Shown: piece by piece, positions 1 to 64,000 of the stretch
Position numbering within the stretch: the stretch's first letter is position 1
How the letters are laid out: each line of letters begins with the position of its first letter
Sequence record: SRR20825019_1337
Length of the DNA: 64,000 nt
Strand: one strand, 5' to 3'
Program-made: the position numbers and the translations under genes
Notes under the pieces: generated by a model
The model's database searches: none
Told to the model about the DNA's origin: nothing
What the model saw: the letters and a program-made list of their open reading frames with translations, nothing else

Positions 1-34
1 TTCCTCCCTTGAGGGAGGCTAGGAGGGTGACCAC
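1..34. repeat. GC-rich REP-like hairpin element (possibly truncated by window edge)
   Basis: CCTCCCT(3-9)-TG-AGGGAGG(12-18) perfect inverted repeat followed by CTAGGAGGGTG; GC-rich in an AT-rich context, just downstream of the 51..974 stop. Confidence 0.4.
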
Positions 35-50
35 AATCTATAGTTTTCAA

Positions 51-974
51 TCAAATAACTGGAAAATGCACCTTCGTAATTAATTCATTGTGCGGTGTAT
101 CCGCTGGAGAGTTATGATACGTCTCAAATGGATGAATTTTCTTATTTAATTTGAATTCCTTGTTTCGTTGCATGGTGTACATCGTTGACCAAGCATTTCC
201 GAGATGAGCGTAAGGTCCAACATGCTCCAAAGTTTGAACGGTTGTAGTTGGAATTTCTCCTGCATAAAATCCTTCAGGAAGATTCTCAGGAATTGTTTTT
301 ACGGGAATTCCAGCTGTATACCTGATGTCATTTTTTACCATATCCCACTTGTGGTATTGCGTAAATGCTGGGCCAGTGATTTCAATATTGTTGGATTGAG
401 AAAACTCAAACAACTTGGGCATATCTTCTTGCATTTTTTTCGCCATCGTTTCTTTCGTACAATTGGTTTTTAAGCCAATGAATTTCGTTCCACCAAAAGA
501 TTCTCGTCCAGAAAAGTGAAGCTTTGAATGTACTTCCCCGTCTTGGACATAATCCTTTAACAGCCGCAAACCACGCTCGTAGTCCATTCCGATAAATTGC
601 TCCATCATTTTTTTCATCCAAAACATAAAAAAAGGTAAGCTGCTTTCCATGTTCCAAGAGACTGTGGTAGAACCTCCGTTGGAAGATAATTCAAATCCTA
701 CTTTCGCTTTAGATTTCCAAGGTTTTAAAAAGAGAAGATCCATGTCGATAGAGCGGTTCTCACTCTCTGACGTAATTGTCATGTTTCCTGCGCCCGTTCT
801 ATTTCCTGTCCACTCATAATACTTCCCATCAGGTTGAACAGTTACGTTGGTTTCTGGTTCCATAATGAGCCATGGTGACCAAGAAGTCCAATGATGATAG
901 TCACTAATTACGGAATAAACTTTATCGATAGGAGCATTGATCGTAATAGATCGCTCAATATTCATTTTTGGCAT
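51..974 (-). CDS. SRPBCC domain + GyrI-like small-molecule-binding domain protein
   Basis: N-term IERSITINAP..WSPW (SRPBCC); C-term HVGPYAHLGNAW...FETYHNSP (GyrI-like). Start moved from 998 to ATG 974 because 996-1003 is a TAnnTTTG box. Confidence 0.8.
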   Translation of the reverse strand: MPKMNIERSITINAPIDKVYSVISDYHHWTSWSPWLIMEPETNVTVQPDGKYYEWTGNRTGAGNMTITSESENRSIDMDLLFLKPWKSKAKVGFELSSNGGSTTVSWNMESSLPFFMFWMKKMMEQFIGMDYERGLRLLKDYVQDGEVHSKLHFSGRESFGGTKFIGLKTNCTKETMAKKMQEDMPKLFEFSQSNNIEITGPAFTQYHKWDMVKNDIRYTAGIPVKTIPENLPEGFYAGEIPTTTVQTLEHVGPYAHLGNAWSTMYTMQRNKEFKLNKKIHPFETYHNSPADTPHNELITKVHFPVI

Positions 975-995
975 AACGTGAGAATTTGAATTACT

Positions 996-1003
996 CAAAT
1001 GTA
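996..1003 (-). promoter_or_regulatory. Bacteroidota housekeeping -7 promoter box (TACATTTG)
   Basis: Matches TAnnTTTG, about 20 nt upstream of ATG 974. Confidence 0.55.
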
Positions 1004-1134
1004 AAGATTAATCCCATAACTCGGAAATAGCTATGCTCCGTGAGTTTGAAAGAAGAAATAGGGAAGAATGATGATTTTTCAGTGCTAATTGAAGCTATTA
1101 GCTATTTTTTAGGTTTTTCAAAGAGTAAGTAGAA

Positions 1135-1164
1135 CAAAAAAACTCGCCATTGCTGACGAGTTTT
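1135..1164 (-). terminator. Intrinsic terminator, copy 1
   Basis: Minus strand CTCGTCA-GCAA-TGGCGAG stem-loop followed by T7; downstream of 1230..2753. Confidence 0.8.
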
Positions 1165-1229
1165 CTTCGCGATCATTCTACTGAATGACTCCATTTGATC
1201 AAATTAAATTGACCATAAGGTTCTTGATT

Positions 1230-2753
1230 TTATTCTTTGATAAAGCGCTTAATTTGTTTCCCTAGATTCGTTTCAATATCTAACACATAAATACCAGGAC
1301 TCAACTGCTCCACAGAGAAAACAGAGGAATATGCTTTTTGAACCAATGTTCCTGAAACGGTGTAAATACATACTTCGTTTACTTGTTCGTCGGTTTGTAC
1401 ATTAAGAAGGGAAGAAGTTGGATTTGGAAAAATAGTTACATCCGATGCTTCACTGTTTTCAGAGATTTCAGCACTCGATAGGAACAACTTCAGGATCCAA
1501 TAATCCTGATTTCCATTGTTTTGAGATAAGTCTCCGTCGTTTGATTCTGAAGAAGCTAAAATGCAATATCCCCCATCTGATGTTCGGATAAAATCATACG
1601 CAATATCATCTCCTGATCCGCCGTAGGAATGTTTCCATTCAATATTTCCAGTGGAATCGAGTATCGCCACCCAGCAATCGTAATTACCCTGAGCTGAAGA
1701 GATATTTCCATCGTTTGACGCTGAGAAACCAGCTATCATGTATTTATCACTCGCTGTTTGACGAATAGAATAGGAGAGATCAAGATTGTTCCCTCCAAAT
1801 GTTTTTTCCCATACTATGTTTCCTGTGGAAGAGAGTTTTACTAGCCAGTAATCTCCATAGAGAAATGGATTGGTAATATCGCCATTCGTTGAATTTGAAA
1901 ATCCAGTTACGATATAGCCACCGTCGCTCGTTTGCTGAATCTTTTTTGCTTGATCAATGTCACTTCCACCATAAGATTTCTCCCAATCGATATTTCCTTG
2001 AGCCGTTAGTTTCACTACCCAATAATCTAAATCACCTTTGCTTGCAGTGATATCACCGTCAGTAGAATTGGATTCTCCGCAAACAATGTATCCTCCATCG
2101 GAAGTTTGTAGAATATTTCGGGCTTCATCTGCGCCTGATCCACCAAGATTCTTTTCCCATTCAATTGCTCCAGTTGATGACACTTTGATTATCCAATAAT
2201 CGTTGTCTCCATAGCTTGTGGTAATGTCTCCATCATTTGAGTTTGAAATACCGGAAACAATATAGCCTCCATCGCTTGTTTCTAGAGCAGATTCCGCCAT
2301 GTCGCTTCCCGAGCCACCATACGTTTTTTCCCATTGAATCACTCCTAGATTAGTGAGTTTCACAATCCAATAGTCGTAATCTCCTTGATTGGAGGAAACG
2401 TCTCCATCGTTAGAAGCTGTTGCTCCGGAAACAATAAATCCGCCATCGCTTGTGGGGTGAATTGATCTGGCAATGTCGTTTTGACTCCCTCCGAGTGATA
2501 CTTGCCATTCCTGAGTTCCCACCGATGATAATTTAACGATCCATATATCGCTTTCCCCAATATTATTAAGGATGTCGCCGTCATTCGAATAGGAGCTTCC
2601 TGCAATTACATAACCGCCGTCGCTTGTTTGAACAAATGATCGAGGAACGTCCAATGCTGATCCACCAAGGGATTTCTGCCAATCAATAGCCAATTGAGCG
2701 TGAAGACTGAGTGTTGTGAGGAGTGTAACACCAAAAAGTAAGATTGTTTTCAT
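1230..2753 (-). CDS. T9SS-secreted repeat (probable 7-bladed beta-propeller) protein
   Basis: Signal peptide ending HA-Q; seven approx. 59-aa repeats WxKxxGGS..QTSDGGYIVxG; C-terminal IFPNPT...PGIYVL...RFIKE sorting domain. Confidence 0.85.
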   Translation of the reverse strand: MKTILLFGVTLLTTLSLHAQLAIDWQKSLGGSALDVPRSFVQTSDGGYVIAGSSYSNDGDILNNIGESDIWIVKLSSVGTQEWQVSLGGSQNDIARSIHPTSDGGFIVSGATASNDGDVSSNQGDYDYWIVKLTNLGVIQWEKTYGGSGSDMAESALETSDGGYIVSGISNSNDGDITTSYGDNDYWIIKVSSTGAIEWEKNLGGSGADEARNILQTSDGGYIVCGESNSTDGDITASKGDLDYWVVKLTAQGNIDWEKSYGGSDIDQAKKIQQTSDGGYIVTGFSNSTNGDITNPFLYGDYWLVKLSSTGNIVWEKTFGGNNLDLSYSIRQTASDKYMIAGFSASNDGNISSAQGNYDCWVAILDSTGNIEWKHSYGGSGDDIAYDFIRTSDGGYCILASSESNDGDLSQNNGNQDYWILKLFLSSAEISENSEASDVTIFPNPTSSLLNVQTDEQVNEVCIYTVSGTLVQKAYSSVFSVEQLSPGIYVLDIETNLGKQIKRFIKE

Positions 2754-2910
2754 AAGTAAGGTTTAGATGATTATTTATCCTAAGCTAGTGTTAAAATACA
2801 TGCGTATTTCGCGCACTTGTCCAGCGAGTGGTTCCATTGATCGAAGGGTGATCGGGATTTATTTAACTGATAATTACCATCTACGAATTCATCCAAATGA
2901 GAAATTTTGA

Positions 2911-2941
2911 CAAAAAAAAACTCGCCATTGCTGACGAGTTT
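2911..2941 (-). terminator. Intrinsic terminator, copy 2 (core identical to 1135-1164)
   Basis: Same CTCGTCA-GCAA-TGGCGAG hairpin with T9 tail, about 20 nt after the 2963 stop. Confidence 0.8.
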
Positions 2942-2962
2942 GATTCTCTATTTGAGAAAACT

Positions 2963-3853
2963 TTATTTTGCGAAGTTCTCCGCTACAACTAAATCTTTTG
3001 TTCCGTGTGTCCAAGAATAAAAACCTTCTCCAGATTTTACTCCTTTTTTACCTGCCATTACCATATTCACCAATAAAGGACATGGAGCGTATTTTGGATT
3101 TCCGAATCCTTTGTGAAGTACTTCTAGAATTGCTAAGCAAACATCGAGTCCGATAAAATCCGCCAATTGAAGTGGTCCCATTGGATGAGCCATTCCTAAT
3201 TTCATTACTGTATCGATTTCTTCAACACCTGCAACGCCTTCATGCAAGGTAATAATTGCTTCGTTGATCATTGGCATCAAAATTCTGTTCGCAACAAATC
3301 CCGGATAATCGTTTACTTCAACAGGAACTTTATCCAATTTCTTAGATGTTTCCATGATCAAATCTGTCACCTCATCCGAAGTGGAATAGCCACGAATAAT
3401 CTCTACCAATTTCATGATCGGAACTGGATTCATAAAGTGCATTCCAATTACTTTGTCAGGTCGATTTGTAACCGCTGCAATTTGTGTAATCGAGATAGAA
3501 GAGGTGTTTGACGCAAGAATTACATTCTCAGCAGTCAACGCATCTAAATCACGGAATATTTTCAATTTCAAATCTACGTTTTCCGTTGCTGCTTCAACAA
3601 CTAAATCGACACCTTTCACGCCTTCTTCAAGGGAAGTGAATGTCGTAATATTTCCTAACGTTGCATTTTTATCGGATTCGGTAATTTTTTCCTTCGCGAC
3701 CATTCTGTCCAAATTTTTGGTGATCGTTGCGATTCCTTTGTCGAGACTTGCTTGCGCGACATCGATTAATGCTACTTTATATCCGAATTGGGCAAAGGTA
3801 TGTGCGATTCCATTTCCCATTGTACCTGCACCAATAACTGCTACGTTTTTCAT
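2963..3853 (-). CDS. hbd: 3-hydroxybutyryl-CoA dehydrogenase
   Basis: GAGTMGNGIA Rossmann motif, ASNTSS, GMHFMNP, PGFVANR, HPMGPLQLADFIGLD. Confidence 0.93.
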   Translation of the reverse strand: MKNVAVIGAGTMGNGIAHTFAQFGYKVALIDVAQASLDKGIATITKNLDRMVAKEKITESDKNATLGNITTFTSLEEGVKGVDLVVEAATENVDLKLKIFRDLDALTAENVILASNTSSISITQIAAVTNRPDKVIGMHFMNPVPIMKLVEIIRGYSTSDEVTDLIMETSKKLDKVPVEVNDYPGFVANRILMPMINEAIITLHEGVAGVEEIDTVMKLGMAHPMGPLQLADFIGLDVCLAILEVLHKGFGNPKYAPCPLLVNMVMAGKKGVKSGEGFYSWTHGTKDLVVAENFAK

Positions 3854-3879
3854 GTTAAGTATTGTTTTTTATTGAGCAA

Positions 3880-3887
3880 CAAAGTTA
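3880..3887 (-). promoter_or_regulatory. -7 promoter box (TAACTTTG)
   Basis: Exact TAnnTTTG 26 nt upstream of the hbd start. Confidence 0.6.
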
Positions 3888-3979
3888 ACAGATTTGATGG
3901 TTTTTGGAAGTGGTTCGGAGTCAGATCTAATTCATTTTGCAATTTTCTCTGAAAAGAAAGTAATCAGTATCTTTAAAGA

Positions 3980-4381
3980 ATGGAAAATGTCCCTGCTAAG
4001 TTGGTTCTCTATGATGGTGATTGCGGTTTTTGTAATCGCTCCGTTGCGTTTATTCTAAAGCGCGAAAAAAAGAATGATATCCACTTTGCGGCGATTCAAT
4101 CCGAGTTTACGCATAAGTTGTTTGCAGAAAAGGGATGGGATGAACCTGATTTGAATACATTTTATTTTATCGAGAATGGACATCGCTTCGAACGCTCTAC
4201 AGCAGCATTGAAGCTCCTCAAACACCTCAAAGCACCTATCTCATGGCTGCGTTTTTTGGTTGTTGTTCCCAGAGTCTTCCGAGATTGGTGTTATAATCAA
4301 GTTGCCAAACGTAGACAAAACATTTCTAGTGGATTCTGCGCTATGCCAACACCAGAGCAAAGAGTACGGTTTATCCGCTAA
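3980..4381 (+). CDS. DCC1-like thiol-disulfide oxidoreductase family protein
   Basis: VLYDGDCGFC motif; RDWCYNQVAKRR C-terminal motif. Confidence 0.88.
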   Translation: MENVPAKLVLYDGDCGFCNRSVAFILKREKKNDIHFAAIQSEFTHKLFAEKGWDEPDLNTFYFIENGHRFERSTAALKLLKHLKAPISWLRFLVVVPRVFRDWCYNQVAKRRQNISSGFCAMPTPEQRVRFIR

Positions 4382-4983
4382 TCCAGTTTATGGTATTCAA
4401 TTTGCTCTCTAATTTCCTCTGGTTGATAATAAACTGATCGTTTATATTCTTTGTATTTGCTGGAGGCATCAGAGTGGTTTAAAATGTGATCCGACCAAAG
4501 ATAAAGTCCTTCACCAAACCCCCTTGAGATCGCAATAGAATCAATCTCTTTTTCAAATTGTCCCTTTCGCTTGTTGGACATGTAAGCGAAACCTCTTCCC
4601 AATACGCCCCAGAAACTTTTTCGATGATAATCTAATACATGACAAAGTTCGTGTCCTATAACGCCCACCACTGCTTGCTGGGGAACTTCATTGAGCGTAA
4701 CAATACTATCTTTTTTGCTAGAATTGATGCGCACTACGTAGGTACGCTTACTTCGACGGCGAAATAGAAGTGAGAGTATAGTTGGACGGGCATTTAAAGA
4801 AGAAGAAATTTTAGCTGATTTGAAGATGATACGCGTATTCTGTAGTTCATCGAAAGAACCGTAAACCGCATGGATTTCTTCACTGAATTGTTCGGTAAAA
4901 GTACCTTTTATGGTCACTTGCGAAAATGAAGTGTTCATAAAAAAGAGGAATACGAGTAGGGATGTAGTAGTTGAAAAATTCAT
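4378..4983 (-). CDS. Secreted putative zinc metalloprotease-like protein
   Basis: Signal peptide; GVIGHELCH (HExxH) with downstream E (EKEID). Confidence 0.6.
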   Translation of the reverse strand: MNFSTTTSLLVFLFFMNTSFSQVTIKGTFTEQFSEEIHAVYGSFDELQNTRIIFKSAKISSSLNARPTILSLLFRRRSKRTYVVRINSSKKDSIVTLNEVPQQAVVGVIGHELCHVLDYHRKSFWGVLGRGFAYMSNKRKGQFEKEIDSIAISRGFGEGLYLWSDHILNHSDASSKYKEYKRSVYYQPEEIREQIEYHKLD

Positions 4984-5000
4984 ATAACAAATATAAAACG

Positions 5001-5027
5001 AAAAAAGGAAGCCTCTCGACTTCCTTT
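5001..5027 (-). terminator. Intrinsic terminator
   Basis: AAAGGAAG(5004-5011)/CTTCCTTT(5020-5027) stem with A-tract; after the 5051 stop. Confidence 0.65.
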
Positions 5028-5050
5028 AGTTAGATAATCAAAACAAATCA

Positions 5051-6409
5051 TTATTTATCGGCAGCTGGTTTTGCAGCTTCTTCTTTTGATTGTTTTTCTT
5101 GTGCTATTTTCTCAATCACGGCATTTTCTTGCGTTGATGCATCTTGATTGAACAATTCTGGGTGAATATAAGTTCCTTTTAATTCTTTTTCTACTACAGG
5201 AACAATACGGTTTTCGTTTGCATATTTATCCGCACGAACACCTGTTACTTGCCAGCTCACTTCCACATTTGGTGTGTTTGTCTGAATCACAAAAGTGTTG
5301 TTACTCACTTTCTCTTTAATGATCGCTTGCGCAAATGATCCAATAACAGTCAATTGGTAACGGAAATCTTTATTTGCCGCTTCAAAATACTCTGGTAATT
5401 CTACCGTAGCAAATCCACTCGCGTCCGTCGTGATATTTCCACTATAAACGTTCATCATTTCTGGAGACTCAACGAAACTGTGTACTAGGTATTTGTTCGC
5501 TGGATCTAATGGGTGATCAATTTTGAATGTTCCTCCACCTTTTGCGATATTTCCAGTCACATTTAAGTTCCCTGTGATTGTTACGTCACCTGTGAAACCT
5601 GAGTTTCCTGTTACAGTTAAAGGTAATGTAGAGTTCGTAAAGTAAGAATCTCCCAAATTCAGTCTTCGGATATTCGTAAATCCTGATCTGTTGAAACGTG
5701 CAACTGTATCGAGTGTTGAACATCCACCTTTCAACCATAAGTTGTTTTCAGATCCATTTAGGTCGAATACCAATCCGCATTCTCCGTTAAAGTTAACGTC
5801 TTCATTAAATGCCAAACGTCCTGATTCAATCTCATTGAAGTTACCATTGTGTCCAATTCCCATAGCAACAGTTCCTGTATCTGAAACAGTTAATCGGTAC
5901 TGAGGAGCAGTGATTCCAAATCCAATACCAACATTTCCTACGTTGTCGTTATTAATGTCAGTACCCGTAGCAGTCCAATAACCGCTACCACCTCCACCGC
6001 CAACTAAACTTGTTGCTGTTTGAGCATGCATTGCATATGGAACACTAATGAATTGACTAGTTCCCAATGAAGAGTACACAGTTCCACCAGTAATATCTAC
6101 CGCTGTTTCTAAAAAGTATGGTCCAGCAGACCAGTCGATTGTTGTGAAGTCATCCGTGGTTGTTCCTGTTCCAATAGCAAGGTTTACCAAGCCAAAAGCA
6201 TTGGTTGTAGGACTGAACGTTTCCGTATAAACGGCCGTTCCTCCCGCAGTACCTTGGTGAATAATAAGTTGAATCCCTACGGCTTCATTCGGGAGAACAT
6301 TGTTCGCGCCATCACGAACCACCGCTTGGTAGTTAATGCTTTGTGGCGATTGAGCAAAAGTTGATCCAGCTGTCAGAATAACAGCTAACATGAGTATGAT
6401 TTTTTTCAT
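5051..6409 (-). CDS. Secreted fibre-like protein with phage tail-fibre/chaperone-like C-terminal domain
   Basis: Signal peptide + QSPQSINYQAVVRD...SVPYAMHA N-domain; GNVGIG beta-fibre motif; C-term KGGGTFKIDHPLDPANKYLVHSFVESP. Confidence 0.6.
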   Translation of the reverse strand: MKKIILMLAVILTAGSTFAQSPQSINYQAVVRDGANNVLPNEAVGIQLIIHQGTAGGTAVYTETFSPTTNAFGLVNLAIGTGTTTDDFTTIDWSAGPYFLETAVDITGGTVYSSLGTSQFISVPYAMHAQTATSLVGGGGGSGYWTATGTDINNDNVGNVGIGFGITAPQYRLTVSDTGTVAMGIGHNGNFNEIESGRLAFNEDVNFNGECGLVFDLNGSENNLWLKGGCSTLDTVARFNRSGFTNIRRLNLGDSYFTNSTLPLTVTGNSGFTGDVTITGNLNVTGNIAKGGGTFKIDHPLDPANKYLVHSFVESPEMMNVYSGNITTDASGFATVELPEYFEAANKDFRYQLTVIGSFAQAIIKEKVSNNTFVIQTNTPNVEVSWQVTGVRADKYANENRIVPVVEKELKGTYIHPELFNQDASTQENAVIEKIAQEKQSKEEAAKPAADK

Positions 6410-6421
6410 TTTTCGAGGTGT

Positions 6422-6883
6422 TTAGTGTTTAATTACTTGGTAAGATTTTGCGACTTTCGTTTCGTTTGTCGTCAAGAACAAAGTGTAAACTCCAGCAGAA
6501 AGCTGAGTGACATTGATCTGGGTTTGAGAACTTTTTAGTTCGTCTTGGTTGACTAATCGACCTGTTTGGTCAACAAGTTGGTACTTTAATGAACTAAAGT
6601 CTGAAACTTCGATCATTAGGAATTCATCCGTAGGATTGGGGAAAATGCTTACTTGTAGATCTGATAAATGATCTTCCAAGCCAACTATCTCCAGAAGTGT
6701 TTGATGAAAACCTTGGGTTAAGGTATTAGAACCGTTTCCCACTGTTTCAATAACTACCTCTCCCACAGTGAAGTCCACTCCGCCATTTGGTGTTGCAAAT
6801 GATTCGCCACTCGAAGATATAACTTCTTGTGCGGAAACACCTGAAACAGCAAGCAGGCTGAAAGCAATAAGTGTTTTTTTCAT
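6422..6883 (-). CDS. Small T9SS type A sorting domain protein
   Basis: Signal peptide; short QEVISSSG..TVGE..LTQGFHQ domain; IFPNPT...AGVYTL...VIKH CTD. Confidence 0.85.
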   Translation of the reverse strand: MKKTLIAFSLLAVSGVSAQEVISSSGESFATPNGGVDFTVGEVVIETVGNGSNTLTQGFHQTLLEIVGLEDHLSDLQVSIFPNPTDEFLMIEVSDFSSLKYQLVDQTGRLVNQDELKSSQTQINVTQLSAGVYTLFLTTNETKVAKSYQVIKH

Positions 6884-7074
6884 GTGATTAATATTTAGTT
6901 AAATAATAGAGTCAGCAAGTTAGGTAATTTGAGAAGGGTAGGCAAAAGAAACAACTGCTGAATTTTGAAATAGCTGAATTAAACTAAGGATTGGAGCACT
7001 CTGAAGTTAAGTTTTCCATGGAGATTTAAGATTTCTGGTTAATTCTTGGGTGAATCAGTGAAGTTAGGGTAATT

Positions 7075-7110
7075 AAAAAAGTCGTCTAAAATTGCTTCTA
7101 GACGACTTTT
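7075..7110 (-). terminator. Intrinsic terminator
   Basis: AAAAGTCGTCTA(7077-7088)/TAGACGACTTTT(7099-7110) perfect 12-bp stem. Confidence 0.8.
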
Positions 7111-7134
7111 GGGTTTAATGTAATTTATAGTTTA

Positions 7135-9501
7135 CTAGTTCTTAATCAGTTTGATCATCGCAGAACGAACACCGTCAATTGAAACTTCTACGAAGTAATA
7201 ACCAGCGTTTCCGTTGATACTCATATCCGTTGAAGATACGCTATCATAAGAATAAGCAGAAATCTCACGTCCAAGACCATCTAAGATTCTGATCGCAACA
7301 TTCTCAAAAGTTCTTCCCAAGTTTACGTGAATGTCTCCAGAAGTTGGATTCGGTGAAACAACGATGTATTGATTCAACTCAAATTCATTGAGACTAACTG
7401 CATTCACAGCGTTACAAGCAGAAGTATCTGTACATCCGTTAAGGGTTACTTTTACTGCATAGTTTCCATTCACAGATGGAGCAAAAGATTGACCCGTTTC
7501 ACCAGCAATCGCTGAGTTTCCGTTATCACAATCCAACCATTGGTAAGTTGCACCAATAGCAGCTGAAGTCAACAAAGGATCATTGTTTGTTACGTTAATG
7601 TTGATAGCAACTACTGTAAGGTTAATTGTAATTGTGCTATCACATCCCGCTGCATTAGGAATAATGTCCGTGTACGTTCCAGAAGTAGACCATGTGTTGT
7701 TTCCACTTGGAGAAGTGTAGGTATCACAAGTACTTGGAGAGATTGTCGATGAAGTATTAATACATGGCATTGTAGAACATGCAATCATGTAATGTGCTCC
7801 AAGAGAATCAAACGTGTTTTGTGGCAAAGCAACCCATTCGCTTGCTGCAGTGGACCAATCCGTATTTCCTTGTTGAACTCCCATAGATCGAACAAGTGTG
7901 TATTCACTTGTAGCGCCTCCTGGAACAGCCCAGTTTACACCTGGATCAATTCCAATTTGTCCAATAATATCCAATGTATCTCCCGTGATAATGTTTTCCA
8001 ATGAAACAGCATCATCTCCGTTAAAGAACGTTGCTGGATTCAAAGTGTCTGAAACTGCAAGAATAAGTGGGTCTGCTTGATCGTTTCCAATCACGTAAAC
8101 GGCACCTGGTGCAAGAATTCCATTCATTGCGTATGTTCCAGAAGCAGTTGGACTTCCATTTGTGTGACGTTTAACAACGTAGTTAGAAAGGTCAACTGAA
8201 GAAAATGTTGGATTGTAAATTTCCAATGCTTTGTTGTTACTTGATCCTTCAAGATACTCTGAGAAGAAAATCGCTGAACATTGTCCTGCACATGCCGTAG
8301 GAGAATTAGGATCAAGTGTCACGTCGAATGTCATAATGCTATCACATCCTGCAGCGTTTAAAATAGTATCGTTGTAGATCCCAGAAGCTGTCCAAAGTAC
8401 TCCTGATGGAGATAAGTAGCTATTGCATCCAACTACGGTAAATGAACTTGTAGTAGGTGTATTGATTGTTAAATCTACTGTATAGATCGAATCACATCCT
8501 CCTGTTGTACTAAAAATAGTGTCATTATACATTCCTGTCGTTGTCCAAGTATATGTTCCGCTTGGTGAAACATAATCATCACATGAAGATGCAGAAATAG
8601 AGAAGAAAATACCTGTATTGATTGTTAAGTCAACGATAAACAATGAATCACATCCGCCTGTTGTACTGAAAATAGTATCGTTGTAGATTCCAGTTGCTGT
8701 CCATGTGTATGTTCCACTCGGAGAAGTGTAGCTCACACATGCTGAATCAGTAATGTTCGTAACAATTTCTGGAGCGATTGTCAAGTCAATCACATACATA
8801 CTATCACATCCGCCAGCATCAAAAATGGTATCGTTGTAGATTCCTGATGTTGTCCAAGTATATGTACCACTTGGTGAAGTATAACTATTACACTCTGAAA
8901 GCGTTAAGTTAAATGTAGTTGGAGTACAAGCTCCGCATGGAGTCATTGTATGTGTGCCTAGTGAGTCAAAGAAATTCTGTGGAAATACATCCCATTCACT
9001 AGCTCCGGTTGCCCAGTTCGTGCTTCCTTGCTGAATTCCAGCCATTCTTACTAAGGTATATTCGCTCGTTGCACCAGAACCTACAGGCCAGTTCGTTCCT
9101 GGGTCAAAACCAATTTGTCCAATAATATCTAGTGTGTCTCCAGTTGAATTCTTCACTAGATAAATCGCATCGTCACCGTTGAAATTTGCAACAGAACTAG
9201 TAACGTCAGAGAGTCCCAATACTGTAGCTGACGCAGCTGAGTTAGCAATCACGTATACATCACCAGGTGCAAGCATCATAGTTGGTACGTGCGATGAGTT
9301 TGGTGTTACGCCTCCATTTACATTTAGAAAAACTGTGTAACCAGACAAGTCGATTGTTGAACTTGTTGGATTGTAAATTTCTATCGCTTTATTATTGCCT
9401 GTTCCTTCAATGTATTCCGAAAAAAACAAATCACTACACTGAGCCATGCTCGTTCCAGTAATTAGTAAAGCAAAGCTTAATTTGAATAATTTTTTAATCA
9501 T
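7135..9501 (-). CDS. T9SS-secreted protein with two lamin-tail domains and Cys-bridged spacer repeats
   Basis: Two FFSEYxEGxxNNKAxEIYNPT...FNGDDA domains; five CxxYxSPSG..WT.SG.Y.DT..GCDS repeats; SPNPT...GYYFV...KLIKN CTD. Confidence 0.82.
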   Translation of the reverse strand: MIKKLFKLSFALLITGTSMAQCSDLFFSEYIEGTGNNKAIEIYNPTSSTIDLSGYTVFLNVNGGVTPNSSHVPTMMLAPGDVYVIANSAASATVLGLSDVTSSVANFNGDDAIYLVKNSTGDTLDIIGQIGFDPGTNWPVGSGATSEYTLVRMAGIQQGSTNWATGASEWDVFPQNFFDSLGTHTMTPCGACTPTTFNLTLSECNSYTSPSGTYTWTTSGIYNDTIFDAGGCDSMYVIDLTIAPEIVTNITDSACVSYTSPSGTYTWTATGIYNDTIFSTTGGCDSLFIVDLTINTGIFFSISASSCDDYVSPSGTYTWTTTGMYNDTIFSTTGGCDSIYTVDLTINTPTTSSFTVVGCNSYLSPSGVLWTASGIYNDTILNAAGCDSIMTFDVTLDPNSPTACAGQCSAIFFSEYLEGSSNNKALEIYNPTFSSVDLSNYVVKRHTNGSPTASGTYAMNGILAPGAVYVIGNDQADPLILAVSDTLNPATFFNGDDAVSLENIITGDTLDIIGQIGIDPGVNWAVPGGATSEYTLVRSMGVQQGNTDWSTAASEWVALPQNTFDSLGAHYMIACSTMPCINTSSTISPSTCDTYTSPSGNNTWSTSGTYTDIIPNAAGCDSTITINLTVVAININVTNNDPLLTSAAIGATYQWLDCDNGNSAIAGETGQSFAPSVNGNYAVKVTLNGCTDTSACNAVNAVSLNEFELNQYIVVSPNPTSGDIHVNLGRTFENVAIRILDGLGREISAYSYDSVSSTDMSINGNAGYYFVEVSIDGVRSAMIKLIKN

Positions 9502-9607
9502 TATCTAGTTTTTATTTGGCGCAAATTTCGGACAAAGGAACACGTAAAACAAGGTAATAATGTTAAGAAATCATTAGCATGGAACGAGAAAAATCTACTA
9601 AACCGAT

Positions 9608-10009
9608 TCAGTTATGAAAGGTTTTGAAAATAGCAATCAAACGATCTGGAGGGATTACTTTATTGGGGTAATTATGCATTTCTTCCAGAACGCGATTTGT
9701 TGCACTCGGATGAAGTCCCATTCGAATTCCAAGATTCTTAATATACTCCAATTCCGAATCATCTATTTCCAAATCTACATTCATTAATAAAATGAGTCGC
9801 TGAAATTGTACAATTCTATCAAATTCCAATTTAGGTGGATTGAAATCTATGTATTCTTCGAACAAACGCTTAAAATCATCCTTGGTAACTCCCATTTGAG
9901 CAGCAAGAGAGAGTAGAAATTGAAACTCTACATCCTTTATTTTCCCATCGGCCTTCGCCATTTGAATTAGTTGGGAAAGAATACTTTTTTTTTCGTTTTC
10001 GTCGCTCAT
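9608..10009 (-). CDS. TerB-family (tellurite resistance-like) protein
   Basis: MAKADGKIKDVE and LMNVDLEIDDSELEYI motifs; 4-bp overlap with upstream hydrolase. Confidence 0.75.
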   Translation of the reverse strand: MSDENEKKSILSQLIQMAKADGKIKDVEFQFLLSLAAQMGVTKDDFKRLFEEYIDFNPPKLEFDRIVQFQRLILLMNVDLEIDDSELEYIKNLGIRMGLHPSATNRVLEEMHNYPNKVIPPDRLIAIFKTFHN

Positions 10010-10836
10010 TTCGTCGTGATAAAAAAACGTAGAATTTGATCACACGCTTTTTCTAGTTCCAAAGGTAATGCTTTTTGATTCCATGGTTGATTCGCTCCAA
10101 AGGTATGTGTAGCGCCATCTAAAAGTATGTACTCACCCTTCGACCAATGAGCGATCCGTTGACCGTGTTCTGGAGGTGCTGAGCTATCCTCATCACCGTG
10201 AATTACTAAATAAGGAATGGTTGTTCCTTCGCAAGATTGTTGAATGTCTAATCGTTTTTTGTGTTGAAGAAAATCTTCGTACTGCGCGAAATAATGAGGC
10301 ATTTGCTGATGTGTTCTACCATTGAGACGATAATAAACACCATCAGTTTCCCATTTTTTGAAGTCATCTCCTTTGGGAAATCGATCAACTATAGACGAAA
10401 TAGGAGCAAGGAGTGCAATTTTGGAAATGCGGGAGTTCTTGCCTTGAAGCGCAGCAATTCCTCCTCCACGAGAGTGACCAATTAAATAAATCTCAAATGC
10501 ACCAAGATTCTGTGTGTCAACTTCATTGATGATTGCTGCTAAATCGTCTAGCTCTTTTGAATACGTGTTTTCTCCGAAAGATGCAAGATCACTGAAATCA
10601 ATGGGCTGATGAACGGTTCCTCCATTGTAACTAAAATTAAACTTTAGAAAACCGAAGTGTTCGCGAACGAAGAAGTCTTCCATTAAATTCCACGCTCCCC
10701 AATCTTTATATCCCATGTAACCATGTAGGAAAATGATGAGTTTGCGATTCCATTCTTTTGGAATGGTCAGGTCGTAGAGACTTTCTTTTCCTGTTGGATT
10801 GTTGAAGAGCGCATTTTTAAGTTCTTTTTCCTTCAT
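10006..10836 (-). CDS. Alpha/beta hydrolase
   Basis: HGYMGYKDWG oxyanion motif, GHSRGG nucleophile elbow, HGDED and HTFG catalytic Asp/His. Confidence 0.88.
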   Translation of the reverse strand: MKEKELKNALFNNPTGKESLYDLTIPKEWNRKLIIFLHGYMGYKDWGAWNLMEDFFVREHFGFLKFNFSYNGGTVHQPIDFSDLASFGENTYSKELDDLAAIINEVDTQNLGAFEIYLIGHSRGGGIAALQGKNSRISKIALLAPISSIVDRFPKGDDFKKWETDGVYYRLNGRTHQQMPHYFAQYEDFLQHKKRLDIQQSCEGTTIPYLVIHGDEDSSAPPEHGQRIAHWSKGEYILLDGATHTFGANQPWNQKALPLELEKACDQILRFFITTK

Positions 10837-10907
10837 TTCCTAAATTTAGCAAAGCCGAGATGTCTAACAAGTAAATTACATACTTTTCGTTACCTTCGTG
10901 TCCATAT

Positions 10908-11297
10908 ATGAAACGATTATTTTTTCTGCTTTTTGCGTGCACTTATTTGTCTTCTGCATGTTCTTCCGATTCGCGACATAAAGTGGTTGGAGACCATTTG
11001 ACAATTTATTTTGATAACTTGAAAGCGGAGAAACCTGCTGAGAAATTGGCAGTTTTTTGGAAGGAAAATAAATTTATTACTGGAAAAAAGCAAGACCTTA
11101 AATTAAACCTCGAAGGGAAAAATTTGATCATTTATATGATTTCGAATAATCCCAAAGAAGTGAAGGATATTTCCTTTGATGAACAAAAAATGCTGATGGA
11201 TCTAGAATATAAAATTCAATCGGAATTGTTTCCTAAGTATTCGGTCGATTTGGTAATTACGAATGATCAATTCGTCCCAATTTTAACTCTTGATTAA
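10908..11297 (+). CDS. Hypothetical lipoprotein
   Basis: MKR + hydrophobic stretch + SSAC lipobox; stop overlaps next start (TAATG). Confidence 0.7.
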   Translation: MKRLFFLLFACTYLSSACSSDSRHKVVGDHLTIYFDNLKAEKPAEKLAVFWKENKFITGKKQDLKLNLEGKNLIIYMISNNPKEVKDISFDEQKMLMDLEYKIQSELFPKYSVDLVITNDQFVPILTLD

Positions 11298-12301
11298 TGA
11301 AAATATCTGCATCCATTTATAGTGACAAAAAAAGAGAATTAGCTGAAGTTATTAAAGACTTAGCAGAACATCAGGTCGATCTTTTACACGTAGACTGTAA
11401 CGATGATCTATCAGTTTTTGACGATATCAAAGCGATAAGAACCATGTGTGATATCCCAATAGATTTGCACATTATTACAACAAAACCTTCAAAATATTAT
11501 CAACTCCTTCAAGAGAATCCTGTTGAATACATTACGTTTCAATATGAGGACTTGGAAGAGCCGCTAGTTATTCCTGCGGAGATAACAGGGAAGAAGGGCT
11601 TGGCTGTTATCACTCCAACTTCTGTAGATGTTTTTAACGAATATGCCGATTTTGATTTCATCTTAATTATGGCAACCATTCCAGGACAAAGTGGAGGGAA
11701 GTTTGATACGCTCAATTTTTCTAAAATTCGTCAATTCAGAAATTCATTCCCAGGGAAATCAATCCATGTGGATGGTGGAGTGAACGCTGAAGTTTCCTTT
11801 ATTCTGCGAAACATGGGAGTTACAAGCGCTGTCTCAGGCTCGTATCTCTTCAATGCTGCGAGCGTAGGAAATGCATTAATGAATTTAACCAAAAGAGAAG
11901 TGGAGTCCGAATTTTGTATCGCTGACTTCATGATTCCAATTACCGAGTGTCCAGTAGTGAAATTGGCAGACATTAGCTTTGAAAATGTGCTGAAATCGAT
12001 TGAAAACGGGAAGTTGGGATTCACTATTATAACGGATGATTCAGGTAGTTTGAAAGGATTAATTTCGAACGCTGACGTACGAAAGGGACTTTTGAAAAAC
12101 CTCTCTGCGTTAGATCAATTAAATGTGAATGAGTTAATTAACGAAAATCCAACGACTATTGAAGGAAGTTCGACCGTACTCGCAATGTTGCAACTGATTA
12201 AAAAGAGCAATTTTCCATTAACTTATCTTCCTGTCATTAACAGCCAAGGAAGTGCGCTCGGAATTGTTACTTTTGTGAACCTTATCAAAGGAGAATTATG
12301 A
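11297..12301 (+). CDS. Ribulose-phosphate 3-epimerase-like barrel fused to C-terminal CBS pair
   Basis: LHVD, IDLH, LIMATIPGQSG, VDGGVN, AVSGS RPE motifs in the first approx. 195 aa; IADFMIP...GLISNADVRK...NENPTTI...LPVIN..LGIVT CBS tandem. Confidence 0.82.
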   Translation: MKISASIYSDKKRELAEVIKDLAEHQVDLLHVDCNDDLSVFDDIKAIRTMCDIPIDLHIITTKPSKYYQLLQENPVEYITFQYEDLEEPLVIPAEITGKKGLAVITPTSVDVFNEYADFDFILIMATIPGQSGGKFDTLNFSKIRQFRNSFPGKSIHVDGGVNAEVSFILRNMGVTSAVSGSYLFNAASVGNALMNLTKREVESEFCIADFMIPITECPVVKLADISFENVLKSIENGKLGFTIITDDSGSLKGLISNADVRKGLLKNLSALDQLNVNELINENPTTIEGSSTVLAMLQLIKKSNFPLTYLPVINSQGSALGIVTFVNLIKGEL

Positions 12302-13296
12302 TATTACACTTAAGATCAACTGTAAGCGATCAACGTGCCGCGCAAGTAGCACAAGAAATGAACGCTTTTCATATAAAGGACGGCTCACAACATGTCCTAA
12401 TTACTGAAGCATCGGTAAAGAATGTGCCCAATACGCTCGAAAGTGAAGTAGAGGAGTTTTGGGTGTTTGATAATGATATCCAATTAGCATCAAAAAAATA
12501 CCGCAGCGATAAGCGCTCTGTGAAAATTGGTGGTATTGAAGTTGGAGGATCAACACATTCTACGGTGCTAATTGGTGGACCTTGTTCTGTGGAATCAGAG
12601 GAACAAATTCGTTCGTCTGCCGAGTTAATAAAGTCAATGGGATTGACAACTCTTCGTGGAGGTTGTTATAAGCCAAGAACAAGTCCGTATTCTTTTCAAG
12701 GAATGGGATTGGAAGGCTTGAAATTACTAGCCAAAATGCGCGAAGAATACGGTTTAAACGTAATTACTGAAGCGAGAGACGCAACGCACATCGACGAGAT
12801 TATTGAGTATTCTGATGTCATCCAAGTTGGAGCAAAAGCAATGTACGATCAAGGAATCTTGAGAGCATGTGCAAAAACACAGAAGCCTGTTTTAATCAAG
12901 CGTGGTTTTGGAACAACGCTAAAGGAATTTGTTCAGGCGGCTGAATTTGTATTGTCTGGAGGAAACTCTAACGTGCTTTTGTGCGAACGAGGATTGAGAA
13001 CTTTTGAAACGAATACACGATTCACACTTGATTTATGTGGTGTTGCTTGGTTGCAAGAACATGTGAACTTACCAATCATCCTTGACCCAAGTCACGCGAT
13101 GGGATATGCTTACGGAGTTCCTTCTTTAGCAAAAGCATGTGTTGCAATGGGAATTGATGGTTTGCTCATAGAAGCACATCCAAATCCTAAAGTAGCGAAG
13201 TCGGATGCCTCACAACAGCTTAATTACGACGAGTTCCGTCAATTGTATAACGATATTAAGCCAGTTGCAGAAGCTGTTGGTTATCATATAATTTAA
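12298..13296 (+). CDS. Type I-beta DAHP synthase / KdsA-family aldolase with N-terminal ACT/ferredoxin-like extension
   Basis: GPCSVES, KPRTSPYSFQG, LCERG, DPSH, EAHPNP..AKSDASQQL; ATGA overlap with upstream gene. Confidence 0.88.
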   Translation: MILHLRSTVSDQRAAQVAQEMNAFHIKDGSQHVLITEASVKNVPNTLESEVEEFWVFDNDIQLASKKYRSDKRSVKIGGIEVGGSTHSTVLIGGPCSVESEEQIRSSAELIKSMGLTTLRGGCYKPRTSPYSFQGMGLEGLKLLAKMREEYGLNVITEARDATHIDEIIEYSDVIQVGAKAMYDQGILRACAKTQKPVLIKRGFGTTLKEFVQAAEFVLSGGNSNVLLCERGLRTFETNTRFTLDLCGVAWLQEHVNLPIILDPSHAMGYAYGVPSLAKACVAMGIDGLLIEAHPNPKVAKSDASQQLNYDEFRQLYNDIKPVAEAVGYHII

Positions 13297-13299
13297 AGA

Positions 13300-13980
13300 A
13301 TGTTTCTTGAACAAAACATAAAGGGAATTTGTGAGAAGTTCGGACTAGATTTTGACGAATTTCTAGATGAATTAGACGCTGAAAATGTCAAAGAACTCAC
13401 ACTTTTTGATTTAGAAGCTATTGCAGAAGAATACGAAGTTGACTTACATGCGCTGATTTTCAAAGCGTGCTTTAATGTTTCTGCACTCAGAGAGAAATTG
13501 GATCAAGTGAAGTTACTTGTGCTCGATGTAGACGGTGTAATGACCGACGGAGGAATGTATTTTACAGAAAGCGGTGACCAGTTCAAAAAGTTCAACACGA
13601 AAGATGGAATGGCAATTATTCACTTAACGAAAAGCGATTTTCAAGTGGCGATTATCTCTTCCGGATTTCGAGGTGAAGCGGTAAAAGCAAGAGCAGAGTT
13701 ACTAGGAATTCAGTATTGTCACGTTTCCCGTGAACCCAAATTAAAAATTCTAAATGAAATTTGTACCGAGCTAAATATTAGCTTGTCGCAAGTCGCAATA
13801 GTCGGAGATGACATCAATGACCAAGAAGTAATGAGAAATGTAGGTGTATCTTTTTGTCCGTCAGACGCTGTAGACACCGTAAAGGAATTAGTTGATGTTG
13901 TGCTTTCGAAAAAAGGTGGGCAAGGATGTGTTCGCGAATTAATCGATCAGTACATTTTAAAACAACCATTGAGTAAATAA
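13300..13980 (+). CDS. KdsC/YrbI-family HAD phosphatase with approx. 65-aa N-terminal extension
   Basis: LDVDGVMTDG, KKFNTKDG, VGDDINDQ, GGQGCVRELID. Confidence 0.88.
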   Translation: MFLEQNIKGICEKFGLDFDEFLDELDAENVKELTLFDLEAIAEEYEVDLHALIFKACFNVSALREKLDQVKLLVLDVDGVMTDGGMYFTESGDQFKKFNTKDGMAIIHLTKSDFQVAIISSGFRGEAVKARAELLGIQYCHVSREPKLKILNEICTELNISLSQVAIVGDDINDQEVMRNVGVSFCPSDAVDTVKELVDVVLSKKGGQGCVRELIDQYILKQPLSK

Positions 13981-13983
13981 CGA

Positions 13984-15204
13984 ATGGAGAAAATTATAAT
14001 TGGGGTAGTTAGAGAAGGAAAAGTCCCACCGGATAAAAGAGTCCCTCTAACACCAAAGCAATGTATCGCACTAATGTCTGTTTATTCGCACGTTGAAGTG
14101 ATCGTTCAACCGAGCCCAATAAGAGCTTATAAAGACCAAGCTTATTTGGATCTAGGCATCAAGATGAAAGAAGATCTTTCAGAATGTGATATTCTGATTG
14201 GCGTGAAAGAAGTAAATAAGGAAGATTTAATTCCAAACAAAAAATACCTGTTCTTTTCGCACACTTTTAAAAAGCAGCCATACAATCGGGAGCTTCTTCA
14301 AGAAATCTTAAAAAAGAAGGTTCAACTCATCGATTACGAAGTTCTTAAAAATAAAGAGGGTAAAAGACTCATTGGTTTTGGAAGATACGCTGGAATTGTA
14401 GGGACTTATAATGCGTTTTTAACGTATGGTTTGAAGCATGATTTGTACGCTATTAAAGCAGCGAATGAATGCCGCGATCGTAAAGAAGTGGAGGACGAGC
14501 TAAAAAAGACCGTTCTTCCAAGCAATATGAAAATAGTGCTCACTGGTTTCGGAAGAGTTGGACATGGTGCAAGAGAAGTGCTTGATTTACTTCCGATTAA
14601 AGAGGTTTCTCCAGAGGAATTTTTATCTGAGGAATTTGATTCGCCAGTGTATACTCAACTCGAAGTAGAGGACTATTATGGACGAAAAGATGGAAAACCA
14701 TTTGAGAAATCAGTTTTTTATAAAAACCCTGAGTTGTTCAAATCAACTTTTTCAAAGTATTTGAGCGTTTCGGATATGTACATTCCTTGTCATTATTGGA
14801 GTGATAAATCGGATTTCATAATTACGCGTGAAGATCTCAAAAAAGAGAATGTAAGATTGTCTGTTGTAGCGGACATTAGTTGCGATATTGATGGTCCAAT
14901 TGCAAGTACAATTCGACCAAGTAAAATTGCAGATCCTATTTATGGATATGATCCAATTACCGAATCTGAAGTTGATTTTAAGCAAGAAAACGCAATTGCA
15001 GTAATGGCTGTAGATAATCTACCATGCGAATTGCCGTTAGATGCGTCTGAAGATTTTGGAAACGAATTGATTAAAGAAATATTTCCTGCGCTACTATCCG
15101 AAGACAAGGATAATGTAATTGCGAGAGGATCGGAGACTACTTTAGATGGTCAGTTAACTGAACAATTCAGTTATCTTAGTGACTATCTTGCTGGAAAAGA
15201 ATGA
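13984..15204 (+). CDS. Alanine dehydrogenase/PNT-fold NAD(P)-dependent oxidoreductase (saccharopine dehydrogenase / lysine-ketoglutarate reductase-like)
   Basis: REGK.PPDKRVPLTP, GVKEV, FFSHTFKKQPYN, GFGRYAG, DISCDIDGP, AVDNLPCELP. Confidence 0.85.
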   Translation: MEKIIIGVVREGKVPPDKRVPLTPKQCIALMSVYSHVEVIVQPSPIRAYKDQAYLDLGIKMKEDLSECDILIGVKEVNKEDLIPNKKYLFFSHTFKKQPYNRELLQEILKKKVQLIDYEVLKNKEGKRLIGFGRYAGIVGTYNAFLTYGLKHDLYAIKAANECRDRKEVEDELKKTVLPSNMKIVLTGFGRVGHGAREVLDLLPIKEVSPEEFLSEEFDSPVYTQLEVEDYYGRKDGKPFEKSVFYKNPELFKSTFSKYLSVSDMYIPCHYWSDKSDFIITREDLKKENVRLSVVADISCDIDGPIASTIRPSKIADPIYGYDPITESEVDFKQENAIAVMAVDNLPCELPLDASEDFGNELIKEIFPALLSEDKDNVIARGSETTLDGQLTEQFSYLSDYLAGKE

Positions 15205-16523
15205 TTGAAAAAGGAAATAAAAAGCTGATTCGCGGATGGGTGATGTACGACTGGGCAAACTCAGTGTACAACCTCGTAATTTCGTCTGCAATCTTCCCAA
15301 TATTTTATACGAATATAACGCATGATTTATATGTAGAACGTCTGGCAAAAGCTGGATTGGTCTATAAAGAGGGAAGTCCCGTAATGGTAGATTTCTTCGG
15401 TGCTGACATAGAAAGTCAAGTGCTTATTTCTTATGTGTTGAGTGCTTCTTTTTTGGTAGTTTCTTTTCTTTCCCCGTTGCTCTCTGGAGTAGCTGATTTT
15501 ATTGGAAACAAAAAGCGTTTCATGCAATTCTTTTGCTATTTGGGAGCATTTGCGTGTATGGGATTGTATTTCTTCAAAGCAAATGTTGAACTGGGATTAT
15601 TGTCTGTTTTCCTTGCTAGCATTGGATTCTGGAATAGTTTGGTGTTTTATAATGCGTATTTACCCGAAATAGCAGAACCAAAAGACCATGATAGAATTTC
15701 CGCTCGTGGATTTTCTATGGGATACATAGGAAGCATGGTTTTACTTGTGATTTGTTTGGCAATGATCATGCTAATAGATACTTCTTATACGAAGTATAGC
15801 TTCATTCTCGTTGGGCTCTGGTGGATTGGTTTTAGTCAAATTACTTACCGCGTTCTTCCCAATAATGTCTACAACAAGACCCGCGAAAAGGGATATGTTT
15901 GGAAAGGCTTTCGCGAATTACTGATTGTGTTTAAACAGTTTAGAAAAACGGTTCGTTTAAAGCGTTATTTAGCATCTTTTTTCTTCTTCAATACAGGTGT
16001 TCAAACGGTTATGCTTATGGCGGTGTACTTCGCAAAGAAGGAAGTTAACTGGGGCGAAGGTGGAGGAGACACTGGGCTTATTATTTCTATTTTATTGATT
16101 CAAATTTTAGGAGCTGTCGGCGCGTTTAGTATGTCAAGACTTTCGGGAAAAATAGGAAACATCCACACTTTGATGATCACAGTAACGATTTGGGTTGGTT
16201 TGTGCGTTTGTGCTTTCTTTATTTCAACTCCCGTTCAGTTTTACTTCCTGGCGTGTGGTGTTGGACTCGTAATGGGTGGAGTACAAGCAATTGCACGCTC
16301 AACGTACTCTAAATTCTTACCTGAAACAGAAGATCACGCTTCGTATTTCTCTTTCTACGATGTAACGGAGAAAATCGGAATCGTTCTTGGCACTTTCTTC
16401 TATGGATTAATGTACTCGCTTACAGGAGATTTACGAATGTCTGTCCTTTCCATTGCGTTCTTCTTTTGTGTTGGGTTGATTCTACTCTTCTTTGTACCAA
16501 AGGAAGAACGAGTAATAACTTAA
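15201..16523 (+). CDS. MFS transporter, UMF1/Atg22-like family
   Basis: WVMYDWANS, YNAYLPEIA...DRISARG; about 12 hydrophobic segments. Confidence 0.88.
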   Translation: MIEKGNKKLIRGWVMYDWANSVYNLVISSAIFPIFYTNITHDLYVERLAKAGLVYKEGSPVMVDFFGADIESQVLISYVLSASFLVVSFLSPLLSGVADFIGNKKRFMQFFCYLGAFACMGLYFFKANVELGLLSVFLASIGFWNSLVFYNAYLPEIAEPKDHDRISARGFSMGYIGSMVLLVICLAMIMLIDTSYTKYSFILVGLWWIGFSQITYRVLPNNVYNKTREKGYVWKGFRELLIVFKQFRKTVRLKRYLASFFFFNTGVQTVMLMAVYFAKKEVNWGEGGGDTGLIISILLIQILGAVGAFSMSRLSGKIGNIHTLMITVTIWVGLCVCAFFISTPVQFYFLACGVGLVMGGVQAIARSTYSKFLPETEDHASYFSFYDVTEKIGIVLGTFFYGLMYSLTGDLRMSVLSIAFFFCVGLILLFFVPKEERVIT

Positions 16524-16620
16524 CAATTCAAACTTTCTTTTTTAGGGGAAACCCTGAAATCATTCTATGCTAATTGTTTTATATTTAAGGTTTTAGAAAT
16601 TATAACCAAAAAACGTTACC

Positions 16621-16956
16621 ATGGAAGTTGAAGAAAAGTACAAAACCAGAGCCATTATCGCTCACATTACCCTCATTGGTTGGATTATAGCTCTCATTCA
16701 AAACGGCGAGGACAAGAATGAGTTCCCCAGTTTTTATATTCGGCAAATGCTTGGACTCGTGATATTGGGAATTGCTGGGCAAATTGCGGCAGTAATTTTA
16801 ATGTTTATTCCATTCCTTGGCTGGATTCTAGCATTAGGAATTTGGGGTGCAGTTGTTGGCGCATGGATTATGAGCTTAATAGGCTCGATTAATGGCAAAA
16901 AAGAACCGACTCCTTTTGTTGGACACATGTTCCAACAGTGGTTTAAGAGTATGTAA
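16621..16956 (+). CDS. Small membrane protein (DUF4870-like)
   Basis: AIIAHITLIGWIIA, FYIRQMLGL, NGKKEPTPFVG. Confidence 0.75.
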   Translation: MEVEEKYKTRAIIAHITLIGWIIALIQNGEDKNEFPSFYIRQMLGLVILGIAGQIAAVILMFIPFLGWILALGIWGAVVGAWIMSLIGSINGKKEPTPFVGHMFQQWFKSM

Positions 16957-16984
16957 TAGAACGCAAAAGAATACAGAATAATTG

Positions 16985-17008
16985 AAGCCTCCGATGTGAG
17001 GCTTTTTT
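16985..17008 (+). terminator. Intrinsic terminator
   Basis: AAGCCTC-CGATGT-GAGGCTT followed by T-tract, between convergent genes. Confidence 0.7.
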
Positions 17009-17036
17009 GCTTTTAAGAATTACTGAAAATGATGCC

Positions 17037-17777
17037 TTAGCCCTTTCCAAAAGGTTTGTTGAAAATTGTCTGAAGCATTTCGTATAATTCAGGATGCTTT
17101 GTTTCAAACAGTTCTGGACGCTCGAAAAAATATTCTCCTGCAACGGCTAAAAATTCACCGCGATTGGTTGCGCCGTAATCATCAATATCGCTTTTACTTG
17201 CTTTAATCCGTCGGATATTTTTATCCATTAAATCAATCCAAGGTAGCGCTTCGGTTTTCTTTATGAAGTGAACAGGAAGCCCGTCAACGGTGCCATCGGA
17301 TTTATCCATTAAATGAATAAACTCATGAACCGCCGTATTTCGTTTGTCTGAATCGTTCGAAAAACCATGATGAAGCGCTTTTTTAGAAATCATCATTTGA
17401 TCATTCATAAAACCTTCACCAACCATTCCGAGAATTGCCTTTTCTTTAGATCCGATCGTGAAATCCTCGTCGAAATGCTCAGGATAAACTAAAATTTCAT
17501 GCAAGTTATGGTACTTCCACTCAGGAAATGCGAAAATTGGGATAATTGCGCCCGCCGCAAGAAGCATCCGATCCTCATCGGTAATCTCCACCTTGATTCC
17601 TGTGATTTTCGTTGTGTCCAAAAACTCCATCATTCGATCTTTGAACTGTTTCCTTTGAACTGGATCCAAATGTCGATAAAAATGCACGCGATTGGTCAAG
17701 TCATCTTCCCATTCTGCGGGGAATGGAGGAGTAGGAGACAATTTCTTTTTACCGAAAAGCCAGCTTAAGAATGACAT
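17037..17777 (-). CDS. MtfA-like (peptidase M90) zinc-dependent peptidase
   Basis: ILVYP, NTAVHEFIHLMD (HExxH), YGATNRGEFLAVAGEYFFERP. Confidence 0.88.
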   Translation of the reverse strand: MSFLSWLFGKKKLSPTPPFPAEWEDDLTNRVHFYRHLDPVQRKQFKDRMMEFLDTTKITGIKVEITDEDRMLLAAGAIIPIFAFPEWKYHNLHEILVYPEHFDEDFTIGSKEKAILGMVGEGFMNDQMMISKKALHHGFSNDSDKRNTAVHEFIHLMDKSDGTVDGLPVHFIKKTEALPWIDLMDKNIRRIKASKSDIDDYGATNRGEFLAVAGEYFFERPELFETKHPELYEMLQTIFNKPFGKG

Positions 17778-17789
17778 TTTTTTGTTTTT

Positions 17790-17893
17790 GGGCGTTTTGT
17801 GCGCCTCCGCTGATGCTTTGGCGCGAACAATCAGGCTGTACGCTATATCTCTAACCAGAAAAGGTTAGAGGATGCCGCTTCCATCCTTAACGC
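17790..17893 (-). ncRNA. Multi-stem structured RNA / dispersed repeat (resembles Flavo-1-type Flavobacterial element)
   Basis: Closing GCGTT/AACGC pair with internal hairpins GGATG/CATCC, CTCTAACC/GGTTAGAG and GCGCC/GGCGC; family name is from memory and unverified. Confidence 0.55.
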
Positions 17894-17896
17894 AAA

Positions 17897-18985
17897 TTAT
17901 TTCTTGTAAAAAGGAAGTTTTACCACTTTCGCTTTCAACGCTTTGTCACGTACCATGATCATGATCTCGCTGTCGAGAGCTGAATGTGCAACGTCAACGT
18001 AGCCAAGTCCAACCGCAATTTTCATTGAAGGAGACATAGTTCCAGAAGTTACTTTTCCAATCACATTTCCTTGTGCGTCTTGAATCACATAATCGTGTCT
18101 TGGAATTCCACGGTCGATCATTTCAAAAGCAACCAGTTTTCGAGTAACTCCAGCTTCTTTTTGTTTAGTCAAAAAGTCCTTGTCGATGAAATCTGCTTCC
18201 TTGTTCAATTTTGTAATCCAACCCAATCCAGCTTCTAATGGAGAAGTTGTATCATCAATATCATTTCCGTACAAACAGAATCCCATTTCTAAACGAAGTG
18301 TATCTCTTGCAGCTAAACCAATTGGCTTAATCCCAAAAGAAGCTCCAGCTTCCATCACTTTATCAAACACTTGAACAACTTCACTGTTCTTGCAGTAAAT
18401 TTCAAATCCGCCGCTTCCAGTATAACCAGTTGCAGAGATAATTACGTGCTCAATTCCAGCGAAATCACCCACTTCAAAATGATAATAGCTAATAGCAGAA
18501 AGGTCAACCGAAGTCAGCGACTGCATCGCTTCTACCGCTTTAGGGCCTTGAATTGCCAATAATGAATAATCGTCTGAAAGATTTCTCATCTCAGCTCCGA
18601 AAGAATTATGCGATGAAATCCAATTCCAATCTTTCTCTATGTTCGACGCATTTACAACGAGCAAATACTGCTCTTCTTTCATGCGGTAAATAATCAAATC
18701 ATCAACAATTCCACCATTTCCATTCGGCATGCAACTATATTGAGCGCGCCCAATAGTTAACGTAGAAGCGTCGTTCGATGAAATCTTTTGAATCAAATCC
18801 AAAGCTGTTGGACCAGTCACCAAAAACTCACCCATGTGAGAAACATCAAACACCCCAACGCCATTTCTAACAGTTTCATGCTCAGCATTCACGCCTTCGT
18901 ATTGAACAGGCATATTAAATCCTGCAAATGGAACCATTTTAGCACCAAGTGCTACGTGTCTGTCGTTGAGTGTAATATTCTTCAT
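17897..18985 (-). CDS. gcvT: Glycine cleavage system aminomethyltransferase T
   Basis: [41 protein letters not shown]. Confidence 0.96.
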
Positions 18986-19051
18986 GGAGTAAAAATTTGT
19001 CGCGAATTTAACAAAAAGTGCAGATATTACGAATCGCTTAAAATCATTTGA

Positions 19052-20185
19052 CTATTTATCAGTCATTAATTCTGCTAATTCTCTTCCAACCAAGCTCCCA
19101 ATAGCTACGCCCATGCCTCCTAATCGAACTCCACAATACAAATGTGATTTCAATTGTTTTACAATGGGTTGCTTGGTTTTCCCTACGCCCATAATTCCAG
19201 CCCATTGATGCGCGATCGTATGCGGTGTATTGGGTAGAATCACTGTTTTTAGTAAATGCATGAGGTGATCAATAATTTCAGGAGTTGTGACCATATCGGT
19301 AGTCGTTTCACCTTCCTTATCAATATTTCTTCCACCTCCGAAGAGAATCCTGTTGTCAATATTCCTAAAATAGTAATATCCAAATTGATAGTGGAACGTT
19401 CCTTTAATTTCCAATGCTGGAATTGGATCTGTAATAAGCACTTGAGCGCGAGCTGGCTGAACATCGTCTTCAGGAAGAAATTTAGACGCAAAACCATTTA
19501 CACAAAGCGCAATTTTCTCCGCAGTAAATGTTCCTTGATTCGTCAATACCTCACCCTTCGTATTATCAATGGAAATCACTTCCGTTCCAAAAAGCACCGC
19601 GATTCCCTCAGCGATTACTTTTTGATAGAATTTCTCATTCATTGACGCAGTGTCAATTTGCCCCTCTAGACGATTGTAAAAGCTTGTTTTAACCCCCGAA
19701 AAGCCACATCGATTCATGACTTCCTCATCTACCGAAAAAACATTCTTTTCCCCAGTTATTTCGTATAAACGCTCATTGTAATAGGGGAGTAAAGGAACAA
19801 TTGAATTAAAAATATCTTCCTCATTCTTAGTGATTAAATCCCAAGAACCATTTATTTCGAGTTTTAGATCTTCATCACCGATAGTTTCGCGCAAAGCAGA
19901 CAATCCTTGCCATCTTTTTTTTACCGTTTTCCAAACAGCTTCTTCACCAAAGTTTTGAATGTCATCATACAACTCAGTTGGACTCCCGAAACATGCAAAT
20001 CCAGCATTTTTTGAGCTCGCTCCACTCGGAAGAATTCCCCTCTCTAGAATCACAATTTTGGCTGATGGATGAAGCTTTTTAAGAGATAAAGCGGTACTGT
20101 ATCCAACAATTCCAGCTCCAACGATTAAAAAATCAATAGCGTGTAAATATTTTTTTTGTTCCCAGTAACTCCAATTATCAACCAT
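19052..20185 (-). CDS. FAD-dependent oxidoreductase (DAO/PuuB-like)
   Basis: IVGAGIVG, GASSKNAGF, C-terminal RLGGMGVA. Confidence 0.85.
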   Translation of the reverse strand: MVDNWSYWEQKKYLHAIDFLIVGAGIVGYSTALSLKKLHPSAKIVILERGILPSGASSKNAGFACFGSPTELYDDIQNFGEEAVWKTVKKRWQGLSALRETIGDEDLKLEINGSWDLITKNEEDIFNSIVPLLPYYNERLYEITGEKNVFSVDEEVMNRCGFSGVKTSFYNRLEGQIDTASMNEKFYQKVIAEGIAVLFGTEVISIDNTKGEVLTNQGTFTAEKIALCVNGFASKFLPEDDVQPARAQVLITDPIPALEIKGTFHYQFGYYYFRNIDNRILFGGGRNIDKEGETTTDMVTTPEIIDHLMHLLKTVILPNTPHTIAHQWAGIMGVGKTKQPIVKQLKSHLYCGVRLGGMGVAIGSLVGRELAELMTDK

Positions 20186-20264
20186 TTAGCGCCATTTTCT
20201 GTTCATGAAATCGAACAATTTTCATCATATTTGTAAAATATGTAAATCAAATTTAAACCAAATC

Positions 20265-20290
20265 TGTAACTGGTTGTACAGTGATACGTT
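20265..20290 (+). promoter_or_regulatory. Putative ECF-sigma promoter TGTAAC-N16-CGTT
   Basis: AAC-N16-CGT geometry, repeated at 47499-47520 and 60922-60947. Confidence 0.45.
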
Positions 20291-20304
20291 TAAATCATGC
20301 TGGT

Positions 20305-23300
20305 ATGAAGAATTTAGTTCTTATTGTCCTCTTATTGCTCTCTGGGATCACGTTTTCCCAAGATGCTGCTTTTGTGGTGCGTGGAGCAACGTTTAATCAA
20401 GATATTGGAAAGAAAGAAGGTGGCGTAAAAGTCGCGTTAGTTCAAGATGGTAAAGACATCGCTTCGACGGTTACCGCTTCCAATGGGAAATTTGCACTAA
20501 GCGGAGTTCCTGATTATACCAAACCGTTCTATGTCGTTTATTCTAAGTCTGGACTCGTTTCAAAACGAATGAAGTTCAATTTTAGCGCAATGAACCCAGA
20601 AGACACACCCGCAGGAAATGAACTGGATTTCTTGCCATCACTGGAAATTAACTTATTTAAGGATAGGCCAAATGTTGATTTTTCCTTCCTTAACTCAGAA
20701 GCCGTTGCCGATTTCTCATGGAATGTTAAGAAAATGCAACCCAATTTGGATGATGGCGCTGCGGCTGCAATGAGCAGAAGAATTGAACAATTGCTCATAG
20801 ACGCTGAAAAGAACAAAGCAGAAGCAGAAGCAAAATATCAAAAAGCAATTGCTGAGGCGGATGCTGCGTATGCAAAAAAAGACTACCAAGAAGCATTAGC
20901 GAAATACGAAGAATCACTCACTTACAAACCAGGAGAGAAATATCCATCAGACAAAATATTGGAGCTTGATGCATTGATTCAAGCGCAAAAACAAAAGGAG
21001 CTTGTTACACAACAGGCAGATTCGGAATACAACAACCTTATTTCTGCGGCCGATAACCTAAGAGATAAAGGTGACTTAGAAAAAGCAATCACAACCTACG
21101 AGCAGGCGATTGTAAAGAAAAATGAACAGTATCCAAAGGATCAAGTAACGAAGTTAAGGGCGCAGATTGAAGCCAAGAAAAAAGAAACAGAGAATCAAGC
21201 GAAGTATGATGAAGCGGTAAAAATGGCCGATGGATTCATGAAACAAAATAGTTTAAGAGCAGCACGAGATAAATACGAAGAAGCAAAGAAACTTAAACCT
21301 TCTGAGCAATATCCGAAAGATAAATTAGCTGAGATCGAAAAGAGCATGAAGGCTAAAGAAGATCAAGAGGCGATAAAACAACAATACAATGACGCCATCG
21401 CTGCCGGTGATGCTGCATTTTCGGCAGATGACTTTGAAACTGCCAAGAAGAAATACGAAGAAGCACTTGGATTTGAAGCTTCATCGACGTATGCCAAAGC
21501 ACGCGTGAAATTGTGTGATGAAAAACTCGCAGCTTCGAAGAAAGAAGCCGAAAGACTTGCCAAAATTGATGAACTCATCAAAAAAGGAAATGAAGAGTTT
21601 GAGAAAGACGAGCTAACTGCTGCCAAAACTTCTTTCACGGAAGTATTGACGTTGGACGCTGAGAATAAAATTGCGAAAGATAAATTAGCGCAAATCGATG
21701 TTAAACTAAAAGATGCAGAAGCACTAGCGAAAAAGCAAGCCGAGTTCGCAAAATTGGTTCAAGAAGGAGATGTGGCTGTAAAAGCAAGTAAGTTAGAAGA
21801 TGGATTGGCAAAATACCAAGCTGCAATAGCTTTGAAACCGTCTCCAGAAGTAGATACGAAAATTGCCGAAGTTCAAGCAAAAATCTCAGACAAAAAATCA
21901 GCTGCAGAGAAGGATGCGAAATACACTGAGTTAATGGCAGACGGTTCTGCAAAGTTGAAAGCGAATGATTTGGTTGCTGCAAAAGCTGCATTTCAAGAGG
22001 CTACAGCATTGAAACCAACGGAGCAACTCCCAAAAGATAAACTGGCAGAAATTCAAAAGTTAGAAGAAACTAACCTAGCCGCTAAGGAGAAGAAGGAGCA
22101 ATATGATCTATTGATCACGGAAGCAACGGCTCTGTTTGCCGCAAATGATTTAGCTGGAGCTAAAACCAAATTTCAAGAAGCTGGAAAAATTGATCCTTCG
22201 CAAAAGTTACCTGGAGAGAAAATTACAGAGATTGATGGACTCCTTGCGAATCAAAAAGCGAATCAAGAAAAAACAGAGAAGTACACTAAATTGATCGCAG
22301 ACGCAACAGCTCAGTTGACAGCAGGAGAATTGGATAAATCGAAAAAGACGTTCCAAGAGGCTGCAAAAACAGATCCAACTCAGACGCTTCCTGCTGAGAA
22401 AATTGCAGAAATTGATCTTCTTTTAGCAGCAAGACAACAAGAAGTTGAGCAATCTGCTAAGTATGATAAGCTAGTCGCTGACGGAACGAAGTTGATGACA
22501 TCCAAGGATTTGGAGGGTGCTAAGGCAAAGTTTGTTGAAGCGAGTGCGCTTAAACCTTCTGAACAACTTCCAAAAGATAAAATGGCTGAATTGGACGGTT
22601 TACTTTCTTCGAAACAGAAAGAGGAAAAATTGAATGCGGACTATACTAAGTTAATTGCCGATGGAACGGCCTTGATGACAGCGAACGATCTTACTGAAGC
22701 CAAAGCAAAGTTTACAGAAGCATCTGGATTAAAACCAAGTGAAAGCCTTCCGAAAGAGAAAATCAAGAAAATCGACGAGCTGATTGCTGCTAAAAATGCT
22801 CAGGAAAGCAAAGCTACTCAATACGCTAATTTAATTGAAGAAGGAAATACTAAGCTGGGAACCGACAATTTAACCGGAGCAAAAGCGGCGTTCGAAGCTG
22901 CGGAAAAAGTGGATCCTTCACAAGCACTTCCAGGACAAAAAATTGCGGAGATCAATAAAATGATCGCGGACCGTGAGGCTGCAAAAGGACTCGCTGAGAA
23001 ACAACAGGAATACACTGCCGCAATGACAGACGGTGAGCGTTTGGTAAACGAATCAAAGTTAGAAGACGCACTTAAGAAATTTAAAGAAGCTTCGGCAATT
23101 GATGGAACTCAAGCAGGAGCGAAGCAACGTGTTGCAGAAGTAGAGGCGTTGATTAATAAGAATAAGGACAATGCATCGCGACAAAAACAAATTGCCGAGT
23201 TATTAAAACAAGGTGCTGATTTGATGACACAAAAGAAACTCAATGATGCACTTGCGTCGTACAATCAAGTACTTGGACTAGATCCAGCAAATATTGAAGC

Positions 23301-26142
23301 ACAGACACAGAAAGCGGCAATTGAGAAAGAAATTCAACTGTCGAATAACGCTGAACAGCAAAAAGCACAACTTGAAGCGAATTATACGAAGCTGATTGCA
23401 GACGCACGTGCCAAAGAAACTGCCAATGATCTAACTGCTGCCAGATTAAATTATGAGCAAGCATTGACGTTGAAACCTTCGGAAGCATTGCCAAAGGAAC
23501 GGATCGCAGCGATCGATAAAAAGTTATCAGAGAGTGCTGCGAAAGATGAAGAAGTGAATCGACTCTACGACAAATCGATTGCACGCGGAAGAGAGCTTAT
23601 GGCCGCTGAGGATTACCTTGAAGCGATAAAAGAGTTTAATACGGCTCTTGGACTGAAACCAAGTGAAAAATTGCCTTCAGAACTTGCTGAGGAAGCTGCT
23701 CGTTTGGCGAAAGCAAAAGGAACGGAAGAAGATTCTCAATACGAGAAAATTCTTACCGTAGCTCAGAAGAAAATCGATGAGAGAGAATACGATAAAGCAA
23801 TTGAACTACTTGAAAGAGCAAATGGGTTTAGACCTGAAGGTGATCGTCCTGAGAAAATGCTTGCTGAAATTGACCGATTGAGAAAACTTGATAAAGAGTA
23901 TGTCGATTTGATGGCGAAAGCAGAAGTAAAAGCAACTTCGAAAGCTTATGCCGATGCAAAGAAGTTATTCCAACAGGCAAAAGCGAAGCGACCATCAGAG
24001 AGTCTTCCAGACGAGCGTATAGCAGAAATGGATCGATTGATTAATGAAATTCCAGCTGTTAATCCAGCGGATCAGTTGTATACTGATAATATGGAAAAAG
24101 GGGATAAAGTATTTGCTGTAAAGCGATATAATGAGGCCTTAGAATTTTACAAGAATGCAATTTCTGCTAAACCAGGAGACAAAACAGCACAAGCGCGAAT
24201 TGATGAAGTCCAACAGATTATGGATGATTTGGCAAATGCGGGTGAAGAGGAAAAAAGAATTAAGGCTGAATTCGATAAGTTGATTAGAGAAGCGGATGCG
24301 TTCTTTGCAGCCAAAAAATATATGCCAGAGGCAAAGAACAAGTATGATGAGGCATTATCGTTGATTCCATCAAATGCTTACGCTAAATTTCAATCTGGAG
24401 AATGCTCTCGTTTGAATATTCTTGTCGTAGATGGACAAAAAGAAGTGCAATATTTGAAATTAATTGCAGCGGCTGATAATAGTTTCGATGCAAAGGAGTA
24501 CGAAAAAGCGAAGGACTATTACACAAGAGCTGTTAATGTGCGAAACACGGACAGTTATCCAAAAGATCGTTTGGCGGAGATAGAAGGAATTTTAAACGGA
24601 ACAATCGTTGATTCATATAAATTGGAAGATTTAGGAGATCCTTATGATGGGTCAATACTAGATGGTGGAGCTATTCTGCAAGATGCGCAAGAGCAAAAAG
24701 CATTGATAAAAGGTCAACAAATCGCGAAAAAGCTTGATGATATTCAAGACAGTGAAGTAGCAGCTACTGCGAAGAAAGCGAATGAACGCGAGAATGTGAC
24801 GAACGAAATCTATCGTTTACAGAGAATGATAGGCCGCGATGATGCAGAATCGAACGAAAACCGTGAAGCGCTTGTAGTAGCATTGAGAAAAGCGGAAAGA
24901 GAGCGAGATGCATTGGATCGATCGGATGCGAATTTCGAAAAATCGGAGAATTTGGCTGCGCAAAGTTCAGTAGATAGAATTAAGACTTCTGGAGCAATTC
25001 AATATGGAGAAGATCTAGCAGTGTACGGTGAAAATGCCGAGAAAGTAAACTCAATTTCAAAAGCAGAACGACGCGAAACGTCTGGTTTGTCGACGGAATA
25101 TACTGGAAGAACGAGATCTACAGATGCAGAGTTAGGAAATATTGAGAAGAGAATCGAGGAAAATGCAATCAGTGATTTTAACGAACGAGTTGAATTGCAC
25201 GAAGGTGTTTTTGCAGCGGAACGAAAAGTAATTGACACGGAAGAGGAGATTTCAGCAAATGATTATTCGAGTCTTTTAGCTCAAAAGCAAGTCGTAAATG
25301 ACGTACTTAATAAATACGATTCTAAATCTACTGAAGATGCGTTGAAATCTGGAAGTAACAATGAATACGTTAAAAGCATAAATACCGAGATCACAACAAA
25401 AGCCAGTGAACAATCTCTTTCGGAGCAAGCACATTTGTATGCTACGGACGATCAAATAGCTGTTGTTCGAAGAAAAACGCAACTCGATTCGGATGTTTAT
25501 ACAGCAAATAGAGATGAGTCTGTTGAAGCGTTCAAGCTGATTCAAGTTTCAAATGCAGAGGAAACCCTTGCGGCTGTAGATCGCGAACGATTAAAGTATA
25601 GCGAAAATCAAGCTGTGCTTTCACGTGAGAAAGGAAAAGAATATAGTCAAGGGATTCTTTCAGATGAAGATCAACGCTTGAGAGCAAGAAAAGATGTAGA
25701 ACTTGTTGGGCTTGGAGTAGATACAAAAGGAGTTGAGGATAAGAAACGAAGTGAAGACAACCAAGAGATTTTGGGAGGGTCGAAAAAAGCGCTGAACCAA
25801 TTGGCTGTTTCCGATGCTGGACTGCAAGAAACGAAAAGGTTTGATAATCAAGATGCGATTAACGATATTGATAACTCTCCAAAAGAGAAAAAGAAAGTGG
25901 CGAATTCTCTTGGACAAGAATATCCTGAAGGTGTTTCTCAAGAATCGTTTACGCGTAAGGATCAAAATGGTCTTATTTCATCGGTGATTACTCGAAGAGT
26001 AGTTGTCATAGATGGTCATGCTGATGTATACGTTAGAACGCAGACAAATAATTCAATTACTTACTCAAAAAATGGTATCCCAAGTTTGTCTCATGTTTGG
26101 AATTCAGAAACCCAGTCTCCTGATTTGGAGCGTCATTTCTAG
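20305..26142 (+). CDS. Giant secreted TPR/coiled-coil repeat protein
   Basis: Signal peptide from ATG 20305 (MKNLVLIV...FS-Q); N-terminal beta domain; about 21 helical repeats of approx. 60 aa ending (K/D)PxExxPxxK; long acidic coiled coil; small C-terminal YPEGVSQE...YSKNG domain. Confidence 0.85.
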   Translation: MKNLVLIVLLLLSGITFSQDAAFVVRGATFNQDIGKKEGGVKVALVQDGKDIASTVTASNGKFALSGVPDYTKPFYVVYSKSGLVSKRMKFNFSAMNPEDTPAGNELDFLPSLEINLFKDRPNVDFSFLNSEAVADFSWNVKKMQPNLDDGAAAAMSRRIEQLLIDAEKNKAEAEAKYQKAIAEADAAYAKKDYQEALAKYEESLTYKPGEKYPSDKILELDALIQAQKQKELVTQQADSEYNNLISAADNLRDKGDLEKAITTYEQAIVKKNEQYPKDQVTKLRAQIEAKKKETENQAKYDEAVKMADGFMKQNSLRAARDKYEEAKKLKPSEQYPKDKLAEIEKSMKAKEDQEAIKQQYNDAIAAGDAAFSADDFETAKKKYEEALGFEASSTYAKARVKLCDEKLAASKKEAERLAKIDELIKKGNEEFEKDELTAAKTSFTEVLTLDAENKIAKDKLAQIDVKLKDAEALAKKQAEFAKLVQEGDVAVKASKLEDGLAKYQAAIALKPSPEVDTKIAEVQAKISDKKSAAEKDAKYTELMADGSAKLKANDLVAAKAAFQEATALKPTEQLPKDKLAEIQKLEETNLAAKEKKEQYDLLITEATALFAANDLAGAKTKFQEAGKIDPSQKLPGEKITEIDGLLANQKANQEKTEKYTKLIADATAQLTAGELDKSKKTFQEAAKTDPTQTLPAEKIAEIDLLLAARQQEVEQSAKYDKLVADGTKLMTSKDLEGAKAKFVEASALKPSEQLPKDKMAELDGLLSSKQKEEKLNADYTKLIADGTALMTANDLTEAKAKFTEASGLKPSESLPKEKIKKIDELIAAKNAQESKATQYANLIEEGNTKLGTDNLTGAKAAFEAAEKVDPSQALPGQKIAEINKMIADREAAKGLAEKQQEYTAAMTDGERLVNESKLEDALKKFKEASAIDGTQAGAKQRVAEVEALINKNKDNASRQKQIAELLKQGADLMTQKKLNDALASYNQVLGLDPANIEAQTQKAAIEKEIQLSNNAEQQKAQLEANYTKLIADARAKETANDLTAARLNYEQALTLKPSEALPKERIAAIDKKLSESAAKDEEVNRLYDKSIARGRELMAAEDYLEAIKEFNTALGLKPSEKLPSELAEEAARLAKAKGTEEDSQYEKILTVAQKKIDEREYDKAIELLERANGFRPEGDRPEKMLAEIDRLRKLDKEYVDLMAKAEVKATSKAYADAKKLFQQAKAKRPSESLPDERIAEMDRLINEIPAVNPADQLYTDNMEKGDKVFAVKRYNEALEFYKNAISAKPGDKTAQARIDEVQQIMDDLANAGEEEKRIKAEFDKLIREADAFFAAKKYMPEAKNKYDEALSLIPSNAYAKFQSGECSRLNILVVDGQKEVQYLKLIAAADNSFDAKEYEKAKDYYTRAVNVRNTDSYPKDRLAEIEGILNGTIVDSYKLEDLGDPYDGSILDGGAILQDAQEQKALIKGQQIAKKLDDIQDSEVAATAKKANERENVTNEIYRLQRMIGRDDAESNENREALVVALRKAERERDALDRSDANFEKSENLAAQSSVDRIKTSGAIQYGEDLAVYGENAEKVNSISKAERRETSGLSTEYTGRTRSTDAELGNIEKRIEENAISDFNERVELHEGVFAAERKVIDTEEEISANDYSSLLAQKQVVNDVLNKYDSKSTEDALKSGSNNEYVKSINTEITTKASEQSLSEQAHLYATDDQIAVVRRKTQLDSDVYTANRDESVEAFKLIQVSNAEETLAAVDRERLKYSENQAVLSREKGKEYSQGILSDEDQRLRARKDVELVGLGVDTKGVEDKKRSEDNQEILGGSKKALNQLAVSDAGLQETKRFDNQDAINDIDNSPKEKKKVANSLGQEYPEGVSQESFTRKDQNGLISSVITRRVVVIDGHADVYVRTQTNNSITYSKNGIPSLSHVWNSETQSPDLERHF

Positions 26143-27142
26143 TTGTATTTTTCTTACGTCCTGTGAAAATGACACTACCGTAACTGGAATTGATTTTTAC
26201 GGTGAAACTCAGGGAACAACGTATCATGTAATCATTGCAGAATCGGAATCGAGCGTGACGCAAGATCAATTGGATTCTATTTTGCACGTCTTCGATATGG
26301 CATTGTCAACGTACATTGATAGTTCCGTGATTTCTAAAATTAACGCTGCACACGGTGAATTCAATATTGCAGATCCAACGGGATTTTTCCAAACGTGTTA
26401 CTCCGAAAGTAAGAAGGTGTTTGAACTCACGAATGGTGCGTTTGATCCAACGGTTTTTCCACTTGTTGAAGGTTGGGGATTCATGAACAATCCAACAGTT
26501 CCATTGACCAAAGAAAAAGTGGATTCTTTGCTGCAGTTCGTCGGGTTTAATAGAAATTATAAACTGTCATTTTCAAACGACAGTATAGAGATTTCTAAAG
26601 AGAACCCAAATGTAAAACTCGATTTTAATGCAATTGCACAAGGATATTCTGTAGATGTATTGTCCGATTTTCTAAGGTCCAAAGGGCACACGAATTTCTA
26701 TGTTGAAATAGGCGGTGAATTGATTGTTTCAGGAAAGAACAGAACAGGTGAGAAATGGTCTATTGGAGTGGATGTTCCAGAGTCAAGTGAGAACGGAAGA
26801 CCGATTGAGAATATCTTGTACCTTTCAAATAACTCAATTGCTACAAGCGGAAATTATAGAAAGTTTTACGAAGTTGATGGTCAGAAATACGCGCATACTT
26901 TGGACCCGAAATCGGGATTTCCTGTTCAGCATTCATTGATAAGCGCGAGTGTTATTGCTCCGTCATGTGCTCAGGCAGATGCTTTTGCAACAGCGTTCAT
27001 GGTAATTGGAGCAGAAAAAACAATGGAATTCGTTAAAAACCATCCAGAACTTAAGTTGGAAGTGTACCTACTCGTTTCGAACAATGAAGACGGATTTGAT
27101 CGTATTATGAGTTCTGGTTTCCAAAAATTCCTCGAAAAATAG
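26093..27142 (+). CDS. apbE: FAD:protein FMN transferase (lipoprotein)
   Basis: GETQGTTY, GAFDPTV, LDFNAIAQGYSVD, IATSGNYR, ADAFATA; LTSC lipobox fits a start at ATG 26093 rather than 26012. Confidence 0.92.
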   Translation: MFGIQKPSLLIWSVISSCIFLTSCENDTTVTGIDFYGETQGTTYHVIIAESESSVTQDQLDSILHVFDMALSTYIDSSVISKINAAHGEFNIADPTGFFQTCYSESKKVFELTNGAFDPTVFPLVEGWGFMNNPTVPLTKEKVDSLLQFVGFNRNYKLSFSNDSIEISKENPNVKLDFNAIAQGYSVDVLSDFLRSKGHTNFYVEIGGELIVSGKNRTGEKWSIGVDVPESSENGRPIENILYLSNNSIATSGNYRKFYEVDGQKYAHTLDPKSGFPVQHSLISASVIAPSCAQADAFATAFMVIGAEKTMEFVKNHPELKLEVYLLVSNNEDGFDRIMSSGFQKFLEK

Positions 27143-27230
27143 GTTTTCTTCAGTTCACTGTGAGTAACTCCACACAAGATGTTCCTTCAAGGCAGAATTT
27201 AGCCGTATTTTTACTGTAAATCAGTTTCGA

Positions 27231-27590
27231 ATGGAAGGAAAAAAAATACCTCAATTACTTTTTATTGTAAGTCTAGCGATTCTCGCAGGATTGATCTCGT
27301 TCTATTATTGGACGCATTCCACATTTGAAAGTTTGGCGTATGTCCCCATGTATGTGATGATCCTCACCTTAGCCTACATTATCGTACAAATATTAAAACG
27401 GTTTGTCTACAAAGAGCAAAACTGGTGGGATTGGCTTTACTACATTGGACTGATTTCCATGATGCTTGGTATTTTCATTACAACGAAAGAAACGACAACG
27501 ACTTTTAATTGGATCACTGATCTTGGTGTGCCGTTTTTGTTCGCTCCAATGATTTTTGATTTCAAAAACTGGATTCAAACGACCAAATAA
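27231..27590 (+). CDS. Hypothetical 4-TM membrane protein
   Basis: Four hydrophobic segments; TAATG overlap with mpl. Confidence 0.7.
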   Translation: MEGKKIPQLLFIVSLAILAGLISFYYWTHSTFESLAYVPMYVMILTLAYIIVQILKRFVYKEQNWWDWLYYIGLISMMLGIFITTKETTTTFNWITDLGVPFLFAPMIFDFKNWIQTTK

Positions 27591-28951
27591 TGAATGTACA
27601 TTTTATAGCAATAGGAGGAAGTGCGATGCATAATTTAGCGATTGCATTATCTAGAAAAGGAGCACATGTTACTGGATCGGACGACGAGATTTTTGAACCG
27701 TCGAAATCGCGTTTAAATCGTCAAGGAATTTTACCAGCGGGAATTGGTTGGGATCCAACAAGAATTCACGCTAAATTGGATGCCGTGATTCTAGGAATGC
27801 ACGCGCGTGAAGATAATCCTGAATTGGCGAAGGCAAAAGAACTTGGACTTCAGATTTTTTCCTATCCGGAGTATTTATATGAGCAAAGCATCAACAAGAA
27901 ACGGGTTGTAATTGGTGGCTCTCACGGGAAAACGACGATTACATCCATGATTCTTCATGCAGCAAACGAACTTGCATTGAATGTCGATTATATGGTGGGC
28001 GCACAGTTGGAAGGATACGATTGTATGGTTCGACTTTCGGATGATGCGGAGATTATGATTATTGAAGGGGATGAGTACTTGAGTTCGCCCATTGACCGTC
28101 GACCGAAATTTCACCTTTATAAACCAGATGTAGCCATTTTAAGTGGGATTGCATGGGATCACATTAACGTTTTTCCAACATTTGAGAATTACTTGGAGCA
28201 GTTTCACACGTTTTGTGGTTTAATTGAAGAAAACGGAACCTTGGTTTACAACTCAGAAGATCCTGAAGTTAAAAAATTGGGAGAAGAGTTCTCAAATAGC
28301 CTAGTAACTATGGCGTATGGAACTCCTGAATATGAAGTGATAGAACGAGGAACGATCATACATTTTGAAGGCAAAAAATATGAACTGCAAATCTTCGGTC
28401 AGCATAATTTGCAAAACTTAATGGGGGCAATGCGAATTGGAGAAGCTATTGGTATTGATCCACATGCCTTTTTAACAGCAATGGATTCATTCACGGGAGC
28501 AGGAAAACGACTTCAGAAAGTGAAAGAAACAAACGATTTTGTGTTGTACAAAGATTTTGCACACTCTCCATCAAAATTAAAAGCAACGACAAGTGCTGTA
28601 AAAGAACAATATCCGGACAGTAAGGTGATTGCGTGCATGGAACTGCATACGTTTTCTTCTCTACAGAAGGAGTTCTTACCACATTATGATCAAGCGATGA
28701 AAGCTGCGGATGTGGCGTTGGTTTACTTTAGCCCAGATGTTGTTGCACACAAAAGATTGGCACCCATTTCAACCGAACAAGTGTACGACGGTTTTGGCGG
28801 AGGAGTGCAGGTAGTGACATCCACAGAAGAGGTGAATGCATTTATTCGCAAAGAGTTTGGGAAAAATGCAGTTGTTTTAATGATGTCCTCAGGAAATTTT
28901 GACGGAATAGATTACGACCAACTCGGAAAAGAATTGGAAGAATCACTCTAA
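27590..28951 (+). CDS. mpl: Murein peptide ligase (Mpl/MurC-like)
   Basis: HFIAIGGSAMHNLA, GSHGKTT, EGDEY, WDHINVF, DFAHSP. Confidence 0.85.
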   Translation: MNVHFIAIGGSAMHNLAIALSRKGAHVTGSDDEIFEPSKSRLNRQGILPAGIGWDPTRIHAKLDAVILGMHAREDNPELAKAKELGLQIFSYPEYLYEQSINKKRVVIGGSHGKTTITSMILHAANELALNVDYMVGAQLEGYDCMVRLSDDAEIMIIEGDEYLSSPIDRRPKFHLYKPDVAILSGIAWDHINVFPTFENYLEQFHTFCGLIEENGTLVYNSEDPEVKKLGEEFSNSLVTMAYGTPEYEVIERGTIIHFEGKKYELQIFGQHNLQNLMGAMRIGEAIGIDPHAFLTAMDSFTGAGKRLQKVKETNDFVLYKDFAHSPSKLKATTSAVKEQYPDSKVIACMELHTFSSLQKEFLPHYDQAMKAADVALVYFSPDVVAHKRLAPISTEQVYDGFGGGVQVVTSTEEVNAFIRKEFGKNAVVLMMSSGNFDGIDYDQLGKELEESL

Positions 28952-28968
28952 ACTGGTCTAATTTTTAA

Positions 28969-29544
28969 CTAGTTGGGAAATCGTTGATTTTTAAAGACAA
29001 TCTTTCGATAAACAACCGTAACGAAAATACTGTTGATGGTTGAAAGAACCAGCATTCCGAGCATGGAAAGCGTCATAGTTGCTCCAGCGTTGAATGTAGC
29101 CTTCAAATTATCTTTCCCTTTTTCCAGAATTTCTTCTTTTGTCATTACCTCAAAATCCGCATTCGAAGCTTTGATTTCCAGTAATTTCTCGGGATCGTTA
29201 AGTTCCTTTTCCATCGACATGCTACGCTCAGCAATCTGATGTTTGATGTAATCAGGATCAATTTTACTGTAGTAAGTATAGATGAAAATACTTACAATAA
29301 TGGTGTACGGTACACCTGCAGACATCGCATTTTTGATATCTGCCAGTGCACTCGTTTCTTCCGTTGCATTTCTCTTTTGAAGGTAAAGTCCGACGGTTAT
29401 CGCCATCAAAAGGAAAAGAATATTTGTCAAAATCGCTGGTTGAACATTGTAGCGCATTTCTCCAGAGAGAGTCGCGAATAAAACCAATTTCAAAACCATC
29501 CACCCCAGGGCGAAAAGAATCCCAACCTTAACTGCAATTTTCAT
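28969..29544 (-). CDS. DUF4199-like membrane protein
   Basis: 3 TM + YYSKIDPDY soluble loop + C-terminal TM; directly downstream of rho. Confidence 0.7.
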   Translation of the reverse strand: MKIAVKVGILFALGWMVLKLVLFATLSGEMRYNVQPAILTNILFLLMAITVGLYLQKRNATEETSALADIKNAMSAGVPYTIIVSIFIYTYYSKIDPDYIKHQIAERSMSMEKELNDPEKLLEIKASNADFEVMTKEEILEKGKDNLKATFNAGATMTLSMLGMLVLSTINSIFVTVVYRKIVFKNQRFPN

Positions 29545-29563
29545 TATTTTCTAAATTCTAAGA

Positions 29564-31357
29564 TTATCCGTTCATTGTAACGAGGAATTCCTCATTCGAT
29601 CTTGTGCTGCTCATTCGTTCTTTCAAGAATTCCATTGCCTCAACTGGGTTCATGTCCGCAATAAACTTACGAAGCAACCAAACGCGTTGAAGAACATCTT
29701 TGTCAAGTAACAAATCTTCACGACGAGTACCCGAACTTGTGATGTCAATTGCTGGATAAACACGACGGTTAGAGATTTTTCTATCCAATTGTAATTCCAT
29801 GTTACCCGTTCCTTTGAACTCCTCAAAGATCACTTCGTCCATTTTAGAACCTGTTTCCGTTAATGCCGTTGCTAAAATCGAAAGTGAACCTCCATTTTCA
29901 ATTTTACGCGCTGAACCGAAGAAACGTTTTGGCTTGTGAAGTGCATTTGCGTCAACCCCTCCAGAAAGTACTTTTCCGGAAGCTGGAGATACAGTGTTGT
30001 ATGCTCTCGCCAAACGAGTGATTGAGTCTAACAAAATACAAACATCGTGACCACATTCTACCATTCTTTTTGCTTTTTCAAGCACCATGTTTGCCACTTT
30101 TACGTGACGATCAGCTGGTTCATCGAATGTAGATGCAATTACTTCTGCGTTTACAGAACGTGCCATGTCGGTAACTTCCTCAGGACGCTCATCGATCAAT
30201 AGAACAATTAAGTATGTCTCTGGGTGATTTGCAGCAATGGCGTTTGCTACATCTTTCAAGAGCATCGTTTTACCCGTTTTTGGTTGGGCAACGATCATTC
30301 CACGTTGTCCTTTACCGATAGGAGCAAACAAATCCATCACACGAGTAGAAAGAGATTCTTGTGTGTGACCAGTAAGTTTGAACTTCTCATCAGGGAAAAG
30401 TGGCGTTAAATATTGAAAAGGAACGCGATCTCGAATATATGACGGATGGCGACCATTAATAGATTCTACTTTTACAAGTGGGAAAAATTTCTCTCCTTCA
30501 CGAGGAGGACGAATTGATCCAATTACAGTATCTCCTGTTTTCAAACCGAAAAGTTTTACTTGACTTTGAGATACGTAAATATCATCAGGAGAAGGAAGGT
30601 AGTTGTAATCCGAAGAACGCAAGAAACCATATCCATCTTGGATGATCTCCAAAACACCTTCTGCTTCAACAATACCAACTAAACTGTATTTTTCCTCGTC
30701 ATTTTTTTGCTGACGATTATCATTTTGTTGATTTCCGTTCCCGTTCCCGTTCCCATTTGAATTTCCATTCCCTTGGTTCCGGTTGTTGTTATTCCTGTTG
30801 TTAGGATTATTGGGATTGTTATTATTTGCGTTCGCGTTAGGATTGTTGGTATTGCGATTCCCTCGGTTGTCCTTATTATTAGGATTGTTATTGTTAGCGT
30901 TGTTATTATCGTTAGAACGATTTGCTTGACGCTGTTGAACAGGACCACGCTCTTTAACAACTCTTTTTTCTGCAGGAGTTTCTTTTTTCTCAGCAACAGG
31001 CTCATTTGCCTCCACTTTTTTCACATCCGTTTCCTTTGGGTTGTCACCAAACAAATCAGGTTGTGCTGCTTTGTTTTCTGAAGGTTCATCTGCAGGAACT
31101 CTTTTACGAACTCTCTTTCTGCGACTTTCTTCCGAAGTCTCTTCGGAATTTTTTTCTGAAACAGACTCTTTAGCAACCGGTTGTTTTTTAACTGGTTTTG
31201 CTTCGGATTTTGTTACAGGCTTTGTCTCTGTGGATCGACTTGATACTTGAGCAACTAACTCGGCTTTTTTTAGTTTATCAGCACCTTCAATGTTCAGTGA
31301 TTGTGCAATTTCTTTAAGTTCAGCGAGCTTTTTGCTCTGCAATTCTTTTATATCCAT
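29564..31357 (-). CDS. rho: Transcription termination factor Rho with large N-terminal insertion
   Basis: [49 protein letters not shown]; probable start ATG 31357 (MDIKEL). Confidence 0.97.
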
Positions 31358-31909
31358 GGATATTATTAAAGGTGATGTTGTTCTTTTTTGGAGTATTCTT
31401 AGGAACATATTAACTGCTCGATACGCAGAAATGATGCGACAATATTACGAATAAAAATGAATCAAGCAAATTTGAAACTGAGAATGTTGCTAACAGTATT
31501 AAGTTAACTTTTCCAGATTTTACGCCAAGGTAAAGATAATTATCAGATAATCACGACTTTTTAATGAGATTAAGCATGGAATATTCCTGTATATCTAATA
31601 CAAATTCTGTAGAATCTTGACGTAAATTGACTTATTCTTTTCTAATAATCACTCACAGCGAGCGCTGATATAAACGGAGATTATCGTCTACCGAAAAAGT
31701 CTAGAAGCAAGCCACAGGGACGATTATAGATTAATTTGAATGACGATGCGCTCCAATTGACATTTAAGGACAAATCAACTTGTTCTAGGATTCCTTTTTC
31801 ATTGAACTTACTTTTTCTGCGTTATTAATATTGAAATGATCGAGCACAAAAATCTAAAGGATTCGATTTTAGGGTTATTCACGAATTTGAAAATAAGTAT
31901 ATTCACCTC

Positions 31910-33316
31910 ATGAAAAATATTGCACTTCATTGGAAGATTTTAATAGCCATGGCTTTAGGAGTAATTTGGGCACTCATTTCTGGGAGATATGAATTAAACT
32001 CGTATACCTTGGATTGGATTGCTCCCTTTGGAACCATCTTTATAAACTGCTTAAAGTTTATTGCCGTTCCTCTGGTGCTTTTCTCGATAATTACTGGAGT
32101 TGCGGGAATGGGAGATCCAACAAAACTGGGAAGAATGGGAGGGAAGACCTTAGGTTTATATCTCGTTACAACAGTTTTTGCCATTTCTATGGGATTAGTG
32201 CTTGTAAACATATTTTCTCCAGGGATCCAAACGGATGAAGGCACTCGGTTAAAAAATAGACTGCAATATGAATTATGGGCGAAAGATGCCAAAATAGAAG
32301 TGAAAGACGGTCGTCATGAGTTGGCTACAGCAACTCAAGCACAGATTGAAAACGCTAACAAGGAATTAGCGGCTTCTATGAATACGGAAGAATATAAAGC
32401 CGCGCAGAAGTCCCGAAGTAAAGCGGAAAGCACAAAAAGTGGTGATGGTCCATTGCAGGCTTTGGTGGATATTGTTCCTGAAAACCTAGTCATTTCTATG
32501 AGTGATGGTCGGTTTATGCTTCAAGTGATCTTTTTTGCGCTGCTATTTGGTATTTCAATGGCCTTGCTTCCGAATGAGAAAACTAAAACTGTAGAACGAT
32601 TCTTTGAAGGAATGAATGAGGTGTTTGTCAAAATGGTGCATATTATAATGAGAGCGGCTCCATTCTTCGTTTTCTGCTTAATGGCGGGTGTTTTAGCTAA
32701 GTCGGCAGACAATCTGAACGAATTGGTGAGTATTTTCATTAAGTTATTGGGTTATTCGCTGGTTGTGATGCTTGGTTTGTCTATTATGCTCTTCGGGTTT
32801 TATCCACTTTTCATGCGAATGTTTGGTGTTAAAATTGGATATAGGAAGTTCTTCCAAGGATTGAGTCCCGCACAGTTTTTAGCGTTCTCTACAAGTTCAA
32901 GTGCGGCAACTTTACCCGTAACGATAGAATGTGTGAATAAAAACCTAGGAGTGCCAGAAGAATCAACCGATTTTGTACTACCGATTGGCGCTACGGTGAA
33001 TATGGACGGGACCTCGCTCTATCAGGCGGTTGCGGTAATTTTCTTAGCGCAGTTTTTTGACGTGGACTTGTCAATTTCACAGCAGTTAGGAATTGTTTTA
33101 ACGGCTACACTTGCTTCTATTGGTGCAGCTGCCGTCCCTGGAGCTGGACTTATTATGCTTATGGTTGTTTTGGAATCAGTTGGGTTGAATCCTATGTGGG
33201 TGGCAATTGTTCTTCCAATGGATCGGATTCTGGATATGTGTAGAACAGTCATTAACGTGACCAGTGACGCTTCAGTTTCGGCGATTATCGCGAAGTCGGA
33301 GAAGATGATGGATTAG
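31910..33316 (+). CDS. Dicarboxylate/amino acid:cation symporter (GltP/GltPh family)
   Basis: FSTSSSAATLP, PIGATVNMDGT, DRILDMCRTVINV. Confidence 0.92.
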   Translation: MKNIALHWKILIAMALGVIWALISGRYELNSYTLDWIAPFGTIFINCLKFIAVPLVLFSIITGVAGMGDPTKLGRMGGKTLGLYLVTTVFAISMGLVLVNIFSPGIQTDEGTRLKNRLQYELWAKDAKIEVKDGRHELATATQAQIENANKELAASMNTEEYKAAQKSRSKAESTKSGDGPLQALVDIVPENLVISMSDGRFMLQVIFFALLFGISMALLPNEKTKTVERFFEGMNEVFVKMVHIIMRAAPFFVFCLMAGVLAKSADNLNELVSIFIKLLGYSLVVMLGLSIMLFGFYPLFMRMFGVKIGYRKFFQGLSPAQFLAFSTSSSAATLPVTIECVNKNLGVPEESTDFVLPIGATVNMDGTSLYQAVAVIFLAQFFDVDLSISQQLGIVLTATLASIGAAAVPGAGLIMLMVVLESVGLNPMWVAIVLPMDRILDMCRTVINVTSDASVSAIIAKSEKMMD

Positions 33317-33390
33317 GGTTTGCAATTGTGTAAAATGTCGGTTTAATTGGGAATCGTTATCTTCGCAAATTGTTTTCTGATATCACTGAT

Positions 33391-34314
33391 ATGATCCGTC
33401 TTACCGTATTTTTTTCGTTCTTGTTTGCTTCTCAATTGTATGGACAATTAGCGAAAGAGCATTTTACTTCCAATTTTTTCGAAAATCAGGCATTCGCGCA
33501 TCGTGGTGGATATGCTTATGGCCCAGAGAATACCTTAGAAACGATCTTGTACAACGTGAAATTTGGAGTGCGTGCATTTGAGGTGGATGTGATGATTACA
33601 AAAGACGGCGAGTTGGTTCTTTTTCACGATGATTCTATTCAGCGAATCCTGAACACTGAGGATGCTAAACGTGTTTCTGAAATGACATTGAGTGAATTGA
33701 AAGAATACACGTTGCGAGACGAGCGTTTAGGCAGTGTTTCAGTCACTTCCCTGCAAGAATTGTTAGATACTTTATTGGTAATCGTTCCTGCAAATGAAAT
33801 GAAAGATTTTATCCTCGAATTGGATTTTAAACCCCATGGGAAGGATTTGGAAAGAGGCGTTGGAAAACTGCTGGAAGTAATTGACCGCGAAGTTGAAAAG
33901 CATGGTGAGAATGTATACAATTACTGCTTTTTGTCAAGCTTTTATCCCAGCGTACTGAAAGAAATCAGAAAAGAAAACAAGCTGCTTACAACAGCATTTG
34001 CGGTAACTAATTCGCCAAATGATCACAAACTTAAAGGAATCTTGGGAATTTGGTTTGCTCCGATAATTATCAAGAAAAATAAGGTTTCAATCGTCGAGCC
34101 GAATATGTGCTTAGTTACCGAGCGTTTTGTGAAAAAGTATCATAGAAAAGGTGTTTTAATCAACGCGTGGACTGCCAACAGTGCTTGCGAAAAGGAATAT
34201 TTATCTCACTTTACCATTGCGCACACTACAAATTGTCCTTACGATACGTGCGAAGCAGATTCAAGTGATCAAATTGGGAAACCAAAGAAATGGTGTAAGA
34301 AATGCAAGAACTGA
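33391..34314 (+). CDS. Glycerophosphodiester phosphodiesterase family protein
   Basis: AHRGG, PENT, EVDV.ITKDG..VLFHD, AWTAN; signal peptide from ATG 33391. Confidence 0.88.
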   Translation: MIRLTVFFSFLFASQLYGQLAKEHFTSNFFENQAFAHRGGYAYGPENTLETILYNVKFGVRAFEVDVMITKDGELVLFHDDSIQRILNTEDAKRVSEMTLSELKEYTLRDERLGSVSVTSLQELLDTLLVIVPANEMKDFILELDFKPHGKDLERGVGKLLEVIDREVEKHGENVYNYCFLSSFYPSVLKEIRKENKLLTTAFAVTNSPNDHKLKGILGIWFAPIIIKKNKVSIVEPNMCLVTERFVKKYHRKGVLINAWTANSACEKEYLSHFTIAHTTNCPYDTCEADSSDQIGKPKKWCKKCKN

Positions 34315-34370
34315 TACATTTCTGGTCAAATTTCTCCTAGCCAAGCCCTAGTTTTAGGAAGGCAGTAGAT

Positions 34371-35612
34371 CTATTCTTCTTTCATTACAACATAATTAGC
34401 GACAAATTGAAAAAGTACAAACAGAACGAGGTAAATGAGTGAAAGTCCATTCGTTAAAGTGTTTTCCATGAAATTGATCGAGATCGCGAATATCCCAACG
34501 AACGCCATAAGGATCGTATAGTACAGTAATTTATTTTTAGGATCGGCAAACATTGCACTGCACGGAATCATCATTGATAAACAGAAAATGGCAACTGACA
34601 GAACGGGTAGGCTAGAAGTGAACATGTAGCCGATAATTGCCAGAATAAAAAGAGCTAAGGATAAACCGACAAAACTAGAACTCAACTTCTCTTTTTTACT
34701 TAATAAGTGTTTCCCGTAGGCATTTAAGCGTAAGAAAAGATTACTCAAAGGATCGATTACCCATGTAGAAAATCCGAACAACGCACCGATCACTATTACT
34801 GGAATCACTAATGGTTGAAGGTCTTCGTTGGTGCGGGCAAGTGCTCTTAATCCTCTCATCGCAACGACGAATCCCACAATTAGAATGACACGAGTCTGTT
34901 TTGGTAACTTGCCTAACCAAAACGAGTACTGTAAAAACCATCTGAATATAATGTACCGTGCTTTGAGGGCTTGGGCCATTCCGCTTTGAGCGTATTCGAA
35001 ATTTGGATTGATGCGAAGTGACTCTCTGAAATGATCAAGTGATTTTTTATGGTCTCCTGCTTCCAATAAACTCCAACCGTAAGTGGCATGCGTGAATTCA
35101 TTATTCGGATTTTCGTTGAGTGATCCTTCAATCGTTTTGAACGCTTCCTCTTTCTTATTCAGCTTCATGAGAATGGTTGATCGCATATTCAGTGAATCGG
35201 TATCATCTGGTTCCAATTCTAAGGAGCGATTAATCATTTCGAGCGCGTCTTGAAACTTATAGTCTTCGTGCTTCAACCACGCATAGGTTGACCACGCATT
35301 TGAATCTTCAGGGTCAATTTCAATACCTTGTTGAATGAAAATTTCCGCCAGCTTTAGGTTTTTAAGTGAAATGAGTACTCTTGCCTTGAGTACATAGGGA
35401 TACGACCACTCTGGAGCAATTCCGATAATTTCATCGACTGTTTCGATGGATTTTTCAAGCTGTTCTTTGTCTGCTTCAATGCTTGCTCGCTGTGTAAGTG
35501 CGATTATGTCACGCGGATCATCACTAAGGAGTTCTTGAATTAACTGTAGGGCTTCTTCATTGCGGTCTTGTTTCATTAAAACAACTAACCGATCGTGACG
35601 TTGGTCTTCCAT
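34371..35612 (-). CDS. TPR repeat protein with C-terminal multi-pass membrane domain
   Basis: About 6 TPRs (IAPE, IDPED, LEPDD, ENPNN, INPNF) then about 6 TM segments. Confidence 0.8.
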   Translation of the reverse strand: MEDQRHDRLVVLMKQDRNEEALQLIQELLSDDPRDIIALTQRASIEADKEQLEKSIETVDEIIGIAPEWSYPYVLKARVLISLKNLKLAEIFIQQGIEIDPEDSNAWSTYAWLKHEDYKFQDALEMINRSLELEPDDTDSLNMRSTILMKLNKKEEAFKTIEGSLNENPNNEFTHATYGWSLLEAGDHKKSLDHFRESLRINPNFEYAQSGMAQALKARYIIFRWFLQYSFWLGKLPKQTRVILIVGFVVAMRGLRALARTNEDLQPLVIPVIVIGALFGFSTWVIDPLSNLFLRLNAYGKHLLSKKEKLSSSFVGLSLALFILAIIGYMFTSSLPVLSVAIFCLSMMIPCSAMFADPKNKLLYYTILMAFVGIFAISINFMENTLTNGLSLIYLVLFVLFQFVANYVVMKEE

Positions 35613-36929
35613 TTACTTCTTTATTTTTAAGTAGCTAAGAATTGAATCATAGAGGCCAGATTCATTGGCATACAACGCATAATTTTTCGCTGTTCGGAAC
35701 CATTCAGACGTACTGGAAGAACGCTTACTTGACGCATTGATCAGGTTTTTGGTTGTTAAAGGTTGCGGAATTCCATCCTTAAATGATTCCTCAAGTTTAC
35801 CTTCAATGGCCAAATCTATAACTGCATTAATATCTGCACCTGAAAAACCGACCGTCTTTTTGGCTAAACTACGATAATCTATAGATTCGATGGGTTTACC
35901 ACTTAGCTTCAGTTTGAAGATTTCTTCCCTCGCAGTGTCGTCGGGTGGTGGAACAAAAATAATCCGATCAAACCTCCCTGGTCTTCTGAAAGCTGGGTCT
36001 AAGTGCCAAGGAGCGTTCGTTGCTCCGATAATGAGTATTCCGTCATTATTTGCACTGATCCCATCCAATTCCTGCAAGAACTGGTTAATTAAGTGTCGAC
36101 TACTTGAATTTCGCATGTCACTTCTGCTAGCACCAAGTGCATCTATTTCATCAAAAAAGATAAGGCAAGGAGTGTTTCTGCGTGCACGCTCGAAAAAATC
36201 ATGTAGATTTTTCTCACTATTTCCCACCCACATATCGAGGATATCATTGAGTCCAATGGAAATAAAGTTAGAATCGATCTCTCCGGCAGTAGCTTGGGCT
36301 AAAAATGTTTTTCCGCATCCTGGAGGACCATAAAGTAAAATCCCTCCACCAATCTTCTTTCCGTAAGAAGCATACAGCTCTTGGTGTTTCAATGGCTGAA
36401 TGATTTTTAAATCAACTTCTCGCTTGACGTCACTCATTCCACCCACATCGGAAAAATTCACGGTTGGTTTTTCCATGAAATAATCCTCATCATCATCGTA
36501 ATCTTCGTCGTCCTCAAAATCATCTCCGGGTGTCGACCGCGATCTTAATACACTATCGAGTTCTTCGTGTGAAAAAGAAGGGTTTTTAGCGATGACAAGT
36601 TGATAGGTTTTTTGTGCATTTGCAATGTCCCGATCTCTCAAGTAGGCCAATGCTAAAAGTGCCATGGATTCTTGATTTAGGGATGATTGCGTGTATAATT
36701 CTTCAAGTACAATAACACAGGAGGAGTACTTCTCCAGTTTAAAAAAGACATTTGCCAATCCTTCTTTGGCCTCTTTTACGCTAGCGTCTTTTCCTAAAAC
36801 GTCTTGGAATTGTTCTTTGGCTTCGGCGTACTGCTGCTGATCAAAGTAGGCGCGTGCCAAAAACAAACGCAAAGGAATATTATCTGGAGACAAGCGAACT
36901 GCCTCTAAAAGTTGCTCGATGGAATTCAT
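35613..36929 (-). CDS. TPR-containing AAA+ ATPase (CDC48/Vps4-like classical clade)
   Basis: N-terminal TPRs; FSDVGG, GPPGCGKT, DMWVG pore loop, FFDEID, ATNAPW..DPAFRRPGRFDR. Confidence 0.9.
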   Translation of the reverse strand: MNSIEQLLEAVRLSPDNIPLRLFLARAYFDQQQYAEAKEQFQDVLGKDASVKEAKEGLANVFFKLEKYSSCVIVLEELYTQSSLNQESMALLALAYLRDRDIANAQKTYQLVIAKNPSFSHEELDSVLRSRSTPGDDFEDDEDYDDDEDYFMEKPTVNFSDVGGMSDVKREVDLKIIQPLKHQELYASYGKKIGGGILLYGPPGCGKTFLAQATAGEIDSNFISIGLNDILDMWVGNSEKNLHDFFERARRNTPCLIFFDEIDALGASRSDMRNSSSRHLINQFLQELDGISANNDGILIIGATNAPWHLDPAFRRPGRFDRIIFVPPPDDTAREEIFKLKLSGKPIESIDYRSLAKKTVGFSGADINAVIDLAIEGKLEESFKDGIPQPLTTKNLINASSKRSSSTSEWFRTAKNYALYANESGLYDSILSYLKIKK

Positions 36930-37026
36930 GAGATCGTTTTAAAACGTGTTGAATTTAATCATTTACTGCCTAAAGAACGCGACGGAACTTCGCAAAAAGA
37001 CACAAAGATTTAAGAAAAGCAATGTC

Positions 37027-37836
37027 CTAAAACTTCGATACATCGATATCGAACAATTCTGAAGCGTTTTTCCAAAGAATTAATTCCTTTTTTTCTTGTG
37101 GTAAATCCAGTTGATCCATGAACTTTAGATAGGATTTCATGTTCGAAATGGGCCAATCTGTTCCGTACAACAGGTAACTTGGATTTCCTGCATAGGTGAT
37201 CATTTCCTCAATTTCTTGTTTCATGAAACGCTCAAATTTATCAGAGAAATCTCCGAGGACTAATCCCGAAATATCAGCATACACGTTATCGTTTTTGTAG
37301 ACAACTTCCATACAATCTCTAATCCATGGGTTTCCAACGTGACAAATAACGATTTTCAAGTCTGGAAAATCCACCGCTAAATCGTCAATGTGAAGAGGGT
37401 GAGAGTATTTTACCTTTCCTCTTGGCGCGTAGGTATCACCAGAATGAAACATAACCGGTACTTTATATTCCGATGCCATTTCATAAATAACGCGCATTCG
37501 AGTGTCGTTCGGATAAAATGGCTCATAACCAGGGTAGAATTTCAATCCCTTGATTAATCCAACTTCTAGGTATTCACTTATTTCACGAAGATCACGGTGA
37601 TTGTAATGCAAATAACTCATTCCGGCAACTACTCCCAGATTGTCTCTACCTTGGATGGCTTCCACGACTTTTTGTGTGCTTGGTCTATGCTCATTCACTT
37701 TGTACGAAGTGAGCACTAGGGAGTAATCGACACTGTTTTCGAGCATTGTATCCGTCAGTCGATTTAAACAATCTTCTAAGGAAACTACTCTGTCCTCGTG
37801 ATAATTATTAATATGTGTGTGAACATCAATGATCAT
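37027..37836 (-). CDS. Amidohydrolase (TIM-barrel, Amidohydro_2 type)
   Basis: IIDVHTH, PVMFHSG, ICHVGNP, YGTDWP. Confidence 0.88.
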   Translation of the reverse strand: MIIDVHTHINNYHEDRVVSLEDCLNRLTDTMLENSVDYSLVLTSYKVNEHRPSTQKVVEAIQGRDNLGVVAGMSYLHYNHRDLREISEYLEVGLIKGLKFYPGYEPFYPNDTRMRVIYEMASEYKVPVMFHSGDTYAPRGKVKYSHPLHIDDLAVDFPDLKIVICHVGNPWIRDCMEVVYKNDNVYADISGLVLGDFSDKFERFMKQEIEEMITYAGNPSYLLYGTDWPISNMKSYLKFMDQLDLPQEKKELILWKNASELFDIDVSKF

Positions 37837-37942
37837 TAACGTGCAAATTTTAGATGAACCTCGAAAGAGAATGGCCTTTCAAGAAATGACTTCATTCTTT
37901 TGATAGGAAAACTACAAAGTTACGATCTGCCGAAACATGAAT

Positions 37943-39067
37943 CTACGCAGCCTTTTTAGCAGCTAGATCTCGATCATATTTTCCTGTTCCAAGTGAGTGA
38001 AGCAGAGAGAAATGACTTTTCAATGCTCCGAAGAACGTAGCATGCGAATGATAGGGAACATTGTATTCCTCGGCAGTTTCTTTCACAATTTTTGAAAGAG
38101 CTCGATAATGGATATGACAAATATTTGGAAAGAGGTGATGTTCCACTTGGTAATTCAATCCACCAATGAACCAAGAAAAAAGGCGACTTCCGTTAGAGAA
38201 ATTTGCCGTAGTTTTCATTTGATGAATCGCCCAATTGTTTTCAACGCTGTTGTTTTCATCTGGAACGAAAAATTGGGTTTCTTCTAGTACGTGAGCCGCT
38301 TGGAAAATAAGCGCAAGAATGAGTCCAGAAATAAAGTGCATTGTAAGGTATCCAACTAAAATCAGCCACCATGGTGCACTAATGAAGATAAAAGGAGCCA
38401 CGAGGAAAATCGCGAAGTACCAAATCTTATTAATGATTATGGTTGTCAAAGCTTGGCGGAATGTTAATCCCTGTGCAGCTAAAAGTCCACGTTTGTTATA
38501 GCGAATTAATTGATCGAAATCTTTAAATGTCACCCAGTAAAGTGTTAGGATTCCATAAAGAAGTGGTGCGTAGATAATTTGAAAGCGGAAAAAATTCTTA
38601 CGTTCCTGAGTCGGTGAAAAGCGAACAATTCCTTGCTTTTCGATGTCCTCATCATGTCCATCAATATTGGTAAATGTATGATGTAATACGTTGTGTTGAA
38701 TTTTCCAATTAACGTGATATCCACCCGCAAGGTTTAATACTGCCCCCATGATAAAGTTGACAAACTTTTTTGAGGAATAAGAACCGTGATTCGCATCGTG
38801 CATAATTGATAAACCAATTCCAGAAACACCGAGTCCCATAATACACCAACTAGCGAAAATTAGCCAAGGATTCGTAATGACACCAGTCAGCATAAGTGCT
38901 AATGGTACGAGATAAAGACCGATCATGAATGCACTTTTGAATACCATATTAGCATCCGCATGACGAGAAATATTCTTGTCCTTAAAGTACTTATTTACAC
39001 GGTTTTTCAGTTCTTTATAAAACTCGGGTTGATCATTCAAGTTAAACTTTACGACTTCAATACTCAT
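37943..39067 (-). CDS. Acyl-CoA / fatty acid desaturase
   Basis: Histidine boxes HDANH, HNVLHH, QVEHH; start moved to ATG 39067 because 39092-39099 is a TATCTTTG promoter box. Confidence 0.92.
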   Translation of the reverse strand: MSIEVVKFNLNDQPEFYKELKNRVNKYFKDKNISRHADANMVFKSAFMIGLYLVPLALMLTGVITNPWLIFASWCIMGLGVSGIGLSIMHDANHGSYSSKKFVNFIMGAVLNLAGGYHVNWKIQHNVLHHTFTNIDGHDEDIEKQGIVRFSPTQERKNFFRFQIIYAPLLYGILTLYWVTFKDFDQLIRYNKRGLLAAQGLTFRQALTTIIINKIWYFAIFLVAPFIFISAPWWLILVGYLTMHFISGLILALIFQAAHVLEETQFFVPDENNSVENNWAIHQMKTTANFSNGSRLFSWFIGGLNYQVEHHLFPNICHIHYRALSKIVKETAEEYNVPYHSHATFFGALKSHFSLLHSLGTGKYDRDLAAKKAA

Positions 39068-39315
39068 GTTATTAATTTTAGCAATTCTGCACAAAGATAC
39101 GCTTAATTAATGGAGCGCAAGTGAATAATTCTAATCTGACACGTGCGTTATTAGATAAAGATGTTAGCGATTATTCTCTTCTGGATCGTTCATTGCACTA
39201 ATCCACATGAAGTGTTCTGATGATTTTGGGAAGTTCAAGAGGAACATTTGTCGGTTTTTCTTTCAAATGGAATTTTCCCGTTGCTCTTCATGATTATTAT
39301 TCCGCTTTTTTTTTA

Positions 39316-39360
39316 AAAAAAAAGAGAAAGGCTTCCAGCGTTGGAGACCTTTCTCTTTTC
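39316..39360. terminator. Strong (possibly bidirectional) intrinsic terminator
   Basis: AAAAGAGAAAGG-CTTCCA-GCGT-TGGAGA-CCTTTCTCTTTT long hairpin. Confidence 0.8.
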
Positions 39361-39383
39361 GAGATTCTTGAGAGAGTGTTAGG

Positions 39384-39581
39384 TTAGACTAGGGGAATAA
39401 TCAATCGATTAATTTCTTTTTGGAGAGGTACGTTGCATTGATCTTTCGCAAGTTTTAAAGCGTCGAAATAATGCTTGATGCAGTCGTTGTATTGACCTTT
39501 TCTAATGGCATCGTTCCCTAATTGTATATAGGATTTAATTTCCTTTTCCTCCACGTTGAATTCTGTATTTATCGATTGCAT
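39384..39581 (-). CDS. Small (65 aa) single-TPR-like protein
   Basis: LGNDAIRKGQYNDCIKHYFDAL resembles one TPR; own TACCTTTG box (39604-39611) and terminator. Confidence 0.6.
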   Translation of the reverse strand: MQSINTEFNVEEKEIKSYIQLGNDAIRKGQYNDCIKHYFDALKLAKDQCNVPLQKEINRLIIPLV

Positions 39582-39688
39582 ATCCTATCTGCTATGAACA
39601 ATACAAAGGTACGGGAAGGGGGCAGTTTAAGCGGTTAAGGATGTATTATGAATTCGTAAGGCTTATATAAAGAGAATGTTAAATCACT

Positions 39689-41992
39689 CTAGTTACACGT
39701 TTCGCAGTAGATTTGTTTGACTCTATGATTGCGTAATATTTGAAAGTCTTCATCGAGCCATTCACACCATCTGACGCGGTATTTTTTAGCTGCTTCTTGA
39801 TGTAGTTTTAAGTAGCTTTCGTTGTCTTCGGTAATATCGTCTAAACTAATTGTTTTCGTTTGAAGTAGTGCAAATACGCCGTCTTCATTCAGTTGTCCTT
39901 CTCCGTGCTTTAATTCTAGCAATTCAATCGCCATTGGGTGCATGCTCCAATAGTTAAAAAACAGTGCTAGTTTCAACACTTCCTCAGGGGTGGTTAAGTT
40001 TTTTCTGAAATGGTCAGCAATGAAATAGAAGGATTTCTTGATTCCCTCTTTCTCATTTGTTTGCCCATAATAATCAATGTAGGCGATATGCAAATTCAAC
40101 AATAATTCGTTACTTAACTTGTCGCTAGCCAGCTCATTCACCTTTCTTGGATGAATTACATTTGATAACCGCTCTGACGATACATCCCAATGGTCTAATA
40201 AATAGTTAGCCGTAATGGAATAAAGGTGTAAAAGATTGATTTTGGCATTCTGAGAGAGTTCGTTCCCTCGATTTTGCCAACTGAAAATAAACGAAGTGAC
40301 TTGATACGGGTTTTGATAAACGGTTTTGCTTAAAACTGCCGAATAATTGGCTACACATTCTTCGTGCTCCGTGAAGTAATCATAAATCACTGGATCGAAA
40401 AGCAAAGCGGGTTGTGCTTCATTTTGCTCAAAGAGAACATACAGAGCCAAATTCGCTAAGTCTGGGTTGTTCATTGCAACGGCTGTTCTAAGATTAAATT
40501 CAGCGAGACTTTCAGTCGTTTTTACATTCTTGTAATCCCCAGTGTAATGTACCGTTGCCGTAGCGCGCCTTTGTGCATACAGTAATGAATCCCACGGAAG
40601 TTGAGTGTCTTTAGTTGCCAAGATTCTTTTCAAAGAGTCGTGCGAAAGTGCCGCTAAATCTTCTCGTGAAAAATAATTCAATTGGAAATCCATTAGTCCC
40701 CAATTCTCCTTAGCGTTAATAGAGACGGAGTTTGCAGGAATCGTTAAGTTCGAGGAAATATGATTTTTAATGTGTTGCGCTCTATTTTGATGAAGTTCCT
40801 CGTTTTTCAGCGAATCTCCTTCAACGGAACTGTAGGAGTCAATTTGTACCGAATATACTTTATCGGAGCGTTTCGTAATTTTTGGCAAGTTTATGGCTCC
40901 AACATCACTCGTATTGAATTCGTACGTTAGAGTCTGAGAGTACACAATCCCTTGCTCTGACAATTGAATATTTTCAGGACGGTCTAATTTCAAGGTGATT
41001 GGCGTCGGTTCGTAATCTTCCTCTGGAACAAAAACAGGGACGAGGTATTTACATTTTTGACCGTTTTTAATCAGGATTAGTGAGGCAGAATAGTTATTTC
41101 CTTCAAGTTGAGAAGGGATTTCCGCAGCAGGAGTAATTAATCGATAATCACTTTCAGCGCGATTTCCTTTCAAGAGTTCTTCTTTGAAAGTGGGTTTGAG
41201 CAAAATACCATCGTAAACAGGGGAGAAATCAAGGTGATTTGGTTCGCCGCATAAAAGTTGTTCGCGAGAAATCAAGTCAATAGCAATCCCGTCATTTGGT
41301 TGAGTTAAAAGGCGATTAAAAAATATTATATCGTGATAATACATGAGTACTTCGTTTCCTTCAATGCGTGTAGAATTTCCCATATTCATAACTAAATTGG
41401 AGAACTCCTTGTATGCTAGATCGCAGTCTTCAGGCGCTTGGGTAATTCCAAAATCGTTTCGCGAAAGTTGTCCAGAAACCGAAATTCCATGTTTTGCAAA
41501 TACTTGTGTTGCATAGATAATTTTACTCGTTGAGTTCGCAGAAAACCCGAAATCTCCCAACGTGTACTCTGGATTCGTCATGTTTTTATAGTGTTCAGGA
41601 GAATTATTCCAACTGTCAAATAAATTCTCTGCCACAATGCTCAATTGCTTTTTATTCAGTGGGAATTCACACGGACCACTTTGTGCAACGTTTTCGCCAA
41701 TTGCATCGAAGTTCTTCCCTTTTTGAGATTTTACTCGCTTTGTTGGAGTAGCATAACGTGCTTTCTTTTCATCGTGGGTGAGTTCTTCATTCTCTGCCAT
41801 ATAATCACTGTGAAGTTCAGCAGCTTTTTTCAACGTATCGTTCAGTTGAAGTGGAGCAATGCCTTTACTCATTCTGAGATCATTAACGTGTTCGGAAAGT
41901 AATCGTCGTAACTGCTCGTTATTGTCTTTTGAGAGTTGAGAAAAGGAAACCGTGGATACGATTAGGAAAATGAGGAGTGCAATGTTGGGCAT
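39689..41992 (-). CDS. CAP/SCP domain-containing secreted protein
   Basis: VNDLR, AAELHSDYM, LTH, IGENVA, WNNSPEHYKNM in first approx. 170 aa; large unassigned C-terminal part. Confidence 0.8.
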   Translation of the reverse strand: MPNIALLIFLIVSTVSFSQLSKDNNEQLRRLLSEHVNDLRMSKGIAPLQLNDTLKKAAELHSDYMAENEELTHDEKKARYATPTKRVKSQKGKNFDAIGENVAQSGPCEFPLNKKQLSIVAENLFDSWNNSPEHYKNMTNPEYTLGDFGFSANSTSKIIYATQVFAKHGISVSGQLSRNDFGITQAPEDCDLAYKEFSNLVMNMGNSTRIEGNEVLMYYHDIIFFNRLLTQPNDGIAIDLISREQLLCGEPNHLDFSPVYDGILLKPTFKEELLKGNRAESDYRLITPAAEIPSQLEGNNYSASLILIKNGQKCKYLVPVFVPEEDYEPTPITLKLDRPENIQLSEQGIVYSQTLTYEFNTSDVGAINLPKITKRSDKVYSVQIDSYSSVEGDSLKNEELHQNRAQHIKNHISSNLTIPANSVSINAKENWGLMDFQLNYFSREDLAALSHDSLKRILATKDTQLPWDSLLYAQRRATATVHYTGDYKNVKTTESLAEFNLRTAVAMNNPDLANLALYVLFEQNEAQPALLFDPVIYDYFTEHEECVANYSAVLSKTVYQNPYQVTSFIFSWQNRGNELSQNAKINLLHLYSITANYLLDHWDVSSERLSNVIHPRKVNELASDKLSNELLLNLHIAYIDYYGQTNEKEGIKKSFYFIADHFRKNLTTPEEVLKLALFFNYWSMHPMAIELLELKHGEGQLNEDGVFALLQTKTISLDDITEDNESYLKLHQEAAKKYRVRWCEWLDEDFQILRNHRVKQIYCETCN

Positions 41993-42002
41993 TTAAGGAG
42001 TT

Positions 42003-42596
42003 TTATTCGGCGAATTTTAATGAATGAAAGCTTTCTAGCATTAGGTCCGAGTGGGTTGCTTTGTCGTTGCTCAAGTAAGTGATTATTACATCTGCAACGT
42101 CATTTTTATGCAAATAGATGAACTGTCCGTAAGCATATCCTTCTCCAAACTGGCAGTTCACATCAAAAAAGCATGAACCTCCGTTGTCTGCATTGAACTC
42201 TTCTTTTACCGCAATTGCTGGGAAAGCGCCAATGTCATAGGTTTGACCTCCATTCATGTTTAATGCATTTGCGCGCACAATTCCTTTAAAAACCTTATTT
42301 GGATGCACCATAACTATTGTGCTATCGAGTAAAGAAGCTTCGTATTCTTTCATCATTTCGCCCAATGGAAAAATCGAATAACGAACCTCAATTGAACCAT
42401 CGTTGTTTTTTATGGCAAAGGAGTATTGAAGATCCTTGTTCTCTTTCACTTCGGAAATTGTATATCCTTCAGGCATCTCGTATGTCAACCCTGCAGATTT
42501 AATTTCTTCCTGAAATTCGGATAAACTGGTAATGTTTTGAGCGAAACTACTAATGGAATTAAGTGCGATTAATAAGTTGATAATTAATACTTTCAT
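42003..42596 (-). CDS. Hypothetical secreted protein
   Basis: Signal peptide MKVLII...SFA-Q from ATG 42596. Confidence 0.65.
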   Translation of the reverse strand: MKVLIINLLIALNSISSFAQNITSLSEFQEEIKSAGLTYEMPEGYTISEVKENKDLQYSFAIKNNDGSIEVRYSIFPLGEMMKEYEASLLDSTIVMVHPNKVFKGIVRANALNMNGGQTYDIGAFPAIAVKEEFNADNGGSCFFDVNCQFGEGYAYGQFIYLHKNDVADVIITYLSNDKATHSDLMLESFHSLKFAE

Positions 42597-42603
42597 AAAT
42601 AAA

Positions 42604-43287
42604 TTATTTTTCAGCAATCCCGTATCCAATGTACTTCCATCTTTTGGGAGTAATGTGATTTATGATCGTTTGATCTACTGTAGAGAGAAACTTTCGTTGA
42701 CCTTCTGTTCTTCCAAAAGTTCCCATTACACCTGTCGCTTTTAGTTCATAAGAAGAGAATGGAGATAAGCATTCGGTTAATTCAACAGGTGAGAGGTAGC
42801 GCCAAGCATTTGCCCAATTCACGTAACGCTTGCGCATTTTCTTGTGGAATGCCGATGCAGTGAGATTCTCAGCGAAAAGCAACTTTCCACCGGGTTTAAG
42901 AGCCTTGTGAATTTCGGAAAACACCTTTTTTTGTATTTCAAAGTTGTCATTTCTACCAATTCCACCTATAATCGATTTGAATACAATAATATCAAAGTGA
43001 TTTTCATAAGGAATATTACTTGCATCTATATCGTTGTAACTAACGAGATCAAGTACAGCGTATGTTTTGTGAAGAGGTTTTGCTGTGGTTTCAACGTCGT
43101 TTAAATCCGAACAAACGACTTTCATTCCTTTGAGAGCCATCCAAAGCGATAATCCACCTTCTCGTCCTCCAAGCTCTAATCCACTTTGAACAGATTGCCA
43201 ATCGACATTCTTCTCCCAGTATTTAAGTGCTTTTGACCAAGATTTGATATCCCATTGAATTATGTCTGTAAGTAGTTGCTGGTTCAT
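42604..43287 (-). CDS. Class I SAM-dependent methyltransferase
   Basis: LELGGREG motif I, IDASNIPY, FDIIV, LKPGGKLLFAE. Confidence 0.85.
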   Translation of the reverse strand: MNQQLLTDIIQWDIKSWSKALKYWEKNVDWQSVQSGLELGGREGGLSLWMALKGMKVVCSDLNDVETTAKPLHKTYAVLDLVSYNDIDASNIPYENHFDIIVFKSIIGGIGRNDNFEIQKKVFSEIHKALKPGGKLLFAENLTASAFHKKMRKRYVNWANAWRYLSPVELTECLSPFSSYELKATGVMGTFGRTEGQRKFLSTVDQTIINHITPKRWKYIGYGIAEK

Positions 43288-43336
43288 GAACTTTTTAGAG
43301 TAAAATTAAGAAAATGCTAAAACTGAGCATCGACAA

Positions 43337-43720
43337 TTATTTTACTGCCAGCCATCTTTCAATAATGGTGTGAAGTGCGTCTTTAGTCGAATCAATTTCT
43401 GTGATCGTTTTAAATGAAATAATTGCTCTGTCGTTGGATCGCCATTCTAGAAGGTTTGAAGGATCTTCAATCAGTTTATCTTTCGGTTGTTCTTTCACTT
43501 TCGCTCCACGATGAAAGATCAATTGGATTTGTTTGGATGGATGAACGCGCATCGTAATTCTGTCTTCGCCTTCAAACATAAAATTTGGACCGTTCCATTT
43601 AATGTTTTCTGTGATTTGGTCATTTGCTTCGAGAATAGAGTCTCTAACATTTTCTATTTCGCTTCGAAGTGGATGGTTTAAACCGTCCAAAAATTGTGTC
43701 ACCTCTTTGTTCTTATTCAT
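43337..43720 (-). CDS. DUF1801 (YdhG-like) protein
   Basis: R..IL......ENIKWNGPNF, LIFHRGAK. Confidence 0.8.
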   Translation of the reverse strand: MNKNKEVTQFLDGLNHPLRSEIENVRDSILEANDQITENIKWNGPNFMFEGEDRITMRVHPSKQIQLIFHRGAKVKEQPKDKLIEDPSNLLEWRSNDRAIISFKTITEIDSTKDALHTIIERWLAVK

Positions 43721-43727
43721 CGATCAA

Positions 43728-44006
43728 TTATATAGTTCCAATCCATGCTACGAAAATACCAGTCAAAGTGATAATTATCACCCCAACCAGTGAAATTTTG
43801 ATCCAAGCGATTCTTTTCTCGCGTTTTTGTGCCCTTAGAAATTCAACCTTTTCCTTGGCTGTCATTTTATTGAATTGAAGAGGATTCTGCGCAGACGAAG
43901 TGTCTAAAGGTGAATTTCTGTCCTTGAATGATTTTTTTTCCTTTCGCAGTCTACGATTATCCTTCAAAGAAGAATTCATTGAACTCATAGAACCAAATCC
44001 GCCCAT
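43728..44006 (-). CDS. Hypothetical small basic protein with C-terminal TM helix
   Basis: MGGFGS..MNSSLKDNR N-terminus, basic, single C-terminal hydrophobic helix; fits gene spacing. Confidence 0.65.
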   Translation of the reverse strand: MGGFGSMSSMNSSLKDNRRLRKEKKSFKDRNSPLDTSSAQNPLQFNKMTAKEKVEFLRAQKREKRIAWIKISLVGVIIITLTGIFVAWIGTI

Positions 44007-44103
44007 AAAATCGTTTCATTTGCCCACATGATTTATTTCGTATGGGGAGACATTAAGTTAAAGAAAATTTAGGAATAATGGAGGTTGTAAGTCCCGAATT
44101 CCT

Positions 44104-45405
44104 TTATTTGACAACGAATCTCAGTTGTTTTTCAGAGCCGTCGATAAACTTCACAAACATTAAGTAACTGCCTGAATTGAGCTCTTCAACTGACATTGTT
44201 AGATTGGTTGAATTCCAACTTTTTTGTTTCAGAAGTTGACCATTCAATGCACAAATTCGCGTAGAATAAATTGGTTGAGAAGCAGTTAAGTGAAGTGTTC
44301 CTTCTGTTGGGTTGGGTGAAAGACTTACTGTAGTTAAGGGTGATTCTTGCTGACCAACACCATTGCAATTCAACAAATTCATGTATTCCCAGATCTGATC
44401 GTTCAAAGTAAAAGGAACTTCAGTGCTATTCGGTGAATCACCCATTCGAATCAGCACAATTCCTTGACTCGGAACAACATCGATGAATTGCCCATTTTTG
44501 CCGAGTGCACAAATCATATCTGAAGATCCATTGGGATTGATGGGACCAGGAAACGTAAATTGAGTACCTGGAAGGTGAAAACTATTTGATCCGTTTAGCC
44601 ACCACAGGTATCCATAAGCTTCATTGATGCTTTGCGATGTATGTGTCATATCATAAAAGTAATTGTTGTCCGTCATGATCTGATTTCCGTTCCAATTACC
44701 TTCATTCAATATGAGGAGTCCAAAACGCGCCATGCTTCGTGCGGTGCTAAAAAATACATTGTTATAGTCCACGGTAATGAACGATCCTGTCATACCTGTT
44801 GGATTCTTAAGCTTTTGCGTTGTGTATTGGTTTAATGTGGTTCCTGTGGCAACTTCCATCACACTGTCGAGTAAGGTGTATGGCCCGTTGTGATACGCCC
44901 AGCGCGTTCCTGCGTCCGAGAGGTAATTTAGACATGTGTCGAGGGTGCAATGATGATCTGGAACGCCATCGTCTAGTCCTGAGGTCATCGTTAATTGGTG
45001 GCGAATGGTAATTTTCTCTTCTTGCTGCGGTGTGCAATTTGTCCACCCTTGTCCAAGGTAAGAAGAAGTAGTGTCAGAAATGGACAAGTAGTTCTCTTGC
45101 TGAGCAATTCCAACCATAAATGCCGTGAGCGTTTTTCCAGCAGATGCCCAATACCACGGTGTGTTTTGAGTGTGAGTGCCAAAATAACGCTCCAAAACGA
45201 TTTTACCGTCCTTCAGAACAATAAAGCTTTTGGTGTTATTTGCTTCTAAGAAATTGTACAAGCTGTCAATTCGTTCTGGACACCAATTCAACGATTGCGG
45301 TGAGAGTGTGTCCCATGTGCTTCCAACAATAGGAGGGAAGTACGTTTGTGATTGAGCGGTTGTGCACAATAGTGTAGTGAGCAGAAATGTGAAAAGTATT
45401 TTCAT
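44104..45405 (-). CDS. Serine hydrolase (beta-lactamase/AmpC-like) with T9SS sorting domain
   Basis: SAGK (SxxK), LTMTSGL, YHN, YGYLWW, SPNPT...SGSY...RFVVK CTD. Confidence 0.87.
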   Translation of the reverse strand: MKILFTFLLTTLLCTTAQSQTYFPPIVGSTWDTLSPQSLNWCPERIDSLYNFLEANNTKSFIVLKDGKIVLERYFGTHTQNTPWYWASAGKTLTAFMVGIAQQENYLSISDTTSSYLGQGWTNCTPQQEEKITIRHQLTMTSGLDDGVPDHHCTLDTCLNYLSDAGTRWAYHNGPYTLLDSVMEVATGTTLNQYTTQKLKNPTGMTGSFITVDYNNVFFSTARSMARFGLLILNEGNWNGNQIMTDNNYFYDMTHTSQSINEAYGYLWWLNGSNSFHLPGTQFTFPGPINPNGSSDMICALGKNGQFIDVVPSQGIVLIRMGDSPNSTEVPFTLNDQIWEYMNLLNCNGVGQQESPLTTVSLSPNPTEGTLHLTASQPIYSTRICALNGQLLKQKSWNSTNLTMSVEELNSGSYLMFVKFIDGSEKQLRFVVK

Positions 45406-45450
45406 CCGTTAAGTTTCGTTTTTGACATACATTGTTGGACAAGGTTTAAT

Positions 45451-46509
45451 CTATTCAGCCTTTTTTTTTCCTTTGCGCCAAAAAACATTGTTTGGAAAAA
45501 CGATAATCTCTTTATACTCTTCAGCGAGACTGTTGAGAATAGCTGGTTTATTATATCCTTCGATTACCTGTACGTCATAAATTTCCTCTACATCCGAGGT
45601 ATAGCGAATTTCACCGAGCATTTGTCTGCGTTTTAAATCATAGAACAAAACACCAGCATTCTGCGAGTTCTCTTTCACATCCAATCCATTAAATGTTTTA
45701 GATGTTTCGCGAATTTTCGACATTCCAATCATTAGAATTCCGTTGCTATAGGACATTCCGCGGACAAATTTCCCGAAATCTTCGACGATTTCCGATGTTT
45801 TTTCATCAGGATTGACTTTTAGAAGTAATCCTTTTCCAGACTCTAGGACGTATAAATCGCCGTTAATCATGCGAGGAGAGTGCGGCATAGAAAGGTTATC
45901 GAGAATTACGTCTCCGCTTGGTACCTCCATAAGGCAACCAGAGTTCATAATATCATCTCGCCAACCTTCTTTATGGTTCGTACTACTTAAAGCAGTAACG
46001 TACTTGGGAACTCCATCAACAAGCGTCATTCCATTCAAATGACAACGATCCTCAGGAACAAGAGCATCAATAAATGGCGGTTTCCATTTCGGGCGGAAAC
46101 TGTAGTTGATATCAAATGTACAAATGGAAGAAAACAATGTGTTCACGCCCCAAAGAACGCCATCTCCGAATTGAATGTCGTGAATGTCAAGTGAACTTGT
46201 ATTGTAGGCCGCTCTTTGAACAAAAATAGTGTCAAAATTCTTCGCATTGAGATTAACCGTTTTCTCAAGTTGTTCATTGTTCGAAAAAAACAATAGCTCT
46301 TCTAGTCCAGCAACTGCCATTTTTGTTCCGTCAATGGCAATTCCCATGGGCTTTTTGAAAGCAATGGGAATTTGATGAAGCATTACTCCGTCGAGGCTAC
46401 CAATGACCATGAGCCTTCCAGCTTGATACGTACTGAAAACAATTGAGAAATTATTCTCAAAGAGAAGTTCAGGGACAAACGGATCGAATTCTATTTTATA
46501 TTTTTCCAT
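45451..46509 (-). CDS. TIGR03032 / DUF4915 family protein
   Basis: STYQAGRL, DIHDI, VNTLFS, PEDRCHLNG, LSMPHSPR. Confidence 0.88.
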   Translation of the reverse strand: MEKYKIEFDPFVPELLFENNFSIVFSTYQAGRLMVIGSLDGVMLHQIPIAFKKPMGIAIDGTKMAVAGLEELLFFSNNEQLEKTVNLNAKNFDTIFVQRAAYNTSSLDIHDIQFGDGVLWGVNTLFSSICTFDINYSFRPKWKPPFIDALVPEDRCHLNGMTLVDGVPKYVTALSSTNHKEGWRDDIMNSGCLMEVPSGDVILDNLSMPHSPRMINGDLYVLESGKGLLLKVNPDEKTSEIVEDFGKFVRGMSYSNGILMIGMSKIRETSKTFNGLDVKENSQNAGVLFYDLKRRQMLGEIRYTSDVEEIYDVQVIEGYNKPAILNSLAEEYKEIIVFPNNVFWRKGKKKAE

Positions 46510-46513
46510 GCAC

Positions 46514-46538
46514 AAAAAAAGCCCCAATCGAGGCTTTT
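46514..46538 (-). terminator. Intrinsic terminator
   Basis: Minus strand AAAAGCCTCGATTGGGGCTTTTTTT, after the 46563 stop. Confidence 0.6.
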
Positions 46539-46562
46539 ATATTTTTAGTAAAAACGAGAAGA

Positions 46563-46967
46563 CTAGATAGCCTCTAATTTCCATTCTTGATTAGTATCGT
46601 CTTCGAACCAAAGTTCTTTGTTTGTCAATCGCTTGATTTCAAAAGTTTCGATTGTTCCATCAAACTTAATCTCTAGGTCTTCTTTGTCTCCAGAAAACTC
46701 CCAATCTCCTAAATATGAGTAAGAATAAGTACCGTAAGAATACGTGTATTTAAAATCTCCTTTTTTCTCAAATTCGAATTCAAGGCTATATCCTTGACTT
46801 GGAAACGATTGTGATCCAATTCTTACGACTTCCCATTCTCCTGTGATACGCCCAGTTTTACTTCTTAAAGAAAATCCAGGACCATCATCATATTTACCAC
46901 AACTGGCAAAATTGAGAACTGTCATTAAAGTTGCTGCAAAGAAAAGTGTTTTTTGAGTCTTTTTCAT
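46563..46967 (-). CDS. Lipocalin-like lipoprotein
   Basis: FASC lipobox; ITGEW, FEIKRLTNKEL. Confidence 0.72.
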   Translation of the reverse strand: MKKTQKTLFFAATLMTVLNFASCGKYDDGPGFSLRSKTGRITGEWEVVRIGSQSFPSQGYSLEFEFEKKGDFKYTYSYGTYSYSYLGDWEFSGDKEDLEIKFDGTIETFEIKRLTNKELWFEDDTNQEWKLEAI

Positions 46968-47071
46968 TGGTTAAATTTGTGTGGCAATATTAAGCTATTC
47001 ATTTTAAACGTCCAAATATAAAAGTGCATACCTTTTAAATTTTAACATATTGATTTTCAAATCGAATTGTT

Positions 47072-47419
47072 TCATAGGTTTTGAAGGATTAACTCCTCTC
47101 TGAAAAGAGCGATTTGTTTGATCAAATTGTAAGGAATTGGTTGGTCTAATGGGAATTGAACCGATCCTTTTCCTTGTTTATATCCGGAAAGTTCTTTTTT
47201 AAAGTGTTCATGACCAGTTGGTGTTGCGTAGAATCCGATGTGTTTTTTATAGCCTGCAAAATAGACAAGGGGTTTGCCGTTAAGTTTATAGGCTGGCATT
47301 CCATAACTTATTTCTTCTGTACAATTGGGGACAGAATCCAAAATTAAACGTCTGATGTTCTGCAGTATTTCTTGAGTCTCTGTAGGAAAGGTTGAAATGT
47401 ATGAATCTGTTGTTGACAT
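47072..47419 (-). CDS. DUF1801 / iron-chaperone-like YdhG protein
   Basis: EEISYGMPAY, YFAGYKKHIGFY, GKGSVQFP; start at ATG 47419. Confidence 0.88.
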   Translation of the reverse strand: MSTTDSYISTFPTETQEILQNIRRLILDSVPNCTEEISYGMPAYKLNGKPLVYFAGYKKHIGFYATPTGHEHFKKELSGYKQGKGSVQFPLDQPIPYNLIKQIALFREELILQNL

Positions 47420-47544
47420 GGTTAAACAGTTAAGAGTTGTTGTTCGATAAAAGTAAAGCAAGTATATTATTTAGGAGAAAATTAACAAATTCTTGAACAA
47501 CTAATCCTGTTTTACTCCGTTTGTTTGTCACCAAAATACTATTC

Positions 47545-48549
47545 ATGGGAATTGAAATTAAAGAGCCTTGTAATGAAGATTGGTCGAAGATGACATCGAC
47601 GGAGCAAGGGGCATTTTGTAAGGCTTGCGCAAAAGAAGTTATTGACTTTACGGGAATGTCGTCTTTTGAAATTAAATCTCAATTGGCTGTCAGCTACAGC
47701 ACCGAAAAGAATATCTGCGGAAGAATTAGAAATGAACAACTCGCTGAAATTAATGGTGATTTCTATGCTTGGAAAAGCGACCAAGAACGTTTCAAAACGG
47801 TGTGGATCTTTTCATTGATTGCCGTTTTCGGACTGACTTTATTTAGTTGTCAAAATACCCTGACGAAAGAAATTGTGAGTCAGATGGAAACGAATGGTTC
47901 AGAGATGCTAAAAAGTGAAGAAAGTGGGATTGAGTTACTAACGGTAGATGATGAATTGGAAGCGGATGCTGAAGAGTTGAAAAAAGCTTCATTGGACGAG
48001 CTTGACTCCATGAACGTAGAAATGGAAAATGAAGGAATGTTAACAATAGTTGGTTTAGAATGTAAACCTACAACGGGTTTTATTCCGTTAGGAAAATGGC
48101 TAATGGGTAATATTATCTCTGGTGGTTTTCATCCAGGCGGAGGAGAAGGAGTTGAAGATGAATCTCCTTTTGTTTCCATGTTCTTCGATGCCTATTTACC
48201 TGTTCCTCTTTTACCCAATCAACCGAAAATCAACGTAAATCCCAACCCAATAGAACGCCAGAGCAATCAGAATGGGGTGTTAAATTCGGAAGGTGATGAT
48301 TTCGAGATTGCTATTCATCCATTGCCTATCGATGATTCAAGTCGATTATTAATTGATGTAAAATCGCCAATCACTGCGGAGATTTCTCTAACACATCTCG
48401 AAGGAAACAAAACGACCTATTCAGGAAAAAAGCATTTACCAATAGGAAAACATTCAATTGATTTGAATTTATCTGGTCTTGCCAAAGGAAGTTATGTTCT
48501 GGGTGTGAGCTCAGAATTTAACGTCCGTGAAATTGACTTCAATATTTAG
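47545..48549 (+). CDS. Hypothetical membrane protein with N-terminal 4-Cys domain and T9SS-CTD-like C-terminus
   Basis: IKEPCNEDWSKM..GAFCKAC.KEVIDFT..ICGRI; one TM; C-term IHPLP...LSGLAKGSYVL. Confidence 0.7.
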   Translation: MGIEIKEPCNEDWSKMTSTEQGAFCKACAKEVIDFTGMSSFEIKSQLAVSYSTEKNICGRIRNEQLAEINGDFYAWKSDQERFKTVWIFSLIAVFGLTLFSCQNTLTKEIVSQMETNGSEMLKSEESGIELLTVDDELEADAEELKKASLDELDSMNVEMENEGMLTIVGLECKPTTGFIPLGKWLMGNIISGGFHPGGGEGVEDESPFVSMFFDAYLPVPLLPNQPKINVNPNPIERQSNQNGVLNSEGDDFEIAIHPLPIDDSSRLLIDVKSPITAEISLTHLEGNKTTYSGKKHLPIGKHSIDLNLSGLAKGSYVLGVSSEFNVREIDFNI

Positions 48550-48603
48550 ATAGGAAGTAGTTTCCATCGTTTTTGTCAAGAGAGTTATATTCTTCTAAAT
48601 GTC

Positions 48604-48638
48604 TTAAAAGCAGCCAAGGATTCCTCGACTGCTTTTAA
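48604..48638. terminator. Bidirectional terminator between convergent genes
   Basis: TTAAAAGCAG(48604-48613)/CTGCTTTTAA(48629-48638). Confidence 0.7.
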
Positions 48639-48663
48639 ATTTTATGAATTCTTTAGTTTTTTG

Positions 48664-49062
48664 CTACTTCCCAACCAAGAGCTGTCTCAATTTCATATTT
48701 CTCAACCACAAACAGCCCCACACTAGTATTCCGAAAATGACAGGGAAAATGATATTAAACAATGGATCGTGATGAATTATATGTGTTGCTACGGCTCCTC
48801 CAAGCCATGCAGAGAGTAGGGTTGCTCCAAGGAGTGATGTTCTTGGAATCGCATAAAGGACTGTGCTTAGAAGAATAATCACTCCAAGATAAAACACCGA
48901 TCCCTCAGGATATCCCATTTCCATTGCTCCAGCAACAGCCATTTCTGTTTGGAGAAGGTTACTTAACGCCCCAATTAAAAAAAGTAGAGAAATGAGGGCT
49001 TGAAGAATATACGATGTCCAAATTGTAGCCTTTGAAATAGATTTTGTTTCCATGTTAGTCAT
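48664..49062 (-). CDS. DoxX-like family membrane protein
   Basis: LYAIPRTSLLGATLLSAWLGGAVATH. Confidence 0.85.
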   Translation of the reverse strand: MTNMETKSISKATIWTSYILQALISLLFLIGALSNLLQTEMAVAGAMEMGYPEGSVFYLGVIILLSTVLYAIPRTSLLGATLLSAWLGGAVATHIIHHDPLFNIIFPVIFGILVWGCLWLRNMKLRQLLVGK

Positions 49063-50026
49063 TGTTTAGTTGAAAATTGATCATCCAATTAATTCCGAAT
49101 TTGTCCGTGAAAGAACCGAAAAGTGCTCCGAAAAACATTTCCTCAAGGGGCATGGTTATACTTCCTCCAGTAGAAAGTTCGGTAAATAATCGTTGTGCTT
49201 CTTCTTTGGATTCTGGTTCCAGACTAATGTGCATATTGTTTCCTTGAACGAGCGTAAAGCCCATTTCTTTTGGAGCATCGGTAGCCATTAAAACGTGTCC
49301 ATTGATAAGTGGAAGTTCAATATGAAGGATTAAATGCTTAATATTCTCTCCAACTTCTGGTTGACCTTCACCGCTAGGAATATCGCCAAAACGTTGAACG
49401 CCTTTTCCGCTAAACTCCGTTCTGAAAACAGTTCGGTAGAAATTAAATGCTTCTTCCGTATTCCCTGGGAAATTTAGGTACGTAACTACGCGTGGTTTTC
49501 CATCGGTTTTTAGTTCTCTTCGCAAAGATTGTTGCTGTAAAAAGTAAGTATCCAAGTTTTCTAGAGCCATGGTCATTCCTTCTTTGAATCCCATATTAAT
49601 TGTTGCTTCAAGTTGACTTAAATCTCCATAAGTGGTGGTGTTTTCAACGATTGTGTTTTCACCATGTTCTTTAAATACAACTTCAAACGACGATTGTGGG
49701 AATTCTTCGTTTACAATTCCGTCTTGATCCGAAAATGCATCTGTGCCTGTAAAACTTTGCTCAGTAAAAATCTTGAGGAAGTGGGTGAGGCCCCAGTGTT
49801 CTTCTCCTTCTGGACCGCACATTGCATAGAGACGAGTTCCTCCTTCAGTGAAATTCATATACTTTGTTTTGGAGACCCACGGTTTTGGAGCCCACCATTG
49901 ATCTAGAATCTCTGCAACTGTCCACGCTGACCATACTAAAGAACGATTTGCTGCAAATTCTCGCGTAATTTTGATCTGATTGTTTTCTTTGTCTACAGAA
50001 AATTCAAAAGCTAGATTAGTATTCAT
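49055..50026 (-). CDS. SRPBCC (AHSA1-like) + VOC/PhnB fusion protein
   Basis: REFAA...VWSAWT..LDQWWAPKPW; then YLNFPGNTEEAFNFY...FTDKFGINWMIN. Confidence 0.87.
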   Translation of the reverse strand: MNTNLAFEFSVDKENNQIKITREFAANRSLVWSAWTVAEILDQWWAPKPWVSKTKYMNFTEGGTRLYAMCGPEGEEHWGLTHFLKIFTEQSFTGTDAFSDQDGIVNEEFPQSSFEVVFKEHGENTIVENTTTYGDLSQLEATINMGFKEGMTMALENLDTYFLQQQSLRRELKTDGKPRVVTYLNFPGNTEEAFNFYRTVFRTEFSGKGVQRFGDIPSGEGQPEVGENIKHLILHIELPLINGHVLMATDAPKEMGFTLVQGNNMHISLEPESKEEAQRLFTELSTGGSITMPLEEMFFGALFGSFTDKFGINWMINFQLNND

Positions 50027-50028
50027 TT

Positions 50029-50343
50029 TTATTTGTTTTTAAGTGATAATAATACATCGTCTAATTGGTTGTAGCGCGCCTCCCAAAGCTGCTTGAATTG
50101 ATCTAACCAAATGTCTAATTCTTTCATTTTGTCAAGTTTAAGATGGTAATGAATTTCTCTCCCAGACTTGGTTTGATCAATTAATTCGCATTCTTTCAGA
50201 ATTTTAATGTGCTTAGAAACGGCTTGCCTTGTCGAGTCGAATTGTTCGGCAATGGCATTTGGTGTTAAGATTTGAGTTGCTAAGAGAACGATAATTGATC
50301 GTCTCGTCGGGTCGGAAATCGCTTGGAATATATCTCGTTTCAT
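50029..50343 (-). CDS. ArsR/SmtB-family transcriptional regulator
   Basis: DIFQAISDPTRR, TRQAVSKHIKIL, GREIHY. Confidence 0.9.
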   Translation of the reverse strand: MKRDIFQAISDPTRRSIIVLLATQILTPNAIAEQFDSTRQAVSKHIKILKECELIDQTKSGREIHYHLKLDKMKELDIWLDQFKQLWEARYNQLDDVLLSLKNK

Positions 50344-50362
50344 CTGGGTGTATTTTTACATG

Positions 50363-50401
50363 TGCAACCGTATGGTTGCAAATATACGCAACTAATTGGT
50401 T
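50363..50401 (-). promoter_or_regulatory. Promoter with two ArsR-type operator palindromes
   Basis: TGCAACC-GTAT-GGTTGCA (50363-50380) and imperfect GCAACT-AATT-GGTT (50388-50401) flank a TATATTTG box (50379-50386). Confidence 0.7.
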
Positions 50402-50475
50402 TCGCAAAATAAATTCACTTTTTTTCTATTATTCTGAGATTTATTTTTGGATTGATTCCAATTTCCCTTAGTAGA

Positions 50476-52824
50476 CTATAGCTTGGGAGTGTTACTCATT
50501 GTGAATACAATTTCGCCTCCATTTACAATGTCAGCATGCTTCAGATTGGTTCCCTTCACTAGTTTTCCGTTGATGGTGACGCTTTGCACGTACACGTTTG
50601 TTTTGCTTTGATTTTTAGCGCGAATGGTGAGCTTTTTGCCATTTTCCAAGTGAATAATTGCTTCTTTAACGAGCGGACTTCCAAGTGCGTAGTTCGGAGA
50701 TCCAGGTGTAACAGGGTAGAAGCCTAATGCGCTAAAAACATACCAAGCACTCATTTGTCCTGCATCGTCGTTTCCGCACAAGCCATTTACTGTTGGACCA
50801 TACATTGAACGGAGAATCATTCGAACCCGTTCTTGCGTTTTGTACGGTGCGTTTGTCCAATTGTACAAATAAGGGATGTGGTGTCCTGGCTCGTTTCCGT
50901 GAACGTAGTTGCCAATAATTCCATCGCGGGTAATGTCTTCGTGCTGCTCGATGTATTTATCTTCAATTTCCATGGTAAACAAGGAATCTAAATGAAGAAC
51001 GAAGCGTTCTTTTCCTCCCATCATTCGCACCATTTCCTCAATATTCTGCGGAACGTAGAGTCCATAATTCCATGCATTTCCTTCGATAAATCCTTGTCCA
51101 TGGGTGTCCATTGGGTTAAAATCGGGTCTAAATGAACCGTCGGATAATTTAGGGCGCATGAATCCAATTTTCGGGTCATAAAGTGCGTTGTAGTATTCAG
51201 AACGTTTCATAAACTCCGACTCTAAAGAAGCATTTTTGAGAATTCTCGCCATTTGAGCAATACACCAATCATTGTATGCGTACTCCAAGGTCTTCGAAAC
51301 GGAAGAAGAGCTTTTATCTTCAGGAACGTAATGATAATCGATGTAATCCCCAAGCCCATCAAAATAGCGAACATTGGCTGTGTTTACGGATGCTTTCAGG
51401 GCATGTTCTCTATCAAAGTCTCCGACATTTTTTACCATTGCATCTGCAATCACAGATGTGGCGTGGTATCCGATCATGCACCAATTTTCATTTCCGTAGT
51501 GACTCCAAATAGGAAGCATCTTGTGAACGCTTTGATCGTGATGAGCGAGCATGGATTTAATCATGTCATTATTTCTCTGTGGCTGAGTAATATTGAACAG
51601 CGGGTGAAGCGCGCGATAGGTGTCCCAAAGTGAAAAAACGGTGTAATTGGTAAAGCTATCAGAGGTGTGAATGTTTTGGTCTAATCCACAATATTGACCG
51701 TCCACATCTTCATAGAGAATAGGAGAGAGGTTGGTGTGATAGAGCGCTGTGTAGAAAGTCGTTTTGTCTTCTGGTGAAAGCGTTGTAACTTCGATTTTTG
51801 AAAGTTCCTTGTTCCACTTTTCCTTTGCTTCCGAGCGTGTTTTGTCAAAGTTCCAATGAGGAATTTCTGCTTTCAAATTTTTCAACGCTCCGTTTGTACT
51901 TACGGATGATAAAGCAAATTTCATTTTGATTTTTTCTCCTTCTTCTGTATCGAAATTAAAGTAGGCACGAAGATCTTTACCTGCCATTTCTGGGAAGTTT
52001 TCAGATTGATTGAATTTTCTGTAGAATCCATCGTAGCTGATTTCATCGTATTTCTTGTGACCATAACTCTTGAAAGGCTTCGAAAATTGCATCGCGAAGT
52101 ACACGGTTTTTGTTCTTGCCCAACCTTTTGTTTGGCGATAACCTGTGATCAAAGTATCATTTTCAATTCTGATAAAAGTCCAAATGTTTTTATTGTCGTG
52201 ATGATAAACATTGTACACTAAATCTAGAATTATGTGCGCGTCCTTCGATTTAGGGAAAGTGTATTGATGAAATCCAACGCGCTCGCTTGCAGTTAACTCT
52301 GCTTTTACGTTGTAACTGTCTAAGTCAACTTTGTAATATCCCGGCGATGCTTCTTCTCGTTCATGTGAAAAAGTAGAGTAGAATCCTTTGGTTCCATCGC
52401 TTGTTTTGAGTGGGGCTAAAACCAATTCTCCATGGGTCGGCATCACAAGGAAATCACCTAAATCTGAATGTCCAGTACCGCTAAAATTGGTGTGGGAAAA
52501 TCCAATAATTGTCGTGTCTCGATGTTGATATCCAGCACAATACTCGTATGTTTTTGAGTTGTACGAGCCGTCTTCATTGAACATGACTTCAAAATTAGTC
52601 TGTGGACTTAATTGTACCATCCCAAAAGGAACTGTCGCTCCCGGGAAAACGTGTCCCATCTTACTTGTTCCAATAAATGGATTCACAAATTGAGTGTAAT
52701 CTTTACTTACTTCTTCGTTCGAGGGTGCAGGTGATTTTGAAGGTTGACAACCAAAGAGGATCGAACTAAGCGTGAGGAAAAGAAAGATTGATTTTACGCC
52801 GAAAAAGGTGTTTTTTTTAGTCAT
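50476..52824 (-). CDS. GH92 alpha-mannosidase (lipoprotein)
   Basis: LFGC lipobox; VNPFIGT, PGATVPFGMVQLSP, FSLWDTYRA, HGNEP, GNDDAGQMSAW. Confidence 0.93.
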   Translation of the reverse strand: MTKKNTFFGVKSIFLFLTLSSILFGCQPSKSPAPSNEEVSKDYTQFVNPFIGTSKMGHVFPGATVPFGMVQLSPQTNFEVMFNEDGSYNSKTYEYCAGYQHRDTTIIGFSHTNFSGTGHSDLGDFLVMPTHGELVLAPLKTSDGTKGFYSTFSHEREEASPGYYKVDLDSYNVKAELTASERVGFHQYTFPKSKDAHIILDLVYNVYHHDNKNIWTFIRIENDTLITGYRQTKGWARTKTVYFAMQFSKPFKSYGHKKYDEISYDGFYRKFNQSENFPEMAGKDLRAYFNFDTEEGEKIKMKFALSSVSTNGALKNLKAEIPHWNFDKTRSEAKEKWNKELSKIEVTTLSPEDKTTFYTALYHTNLSPILYEDVDGQYCGLDQNIHTSDSFTNYTVFSLWDTYRALHPLFNITQPQRNNDMIKSMLAHHDQSVHKMLPIWSHYGNENWCMIGYHATSVIADAMVKNVGDFDREHALKASVNTANVRYFDGLGDYIDYHYVPEDKSSSSVSKTLEYAYNDWCIAQMARILKNASLESEFMKRSEYYNALYDPKIGFMRPKLSDGSFRPDFNPMDTHGQGFIEGNAWNYGLYVPQNIEEMVRMMGGKERFVLHLDSLFTMEIEDKYIEQHEDITRDGIIGNYVHGNEPGHHIPYLYNWTNAPYKTQERVRMILRSMYGPTVNGLCGNDDAGQMSAWYVFSALGFYPVTPGSPNYALGSPLVKEAIIHLENGKKLTIRAKNQSKTNVYVQSVTINGKLVKGTNLKHADIVNGGEIVFTMSNTPKL

Positions 52825-52828
52825 GTTT

Positions 52829-53794
52829 CTAGTCTTTTAACAGAATATCTTCAGATAATAATGTCAGTTTGTTTAGCTCAATTTGATAAACTCGACTCAT
52901 TCCATTTTCACTTTTCGATAATTGAATGAGCAATTCCTGTATAGATTTAAAATCGTTCGTTTTTTCGAATGAACTTCTTTTGCTGGTGAAATAAAGGATT
53001 CCCGATTGAAGATCGACGAAAGGGCAGTAATCCATAGCTGCGGAATTTACTTCACTGCCTAAATTTTGAGCTTTCGACCAAGTTTCATTTTTCAATTTGT
53101 AACTGATGTATAAATCGCCACTTCCAAAGCCGTCTTCTCGTGCGTAAGCAGTGAAAAGCAAGAATTTCTCCTCTGGATCGATGTAGGCATTGAACTCGTA
53201 TCCGTCTGAGTTAATCGAATCGGTCAATGAAACGGGTTCGGAATATCCGTTTGATTCAAATCTACTAAAGAAAATATCATCTTTTCCTTTGGAATCAGAT
53301 CTATCGCAAGTGAAATAGAGGTTGTTGTTATTCGTCAGGGATGGATAAAATTCATTGGAAGAAGTGTTTACTGGAGCACCCATGTTTATTGGATTTCCCC
53401 ACGGTGCTTTTACGCTAGATCTCTCTACAAACCAGAGATCAAAATCTTTTGGTTCATCCGAGTCTTTATTCAAGGGGCGGTTCGAAGCAAAGTATAATCG
53501 TAGGTTATCAGGCGAAAGAAACGGTTCTAAATCTTGAAATTTGCCAGAGAATTCAGGAATTTCATCCAGCTTCCATTTGCCCCGCTTTTTCTTGATTCTA
53601 GTAATCACAGCAATGCCATCCAAAGGACTCAGAAGTGTTACATATCCTTCTTTTCCATCACTTGATACTGTAAAGTCGCGCATGTTTGGAAGCTCTGAGA
53701 CGGAAGGAAACACTGGTTGTGACTTTGACGAGTTCTGTCCAAAAACAACTATAGGAAGTGCAATGGTTGTCAGAAAAAAAAGAAATGTTCTCAT
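52829..53794 (-). CDS. TolB-like / PD40 beta-propeller protein
   Basis: EPFLSPDNLRLYFASNRP, NEFYPSL, LYFTSKR repeats; signal peptide. Confidence 0.8.
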   Translation of the reverse strand: MRTFLFFLTTIALPIVVFGQNSSKSQPVFPSVSELPNMRDFTVSSDGKEGYVTLLSPLDGIAVITRIKKKRGKWKLDEIPEFSGKFQDLEPFLSPDNLRLYFASNRPLNKDSDEPKDFDLWFVERSSVKAPWGNPINMGAPVNTSSNEFYPSLTNNNNLYFTCDRSDSKGKDDIFFSRFESNGYSEPVSLTDSINSDGYEFNAYIDPEEKFLLFTAYAREDGFGSGDLYISYKLKNETWSKAQNLGSEVNSAAMDYCPFVDLQSGILYFTSKRSSFEKTNDFKSIQELLIQLSKSENGMSRVYQIELNKLTLLSEDILLKD

Positions 53795-53852
53795 GAATCA
53801 ATTTAGTCTGGCTAACTTACCAATTCTTGATACAGTGACCAAACTAAATCGG

Positions 53853-54203
53853 TTAATTTCCGTTTTCCGATCTCACTTGATTTGCGAGTTTTTTGGGAGC
53901 AACAAAACAGTATGCTGTGGTAAGTGCGTCCAGTAATAAATCAGGATGAACGGTATCCATTTCTACGTATGTCCAACCGAATTTTCCCCATTTATTATCT
54001 ACAGGATAGATTGAAGGTTTTCCTGCTGCGGAAAATACATTTTGATCAATTTCACTAAGCTTAAGACAAGCGCGCTTGTTTAGAGGGTCGTAACTTGCAA
54101 ATATTTTTTTCTTCACTCTAAACGAAGTGTACTCAAAGTGCGGTTCTTCGGTCGCCTCTGGGAATTCCAAAGCAATTTTCCTAAGTGTTTCTATACTTAT
54201 CAT
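53853..54203 (-). CDS. MmcQ/YjbR family protein
   Basis: EEPHFEYTSFRVKKKIFA, NKWGKFGWT; start at ATG 54203. Confidence 0.85.
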   Translation of the reverse strand: MISIETLRKIALEFPEATEEPHFEYTSFRVKKKIFASYDPLNKRACLKLSEIDQNVFSAAGKPSIYPVDNKWGKFGWTYVEMDTVHPDLLLDALTTAYCFVAPKKLANQVRSENGN

Positions 54204-54331
54204 ACTAAAGCGTAGTAAGGTGAGGACTGAAATCATTCAGAATAACTGAAAATCAAGAACATAATCAGAGTATTTGTCTAAAAAAGTCAAATGACCTGAA
54301 TTTCGCACTATCCGAAATCTTCCTGCAAAAA

Positions 54332-54844
54332 TTATTCTACTACAAACGCTTTGATCTCGAGCTTTGAAACTTTAGGATCCGTATTTGCCGTAACAGTTAC
54401 GGTTTTAGTGATTTCATTCGCTTGTCCAGGCTTTGGTTTAAACGTTACCTCAATAACATCTGATTGTCCCGGTGCAATTGGTTTTTCTGGCTTTTTAGGA
54501 AGCGTACATCCACAGCTCGCAGAAACATCATCAATAATTAATGGCTTTGTTCCTGTGTTTGTCACTCTAAAGCTTGTTGTGTTTTCGCTGCCCTGTTTTA
54601 CTTTTCCAAAATCGTGGGTAAGCTTATCATACTTTAAAGAAGTCATCGATTGTTCAAGCTCTTTTGCTTGTCGCTCTTCTTCTTTTTCCATCGCTTTGAT
54701 CTCTGCGAGCATTTTTTCATCTATTGGCTCATCGGAAGAAATCGCTGATTCTACTTCGCCGTTATATGCTTCAATACTCTTTTCAGAATCTCCACAAGCA
54801 GAGATAGCTGCAACAACACAAATTGAAAGAATTATTTTTTTCAT
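54332..54844 (-). CDS. DUF1573 domain lipoprotein
   Basis: ISAC lipobox; HDFG, NTGTKPLII, ASCGCT, PIAPG. Confidence 0.88.
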   Translation of the reverse strand: MKKIILSICVVAAISACGDSEKSIEAYNGEVESAISSDEPIDEKMLAEIKAMEKEEERQAKELEQSMTSLKYDKLTHDFGKVKQGSENTTSFRVTNTGTKPLIIDDVSASCGCTLPKKPEKPIAPGQSDVIEVTFKPKPGQANEITKTVTVTANTDPKVSKLEIKAFVVE

Positions 54845-54880
54845 ACCAGAATACATTTACGAGATCAAAGATAAAATAGT

Positions 54881-56479
54881 CTAGTGAATTTCACTCAATC
54901 CATACTGTTGATATTTATCAGACTCGATAATTTCAATCGCTCTTTGAAGAATTTCATTCGATTCGTTATAGATTTCATAAAATTGTTGGAATCCCCATAA
55001 ATCGTTAGCCAAGGAAGCTTTTAAGCGGAGTTTAAGCAATGCTTCGCTCGTTTTATATTCTTCTTTGTTGAATTCAAGCTCTGCGTCTTGTTCTTTAACG
55101 TAATCGAAAAACTCATCCATAAATGCTTTGTCCAAATCAAACTTCTTCTTGAAATCAGCGAATTGAGGATACTTTTCGAGTACATTTTCTCGGTTCTTGT
55201 CAACGTACTCAAGTGCGAAATTGTTGACATATCCAGCTCTAACGAGTGCTGTGAAATAATCAGTAATCTCAGACGTATCAAGTGGAACGAAATAATCAGG
55301 CATAATTCCACCGCCTCCGTAAACTGTACGCTGAGTTAACAATGTTTTATGTTTAAGCGAATCGGGTAGTTTTATAGAATCCTGATTCATAAATTCACCG
55401 TTTAAGTAACGATCAGATAAATCCTTGCGATACGCGTCTAGATCATCGTAAGGTTTTTGGATGAATCGGCCACTAGGAGTGAAGTAACGCGCAATCGTTA
55501 AGCGAATTTGCGATCCATCAGTGAGGTCAATTGGACGTTGAACTAATCCTTTTCCGTAAGATCTTCGACCAACAATTAGTCCTCGATCCCAATCTTGGAT
55601 CGCGCCAGAAAGAATTTCACTCGCAGAAGCAGAATATTCGTCCGTGAGCAAGATCAGTTTTCCTTTTTCCCATTGTCCTTTAGCTCCAGCTTTTAATTCG
55701 CTTCTTGGTTGCGCTCTTCCTTCGGAGTACACGATTAATTTGTTGTCAGAAAGGAATTCATCAGCCAACGTTTTTGCGGCATAAAGTAATCCTCCACCGT
55801 TTCCTTGTAAATCGAAAATAAGGTTTTCCATTCCTTGACTTTTCAATGATTTCAAGGCGCTAGTAACTTCATCCTGCGAGGAACGTGAAAATGAATTTAA
55901 CTTGATATAGCCGGTTTCTGGTGTAACCATGTACGCAGCATCCACTGAGTTCACAGGAATAATGTCTCTCGTAATTACGAAGTCGAGGAGATCTTTATTC
56001 TTCTTACGCTGGATGGATACTTTTACTTTCGTTCCGCGATCACCCATAAGCTTTTCACGTACATCTCCATTTTTCAATCCTACACCGGCAACGGCTTTGT
56101 TCTCAATTGAAATAATTTTGTCGCCTGGAAGAAGACCAAGTTTTTCGGAAGGGCCACCAGGGATTGTTGCAACAACCATGAGAGTATCCTTTAGAATTTG
56201 AAAACGAATTCCAATTCCTACGAAATTTCCGTTTATTTTTTGGTTTGCGTCATCTACTTCTCCTTTGGAAATGTAAGTGGAGTGGGGGTCCAACTTTTCT
56301 AAGAGCGCAATAATTGCGGCATCTGTGAGCTCATCCTGATTGACATCGTCCACGTACATTTGATTGATGTATGTGATGACCTCATCGAATTTTTGAGTTG
56401 TTGATACTTTTGAAGGATCTACTTGAGACCAAGAGATGACACTTGGAATCATAAAGAGTACTACGATGAAATTTTTCAT
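54881..56479 (-). CDS. S41A carboxyl-terminal processing protease
   Basis: LDPHS, GIGI PDZ, DLQGNGGG, SASASEI, GKGLVQ, GGGIMPD; probable start ATG 56479. Confidence 0.93.
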   Translation of the reverse strand: MKNFIVVLFMIPSVISWSQVDPSKVSTTQKFDEVITYINQMYVDDVNQDELTDAAIIALLEKLDPHSTYISKGEVDDANQKINGNFVGIGIRFQILKDTLMVVATIPGGPSEKLGLLPGDKIISIENKAVAGVGLKNGDVREKLMGDRGTKVKVSIQRKKNKDLLDFVITRDIIPVNSVDAAYMVTPETGYIKLNSFSRSSQDEVTSALKSLKSQGMENLIFDLQGNGGGLLYAAKTLADEFLSDNKLIVYSEGRAQPRSELKAGAKGQWEKGKLILLTDEYSASASEILSGAIQDWDRGLIVGRRSYGKGLVQRPIDLTDGSQIRLTIARYFTPSGRFIQKPYDDLDAYRKDLSDRYLNGEFMNQDSIKLPDSLKHKTLLTQRTVYGGGGIMPDYFVPLDTSEITDYFTALVRAGYVNNFALEYVDKNRENVLEKYPQFADFKKKFDLDKAFMDEFFDYVKEQDAELEFNKEEYKTSEALLKLRLKASLANDLWGFQQFYEIYNESNEILQRAIEIIESDKYQQYGLSEIH

Positions 56480-56678
56480 ATATCTGGTTTGTTTTGTAGT
56501 CAAAAACATATTTAGCTTTTAAAGAACGGGAATAAATATGGAATAGTATTCTATCACACTATAAAATATGTTAATTGAGAGTCAGTACAACTATACACAT
56601 TAAATTGTTCAATGAAAATGAAAGGGATAGGTTAAAATGGCTATTATTTTTCGTTCCTTCGTGAAGGAAATATCAGAC

Positions 56679-57578
56679 ATGACAAAATATATTCTTTTAC
56701 TGGGTTTAAGTGTTCTTTGGTTCGACGCATCAGCGCAGAATCCAAAGTTTGACCAACTAGAGGTTAACTTTGCGCAAGGACATTACAAGAGAGTTCGGAG
56801 AAAAGCGGATCGATTACTCGATAAGCCTGAGTATGATTTTTCTCTTCTTCCAACGTATTATAAAAGTATAAGTTTATTTCAACTGAGTCAGAATAAATTC
56901 TGGCTTCTAAATCATCCAAATTCGTTAAAAGAAGCCGAAGCACTTTTTTTAGAAGTGAAAAATTCTGTTGACGGACAAAAAGTATTCAATGCGCACATGT
57001 ACGAGATTTCTTGGTTGCGTGGAGATATGATTTCTTGGGCAAACGACTTGAAACGAATGGGCTACGAGGAATCATTTCTTGAAGTTCAGAGGGTGATTGA
57101 TGTTGTGTTTGAAAATGTTCCGGGAATTGACGCTGGAAATAATGCCAATTCGATTGCTTACAAAGACAATACGGCGATTGAATCAAAGGAGGTAAAGGGA
57201 ATCAGAAATGAAATTGTCGCTTCTGCAAAGCAATACATGGGAACGCCTTATGTTTGGGCAGGAAGTTCGCCTGAAGGTTTTGATTGTTCTGGCTTTACAT
57301 CTTATGTGATGGATAAAAATGGTTCTCAACTTCCGAGACGTGCGGCAGATCAATACGAAGCTTCACAAAAAGTAAAAGAGAAAAACGTTGAAAAGGGAGA
57401 TTTGGTCTTTTTTAATAATGGATCAGGGATTTCACATGTGGGAATTGTCATTTCAGAGAAGGGTCAACCGCTCACAATGATTCACTCAAGTTCAAGTCAA
57501 GGAATTATTATCACAGAAGTTGAAAAATCTGAATACTGGATGAAGCGCCTTCACGGATACGGAACGTTTGTGAAATAA
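56679..57578 (+). CDS. NlpC/P60 (C40) cell-wall peptidase with N-terminal helical domain
   Basis: GTPYVWAG..GFDCSGF, GDLVFF, SHVGI, MIHS; signal peptide from ATG 56679. Confidence 0.9.
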   Translation: MTKYILLLGLSVLWFDASAQNPKFDQLEVNFAQGHYKRVRRKADRLLDKPEYDFSLLPTYYKSISLFQLSQNKFWLLNHPNSLKEAEALFLEVKNSVDGQKVFNAHMYEISWLRGDMISWANDLKRMGYEESFLEVQRVIDVVFENVPGIDAGNNANSIAYKDNTAIESKEVKGIRNEIVASAKQYMGTPYVWAGSSPEGFDCSGFTSYVMDKNGSQLPRRAADQYEASQKVKEKNVEKGDLVFFNNGSGISHVGIVISEKGQPLTMIHSSSSQGIIITEVEKSEYWMKRLHGYGTFVK

Positions 57579-57581
57579 ACG

Positions 57582-58106
57582 CTAGGTCGTTCTTTTTCTG
57601 CTCACAGCAATAAGTGAGGATATCATTACTCCAATGAATAGAATCAACGAACTAGTGAAAAATAGGGGAGAGGATATTTTAAAAATAATCCCAAGTGACA
57701 GATACATCCAGGGAATCCAAAAAAGTATATTTAACACGATTGATTTCTTCACGACAAACAATTCGTTGAGCGCAAACCCGATAAATAAAGCGAATGATCC
57801 AACGAAATAGTTCCAACTGTTCGGTAATATAGTTGGATTCCACCAAGCGAGAATCGAATAAAGGATAAGTGCAATTGAAAAAAATCCGATAGGCGTGGTG
57901 AGCTTTGTTTTTCCGATCAAGGAGATTCTTGTAACCGTAAAAATAATTGCCATCGAAAGCGAGAGGCACGTTATCCGAAACGCAGCACCAAAGTGATTTG
58001 AGCTGTCAACTAACTGATAAACAGAAAAACCAACCCAAATAAAGGAGAGGATAACTAGGAGAGATAAGATTCTTTTCACGGGATTAAAAGTACTAATCTC
58101 CCGCAA
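57582..58106 (-). CDS. Hypothetical multi-pass membrane protein
   Basis: About 6 hydrophobic segments fill the gap; start uncertain (TTG 58106 or GTG 58079). Confidence 0.55.
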   Translation of the reverse strand: MREISTFNPVKRILSLLVILSFIWVGFSVYQLVDSSNHFGAAFRITCLSLSMAIIFTVTRISLIGKTKLTTPIGFFSIALILYSILAWWNPTILPNSWNYFVGSFALFIGFALNELFVVKKSIVLNILFWIPWMYLSLGIIFKISSPLFFTSSLILFIGVMISSLIAVSRKRTT

Positions 58107-58137
58107 AAAACAAGAGAGTCCCTTTCGAAACTCTCTT
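58105..58137 (-). terminator. Intrinsic terminator after clpB
   Basis: AAGAGAGT(58112-58119)/ACTCTCTT(58130-58137) stem with adjacent A-tract. Confidence 0.6.
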
Positions 58138-58147
58138 ATTTTATTTT

Positions 58148-60763
58148 TTATGCTTCTTCAAGTTCGTTTATTGGCCTCCGAAACACTATTTTGTTGTCAA
58201 AGATATCCATCACAACATTTGAACTTGCGTCAATCTTATCCGCAAGTATGGCTTTGGATAGCTCATTCATGACATTTTTCTGAATGATTCGTTTTACCGG
58301 ACGTGCTCCAAAGAATGGATCGTATCCAGCTTCACCAATCCATTTCACAGTATCGGCGGTAATTACTAATTCGATTCCCTGTAAATGAAGCTTTTTCTTA
58401 AGTTGATTCAGTTGAATTTCAACGATGTCGTTTACGTTCGCTTTGGTCAAAGGATGGAAAAGAATAATTTCATCTATACGATTTAAAAACTCTGGGCGAA
58501 TTGTTTGTTTCAACAGTTCGGTTACATTTCGCTTTGCGCGATGTCCAGCAGCCTCAAACTCATTGTCTCGAATTCCGTCGAACTGCTCGTGAATTAATTC
58601 TGAACCTAGATTCGACGTCATGATTACAATGGTATTTTTAAAGTTCACGGTTCTTCCTTTGTTATCCGTTAGTCTACCGTCATCTAAAACTTGCAGTAAC
58701 ACATTGAATACATCAGGATGCGCCTTCTCAATCTCGTCGAGTAAAACAATCGAGTAGGGTTTGCGACGAACGGCTTCCGTCAATTGACCACCTTCGTCGT
58801 AACCAACATAACCAGGAGGAGCTCCTACCAATCTGCTCACGGAGTGTTTCTCTTGAAATTCGCTCATATCAATCCGCGTCATGGCGTTCTCATCATTGAA
58901 CATATAATCCGCCAATGCCTTTGCGAGTTCTGTTTTTCCAACTCCTGTTGTTCCAAGAAAGATAAATGAGCCAATTGGTCGTTTTTCATCTTGTAATCCC
59001 GCACGAGATCTTCTCACGGCATCCGATAAAGCCTCAATTGCTTCTTCCTGTCCAACGACGCGTTTTCCAAGTTCTTCTTCGAGTTTTAGCAACTTCACTT
59101 TTTCACTTTCAATCATTTTGCTCACTGGAATCCCCGTCCATTTAGACACCACTTCTGCGATTTCCTCAGAATCAACTTCCTCTTTGATCATTTTTGATTC
59201 AGATTGAAGTGACAATAAAGAAGCTTTCGCTTGTTCCAATTGCTCTTCTGCTTCTTTGATTCTACCGTAGCGAATCTCAGCAACCTTTCCATAATCGCCT
59301 TGTCTTTCCGCTTGATCGGCCTCTAAACGAAATTGTTCGATGCTTAATTTTGCTTTTTGAATGGAATCAACGACGTCTTTTTCTGATTGCCATTTTGCCT
59401 TTAGTGCATCGCGTTGTGCACTAAGTTCAGCGAGATCTTTCTCCAAACTGGATACTTTTTTCGTGTCAGCTTCGCGTTTAATTGCTTCGCGTTCAATCTC
59501 CAGTTGCATTATTTTACGCTCAACTTCATCTAGCACTTCGGGTTTGGAATTGATTTCCATTCTCAATTTCGATGCGGCTTCATCAATCAAATCAATCGCT
59601 TTGTCTGGAAGGTGACGTTCGGTAATATAGCGTTGAGAAAGTTCTACTGCACTTATTATTGCAGAATCTTTGATCAGTACTTTATGATGGTTTTCATATT
59701 TTTCTTTAATCCCGCGAAGAATTGAAATCGCATCTTCTGCGGATGGTTCGTCTACTAAAACCGTTTGAAAACGTCGAACTAGCGCTTTGTCTTTCTCAAA
59801 ATACTTTTGATATTCATTTAACGTTGTTGCGCCAACAGCTCTTAATTCTCCTCGTGCTAATGCGGGTTTGAGAATATTTGCAGCATCCATTGCGCCTTCT
59901 CCGCCACCTCCTGCACCAACAAGCGTGTGGATTTCATCGATGAATAGAATAATCTCTCCATCGGCTGCGGTCACTTCTTTGATAACGGATTTTAGTCGCT
60001 CTTCAAATTCACCTTTATACTTAGCTCCTGCGATCAGCGCTCCCATATCAAGAGAGAAGACGATTTTGTCTTTTAAGTTTTCTGGAACGTCTCCTTCGAT
60101 AATTCGATGTGCGATTCCTTCTGCAATGGCAGTTTTACCAACCCCAGGTTCTCCGATAAGAATAGGATTGTTTTTTGTTCTTCGCGTTAAAATTTGAAGT
60201 ACTCGACGAATTTCTTCGTCACGCCCAATTACTGGGTCAAGTTTCCCTTCTTTTGCGAGCTGATTTAAGTTTTTGGCGAATTTCTCCAACGAGTTATAAT
60301 TCGCATCTTGGCTATGTGAAGTCACTTTTTCTCCTTTTCTAAGTTTTAAAATACTTTCTTTCAGTGCTTTTTGAGAAGCTCCCGAATCTTTCAATAATCT
60401 TCCTATACTATCGGAAACGTTAATCAATGCATAAAGTAGAATTTCTACCGATAAATATTCATCGCCAAATTCCTTCATGTGATTAAATGCATGCGAAAGG
60501 ACGGTGTTCATAGTTGAGGACGTGTATAATTGTCCGCCAGTTACTTTTGGGTAGCCGTCTACGATCTTATCAACGGCAAGCGAAACCATTTTTAGATTCG
60601 CTCCAATATCGTTGAGTAGAAATGGTGAAACATCTTTGTCCTTTTCAAATAATGATTTTAGAACATGTCCTGTTTCTAATGCCTGATGTCCGTTAATGGT
60701 TGCTATATGTTGTGCATTTTGTAGCACTTCTTCTGTTTTCTGTGTCAGTTTTGTCAAATCCAT
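58148..60763 (-). CDS. clpB: ATP-dependent chaperone ClpB
   Basis: Two AAA modules ([16 protein letters not shown]), [10 protein letters not shown], middle coiled coil, PPGYVGY; start ATG 60763. Confidence 0.96.
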
Positions 60764-60921
60764 GATTCGTGTTTTTTGATGAAAACTATTCTTCAAATTC
60801 TAATCCATATTCGAATAGGGTATAAAACCATGTAATATTGTCAGTTTTCAGCGTCTAACTATGTCATTGTGACTGATCTTCGAAGTTATCAACAGATTGT
60901 TTGACAGTTATCAACATTTTT

Positions 60922-60947
60922 TGTAACCTAGTGATCAATTCTCCGTA
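60922..60947 (+). promoter_or_regulatory. Putative ECF-sigma promoter TGTAAC-N16-CGTA
   Basis: Same geometry as 20265-20290; about 30 nt upstream of ATG 60977. Confidence 0.45.
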
Positions 60948-60976
60948 ATAGTGAACACAACAACAAAATAAACGAC

Positions 60977-61888
60977 ATGAAATTAATAATCACAACATTA
61001 GGAATTTTTCTGACTGCGTCCGTTTTAGCAGGTGAGAATAAAGTGATTTCAAAACGTGAATACATTGATCAATGGAAAGAAACCGCTATTGAACAAATGT
61101 CGAAACACAAAATTCCAGCAAGTATTATTATTGCACAAGGCATTTTAGAAAGTGGTTCTGGAAATTCTGAGTTAGCTCGAAAAGGAAACAATCATTTTGG
61201 AATCAAATGTCATGGTTGGACAGGTGAGAAAATGTACGTAGATGACGATAAAAAAGGGGAGTGCTTCCGTGTCTATAAAACTGCTGCAGGTTCTTATGAA
61301 GATCATAGTTTATTCCTGAATACGTATGATAGATATGCGTTTTTGTTTGATCTCGAAATTACAGATTACAAGAAATGGGCTGAAGGCTTGAAAAAAGCAG
61401 GTTACGCTACAAATCCAAAATATCCTGATTTATTAATTGGGATTATAGAGGACATGAAATTAGATGAATTAGACAAGGTCGTTGCTCCATTGGAAGTTGC
61501 ACCTGAACTGATTTCTTCAAAAGAAACAATGTCGAACAAACATGAAACATTATCAAGCGAGCATGTTAAAGTAAAATTTGTTCGAGCAAAAAAAGGAGAC
61601 ACGTTCTATAAAATTGCTGAAGAATTTGGATTGACTCTACGTCAATTATATAAATACAACGATTTTGCAAAAGAAAAAGATGTATTGGAAGAAGGCGATA
61701 TTGTTTACATCCAACCAAAGAAACGAGGAAAGATCTTCAAGAAAGAAGAGATTGTTGCGGACAAGCAAATGACCGTAAATGAAATTGCGCAGAGATATGC
61801 GTTAAAAGCAAAGGCCATAGTGCGTTTGAATGATTTTGCCGATGAGAATGTTGTTGTTACTCGTGGCGAAAAAGTAACCCTCCGATAA
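60977..61888 (+). CDS. GH73 glucosaminidase with LysM domain(s)
   Basis: IPASIIIAQGILESG, NNHFGIKC, GYATNPKY; KKGDTFYKIA LysM. Confidence 0.92.
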   Translation: MKLIITTLGIFLTASVLAGENKVISKREYIDQWKETAIEQMSKHKIPASIIIAQGILESGSGNSELARKGNNHFGIKCHGWTGEKMYVDDDKKGECFRVYKTAAGSYEDHSLFLNTYDRYAFLFDLEITDYKKWAEGLKKAGYATNPKYPDLLIGIIEDMKLDELDKVVAPLEVAPELISSKETMSNKHETLSSEHVKVKFVRAKKGDTFYKIAEEFGLTLRQLYKYNDFAKEKDVLEEGDIVYIQPKKRGKIFKKEEIVADKQMTVNEIAQRYALKAKAIVRLNDFADENVVVTRGEKVTLR

Positions 61889-61927
61889 GAATTTCCATTC
61901 GGTAGGTTTAATAGTTTGTTGTTGTTT

Positions 61928-61958
61928 AAGAAAGCCCTTGCATGTCAAGGGCTTTCTT
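61928..61958. terminator. Intrinsic terminator
   Basis: AAGAAAGCCCTTG-CATGT-CAAGGGCTTTCTT perfect 13-bp stem. Confidence 0.8.
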
Positions 61959-62115
61959 GTAATGCTAATACTCTATCAACCTACTAGGTTTTAACATATC
62001 GTTCAAATTATCTCAATGAAATCAACCATTTAAGTAGTTTGATCTTGCATTCAAAAAGTTTTATTGTTTAATTCTTAATGTGTACTTTAGTAGCGATATT
62101 AGCTAAACTATACTT

Positions 62116-63648
62116 ATGAAACCGTCAACAGAGCTCTTTAAACTTATTAAGTCGCTCACGAAGTCTGAAAAACGATTTTTTAAGCTAACTTCTTCTCTCC
62201 AGTCGGGTGATAAAAACTACCTGAAAATTTTTGATTACATCGAGAAACAGGATGATTACGATGAAAGTGGACTAAAAAATGAGTTTGATGGAGAAACTTT
62301 CGTTAAGCACTTACCATCTGAGAAAAATCATCTCTACAAACTAATCTTGAAAAGTTTACGATCCTACTATAGCGAGCAATCTATTAGTAGTATGCTTAAA
62401 CAGGAGATAAAAAACGTAGAAATCTTATACAACAAAGCACTCTACAAAGAGTGTGAAAAGTTTGTAAGTCGAGCAAAAACAATTGCGCAACGCTACGAGA
62501 AATTTTATTACTGGTTTGAACTCATTAGCTGGGAAAAGAAATTGCTAGAATCGGCTTACGAATCGGGTGTTTTTTCCAGGGATTTGGATGAGTTGGTGGA
62601 AGAGGAAGAAATGGTGATCGCGAGACTTCGGAATTTGGCGGAGTACACTGTTATTTATTCGAAAATTAACCTGATTTTCAGAAGCGGTGGATTTACGCGT
62701 AATGAAAAGGAACGAACATTAGTTTCGGACATCGCCGATTATCATCTTATTAAAGGCAAGAATACTGCTCTATCAAGTAAGGCAGCATCAATTTGCTATT
62801 ATATAAAAGGACTTTGCGCAGCTACCAATAGAAATTATGAGGACAGTTTCCAGTTCTTCAATAAAACACGAGAAATTCTAGACAATAATCCTTACATCAA
62901 ACAGGATTCTGGGCAGCGATATGTAATGACACTTTTCCACTTGTTGAGATGTCACATTGATAATAACGAGTTTGAGAAAGCCCAGAGGTTAATTATAGAT
63001 ATTCGTGCATTAGCAGGTAAGAAAGGTTTCAATTCCTTGGATATAGATGTGCGTATTTTTGCCAATTCAGCCTATCAAGAACTAACGTTGCTTCAGGCTC
63101 AAGGTGAATTTACGAAGTGCATCGACTTGATTCCTATTATTGAAGAAACGCACGAAGAATTTGGCGATAAAGTAAGTAAGGAAATGGAGGTTTTACTTAC
63201 GTACAGTAAGGCATATAGCTGTTTCGGTGTGGGACAATACAAAAGGTCAATTCAATATTTGAATGAAGTATTGAATGATAATGAACAGAATTTACGTCAG
63301 GACGTTTATAGTTTCGCTGGACTGTTTAATTTGGTGATTCACTTCGAATTGGAGAATTACGATTTCCTTGAGTATATCATTAAATCAACCAATCGCTATT
63401 TGAATAAGCAGGAGCGAGAATTTAAGATTGAGAATGTTTGTATTAAACACATTCGTAAACTTGCGAAAACGCATTCTGGAGTGAATCAATTGGAGATTTA
63501 TGAAAAAATGAGTCAGGAGGTTAATGAACTTCTTAAAGATAGAAATGAACGCGTAGTATTGGAGTATTTCAACATCTCAGCTTGGATTTCTAGCAAGTTA
63601 AATAAGGTTCCGTTTGATCAATCTGTAAGGGATAACTTGAACAATTAG
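62116..63648 (+). CDS. Conserved hypothetical all-helical (TPR-like) cytoplasmic protein
   Basis: LFKLIKSLTKSEKRFFK N-terminus, YKLILKSLR, C-terminal EYFNISAWISSK; no signal peptide. Confidence 0.75.
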   Translation: MKPSTELFKLIKSLTKSEKRFFKLTSSLQSGDKNYLKIFDYIEKQDDYDESGLKNEFDGETFVKHLPSEKNHLYKLILKSLRSYYSEQSISSMLKQEIKNVEILYNKALYKECEKFVSRAKTIAQRYEKFYYWFELISWEKKLLESAYESGVFSRDLDELVEEEEMVIARLRNLAEYTVIYSKINLIFRSGGFTRNEKERTLVSDIADYHLIKGKNTALSSKAASICYYIKGLCAATNRNYEDSFQFFNKTREILDNNPYIKQDSGQRYVMTLFHLLRCHIDNNEFEKAQRLIIDIRALAGKKGFNSLDIDVRIFANSAYQELTLLQAQGEFTKCIDLIPIIEETHEEFGDKVSKEMEVLLTYSKAYSCFGVGQYKRSIQYLNEVLNDNEQNLRQDVYSFAGLFNLVIHFELENYDFLEYIIKSTNRYLNKQEREFKIENVCIKHIRKLAKTHSGVNQLEIYEKMSQEVNELLKDRNERVVLEYFNISAWISSKLNKVPFDQSVRDNLNN

Positions 63649-63705
63649 CAGTTCAATTTGACTTCGTGATGTTTTCGTATTATTTTTACATAAAAAGATA
63701 ACACC

Positions 63706-64000
63706 ATGAAAAAAATTTTACTCCTGTCCACATTGCTGATCTCAGCGATGACTTTTGGGCAATCACTTACCCCAATTGATGTATCAGTAACTTTACCCGT
63801 ATCGAGTACTGGTTTAAACAAATTTACAAGCGGAAGCAGATCTACAACTTGTGGTCCCGATTCTTTGCAATACGGTTTAAATAAGGCTTCAGGACTTCAG
63901 GCACTTAATATCAACAACGCAACTTCGGCACAAGCGATTTCGCAATACTTTGACGCCCCGCAAGCCATTACAATTTCTGGAGTAACATTTTATGCCTATA
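63706..64000 (+). CDS. Secreted protein, N-terminal part (runs off window)
   Basis: Open frame MKKILLLSTLLISAMTFG-QSLTP... to the window end; not in the ORF track because it lacks a stop. Confidence 0.75.
   Translation, partial: MKKILLLSTLLISAMTFGQSLTPIDVSVTLPVSSTGLNKFTSGSRSTTCGPDSLQYGLNKASGLQALNINNATSAQAISQYFDAPQAITISGVTFYAY

Follow-up and report, generated by a model that had tools for sequence, protein, structure and literature searches.

The locus and its conserved core

Six tightly packed genes occupy positions 10908 to 16523 of the window, by which we mean the whole 64-kb stretch of DNA that was analysed:

10908-11297, + strand: lipoprotein-like ORF of 129 aa with a signal-peptide/Cys; peripheral, outside the conserved core
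11297-12301, + strand: fusion of an RPE-like barrel (aa 1-~198) with a KdsD-like CBS pair (aa ~205-334), 334 aa
12298-13296, + strand: type I-beta DAHP-synthase-like protein, N-terminal ferredoxin-like domain (aa 1-~62) plus TIM barrel, 332 aa
13300-13980, + strand: KdsC-family HAD phosphatase, core at aa ~70-226 after an N-terminal extension of ~70 aa, 226 aa
13984-15204, + strand: lysine-ketoglutarate reductase / saccharopine dehydrogenase-like; conserved neighbour, not core
15201-16523, + strand: Atg22-like MFS transporter; neighbour, not core

The sequence-only reading had described 10908-13980 as an operon of four genes, and the ORFs lie at exactly these coordinates, all on the + strand. 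As read from the sequence, the lipoprotein-like and RPE-CBS genes overlap by 1 nt (TAATG), the RPE-CBS and DAHPS-like genes overlap by 4 nt (ATGA), and 3 nt separate the DAHPS-like gene from the KdsC-like gene. The packing of this interval is as described, but the run is longer: it continues past 13980 with a 3-nt gap to the gene at 13984-15204 and an ATGA overlap to the one at 15201-16523. The former scores 68.5 bits on AlaDh_PNT_N and has the LKR domain of human AASS (3.5e-42) and yeast saccharopine dehydrogenase as its best solved relatives, and the latter matches PF11700 at 257 bits. These two neighbours are found in 74/80 and 64/80 related loci, respectively, and in 0/8 loci of a second Bacteroidota order, where the related loci are the best 80 of 307 relatives, compared by tblastn with the window proteins. 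At the other end of the run, the lipoprotein had been counted as an operon member; its ORF and its TAATG overlap are real, but it does not belong to the conserved core, as this ORF, for which we found no Pfam or NCBIfam family, is matched by blastp in 41 of 82 loci and is absent from L115 and from all eight second-order loci.

What is conserved is the trio of RPE-CBS fusion, DAHPS-like synthase and KdsC-like phosphatase, which is contiguous in 76 of the 80 related loci, an arrangement that goes beyond chance. By tblastn, the DAHPS-like gene adjoins the fusion in 78 of them and the KdsC-like gene does so in 76; among the loci with a missing match, L017 and L034 stop before the DAHPS-like and KdsC-like genes and L042 and L060 inside the DAHPS-like gene. 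The order of the trio is identical in all eight loci fetched from the second order, at 40-51% identity, and across the two orders the trio is kept as a unit at 40-76% identity. The expectation that the three genes would be conserved together across genomes is upheld in both sets of loci, and a literature search found no description of the trio. In G414 and G398, the trio is flanked by sucD and unassigned ORFs, among others; the other six second-order loci were compared with the window's six proteins only. The observation that neither aro genes nor a CMP-transferase lie nearby also stands: relatives' KdsB, AroA, TrpE, DAHPS-CM and second KdsC (G001) and KdsD (G248), used as tblastn queries, gave no further match in the window.

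The three core proteins

The barrel of the fusion protein is recognised by the RPE fold model PF00834 (Ribul_P_3_epim; 82.7 bits over aa 2-185, cut-off 21.1) and is followed by the CBS pair, and the top Foldseek matches of the AF2 model (pLDDT 91.5) are RPEs. The His-Asp-His-Asp metal and acid-base set of RPE is present as H31, D33, H58 and D159, and these residues, together with S6, are invariant in 81/81 orthologues and in 18 diverse members. With Rpe and AlsE (D-allulose-6-phosphate 3-epimerase), the fusion shares the fold (Foldseek TM 0.74-0.81 to targets) and this catalytic set; unlike them, it has a shorter loop after the HxD motif, Ile in place of Met at H+2 (I60 in 81/81), PGxSGG in place of PGfgGQ and a C-terminal CBS pair, identity being ~25%. 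On the rpe equivalog TIGR01163 it scores 81.9 bits, where 212.6 are required, and it co-exists with a normal Rpe, which is present in 5/5 relatives' genomes at 251-265 bits on PF00834.

The CBS half of the fusion points to KdsD. Its best NCBIfam match is kpsF, it is best matched both by sequence and by Foldseek by 4O9K, which is the CBS pair from a putative A5P isomerase, and the family profile of the fusion matches a confirmed KdsD at 98.7 bits. The CBS pair can be assigned to the KdsD C-terminal type with the caveat that ORFs of ~500 aa score higher on the CBS half of the kpsF model (44.6-50.5 bits vs 26.7-42.5 bits for the fusion, in five relatives' genomes), so that its affinity to KdsD is one-directional. 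The match to the kpsF/KdsD model TIGR00393 covers only model positions 164-267, i.e. the CBS half (36.3 bits, cut-off 203.7), and a Pfam search of the fusion found no SIS domain, the catalytic domain of KdsD. We propose that the fusion may be an arabinose-5-phosphate-forming enzyme, a functional stand-in for KdsD. To our knowledge, enzymes of the RPE family are known only as ketose-phosphate 3-epimerases, and A5P formation would be without precedent among them.

Could the three genes be ordinary enzymes that lie side by side, namely a second, feedback-regulated DAHPS isozyme serving aromatic amino acids, a CBS-regulated Rpe isozyme and a KdsC, with Kdo-8-P coming from an unrecognised enzyme or Kdo being salvaged? 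Database models and source names do label them so, and multiple DAHPS isozymes are common; however, the fusion falls far short of the rpe equivalog cut-off, relatives carry a normal Rpe besides, and the CBS pair of the fusion is KdsD-like.

The second protein scores as a DAHP synthase. It matches PF00793 (DAHP_synth_1) at 223 bits and exceeds the cut-offs of the type I-beta DAHPS models NF006421 (364.7 vs 335 bits, matched over its full length) and TIGR01361 (318.9 vs 267.75 bits), whereas on the KDO8P_synth model for KdsA, TIGR01362, it reaches 130.1 bits of the 314 required. KPRTS stands at aa 125-129 in 79/79 orthologues, with no insertion resembling the KANRS motif of KdsA, and C96, R120, K201, R231, R234, H266, E292 and D303 are kept along with KPRTS125-129 in the same 79/79; the metal ligands C96/H266/E292/D303 together with KPR(T/S) are those of a type I-beta DAHPS. 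The barrel is ~60% similar to the DAHPS of A. pernix (1VS1) and P. furiosus (1ZCO), with which it shares the metal ligands and KPRTS. The P. furiosus enzyme is said to have been reported by Schofield et al. in 2005 to accept five-carbon aldose phosphates.

The synthase nevertheless differs from type I-beta enzymes, both the T. maritima type (1RZM/3PG9) and the archaeal unregulated ones (1ZCO, 1VS1), in two motifs: GARN.QNF is replaced by GAKAMYDQ and H(P/G)xGRR by HAMGYA, changes that are fixed or nearly so in the 79 sequences. The arginine of the GAR motif, which is Arg in 43/43 trp-linked FL-DAHPS and also in DAHPS-CM and the archaeal enzymes of solved structure, is K180 in 79/79. PMC6362186 describes this G(A/S)R arginine as a completely conserved PEP-binding site of DAHPS. 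Fixed differences from the 43 trp-linked FL-DAHPS occur at 180-187, 242-251, 267 and 271, and the fixed changes, that of the arginine included, lie in active-site loops. In a tree rooted with KdsA, the synthase groups with the DAHPS enzymes as a clade of its own (23/23 rows, support 0.88). Trio-bearing genomes contain hardly any other KdsA-like gene, and none that scores better. The synthase differs further from known type I-beta enzymes in occurring only where KdsA was not found, and none of the examined loci links it to aro or trp genes. We propose it as a putative Kdo-8-phosphate synthase, a stand-in for KdsA. Its ferredoxin-like domain architecture also occurs in trp-linked DAHP synthases, which favours an ordinary DAHPS isozyme, but the separate clade with a changed, otherwise invariant PEP-site arginine and a gene order kept at 40% identity across orders, never with aro genes in the loci examined, argue the other way.

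Two features of the synthase count against a role in Kdo synthesis, namely the KPRTS motif, which is of the E4P type and present throughout the family, and its filing as a DAHP synthase by the NCBIfam model whose cut-off it passes. Both favour an alternative that we regard as unlikely overall, in which the trio makes a different 3-deoxy-ulosonic acid that replaces Kdo in the envelope or decorates another glycan; candidates are free 3-deoxy-D-arabino-heptulosonate, derived from E4P, and an epimeric octulosonate derived from ribose-5-P or a different pentose-5-P. With E4P as the aldose, however, it is hard to see what the epimerase would do.

The phosphatase, after its N-terminal extension of ~70 aa, belongs to the KdsC subfamily (TIGR01670, 147.3 bits, cut-off 106.95). 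No Pfam family matches this extension, and the phosphatases of the second order lack it. D76 and D78 (the HAD DxD nucleophile), S120, G169-D170 and N173 are present in 77/77 sequences, and the clade is separate from the ancestral Flavobacteriales KdsC with support of 100/100. We propose it as the putative Kdo-8-phosphate phosphatase of the module. The KDN-9-P phosphatase model NF058599 (152.2 bits, cut-off 180) scores slightly above the KdsC equivalog NF007019 (134.4 bits, cut-off 208), both below their cut-offs, which favours a different ulosonic acid. So does the possession of a phosphatase of its own, apart from the ancestral KdsC, an orthologue of which is still encoded as a second KdsC in 14 of 20 trio-bearing genomes: there the module phosphatase would be redundant if the product were Kdo-8-P, a possible hint that its substrate is another one. 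The remaining 6/20 genomes have no KdsC-family gene besides that of the module, which favours the Kdo route.

Kdo and aromatic pathways in trio-bearing genomes

Which other genes of these pathways accompany the trio? Gene content was read from whole genomes of relatives, not from that of the window's own organism, and the detailed set comprises five relatives' genomes, two of which bear chromosome-assembly titles. KDO8P_synth is above its cut-off in 0/5, the best match being the cluster gene, and kpsF/KdsD is above its cut-off in 0/5; KdsD was not found in G414 and G398 either. The answer to the question of whether canonical kdsA and kdsD exist elsewhere is that they were found in no trio-bearing genome searched. 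The five genomes encode, as PF00793 genes, only the cluster gene and one other, and a true NeuB-type synthase occurs in two of them. The aromatic function is covered by separate DAHP synthases: in G001 the second PF00793 gene encodes a DAHPS-chorismate mutase adjoining aroA and trpEGD, and FL-DAHPS genes linked to the trp operon occur in G414, G398 and G137. Nor are the trio's enzymes the only copies, which was part of the refuting case set by the sequence-only reading: an extra Rpe and an extra PF00793 gene are present in every detailed genome and a second KdsC in most of the 20.

The absence of KdsA and KdsD extends to a pattern of mutual exclusion. Among 201 genomes from the order of G001, 60 have the RPE-CBS fusion, 137 have KdsA (at least 300 bits), none has both and four have neither; KdsD in either form is present in 127/201 and in none of the 60 with the fusion. 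The order of G414 gives 14 genomes with the fusion, 125 with KdsA, none with both and 12 with neither out of 151; at least eight of those 12 measure 0.9-1.6 Mb. This complementarity comes from few clades (at least two orders and three sequence groups), so these counts are not independent observations and reflect few independent events. If the three were ordinary enzymes, the exclusion of KdsA over 352 sampled genomes, and that of KdsD, would be coincidence, and we consider that explanation very improbable.

The later steps of the pathway are retained. WaaA is present in 5/5 detailed genomes and in 19/20 trio-bearing genomes, and the KdsB equivalog is above its cut-off in 19/20, the twentieth being cut by a contig end. 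KdsB scores span 207-245 bits in trio-bearing genomes and 209-239 bits in five KdsA-bearing genomes, i.e. the same range. That KdsB and WaaA scores are indistinguishable from those of KdsA-bearing relatives, with the ancestral KdsC mostly kept, speaks against a different ulosonic acid, as the three kept genes are hard to explain without Kdo-8-P and no other source of Kdo-8-P was found; nor is the trio accompanied in the window by a dedicated cytidylyltransferase or glycosyltransferase. On an Elusimicrobiota contig, too, the RPE-CBS/DAHPS-like pair is present, inside a nucleotide-sugar cluster, where genes for a different ulosonic acid would be expected as well. Gene content, synteny, phyletic complementarity, retained catalytic residues and paralogue relationships were all observed directly.

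A proposed replacement route to Kdo

The proposal that epimerisation, PEP condensation and dephosphorylation yield an ulosonic acid gains support from the conservation of the trio, the extra copies and the loss of kdsA and kdsD, and each check that could be run by computation agreed with it. It had left the product as either Kdo, reached by a non-orthologous route, or another free ulosonic acid; the first of these is favoured, since kdsA and kdsD are not found while kdsB and waaA are kept. We hypothesize, with a probability of roughly 65%, that in lineages without KdsD and KdsA the trio is a non-orthologous replacement of the steps that open Kdo synthesis. Our case for Kdo is entirely one of comparative genomics, from which we infer substrates, products, the reaction of step 1 and regulation through the CBS and ferredoxin-like domains.

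In this replacement route, the RPE-fold enzyme would form D-arabinose-5-phosphate from a sugar of the pentose phosphate pathway by way of an enediolate stabilised by the metal. For an RPE active site, C2 epimerisation of ribose-5-P would be the most parsimonious step to assume, the alternative being isomerisation of Ru5P to A5P; the KdsD-type CBS pair would retain the regulatory input of KdsD. The metal-dependent DAHPS-like enzyme would then condense PEP and A5P to Kdo-8-phosphate, the KdsC-like phosphatase would release Kdo, and canonical KdsB and WaaA, encoded elsewhere, would activate this sugar and attach it to lipid A. We know of no described enzyme for the direct C2 epimerisation of ribose-5-phosphate to A5P. 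A more specific version is tentative, and we would sooner bet against it: the RPE-fold enzyme may be a direct R5P C2-epimerase with the KdsD CBS pair as a sensor of the end product, CMP-Kdo, the KPRTS synthase may be the true Kdo-8-phosphate synthase of whole Bacteroidota families and some other phyla, and a single mobile module of three genes may have displaced both committed enzymes at once.

LPS is generally held to need Kdo as an essential, near-universal component, and textbooks give KdsA and KdsD as its committed enzymes, which are also drug targets. If the replacement route is real, automatic annotation is wrong in hundreds of species, where a "3-deoxy-7-phosphoheptulonate synthase" and a "ribulose-phosphate 3-epimerase" are neither, and metabolic reconstructions would falsely show a broken LPS pathway and an extra entry point to the shikimate pathway. 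It would also provide a natural experiment on the specificity of DAHPS versus KDO8PS without the KANRS motif, and the RPE scaffold may harbour a new reaction that is yet to be characterised. Three recombinant proteins and the E. coli mutants already available would allow a direct test of the hypothesis.

The trio repeats the logic of the canonical CMP-Kdo pathway (KdsD (KpsF/GutQ)-KdsA-KdsC-KdsB) gene for gene, with a CBS-pair sugar-phosphate enzyme, a PEP-using aldolase from the superfamily of DAHPS and KDO8PS, and a HAD phosphatase of the KdsC family, and with KdsB and WaaA kept in the same genomes. It differs at each of its steps: an RPE-fold barrel takes the place of the SIS domain, the synthase comes from the I-beta DAHPS branch (KPRTS, Cys-His-Glu-Asp ligands, ferredoxin-like domain) and not from KdsA, and the phosphatase clade lies apart from the lineage's own KdsC. 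Bacteroidota already vary the architecture of KdsD. For example, a SIS-only form of ~200 aa is encoded in 59 of the 201 Flavobacteriales genomes sampled; it adjoins kdsA where coordinates were compared (e.g. G070 and G081), and we take it to be the single-SIS-domain arabinose-5-phosphate isomerase of the Bacteroides fragilis type. That enzyme keeps the SIS domain and drops the CBS pair, whereas the fusion keeps the CBS pair and swaps the catalytic domain.

Architecture and conservation of the locus

ORF calling returned the four genes of 10908-13980 exactly where the sequence-only reading had placed them, and the TAATG overlap, ATGA overlap and 3-nt gap that it described can be read directly off the sequence. 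The tight packing runs on past 13980 for two more genes.

Genes of the tightly packed run
10908-11297 (+), lipoprotein-like ORF; no family (Pfam, NCBIfam)
11297-12301 (+), RPE-CBS fusion; Ribul_P_3_epim at 82.7 bits, then a CBS pair (Pfam, NCBIfam)
12298-13296 (+), DAHPS-like synthase; DAHP_synth_1, and full-length NF006421 at 364.7 against a cut-off of 335
13300-13980 (+), KdsC-subfamily HAD phosphatase; 147.3 bits against 106.95, with a ~70-residue extension in front
13984-15204 (+), LKR/saccharopine-dehydrogenase-like gene; 3-nt gap after the phosphatase
15201-16523 (+), Atg22-like MFS transporter; ATGA overlap with the LKR-like gene

Against the NCBIfam equivalog models, the fusion scores 81.9 bits for rpe (cut-off 212.6) and the synthase 130.1 bits for KDO8P_synth (314 required). 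The synthase carries KPRTS, and its N-terminal ferredoxin-like domain is covered by the full-length NF006421 match. The N-terminal extension of the phosphatase matches no Pfam family at the cut-off (best, YqzH, 17.2 bits against 30), and among solved proteins the LKR-like gene is closest to human AASS, in its LKR domain (3.5e-42). Promoter-like sites number 17 against 16.6 expected, using a scan model without Bacteroidota promoters, and terminator-like sites 4 against 4.4 expected; neither count is informative. Upstream of the fusion-synthase-phosphatase trio, the stretches 7135-9501 (-) and 9608-10836 (-) contain a 788-aa secreted repeat protein with internal duplications, whose C-terminus, judged by sequence, appears to resemble a T9SS sorting domain, and a TerB-like gene and an alpha/beta hydrolase that keep this upstream position at many related loci (tblastn).

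The expectation that the trio would be conserved as a neighborhood was borne out. Species-representative genomes scanned with the fusion protein gave 307 relatives, and the best 80 loci, at 65-76% identity and nearly all from Crocinitomicaceae, Fluviicola or Flavobacteriales MAGs, were searched by tblastn with the window proteins. The DAHPS-like gene lies directly downstream of the fusion in 78/80 loci, the KdsC-like gene is found in 76/80, the LKR-like gene in 74/80 and the MFS gene in 64/80; among the loci without a match, the sequence stops ahead of these genes in L017 and L034 and inside the DAHPS-like gene in L042 and L060. Fusion, synthase and phosphatase have the same arrangement in 8/8 loci fetched from a second order (the order of genome G414), with fusion identities of 40-51% and a phosphatase that lacks the N-terminal extension. 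With the window proteins as queries, the lipoprotein, LKR and MFS genes were absent beside the trio in all eight, and we therefore rejected the LKR-like gene and the transporter as core pathway members; they may be a lysine-catabolism/export pair on a transcript shared with the trio. The trp-linked DAHPS of G414 is 77-80% identical to proteins of Marinoscillum, Fulvivirga and Cyclobacteriaceae, which makes this genome Cytophagales-like.

The architecture reaches further still. An all-against-library search (E <= 1e-30) gave 108 representative clusters, which include some Chitinophagales and one Elusimicrobiota; the most distant full-length members have 25-30% identity. A phylum-wide search with profile A1 (E <= 1e-25) returned mostly canonical Rpe, with a full-length fusion in 4/401 genomes, and yielded G398 and G414. 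A metagenome scan with alignment A3 confirmed no member; one with the single protein P0207 gave one informative locus and a second, L116, that matches the RPE part only. The informative locus (L115:1-10442, an Elusimicrobiota MAG contig) has a DAHP_synth_1 gene 24 nt after the fusion, and because the contig end cuts this synthase, a phosphatase cannot be seen. The pair stands last in a series of genes on one strand, nucleotide-sugar genes among them: UbiA-like, NAD-epimerase/dehydratase, NTP-transferase, GDP-mannose-dehydratase-like, DegT aminotransferase, metallo-beta-lactamase-fold and RraA-like aldolase genes. Synteny thus defines the trio as the core, and the fusion-synthase pair as the part with the widest range.

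Kdo genes in trio-bearing genomes

Statements at genome level describe relatives reached through their loci rather than the window's own genome. In five relatives, two of them titled chromosome assemblies, each genome has exactly two PF00793 genes, one of them the cluster gene. The sequence-only reading had proposed Kdo synthesis by a non-orthologous route, or synthesis of a different free ulosonic acid, and the gene content agrees with such a proposal: canonical kdsA and kdsD were not found in any of the five (0/5 at the cut-off for KDO8P_synth, with the cluster gene as top match, and 0/5 for kpsF/KdsD), and a separate aro-linked DAHP synthase does exist, the second PF00793 gene of G001 being a DAHPS that carries a chorismate mutase at its C-terminus, adjoins aroA and is divergent from trpE, trpG and trpD. 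All five carry a normal Rpe (251-265 bits), WaaA and a strong KdsB-like gene. We rejected the possibility that a NeuB-type synthase stands in for KdsA; no more than 2/5 genomes have a true NeuB, too few for a general substitute. One locus of G001 (L084, G001:C1:2336992-2340710) has a true NeuB-type synthase (332 bits) with, close by, a CBS-containing ORF and a second CTP_transf_3 gene (68.5 bits); it looks like a separate sialic/nonulosonic-acid cluster of this one relative.

The same holds in 20 trio-bearing genomes picked to span diversity. KdsB exceeds its equivalog cut-off in 19/20, the 20th being cut by a contig end, and its scores (207-245 bits) are on a level with those of five KdsA-bearing genomes (209-239 bits); WaaA is found in 19/20. 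A short second KdsC, the ancestral KdsC, is retained in 14/20, and the module's phosphatase is the sole copy in 6/20. Neither KdsA nor KdsD was found in G414, G398, G014 or G018. Across the two orders, fusion and canonical KdsA exclude each other, as tabulated here with the proviso that the trio-bearing genomes fall into a few clades, and that the counts do not stand for independent events.

Occurrence of the RPE-CBS fusion and canonical KdsA in two orders
Order of G001 (Flavobacteriales): 201 genomes; RPE-CBS 60; KdsA 137 (134 over the cut-off and 3 just under it, at 302-311 bits); both 0; neither 4
Order of G414: 151 genomes; RPE-CBS 14; KdsA 125 (E <= 1e-60); both 0; neither 12

KdsD in either form is present in 127/201 genomes of the first order (68 over the cut-off and 59 SIS-only, of ~200 aa) and in none of the 60 with the fusion. 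The SIS-only proteins (e.g. G070:C112:47704-48165) have no CBS pair and adjoin kdsA where coordinates were compared (G070, G081). Two orders and three sequence groups show the exclusion pattern. Were the three proteins ordinary isozymes, this mutual exclusion with KdsA and KdsD would be a coincidence, and we regard that explanation as very improbable.

Among the 12 genomes of the second order with neither gene, the eight listed measure 0.9-1.6 Mb. The trio is carried by eight genomes of 1.5-1.7 Mb in that sample, and the module therefore persists in strongly reduced genomes. One of the four Flavobacteriales genomes with neither, G137, has a cluster-type (trio-like) synthase with K180-type residues at a contig start (L096:187-1876, G137:C177), and in place of the KdsC-like gene a 210-aa ORF follows that matches neither NCBIfam nor Pfam. 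No RPE-CBS match was found in G137, and a kpsF fragment lies on a different contig; this genome may have a variant arrangement or else be a mixed bin.

Paralogues, active sites and proposed chemistry

In a KdsC-family tree (44 rows, IQ-TREE), the short second KdsC found in genomes with the trio groups with the KdsC of KdsA-bearing Flavobacteriales (100/100), and the module phosphatase forms a clade apart from it. The ancestral-type short KdsC gene of G001 (L082:3218-4514) shares 14 nt with a DUF2520/Rossmann-like gene. In a DAHPS/KdsA tree (45 rows, FastTree, KdsA root), the cluster-type synthases form one clade (23/23 rows, support 0.88, stem 0.59), separate both from trp-linked FL-DAHPS (G414, G398, G137) and from DAHPS-chorismate mutase.

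Invariant in 79/79 cluster-type synthases are the metal ligands C96, H266, E292 and D303, together with R120, KPRTS, K201, R231 and R234. The arginine of G(A/S)R, which PMC6362186 describes as a completely conserved PEP-binding site, is Lys in all 79. Positions 181-187, 242-251, 267 and 271 are fixed differences from 43 trp-linked FL-DAHPS, and against the solved archaeal enzymes the differences lie at 180-185 and 270-271. In KdsA, the loops that would be equivalent (beta4-alpha4 and beta7-alpha7) bind A5P.

From comparative genomics, we read the trio as a probable non-orthologous Kdo-8-P/Kdo module, with a probability of roughly 0.65. This reading follows from three considerations: the users of Kdo-8-P (ancestral KdsC, KdsB, WaaA) are kept and its two makers are not found; the fusion and synthase are the sole candidates with suitable chemistry; and these two travel with a KdsC-like phosphatase, with a KdsD-type regulatory domain on the fusion. 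That the trio makes a different ulosonate, as the retained KPRTS, the phosphatase's own clade and the glycan-cluster context of the Elusimicrobiota pair might suggest, seems to us unlikely. No description of the module was found in a search of literature listings and abstracts; what is new here is the genome-level absence of KdsA and KdsD with KdsB, WaaA and ancestral KdsC kept.

For the first step of the putative Kdo module, we favor epimerization of ribose-5-phosphate at C2 by the fusion to give A5P. An RPE active site takes a proton off the carbon beside a metal-bound carbonyl and puts it back on the opposite face; with an aldose-5-phosphate shifted by one carbon in the site, in the manner of allulose-6-phosphate 3-epimerase, the same chemistry would interconvert R5P and A5P. 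The fusion could alternatively be a Ru5P-to-A5P isomerase. Its S6, H31, D33, H58 and D159 are invariant in 81 proteins, and likewise in 18 members whose identity falls as low as 25%. With its confident AF2 model (pLDDT 91.5) as query, Foldseek ranks RPEs first, and the C-terminal half is matched best, by Foldseek and by sequence alike, by 4O9K, a CBS pair belonging to a putative A5P isomerase. The fusion-family profile matches a confirmed KdsD at 98.7 bits, with the caveat that the kpsF model scores ~500-aa ORFs of these genomes somewhat above the fusion, on the CBS half. Compared with solved RPEs, the fusion has a shorter loop after HxD, and an Ile at H+2 where RPEs have Met.

Follow-up and report, generated by a model that had tools for sequence, protein, structure and literature searches.

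In LPS, lipid A is joined to the remainder of the molecule through the sugar Kdo. KdsD and KdsA are regarded as standard parts of Gram-negative envelope synthesis; both are treated as near-universal and as antibiotic targets. Bacteroidota also have single-domain arabinose 5-phosphate isomerases (API), and the enzyme of Bacteroides fragilis is reportedly active and inhibited by CMP-Kdo (J Bacteriol, about 2014). For KdsD, an architecture of one SIS and two CBS domains is given in PMC10448790.

Here we analyse a stretch of 64,000 nucleotides (sequence record SRR20825019_1337, hereafter the window) that encodes a protein with another architecture. At its C terminus it has a CBS pair of the kind found in KdsD, KpsF and GutQ, while its catalytic part is a barrel with the fold of ribulose-phosphate 3-epimerase (RPE) and the SIS domain is absent. 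An earlier note on this DNA, made from the letters, had read the open reading frame as an RPE barrel with a CBS pair, and matches to PF00834, PF00571 and the kpsF model confirm it (Table 1). Among the sampled Bacteroidota genomes, this RPE-CBS protein is found only where KdsD and KdsA are missing, so the locus probably encodes an undescribed start of Kdo synthesis.

Table 1. The RPE-CBS gene of the window, its parts and its neighbours.
Feature	Position	Strand	Size or extent	Basis
Lipoprotein-like ORF (predicted)	10908..11297	+	129 aa	ORF list
RPE-CBS gene	11297..12301	+	334 aa	ORF list
RPE-type (beta/alpha)8 barrel	11297..11890	+	residues 1-198	Pfam, family profile, fold, conservation
KdsD/KpsF-type CBS pair	11915..12298	+	residues 207-334	NCBIfam, family profile, fold
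CBS motif GLISNADVRK	12056..12085	+	residues 254-263	translation
Type I-beta DAH7P synthase with N-terminal ferredoxin-like domain	12298..13296	+	332 aa	NF006421
KdsC-family HAD phosphatase	13300..13980	+	226 aa	TIGR01670
AlaDH/PNT-like protein and Atg22-like MFS transporter	13984..16523	+	406 aa and 440 aa	Pfam

A total of 2734 proteins (90% clusters) match RPE-CBS at E<=0.001 and both PF00834 and PF00571 are present in all 120 matches listed among these relatives, which places the combination of the two domains far beyond chance. Among the 50%-identity representatives, 108 match at E<=1e-30. For the homologue P0010, the Atlas shows 14 RPE+CBS clusters, mostly from Bacteroidota. A comparison of 38 full-length members of the family shows no variation at S6, D33, H58, E84, G101, G160 and G322, while H31, M125, G130, S132, G133, F136, D159 and G161 occur in 90% or more of them. 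The AF2 model of the window protein reaches a pLDDT of 94.4 and a pTM of 0.89. We assign the protein to a conserved Bacteroidota family that joins a predicted metal-dependent barrel of the RPE type to a CBS pair of the KdsD type.

Several comparisons connect the CBS pair to KdsD. The best CBS-bearing NCBIfam model is kpsF (TIGR00393), which covers residues 216-324 with 36.3 bits; only model positions 164-267 are aligned, and as a whole-protein score this stays below the API-family cut-off of 203.7. Neither Pfam nor the kpsF alignment reveals a SIS catalytic domain in the protein. With the family profile, the best CBS chain is 4o9k, the CBS pair of an API (75.7 bits, positions 208-332), and 3k2v and 3fna follow among the top six; 4o9k is also the best CBS match by fold (Foldseek). 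In the other direction, KdsD open reading frames match positions 203-333 of the RPE-CBS profile with about 105 bits. The first CBS unit lies inside both the kpsF and the 4o9k match, Pfam places PF00571 on residues 277-331 (37 bits), and the AF2 model has the CBS strand/helix pattern at 220-267 and 277-333. The motif of the window protein, GLISNADVRK, corresponds to GxITDGDxRR in the consensus of the 38 members, a consensus shared with KdsD, KpsF and GutQ. The KdsD likeness proposed in the earlier note is thus borne out; a pair unrelated to the KdsD type, which it had named as counting against its interpretation, is at odds with the kpsF, 4o9k and KdsD matches.

The barrel belongs to the RPE fold and keeps its active-site residues. 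PF00834 (Ribul_P_3_epim) matches residues 2-185 with 82.7 bits (cut-off 21.1), and the family profile matches human RPE (3ovp) with 116.6 bits over positions 2-199. Foldseek gives TM scores of 0.75-0.81 to solved RPEs, and in the nearest of these structures Ru5P or Xu5P is bound. In the translation we find H31-V-D33, whose Asp opens DCNDD (residues 33-37), D56-L-H58, PGQSGG (129-134) and H-V-D159-G-G. H31, D33, H58 and D159, which we take to be the metal and acid-base tetrad, are present in 37, 38, 38 and 37 of the 38 members, respectively. The glycines G130, G133, G160, G161 and G181 of the presumed phosphate-binding loops PGQSGG, DGG and SGS occur in 35-38 of the 38. The motifs HxD, DLH and DGG had been listed before as retained metal and catalytic motifs, and the usual DvMDG loop had been read as DCND; both readings are correct.

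Nonetheless, this is not a canonical Rpe. With the rpe equivalog model TIGR01163 the window protein scores 81.9 bits, far below the cut-off of 212.6. The canonical FVPNxxFG loop has six columns that are gapped in 30-37 of the 38 members, and most of them have also exchanged or lost canonical Met37, Met68, His90, Asn116-Pro117, Gly144 and Gln146 (H90 to Q, G144 to S, Q146 to G). Of three Met positions one is kept, and the other two (M37 and M68 in canonical numbering) are lost. Of the 68 columns that do not vary among 8 canonical Rpe sequences, only around 14 persist in 35 or more of the 38 RPE-CBS members. At the genome level, where our statements rest on relatives of the window's genome, 5 out of 5 related genomes encode a separate canonical Rpe that scores 258-265 bits on PF00834, compared to 72-84 bits for RPE-CBS. 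We thus rejected identity with the housekeeping Rpe, and the second finding named beforehand as adverse, that the enzyme is the sole Rpe, does not apply either. With both such findings set aside, the earlier interpretation is supported, and the fusion may have arisen, as proposed there, by a swap of the SIS domain for an RPE domain. By sequence we classify RPE-CBS as a paralogue of Rpe: like 3ovp, 2fli and 1rpx it has the fold, the tetrad of His/Asp/His/Asp, the phosphate loops rich in Gly and one of the Met positions, but it lacks the FVPNxxFG loop, carries a fused CBS pair and coexists with the canonical enzyme.

In the window, RPE-CBS forms a trio with the DAH7PS-type synthase and the KdsC-like phosphatase, all on one strand and abutting or overlapping. 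The start of the synthase overlaps the RPE-CBS stop (ATGA), and upstream the stop of the 129-aa open reading frame shares one base with the RPE-CBS start (TAATG). This small frame has no Pfam or NCBIfam match, and about half of 80 related loci have a weak homologue upstream (24-48% identity). The three genes come in this order in 78 of these 80 loci, and the remaining two contigs end right after the RPE-CBS gene. The order also holds in the genomes G104, G204 and G220 (46-60% identity), and in 46 out of 46 RPE-CBS genomes from a sample of 201 genomes. In most of the 80 loci the AlaDH/PNT-like and MFS genes come next. We rejected them as part of the module, as the flanking genes differ in G204 and G220 and sucD follows the trio there; their conservation as neighbours is confined to the close family, and they stand outside the core trio.

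The phosphatase scores 147.3 bits with TIGR01670 (cut-off 106.95) and 152 bits with the KDN-9-P phosphatase model (cut-off 180). It has a core of about 155 aa and a 65-aa N-terminal extension, which is absent from the phosphatases of G204 and G220 (155-159 aa).

Canonical Kdo clusters mirror the trio. KdsD, KpsF and GutQ likewise head clusters with a 3-deoxy-ulosonate-phosphate synthase and a KdsC phosphatase. We collected 80 metagenome loci with CBS and DGG motif patterns, using a 5-sequence alignment of distant members (25-35% identity). Of these, 72 contain a SIS-type API, in many cases beside kdsA and kdsC; none has the RPE part, and nearly all are canonical KdsD loci.

We compared the occurrence of RPE-CBS with that of KdsA and of SIS-type API, counted at E<=1e-30 with TIGR00393, in samples whose genomes carry no completeness figures; genome lists were compared by eye. 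In the order of G001 (201 genomes), RPE-CBS is found in 46 genomes, SIS-type API in 138 and KdsA in 149, and no genome of the 201 has RPE-CBS together with either of the other two. The corresponding numbers in the order of G220 (81 genomes) are 9, 35 and 65, again with no genome in which RPE-CBS overlaps with API or KdsA. In a phylum sample of 301 genomes, KdsD is present in 210 overall and absent from all 4 genomes with RPE-CBS. RPE-CBS genomes form few clades, so that genome counts are not independent events. Furthermore, 37 of the 81 genomes of the second order are KdsA-positive and have no API recognisable at E<=1e-30; a missing TIGR00393 match alone is thus weak evidence.

Among the 138 SIS-type API genomes in the order of G001, 60 are over the model cut-off (two-domain) and around 78 are SIS-only, which makes SIS-only the commonest API form in this order (around 78 of 201 genomes). 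These SIS-only open reading frames of about 200 aa match kpsF positions 1-152 and usually lie directly upstream of kdsA. This single-domain API, of another fold and without a CBS pair, is the gene whose place RPE-CBS would take.

The later steps of the pathway are retained. A KdsB equivalog is found in 8 out of 8 RPE-CBS genomes searched (G001-G005, G104, G204 and G220) and in all 5 further RPE-CBS genomes of a 61-genome sample, and WaaA in the 5 genomes checked. Since KdsB and WaaA are kept, the need for Kdo persists in these genomes. We found no other source of Kdo8P encoded in the RPE-CBS genomes examined.

The synthase of the trio is of the DAH7PS type. It scores 364.7 bits with the DAH7PS subfamily model NF006421 (cut-off 335) and only 130.1 bits with KDO8P_synth TIGR01362 (cut-off 314). 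The nearest solved chains are the DAH7PS 1vs1, 1zco and 1rzm (enzymes of A. pernix, P. furiosus and T. maritima), and the motifs GPCS, KPRTS, DPSH and IEAHP are shared with the Thermotoga-type enzymes. Aligned to 7 flavobacterial KdsA, it has KP--RTS instead of KANRS and lacks the 11-residue, L7-type KdsA insertion after the DxxH motif. The sole diagnostic column is K301, with K in 17 of 17 trio synthases compared to L in 17 of 18 unlinked orthologues; the 7 flavobacterial KdsA have Q, L or K at this column, so K301 is no KdsA hallmark. Trio synthases have short branches and group with orthologues of Flavobacteriales that carry KdsA. We thus rejected convergence on KdsA, given the missing KANRS motif, insertion and long branch, with K301 alone as a diagnostic change.

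What sets the trio synthase apart from Thermotoga-type DAH7PS, besides K301, is its coupling to RPE-CBS and the KdsC-like phosphatase in genomes that lack KdsA. Of the 18 genomes with unlinked orthologues, 17 also have KdsA, and in 7 the orthologue lies downstream of API and kdsA on the same strand; the adjacency of DAH7PS and Kdo genes is therefore older than the replacement. G001 encodes only two PF00793 proteins, the trio synthase and a chorismate-mutase-fused DAH7PS, which makes the former the best candidate for a Kdo8P synthase. We propose that the trio synthase acts as Kdo8P synthase in RPE-CBS genomes. The DAH7PS of P. furiosus is said, in work by Schofield et al. from 2005, to accept five-carbon sugar phosphates.

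We favour, and consider reasonably likely, a reading in which the barrel supplies A5P, subject to feedback as in KdsD, and Kdo8P comes from the DAH7PS-type neighbour. RPE-CBS would stand in for the SIS-type API at the head of the Kdo branch. The barrel would make D-arabinose 5-phosphate (A5P) from a pentose phosphate of the pentose-phosphate pathway, either by isomerisation of Ru5P or by 2-epimerisation of ribose 5-phosphate (R5P); the second route would better fit the retained two-Asp epimerase apparatus. Unlike the SIS mechanism, such a reaction would be metal-dependent and use two Asp. The translationally coupled synthase would then convert A5P and PEP to Kdo8P, and the phosphatase would release Kdo for the canonical KdsB and WaaA. 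The CBS pair would act as a nucleotide-sugar feedback module, probably responding to CMP-Kdo, as proposed for KdsD. We infer each of these catalytic and regulatory steps from sequence. The suggestion in the earlier note that the enzyme feeds the adjacent synthase fits the ATGA overlap, the conserved order and the exclusion with SIS-type API and KdsA.

A stricter version of the same reading is rather unlikely in our view. Here the barrel would represent a new non-homologous A5P-forming class, a metal-assisted two-base R5P 2-epimerase with a one-carbon shift, and an ordinary DAH7PS would be the physiological Kdo8P synthase. To our knowledge, no ribose-5-phosphate 2-epimerase reaction is known. 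In this version, entire LPS-bearing lineages of Bacteroidota would do without KdsD and KdsA.

The barrel may have ordinary Ru5P 3-epimerase activity, because the complete catalytic tetrad of RPE is kept. One alternative builds on this: RPE-CBS would be a true Ru5P 3-epimerase paralogue under nucleotide control by its CBS pair, gating flux to the ulosonate branch, and A5P would come from an unrecognised or promiscuous isomerase. Such an enzyme would fit the tetrad and phosphate loops, which 35 or more of the 38 members retain, and the closest solved folds, RPEs with Ru5P or Xu5P bound; the 37 KdsA genomes of the second order without a recognisable API imply that hidden APIs may exist. However, a housekeeping Rpe is already present in the 5 relatives, and the barrel has lost M37, M68, the FVPNxxFG loop and most canonical invariant columns. 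Among all the SIS proteins encoded by G001, a complete genome, we found no dedicated API: those of about 190 aa pass as GmhA (NF001628, 268.7 and 283.6 bits, cut-off 265), the 339-aa protein is an archaeal-type PGI/PMI, the 269-aa protein is MurQ and the remaining ones are GlmS, and all were rejected as API. The strict exclusion with API and KdsA would also be left unexplained, and we regard this alternative as unlikely.

The trio could also make a different Kdo-like acid, such as DAH from E4P or altro-octulosonate from R5P, that replaces Kdo in the envelope, with the barrel supplying or balancing an unusual aldose phosphate. This would agree with a synthase of unchanged DAH7PS type with KPRTS, and with the presence of a phosphatase, which after DAH7PS would be senseless for shikimate synthesis. 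Nevertheless, KdsB is unchanged. Between 13 RPE-CBS and 32 KdsA-type genomes we found no group-specific KdsB column, 54 columns being common at >=90%, and the KdsB model scores interleave (207-251 bits in RPE-CBS genomes compared to 192-259 in the others). With no specificity-type column, we rejected a changed sugar as read from KdsB. The persistence of WaaA next to a true KdsB equivalog, the KdsD-type CBS pair and the lack of another encoded Kdo8P source also argue against a different acid, which we likewise judge unlikely.

Finally, the adjacency could be historical, with a role of RPE-CBS unrelated to Kdo and the synthase as a second aromatic-pathway DAH7PS isozyme, which would suit its subfamily score, the prephenate dehydrogenase and aminotransferase genes 1.5-3.5 kb off on the other strand in G204 and the DAH7PS genes that follow Kdo genes even where KdsA is present, but this is very improbable, as it would leave KdsB and WaaA without any Kdo source in 55 genomes, accounts for neither the KdsD-type CBS pair nor the coupled KdsC-like phosphatase, and adds an isozyme where the chorismate-mutase-fused DAH7PS already serves aromatic synthesis.

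A literature search of papers open without subscription, confined to their main text, found no description of an RPE-CBS protein or of Kdo synthesis without KdsD and KdsA. If the favoured reading, with the barrel as A5P source and the neighbour as Kdo8P synthase, is true, thousands of annotations ('ribulose-phosphate 3-epimerase', 'CBS domain-containing protein', 'DAHP synthase') would have to be corrected. The trio would provide enzymologists with a natural test of the minimal change that turns a DAH7PS into a Kdo8P synthase. It would also be a clean case of non-orthologous displacement, in which the regulatory CBS module was kept and the catalytic module exchanged. Crocinitomicaceae and their relatives are abundant in fresh and sea water. 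Together with part of the second order, they would make Kdo with a first enzyme of another fold and a DAH7PS-type synthase.

RPE-CBS, the fusion of an RPE-type barrel to a CBS pair, never occurs together with KdsA or a SIS-type arabinose-5-phosphate isomerase (API) in the two orders that we sampled. This exclusion is the main new result, alongside a comparison of KdsB. We called API with TIGR00393 (E<=1e-30) and KdsA with TIGR01362 (E<=1e-50) and compared the resulting genome lists by eye. Among 201 genomes from the order of G001, a complete RPE-CBS-bearing genome, RPE-CBS is found in 46, API in 138 and KdsA in 149 (146 over the cut-off), in a sample without completeness values; overlap of RPE-CBS with either enzyme is zero. 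Since the RPE-CBS genomes fall in few clades, these counts are not independent events. Seventeen genomes of this order have neither RPE-CBS nor API, and six neither RPE-CBS nor KdsA. The API matches comprise 60 two-domain proteins over the cut-off and around 78 SIS-only ORFs of about 200 aa. The order of G220, a more distant bearer, likewise shows no overlap with API or KdsA in 81 genomes, again without completeness values (RPE-CBS 9, API 35, KdsA 65); six of the seven that lack both RPE-CBS and KdsA measure just 1.0-1.6 Mb.

In G001 no SIS-type API was found, every SIS-domain protein being GlmS, GmhA, MurQ or PGI/PMI, and no KdsA was found in the distant bearers G104, G204 and G220. Phylum-wide, only 4 of 301 sampled genomes carry the fusion; none of these four has KdsD, compared to 210 of 301 overall. 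Separately, 37 of the 81 genomes in the order of G220 (for example G504, G505, G506, G508, G509 and G511) have neither a TIGR00393 match at E<=1e-30 nor RPE-CBS. Most are large and have KdsA, and they may hold a third, unrecognised or very divergent A5P source.

By Pfam, RPE-CBS matches Ribul_P_3_epim at residues 2-185 (82.7 bits) and a single CBS unit at residues 277-331. Its barrel scores 81.9 with the NCBIfam Rpe equivalog model, far under the cut-off of 212.6. The AlphaFold2 model, built from 38 family members, is confident (pLDDT 94.4, pTM 0.89); in it a barrel of eight strands leads into a pair of beta-alpha-beta-beta-alpha units. Foldseek ranks solved RPEs first (TM 0.75-0.81 on target), then D-allulose-6-phosphate epimerase, and the family profile finds RPE 3ovp at 116.6 bits over positions 2-199. 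The motifs reported in the earlier note are located at H31-V-D33, D56-L-H58, D159-G-G and G254-LISNADVRK-263, and its reading of the CBS pair as KdsD-like holds up. The best CBS-bearing NCBIfam is the KpsF/GutQ isomerase model (36.3 bits, residues 216-324), ahead of CbpB, KdsD, GutQ and IMPDH; 4o9k, a CBS pair from a putative API, is the best CBS match both by fold and by profile (75.7 bits), and in the profile search two further API CBS pairs, 3k2v and 3fna, come close behind. 4o9k is reported to contain CMP-Kdo. Because the pair is of the KdsD type and keeps the nucleotide motif G-h-h-S/T-x-x-D-x-R-R/K (family consensus GxITDGDxRR in 38 members), it would sense CMP-Kdo or a related nucleotide.

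A search of 90% clusters returned 2734 proteins at E<=0.001. Both Pfam domains are present in 120 of 120 among the matches listed, whose sources, where named, are Crocinitomicaceae, Fluviicola or Flavobacteriales. The 50% representatives gave 108 matches at E<=1e-30, and full-length members reach down to 25-30% identity. In public records these proteins are named 'ribulose-phosphate 3-epimerase', 'pentose-5-phosphate-3-epimerase' or 'CBS domain-containing protein'; full-text searches of a library with few subscription journals found no paper on RPE-CBS. An Atlas search with the homologue P0010 gave 14 RPE+CBS clusters, mainly from Bacteroidota and each with 50 members or more. At rank 16 (score 0.78) it also lists a Bacteroidota cluster of 364-aa proteins with a CBS domain and a transaldolase/fructose-6-phosphate-aldolase barrel, a lead to a second case of a sugar-phosphate TIM barrel joined to CBS.

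We set 38 full-length members against eight canonical Bacteroidota Rpe sequences that have 68 invariant columns among them. S6, D33, H58, E84, G101, G160 and G322 are invariant in the RPE-CBS family, and H31, M125, G130, S132, G133, F136, D159 and G161 nearly so. Both groups share the Ser, one Met, the His/Asp/His/Asp set and the Gly-rich loops with the Phe that follows. With roles assigned as in RPE structural work, the retention of these residues indicates that the apparatus for metal binding, proton abstraction and return, and phosphate holding is intact. The Asp pair that remains at the metal site is typical of enzymes that epimerise by way of an enediolate. By contrast, M37 and M68 of canonical Rpe are gone, the FVPNxxFG loop after strand 2 is deleted, and H90 is replaced by Q, G144 by S and Q146 by G. 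Judged from this alignment, the part of the pocket that surrounds the substrate's carbonyl end has been rebuilt. RPE-CBS belongs to the RPE superfamily, yet it falls short of the Rpe equivalog cut-off and lacks most of the positions invariant in canonical Rpe.

The rebuilt carbonyl end and a one-carbon register shift would allow 2-epimerisation of ribose 5-phosphate, the barrel thereby making A5P; a more conservative route would be isomerisation of Ru5P. Could the protein instead be a true, regulated Rpe, with A5P supplied by a hidden isomerase? The retained catalytic set would suit such an enzyme, but we consider it unlikely. All five related genomes searched, including two complete chromosomes, encode a canonical Rpe at another locus that scores 258-265 bits, compared to 72-84 bits for RPE-CBS. 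RPE-CBS is therefore a paralogue of canonical Rpe and not the sole housekeeping enzyme, which the earlier note had named among its grounds for refutation.

Kdo is still needed in the RPE-CBS genomes, since the KdsB equivalog is present in all eight searched individually and in five more of a 61-genome sample, and WaaA in five of five checked. We used KdsB to distinguish Kdo from another acid as the product of the trio (RPE-CBS, DAH7P synthase and phosphatase). KdsB scores interleave (207-251 bits in RPE-CBS genomes, 192-259 in KdsA-type genomes). When 13 sequences from the former were aligned with 32 from the latter, no column set the RPE-CBS genomes apart: the shifts amount to two conservative ones (I to L and V to I), and 54 columns are common at >=90%. 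That the cytidylyltransferase is unchanged speaks for Kdo itself as the activated sugar; a different ulosonic acid as the product of the trio appears distinctly unlikely.

In the trio, the RPE-CBS stop and the synthase start overlap in ATGA, and the phosphatase begins three bases past the synthase stop. Within the two orders surveyed, the gene order is kept in 78 of 80 species-genome loci, the other two being contigs that stop just past RPE-CBS, and it recurs in G104, G204 and G220 at 46-60% identity; that these are unrelated neighbours is very improbable. G204 and G220 have other flanking genes, with sucD next after the trio in place of the AlaDH-like and MFS genes seen in the window, so the trio is the core module. 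Their phosphatases (155-159 aa) lack the N-terminal extension, which has no family match. The lipoprotein-like ORF upstream of RPE-CBS also matches no family, and a weak homologue occupies the equivalent site in roughly half of 80 related loci. No second Rpe, KdsB, WaaA or chorismate-mutase-fused DAH7PS was found within the 64-kb window. In G204, prephenate dehydrogenase and aminotransferase genes lie 1.5-3.5 kb downstream of the trio on the opposite strand (L253:9814-11801), sucD between, and may be the remnant of an association between the DAH7PS gene and aromatic synthesis. Elsewhere in the window, three minus-strand ORFs have C-terminal ends that look by eye like type IX secretion sorting domains, and the last of the three carries Cys-rich segments in repeated form.

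Positions of the features discussed
Feature	Position	Strand	Remarks
Three consecutive ORFs	5051-9501	-	452, 153, 788 aa; signal-peptide-like starts, by eye
Lipoprotein-like ORF	10908-11297	+	129 aa; stop overlaps RPE-CBS start by one base
RPE-CBS	11297-12301	+	334 aa
Trio synthase	12298-13296	+	type I-beta DAH7P synthase, 332 aa
K301 of synthase	13198-13200		two residues before D303 in AKSD
KdsC-like phosphatase	13300-13980	+	
N-terminal extension of phosphatase	13300-13494		first 65 residues; window and close relatives (225-226 aa)
DAH7PS downstream of API-kdsA, canonical Flavobacteriales	L239, L241, L243, L244, L247, L248, L249		genomes G392, G500, G317, G307, G369, G445, G318, respectively

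The trio synthase passes the DAH7PS subfamily model (364.7 vs 335), carries KPRTS and lacks both KdsA-specific insertions. Its nearest solved chains are the A. pernix, P. furiosus and T. maritima DAH7PS (242-275 bits), with KdsA at 100 bits or less. G001 has only one other DAHP_synth_1 protein, a C-terminally chorismate-mutase-fused DAH7PS, a form that serves the aromatic pathway in Bacteroidota (10.1101/2021.03.29.437529; PMC12202928). Full-length orthologues of the trio synthase (51-63% identity) occur in 18 genomes without RPE-CBS, 17 of which have KdsA. In the tree, the RPE-CBS-linked synthases form ordinary, short-branched clades among these unlinked ones. A single column separates them, K301 in 17 of 17 linked sequences versus L in 17 of 18, making K301 a candidate determinant of five-carbon substrate acceptance.

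SIS-only API and kdsA genes precede the orthologue on the same strand in 7 of the 18 loci that we fetched; the orthologue adjoins kdsA directly in two, and in G307 kdsB sits in the gap. In position, then, RPE-CBS occupies the site that API-kdsA take in relatives, with this DAH7PS gene coming next. DAH7PS enzymes are reported by the Woodard and Parker groups to convert A5P and PEP to Kdo8P in vitro, and Schofield et al. 2005 ('Substrate ambiguity...') reportedly found that the P. furiosus enzyme takes five-carbon sugar phosphates. The simplest account is that the trio DAH7PS can make Kdo8P.

Taken as a whole, the proposal is probably right: the barrel would make A5P, the CBS pair would sense a nucleotide, and synthase and phosphatase would yield free Kdo for KdsB and WaaA. 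RPE-CBS resembles KdsD in its position and partners, its sensor and its phyletic role, but lies outside that family, since it lacks a SIS domain and its score of 36 bits falls short of the 203.7-bit cut-off. On the account of a Kdo8P-making DAH7PS, we infer that one replacement event removed API and KdsA together.
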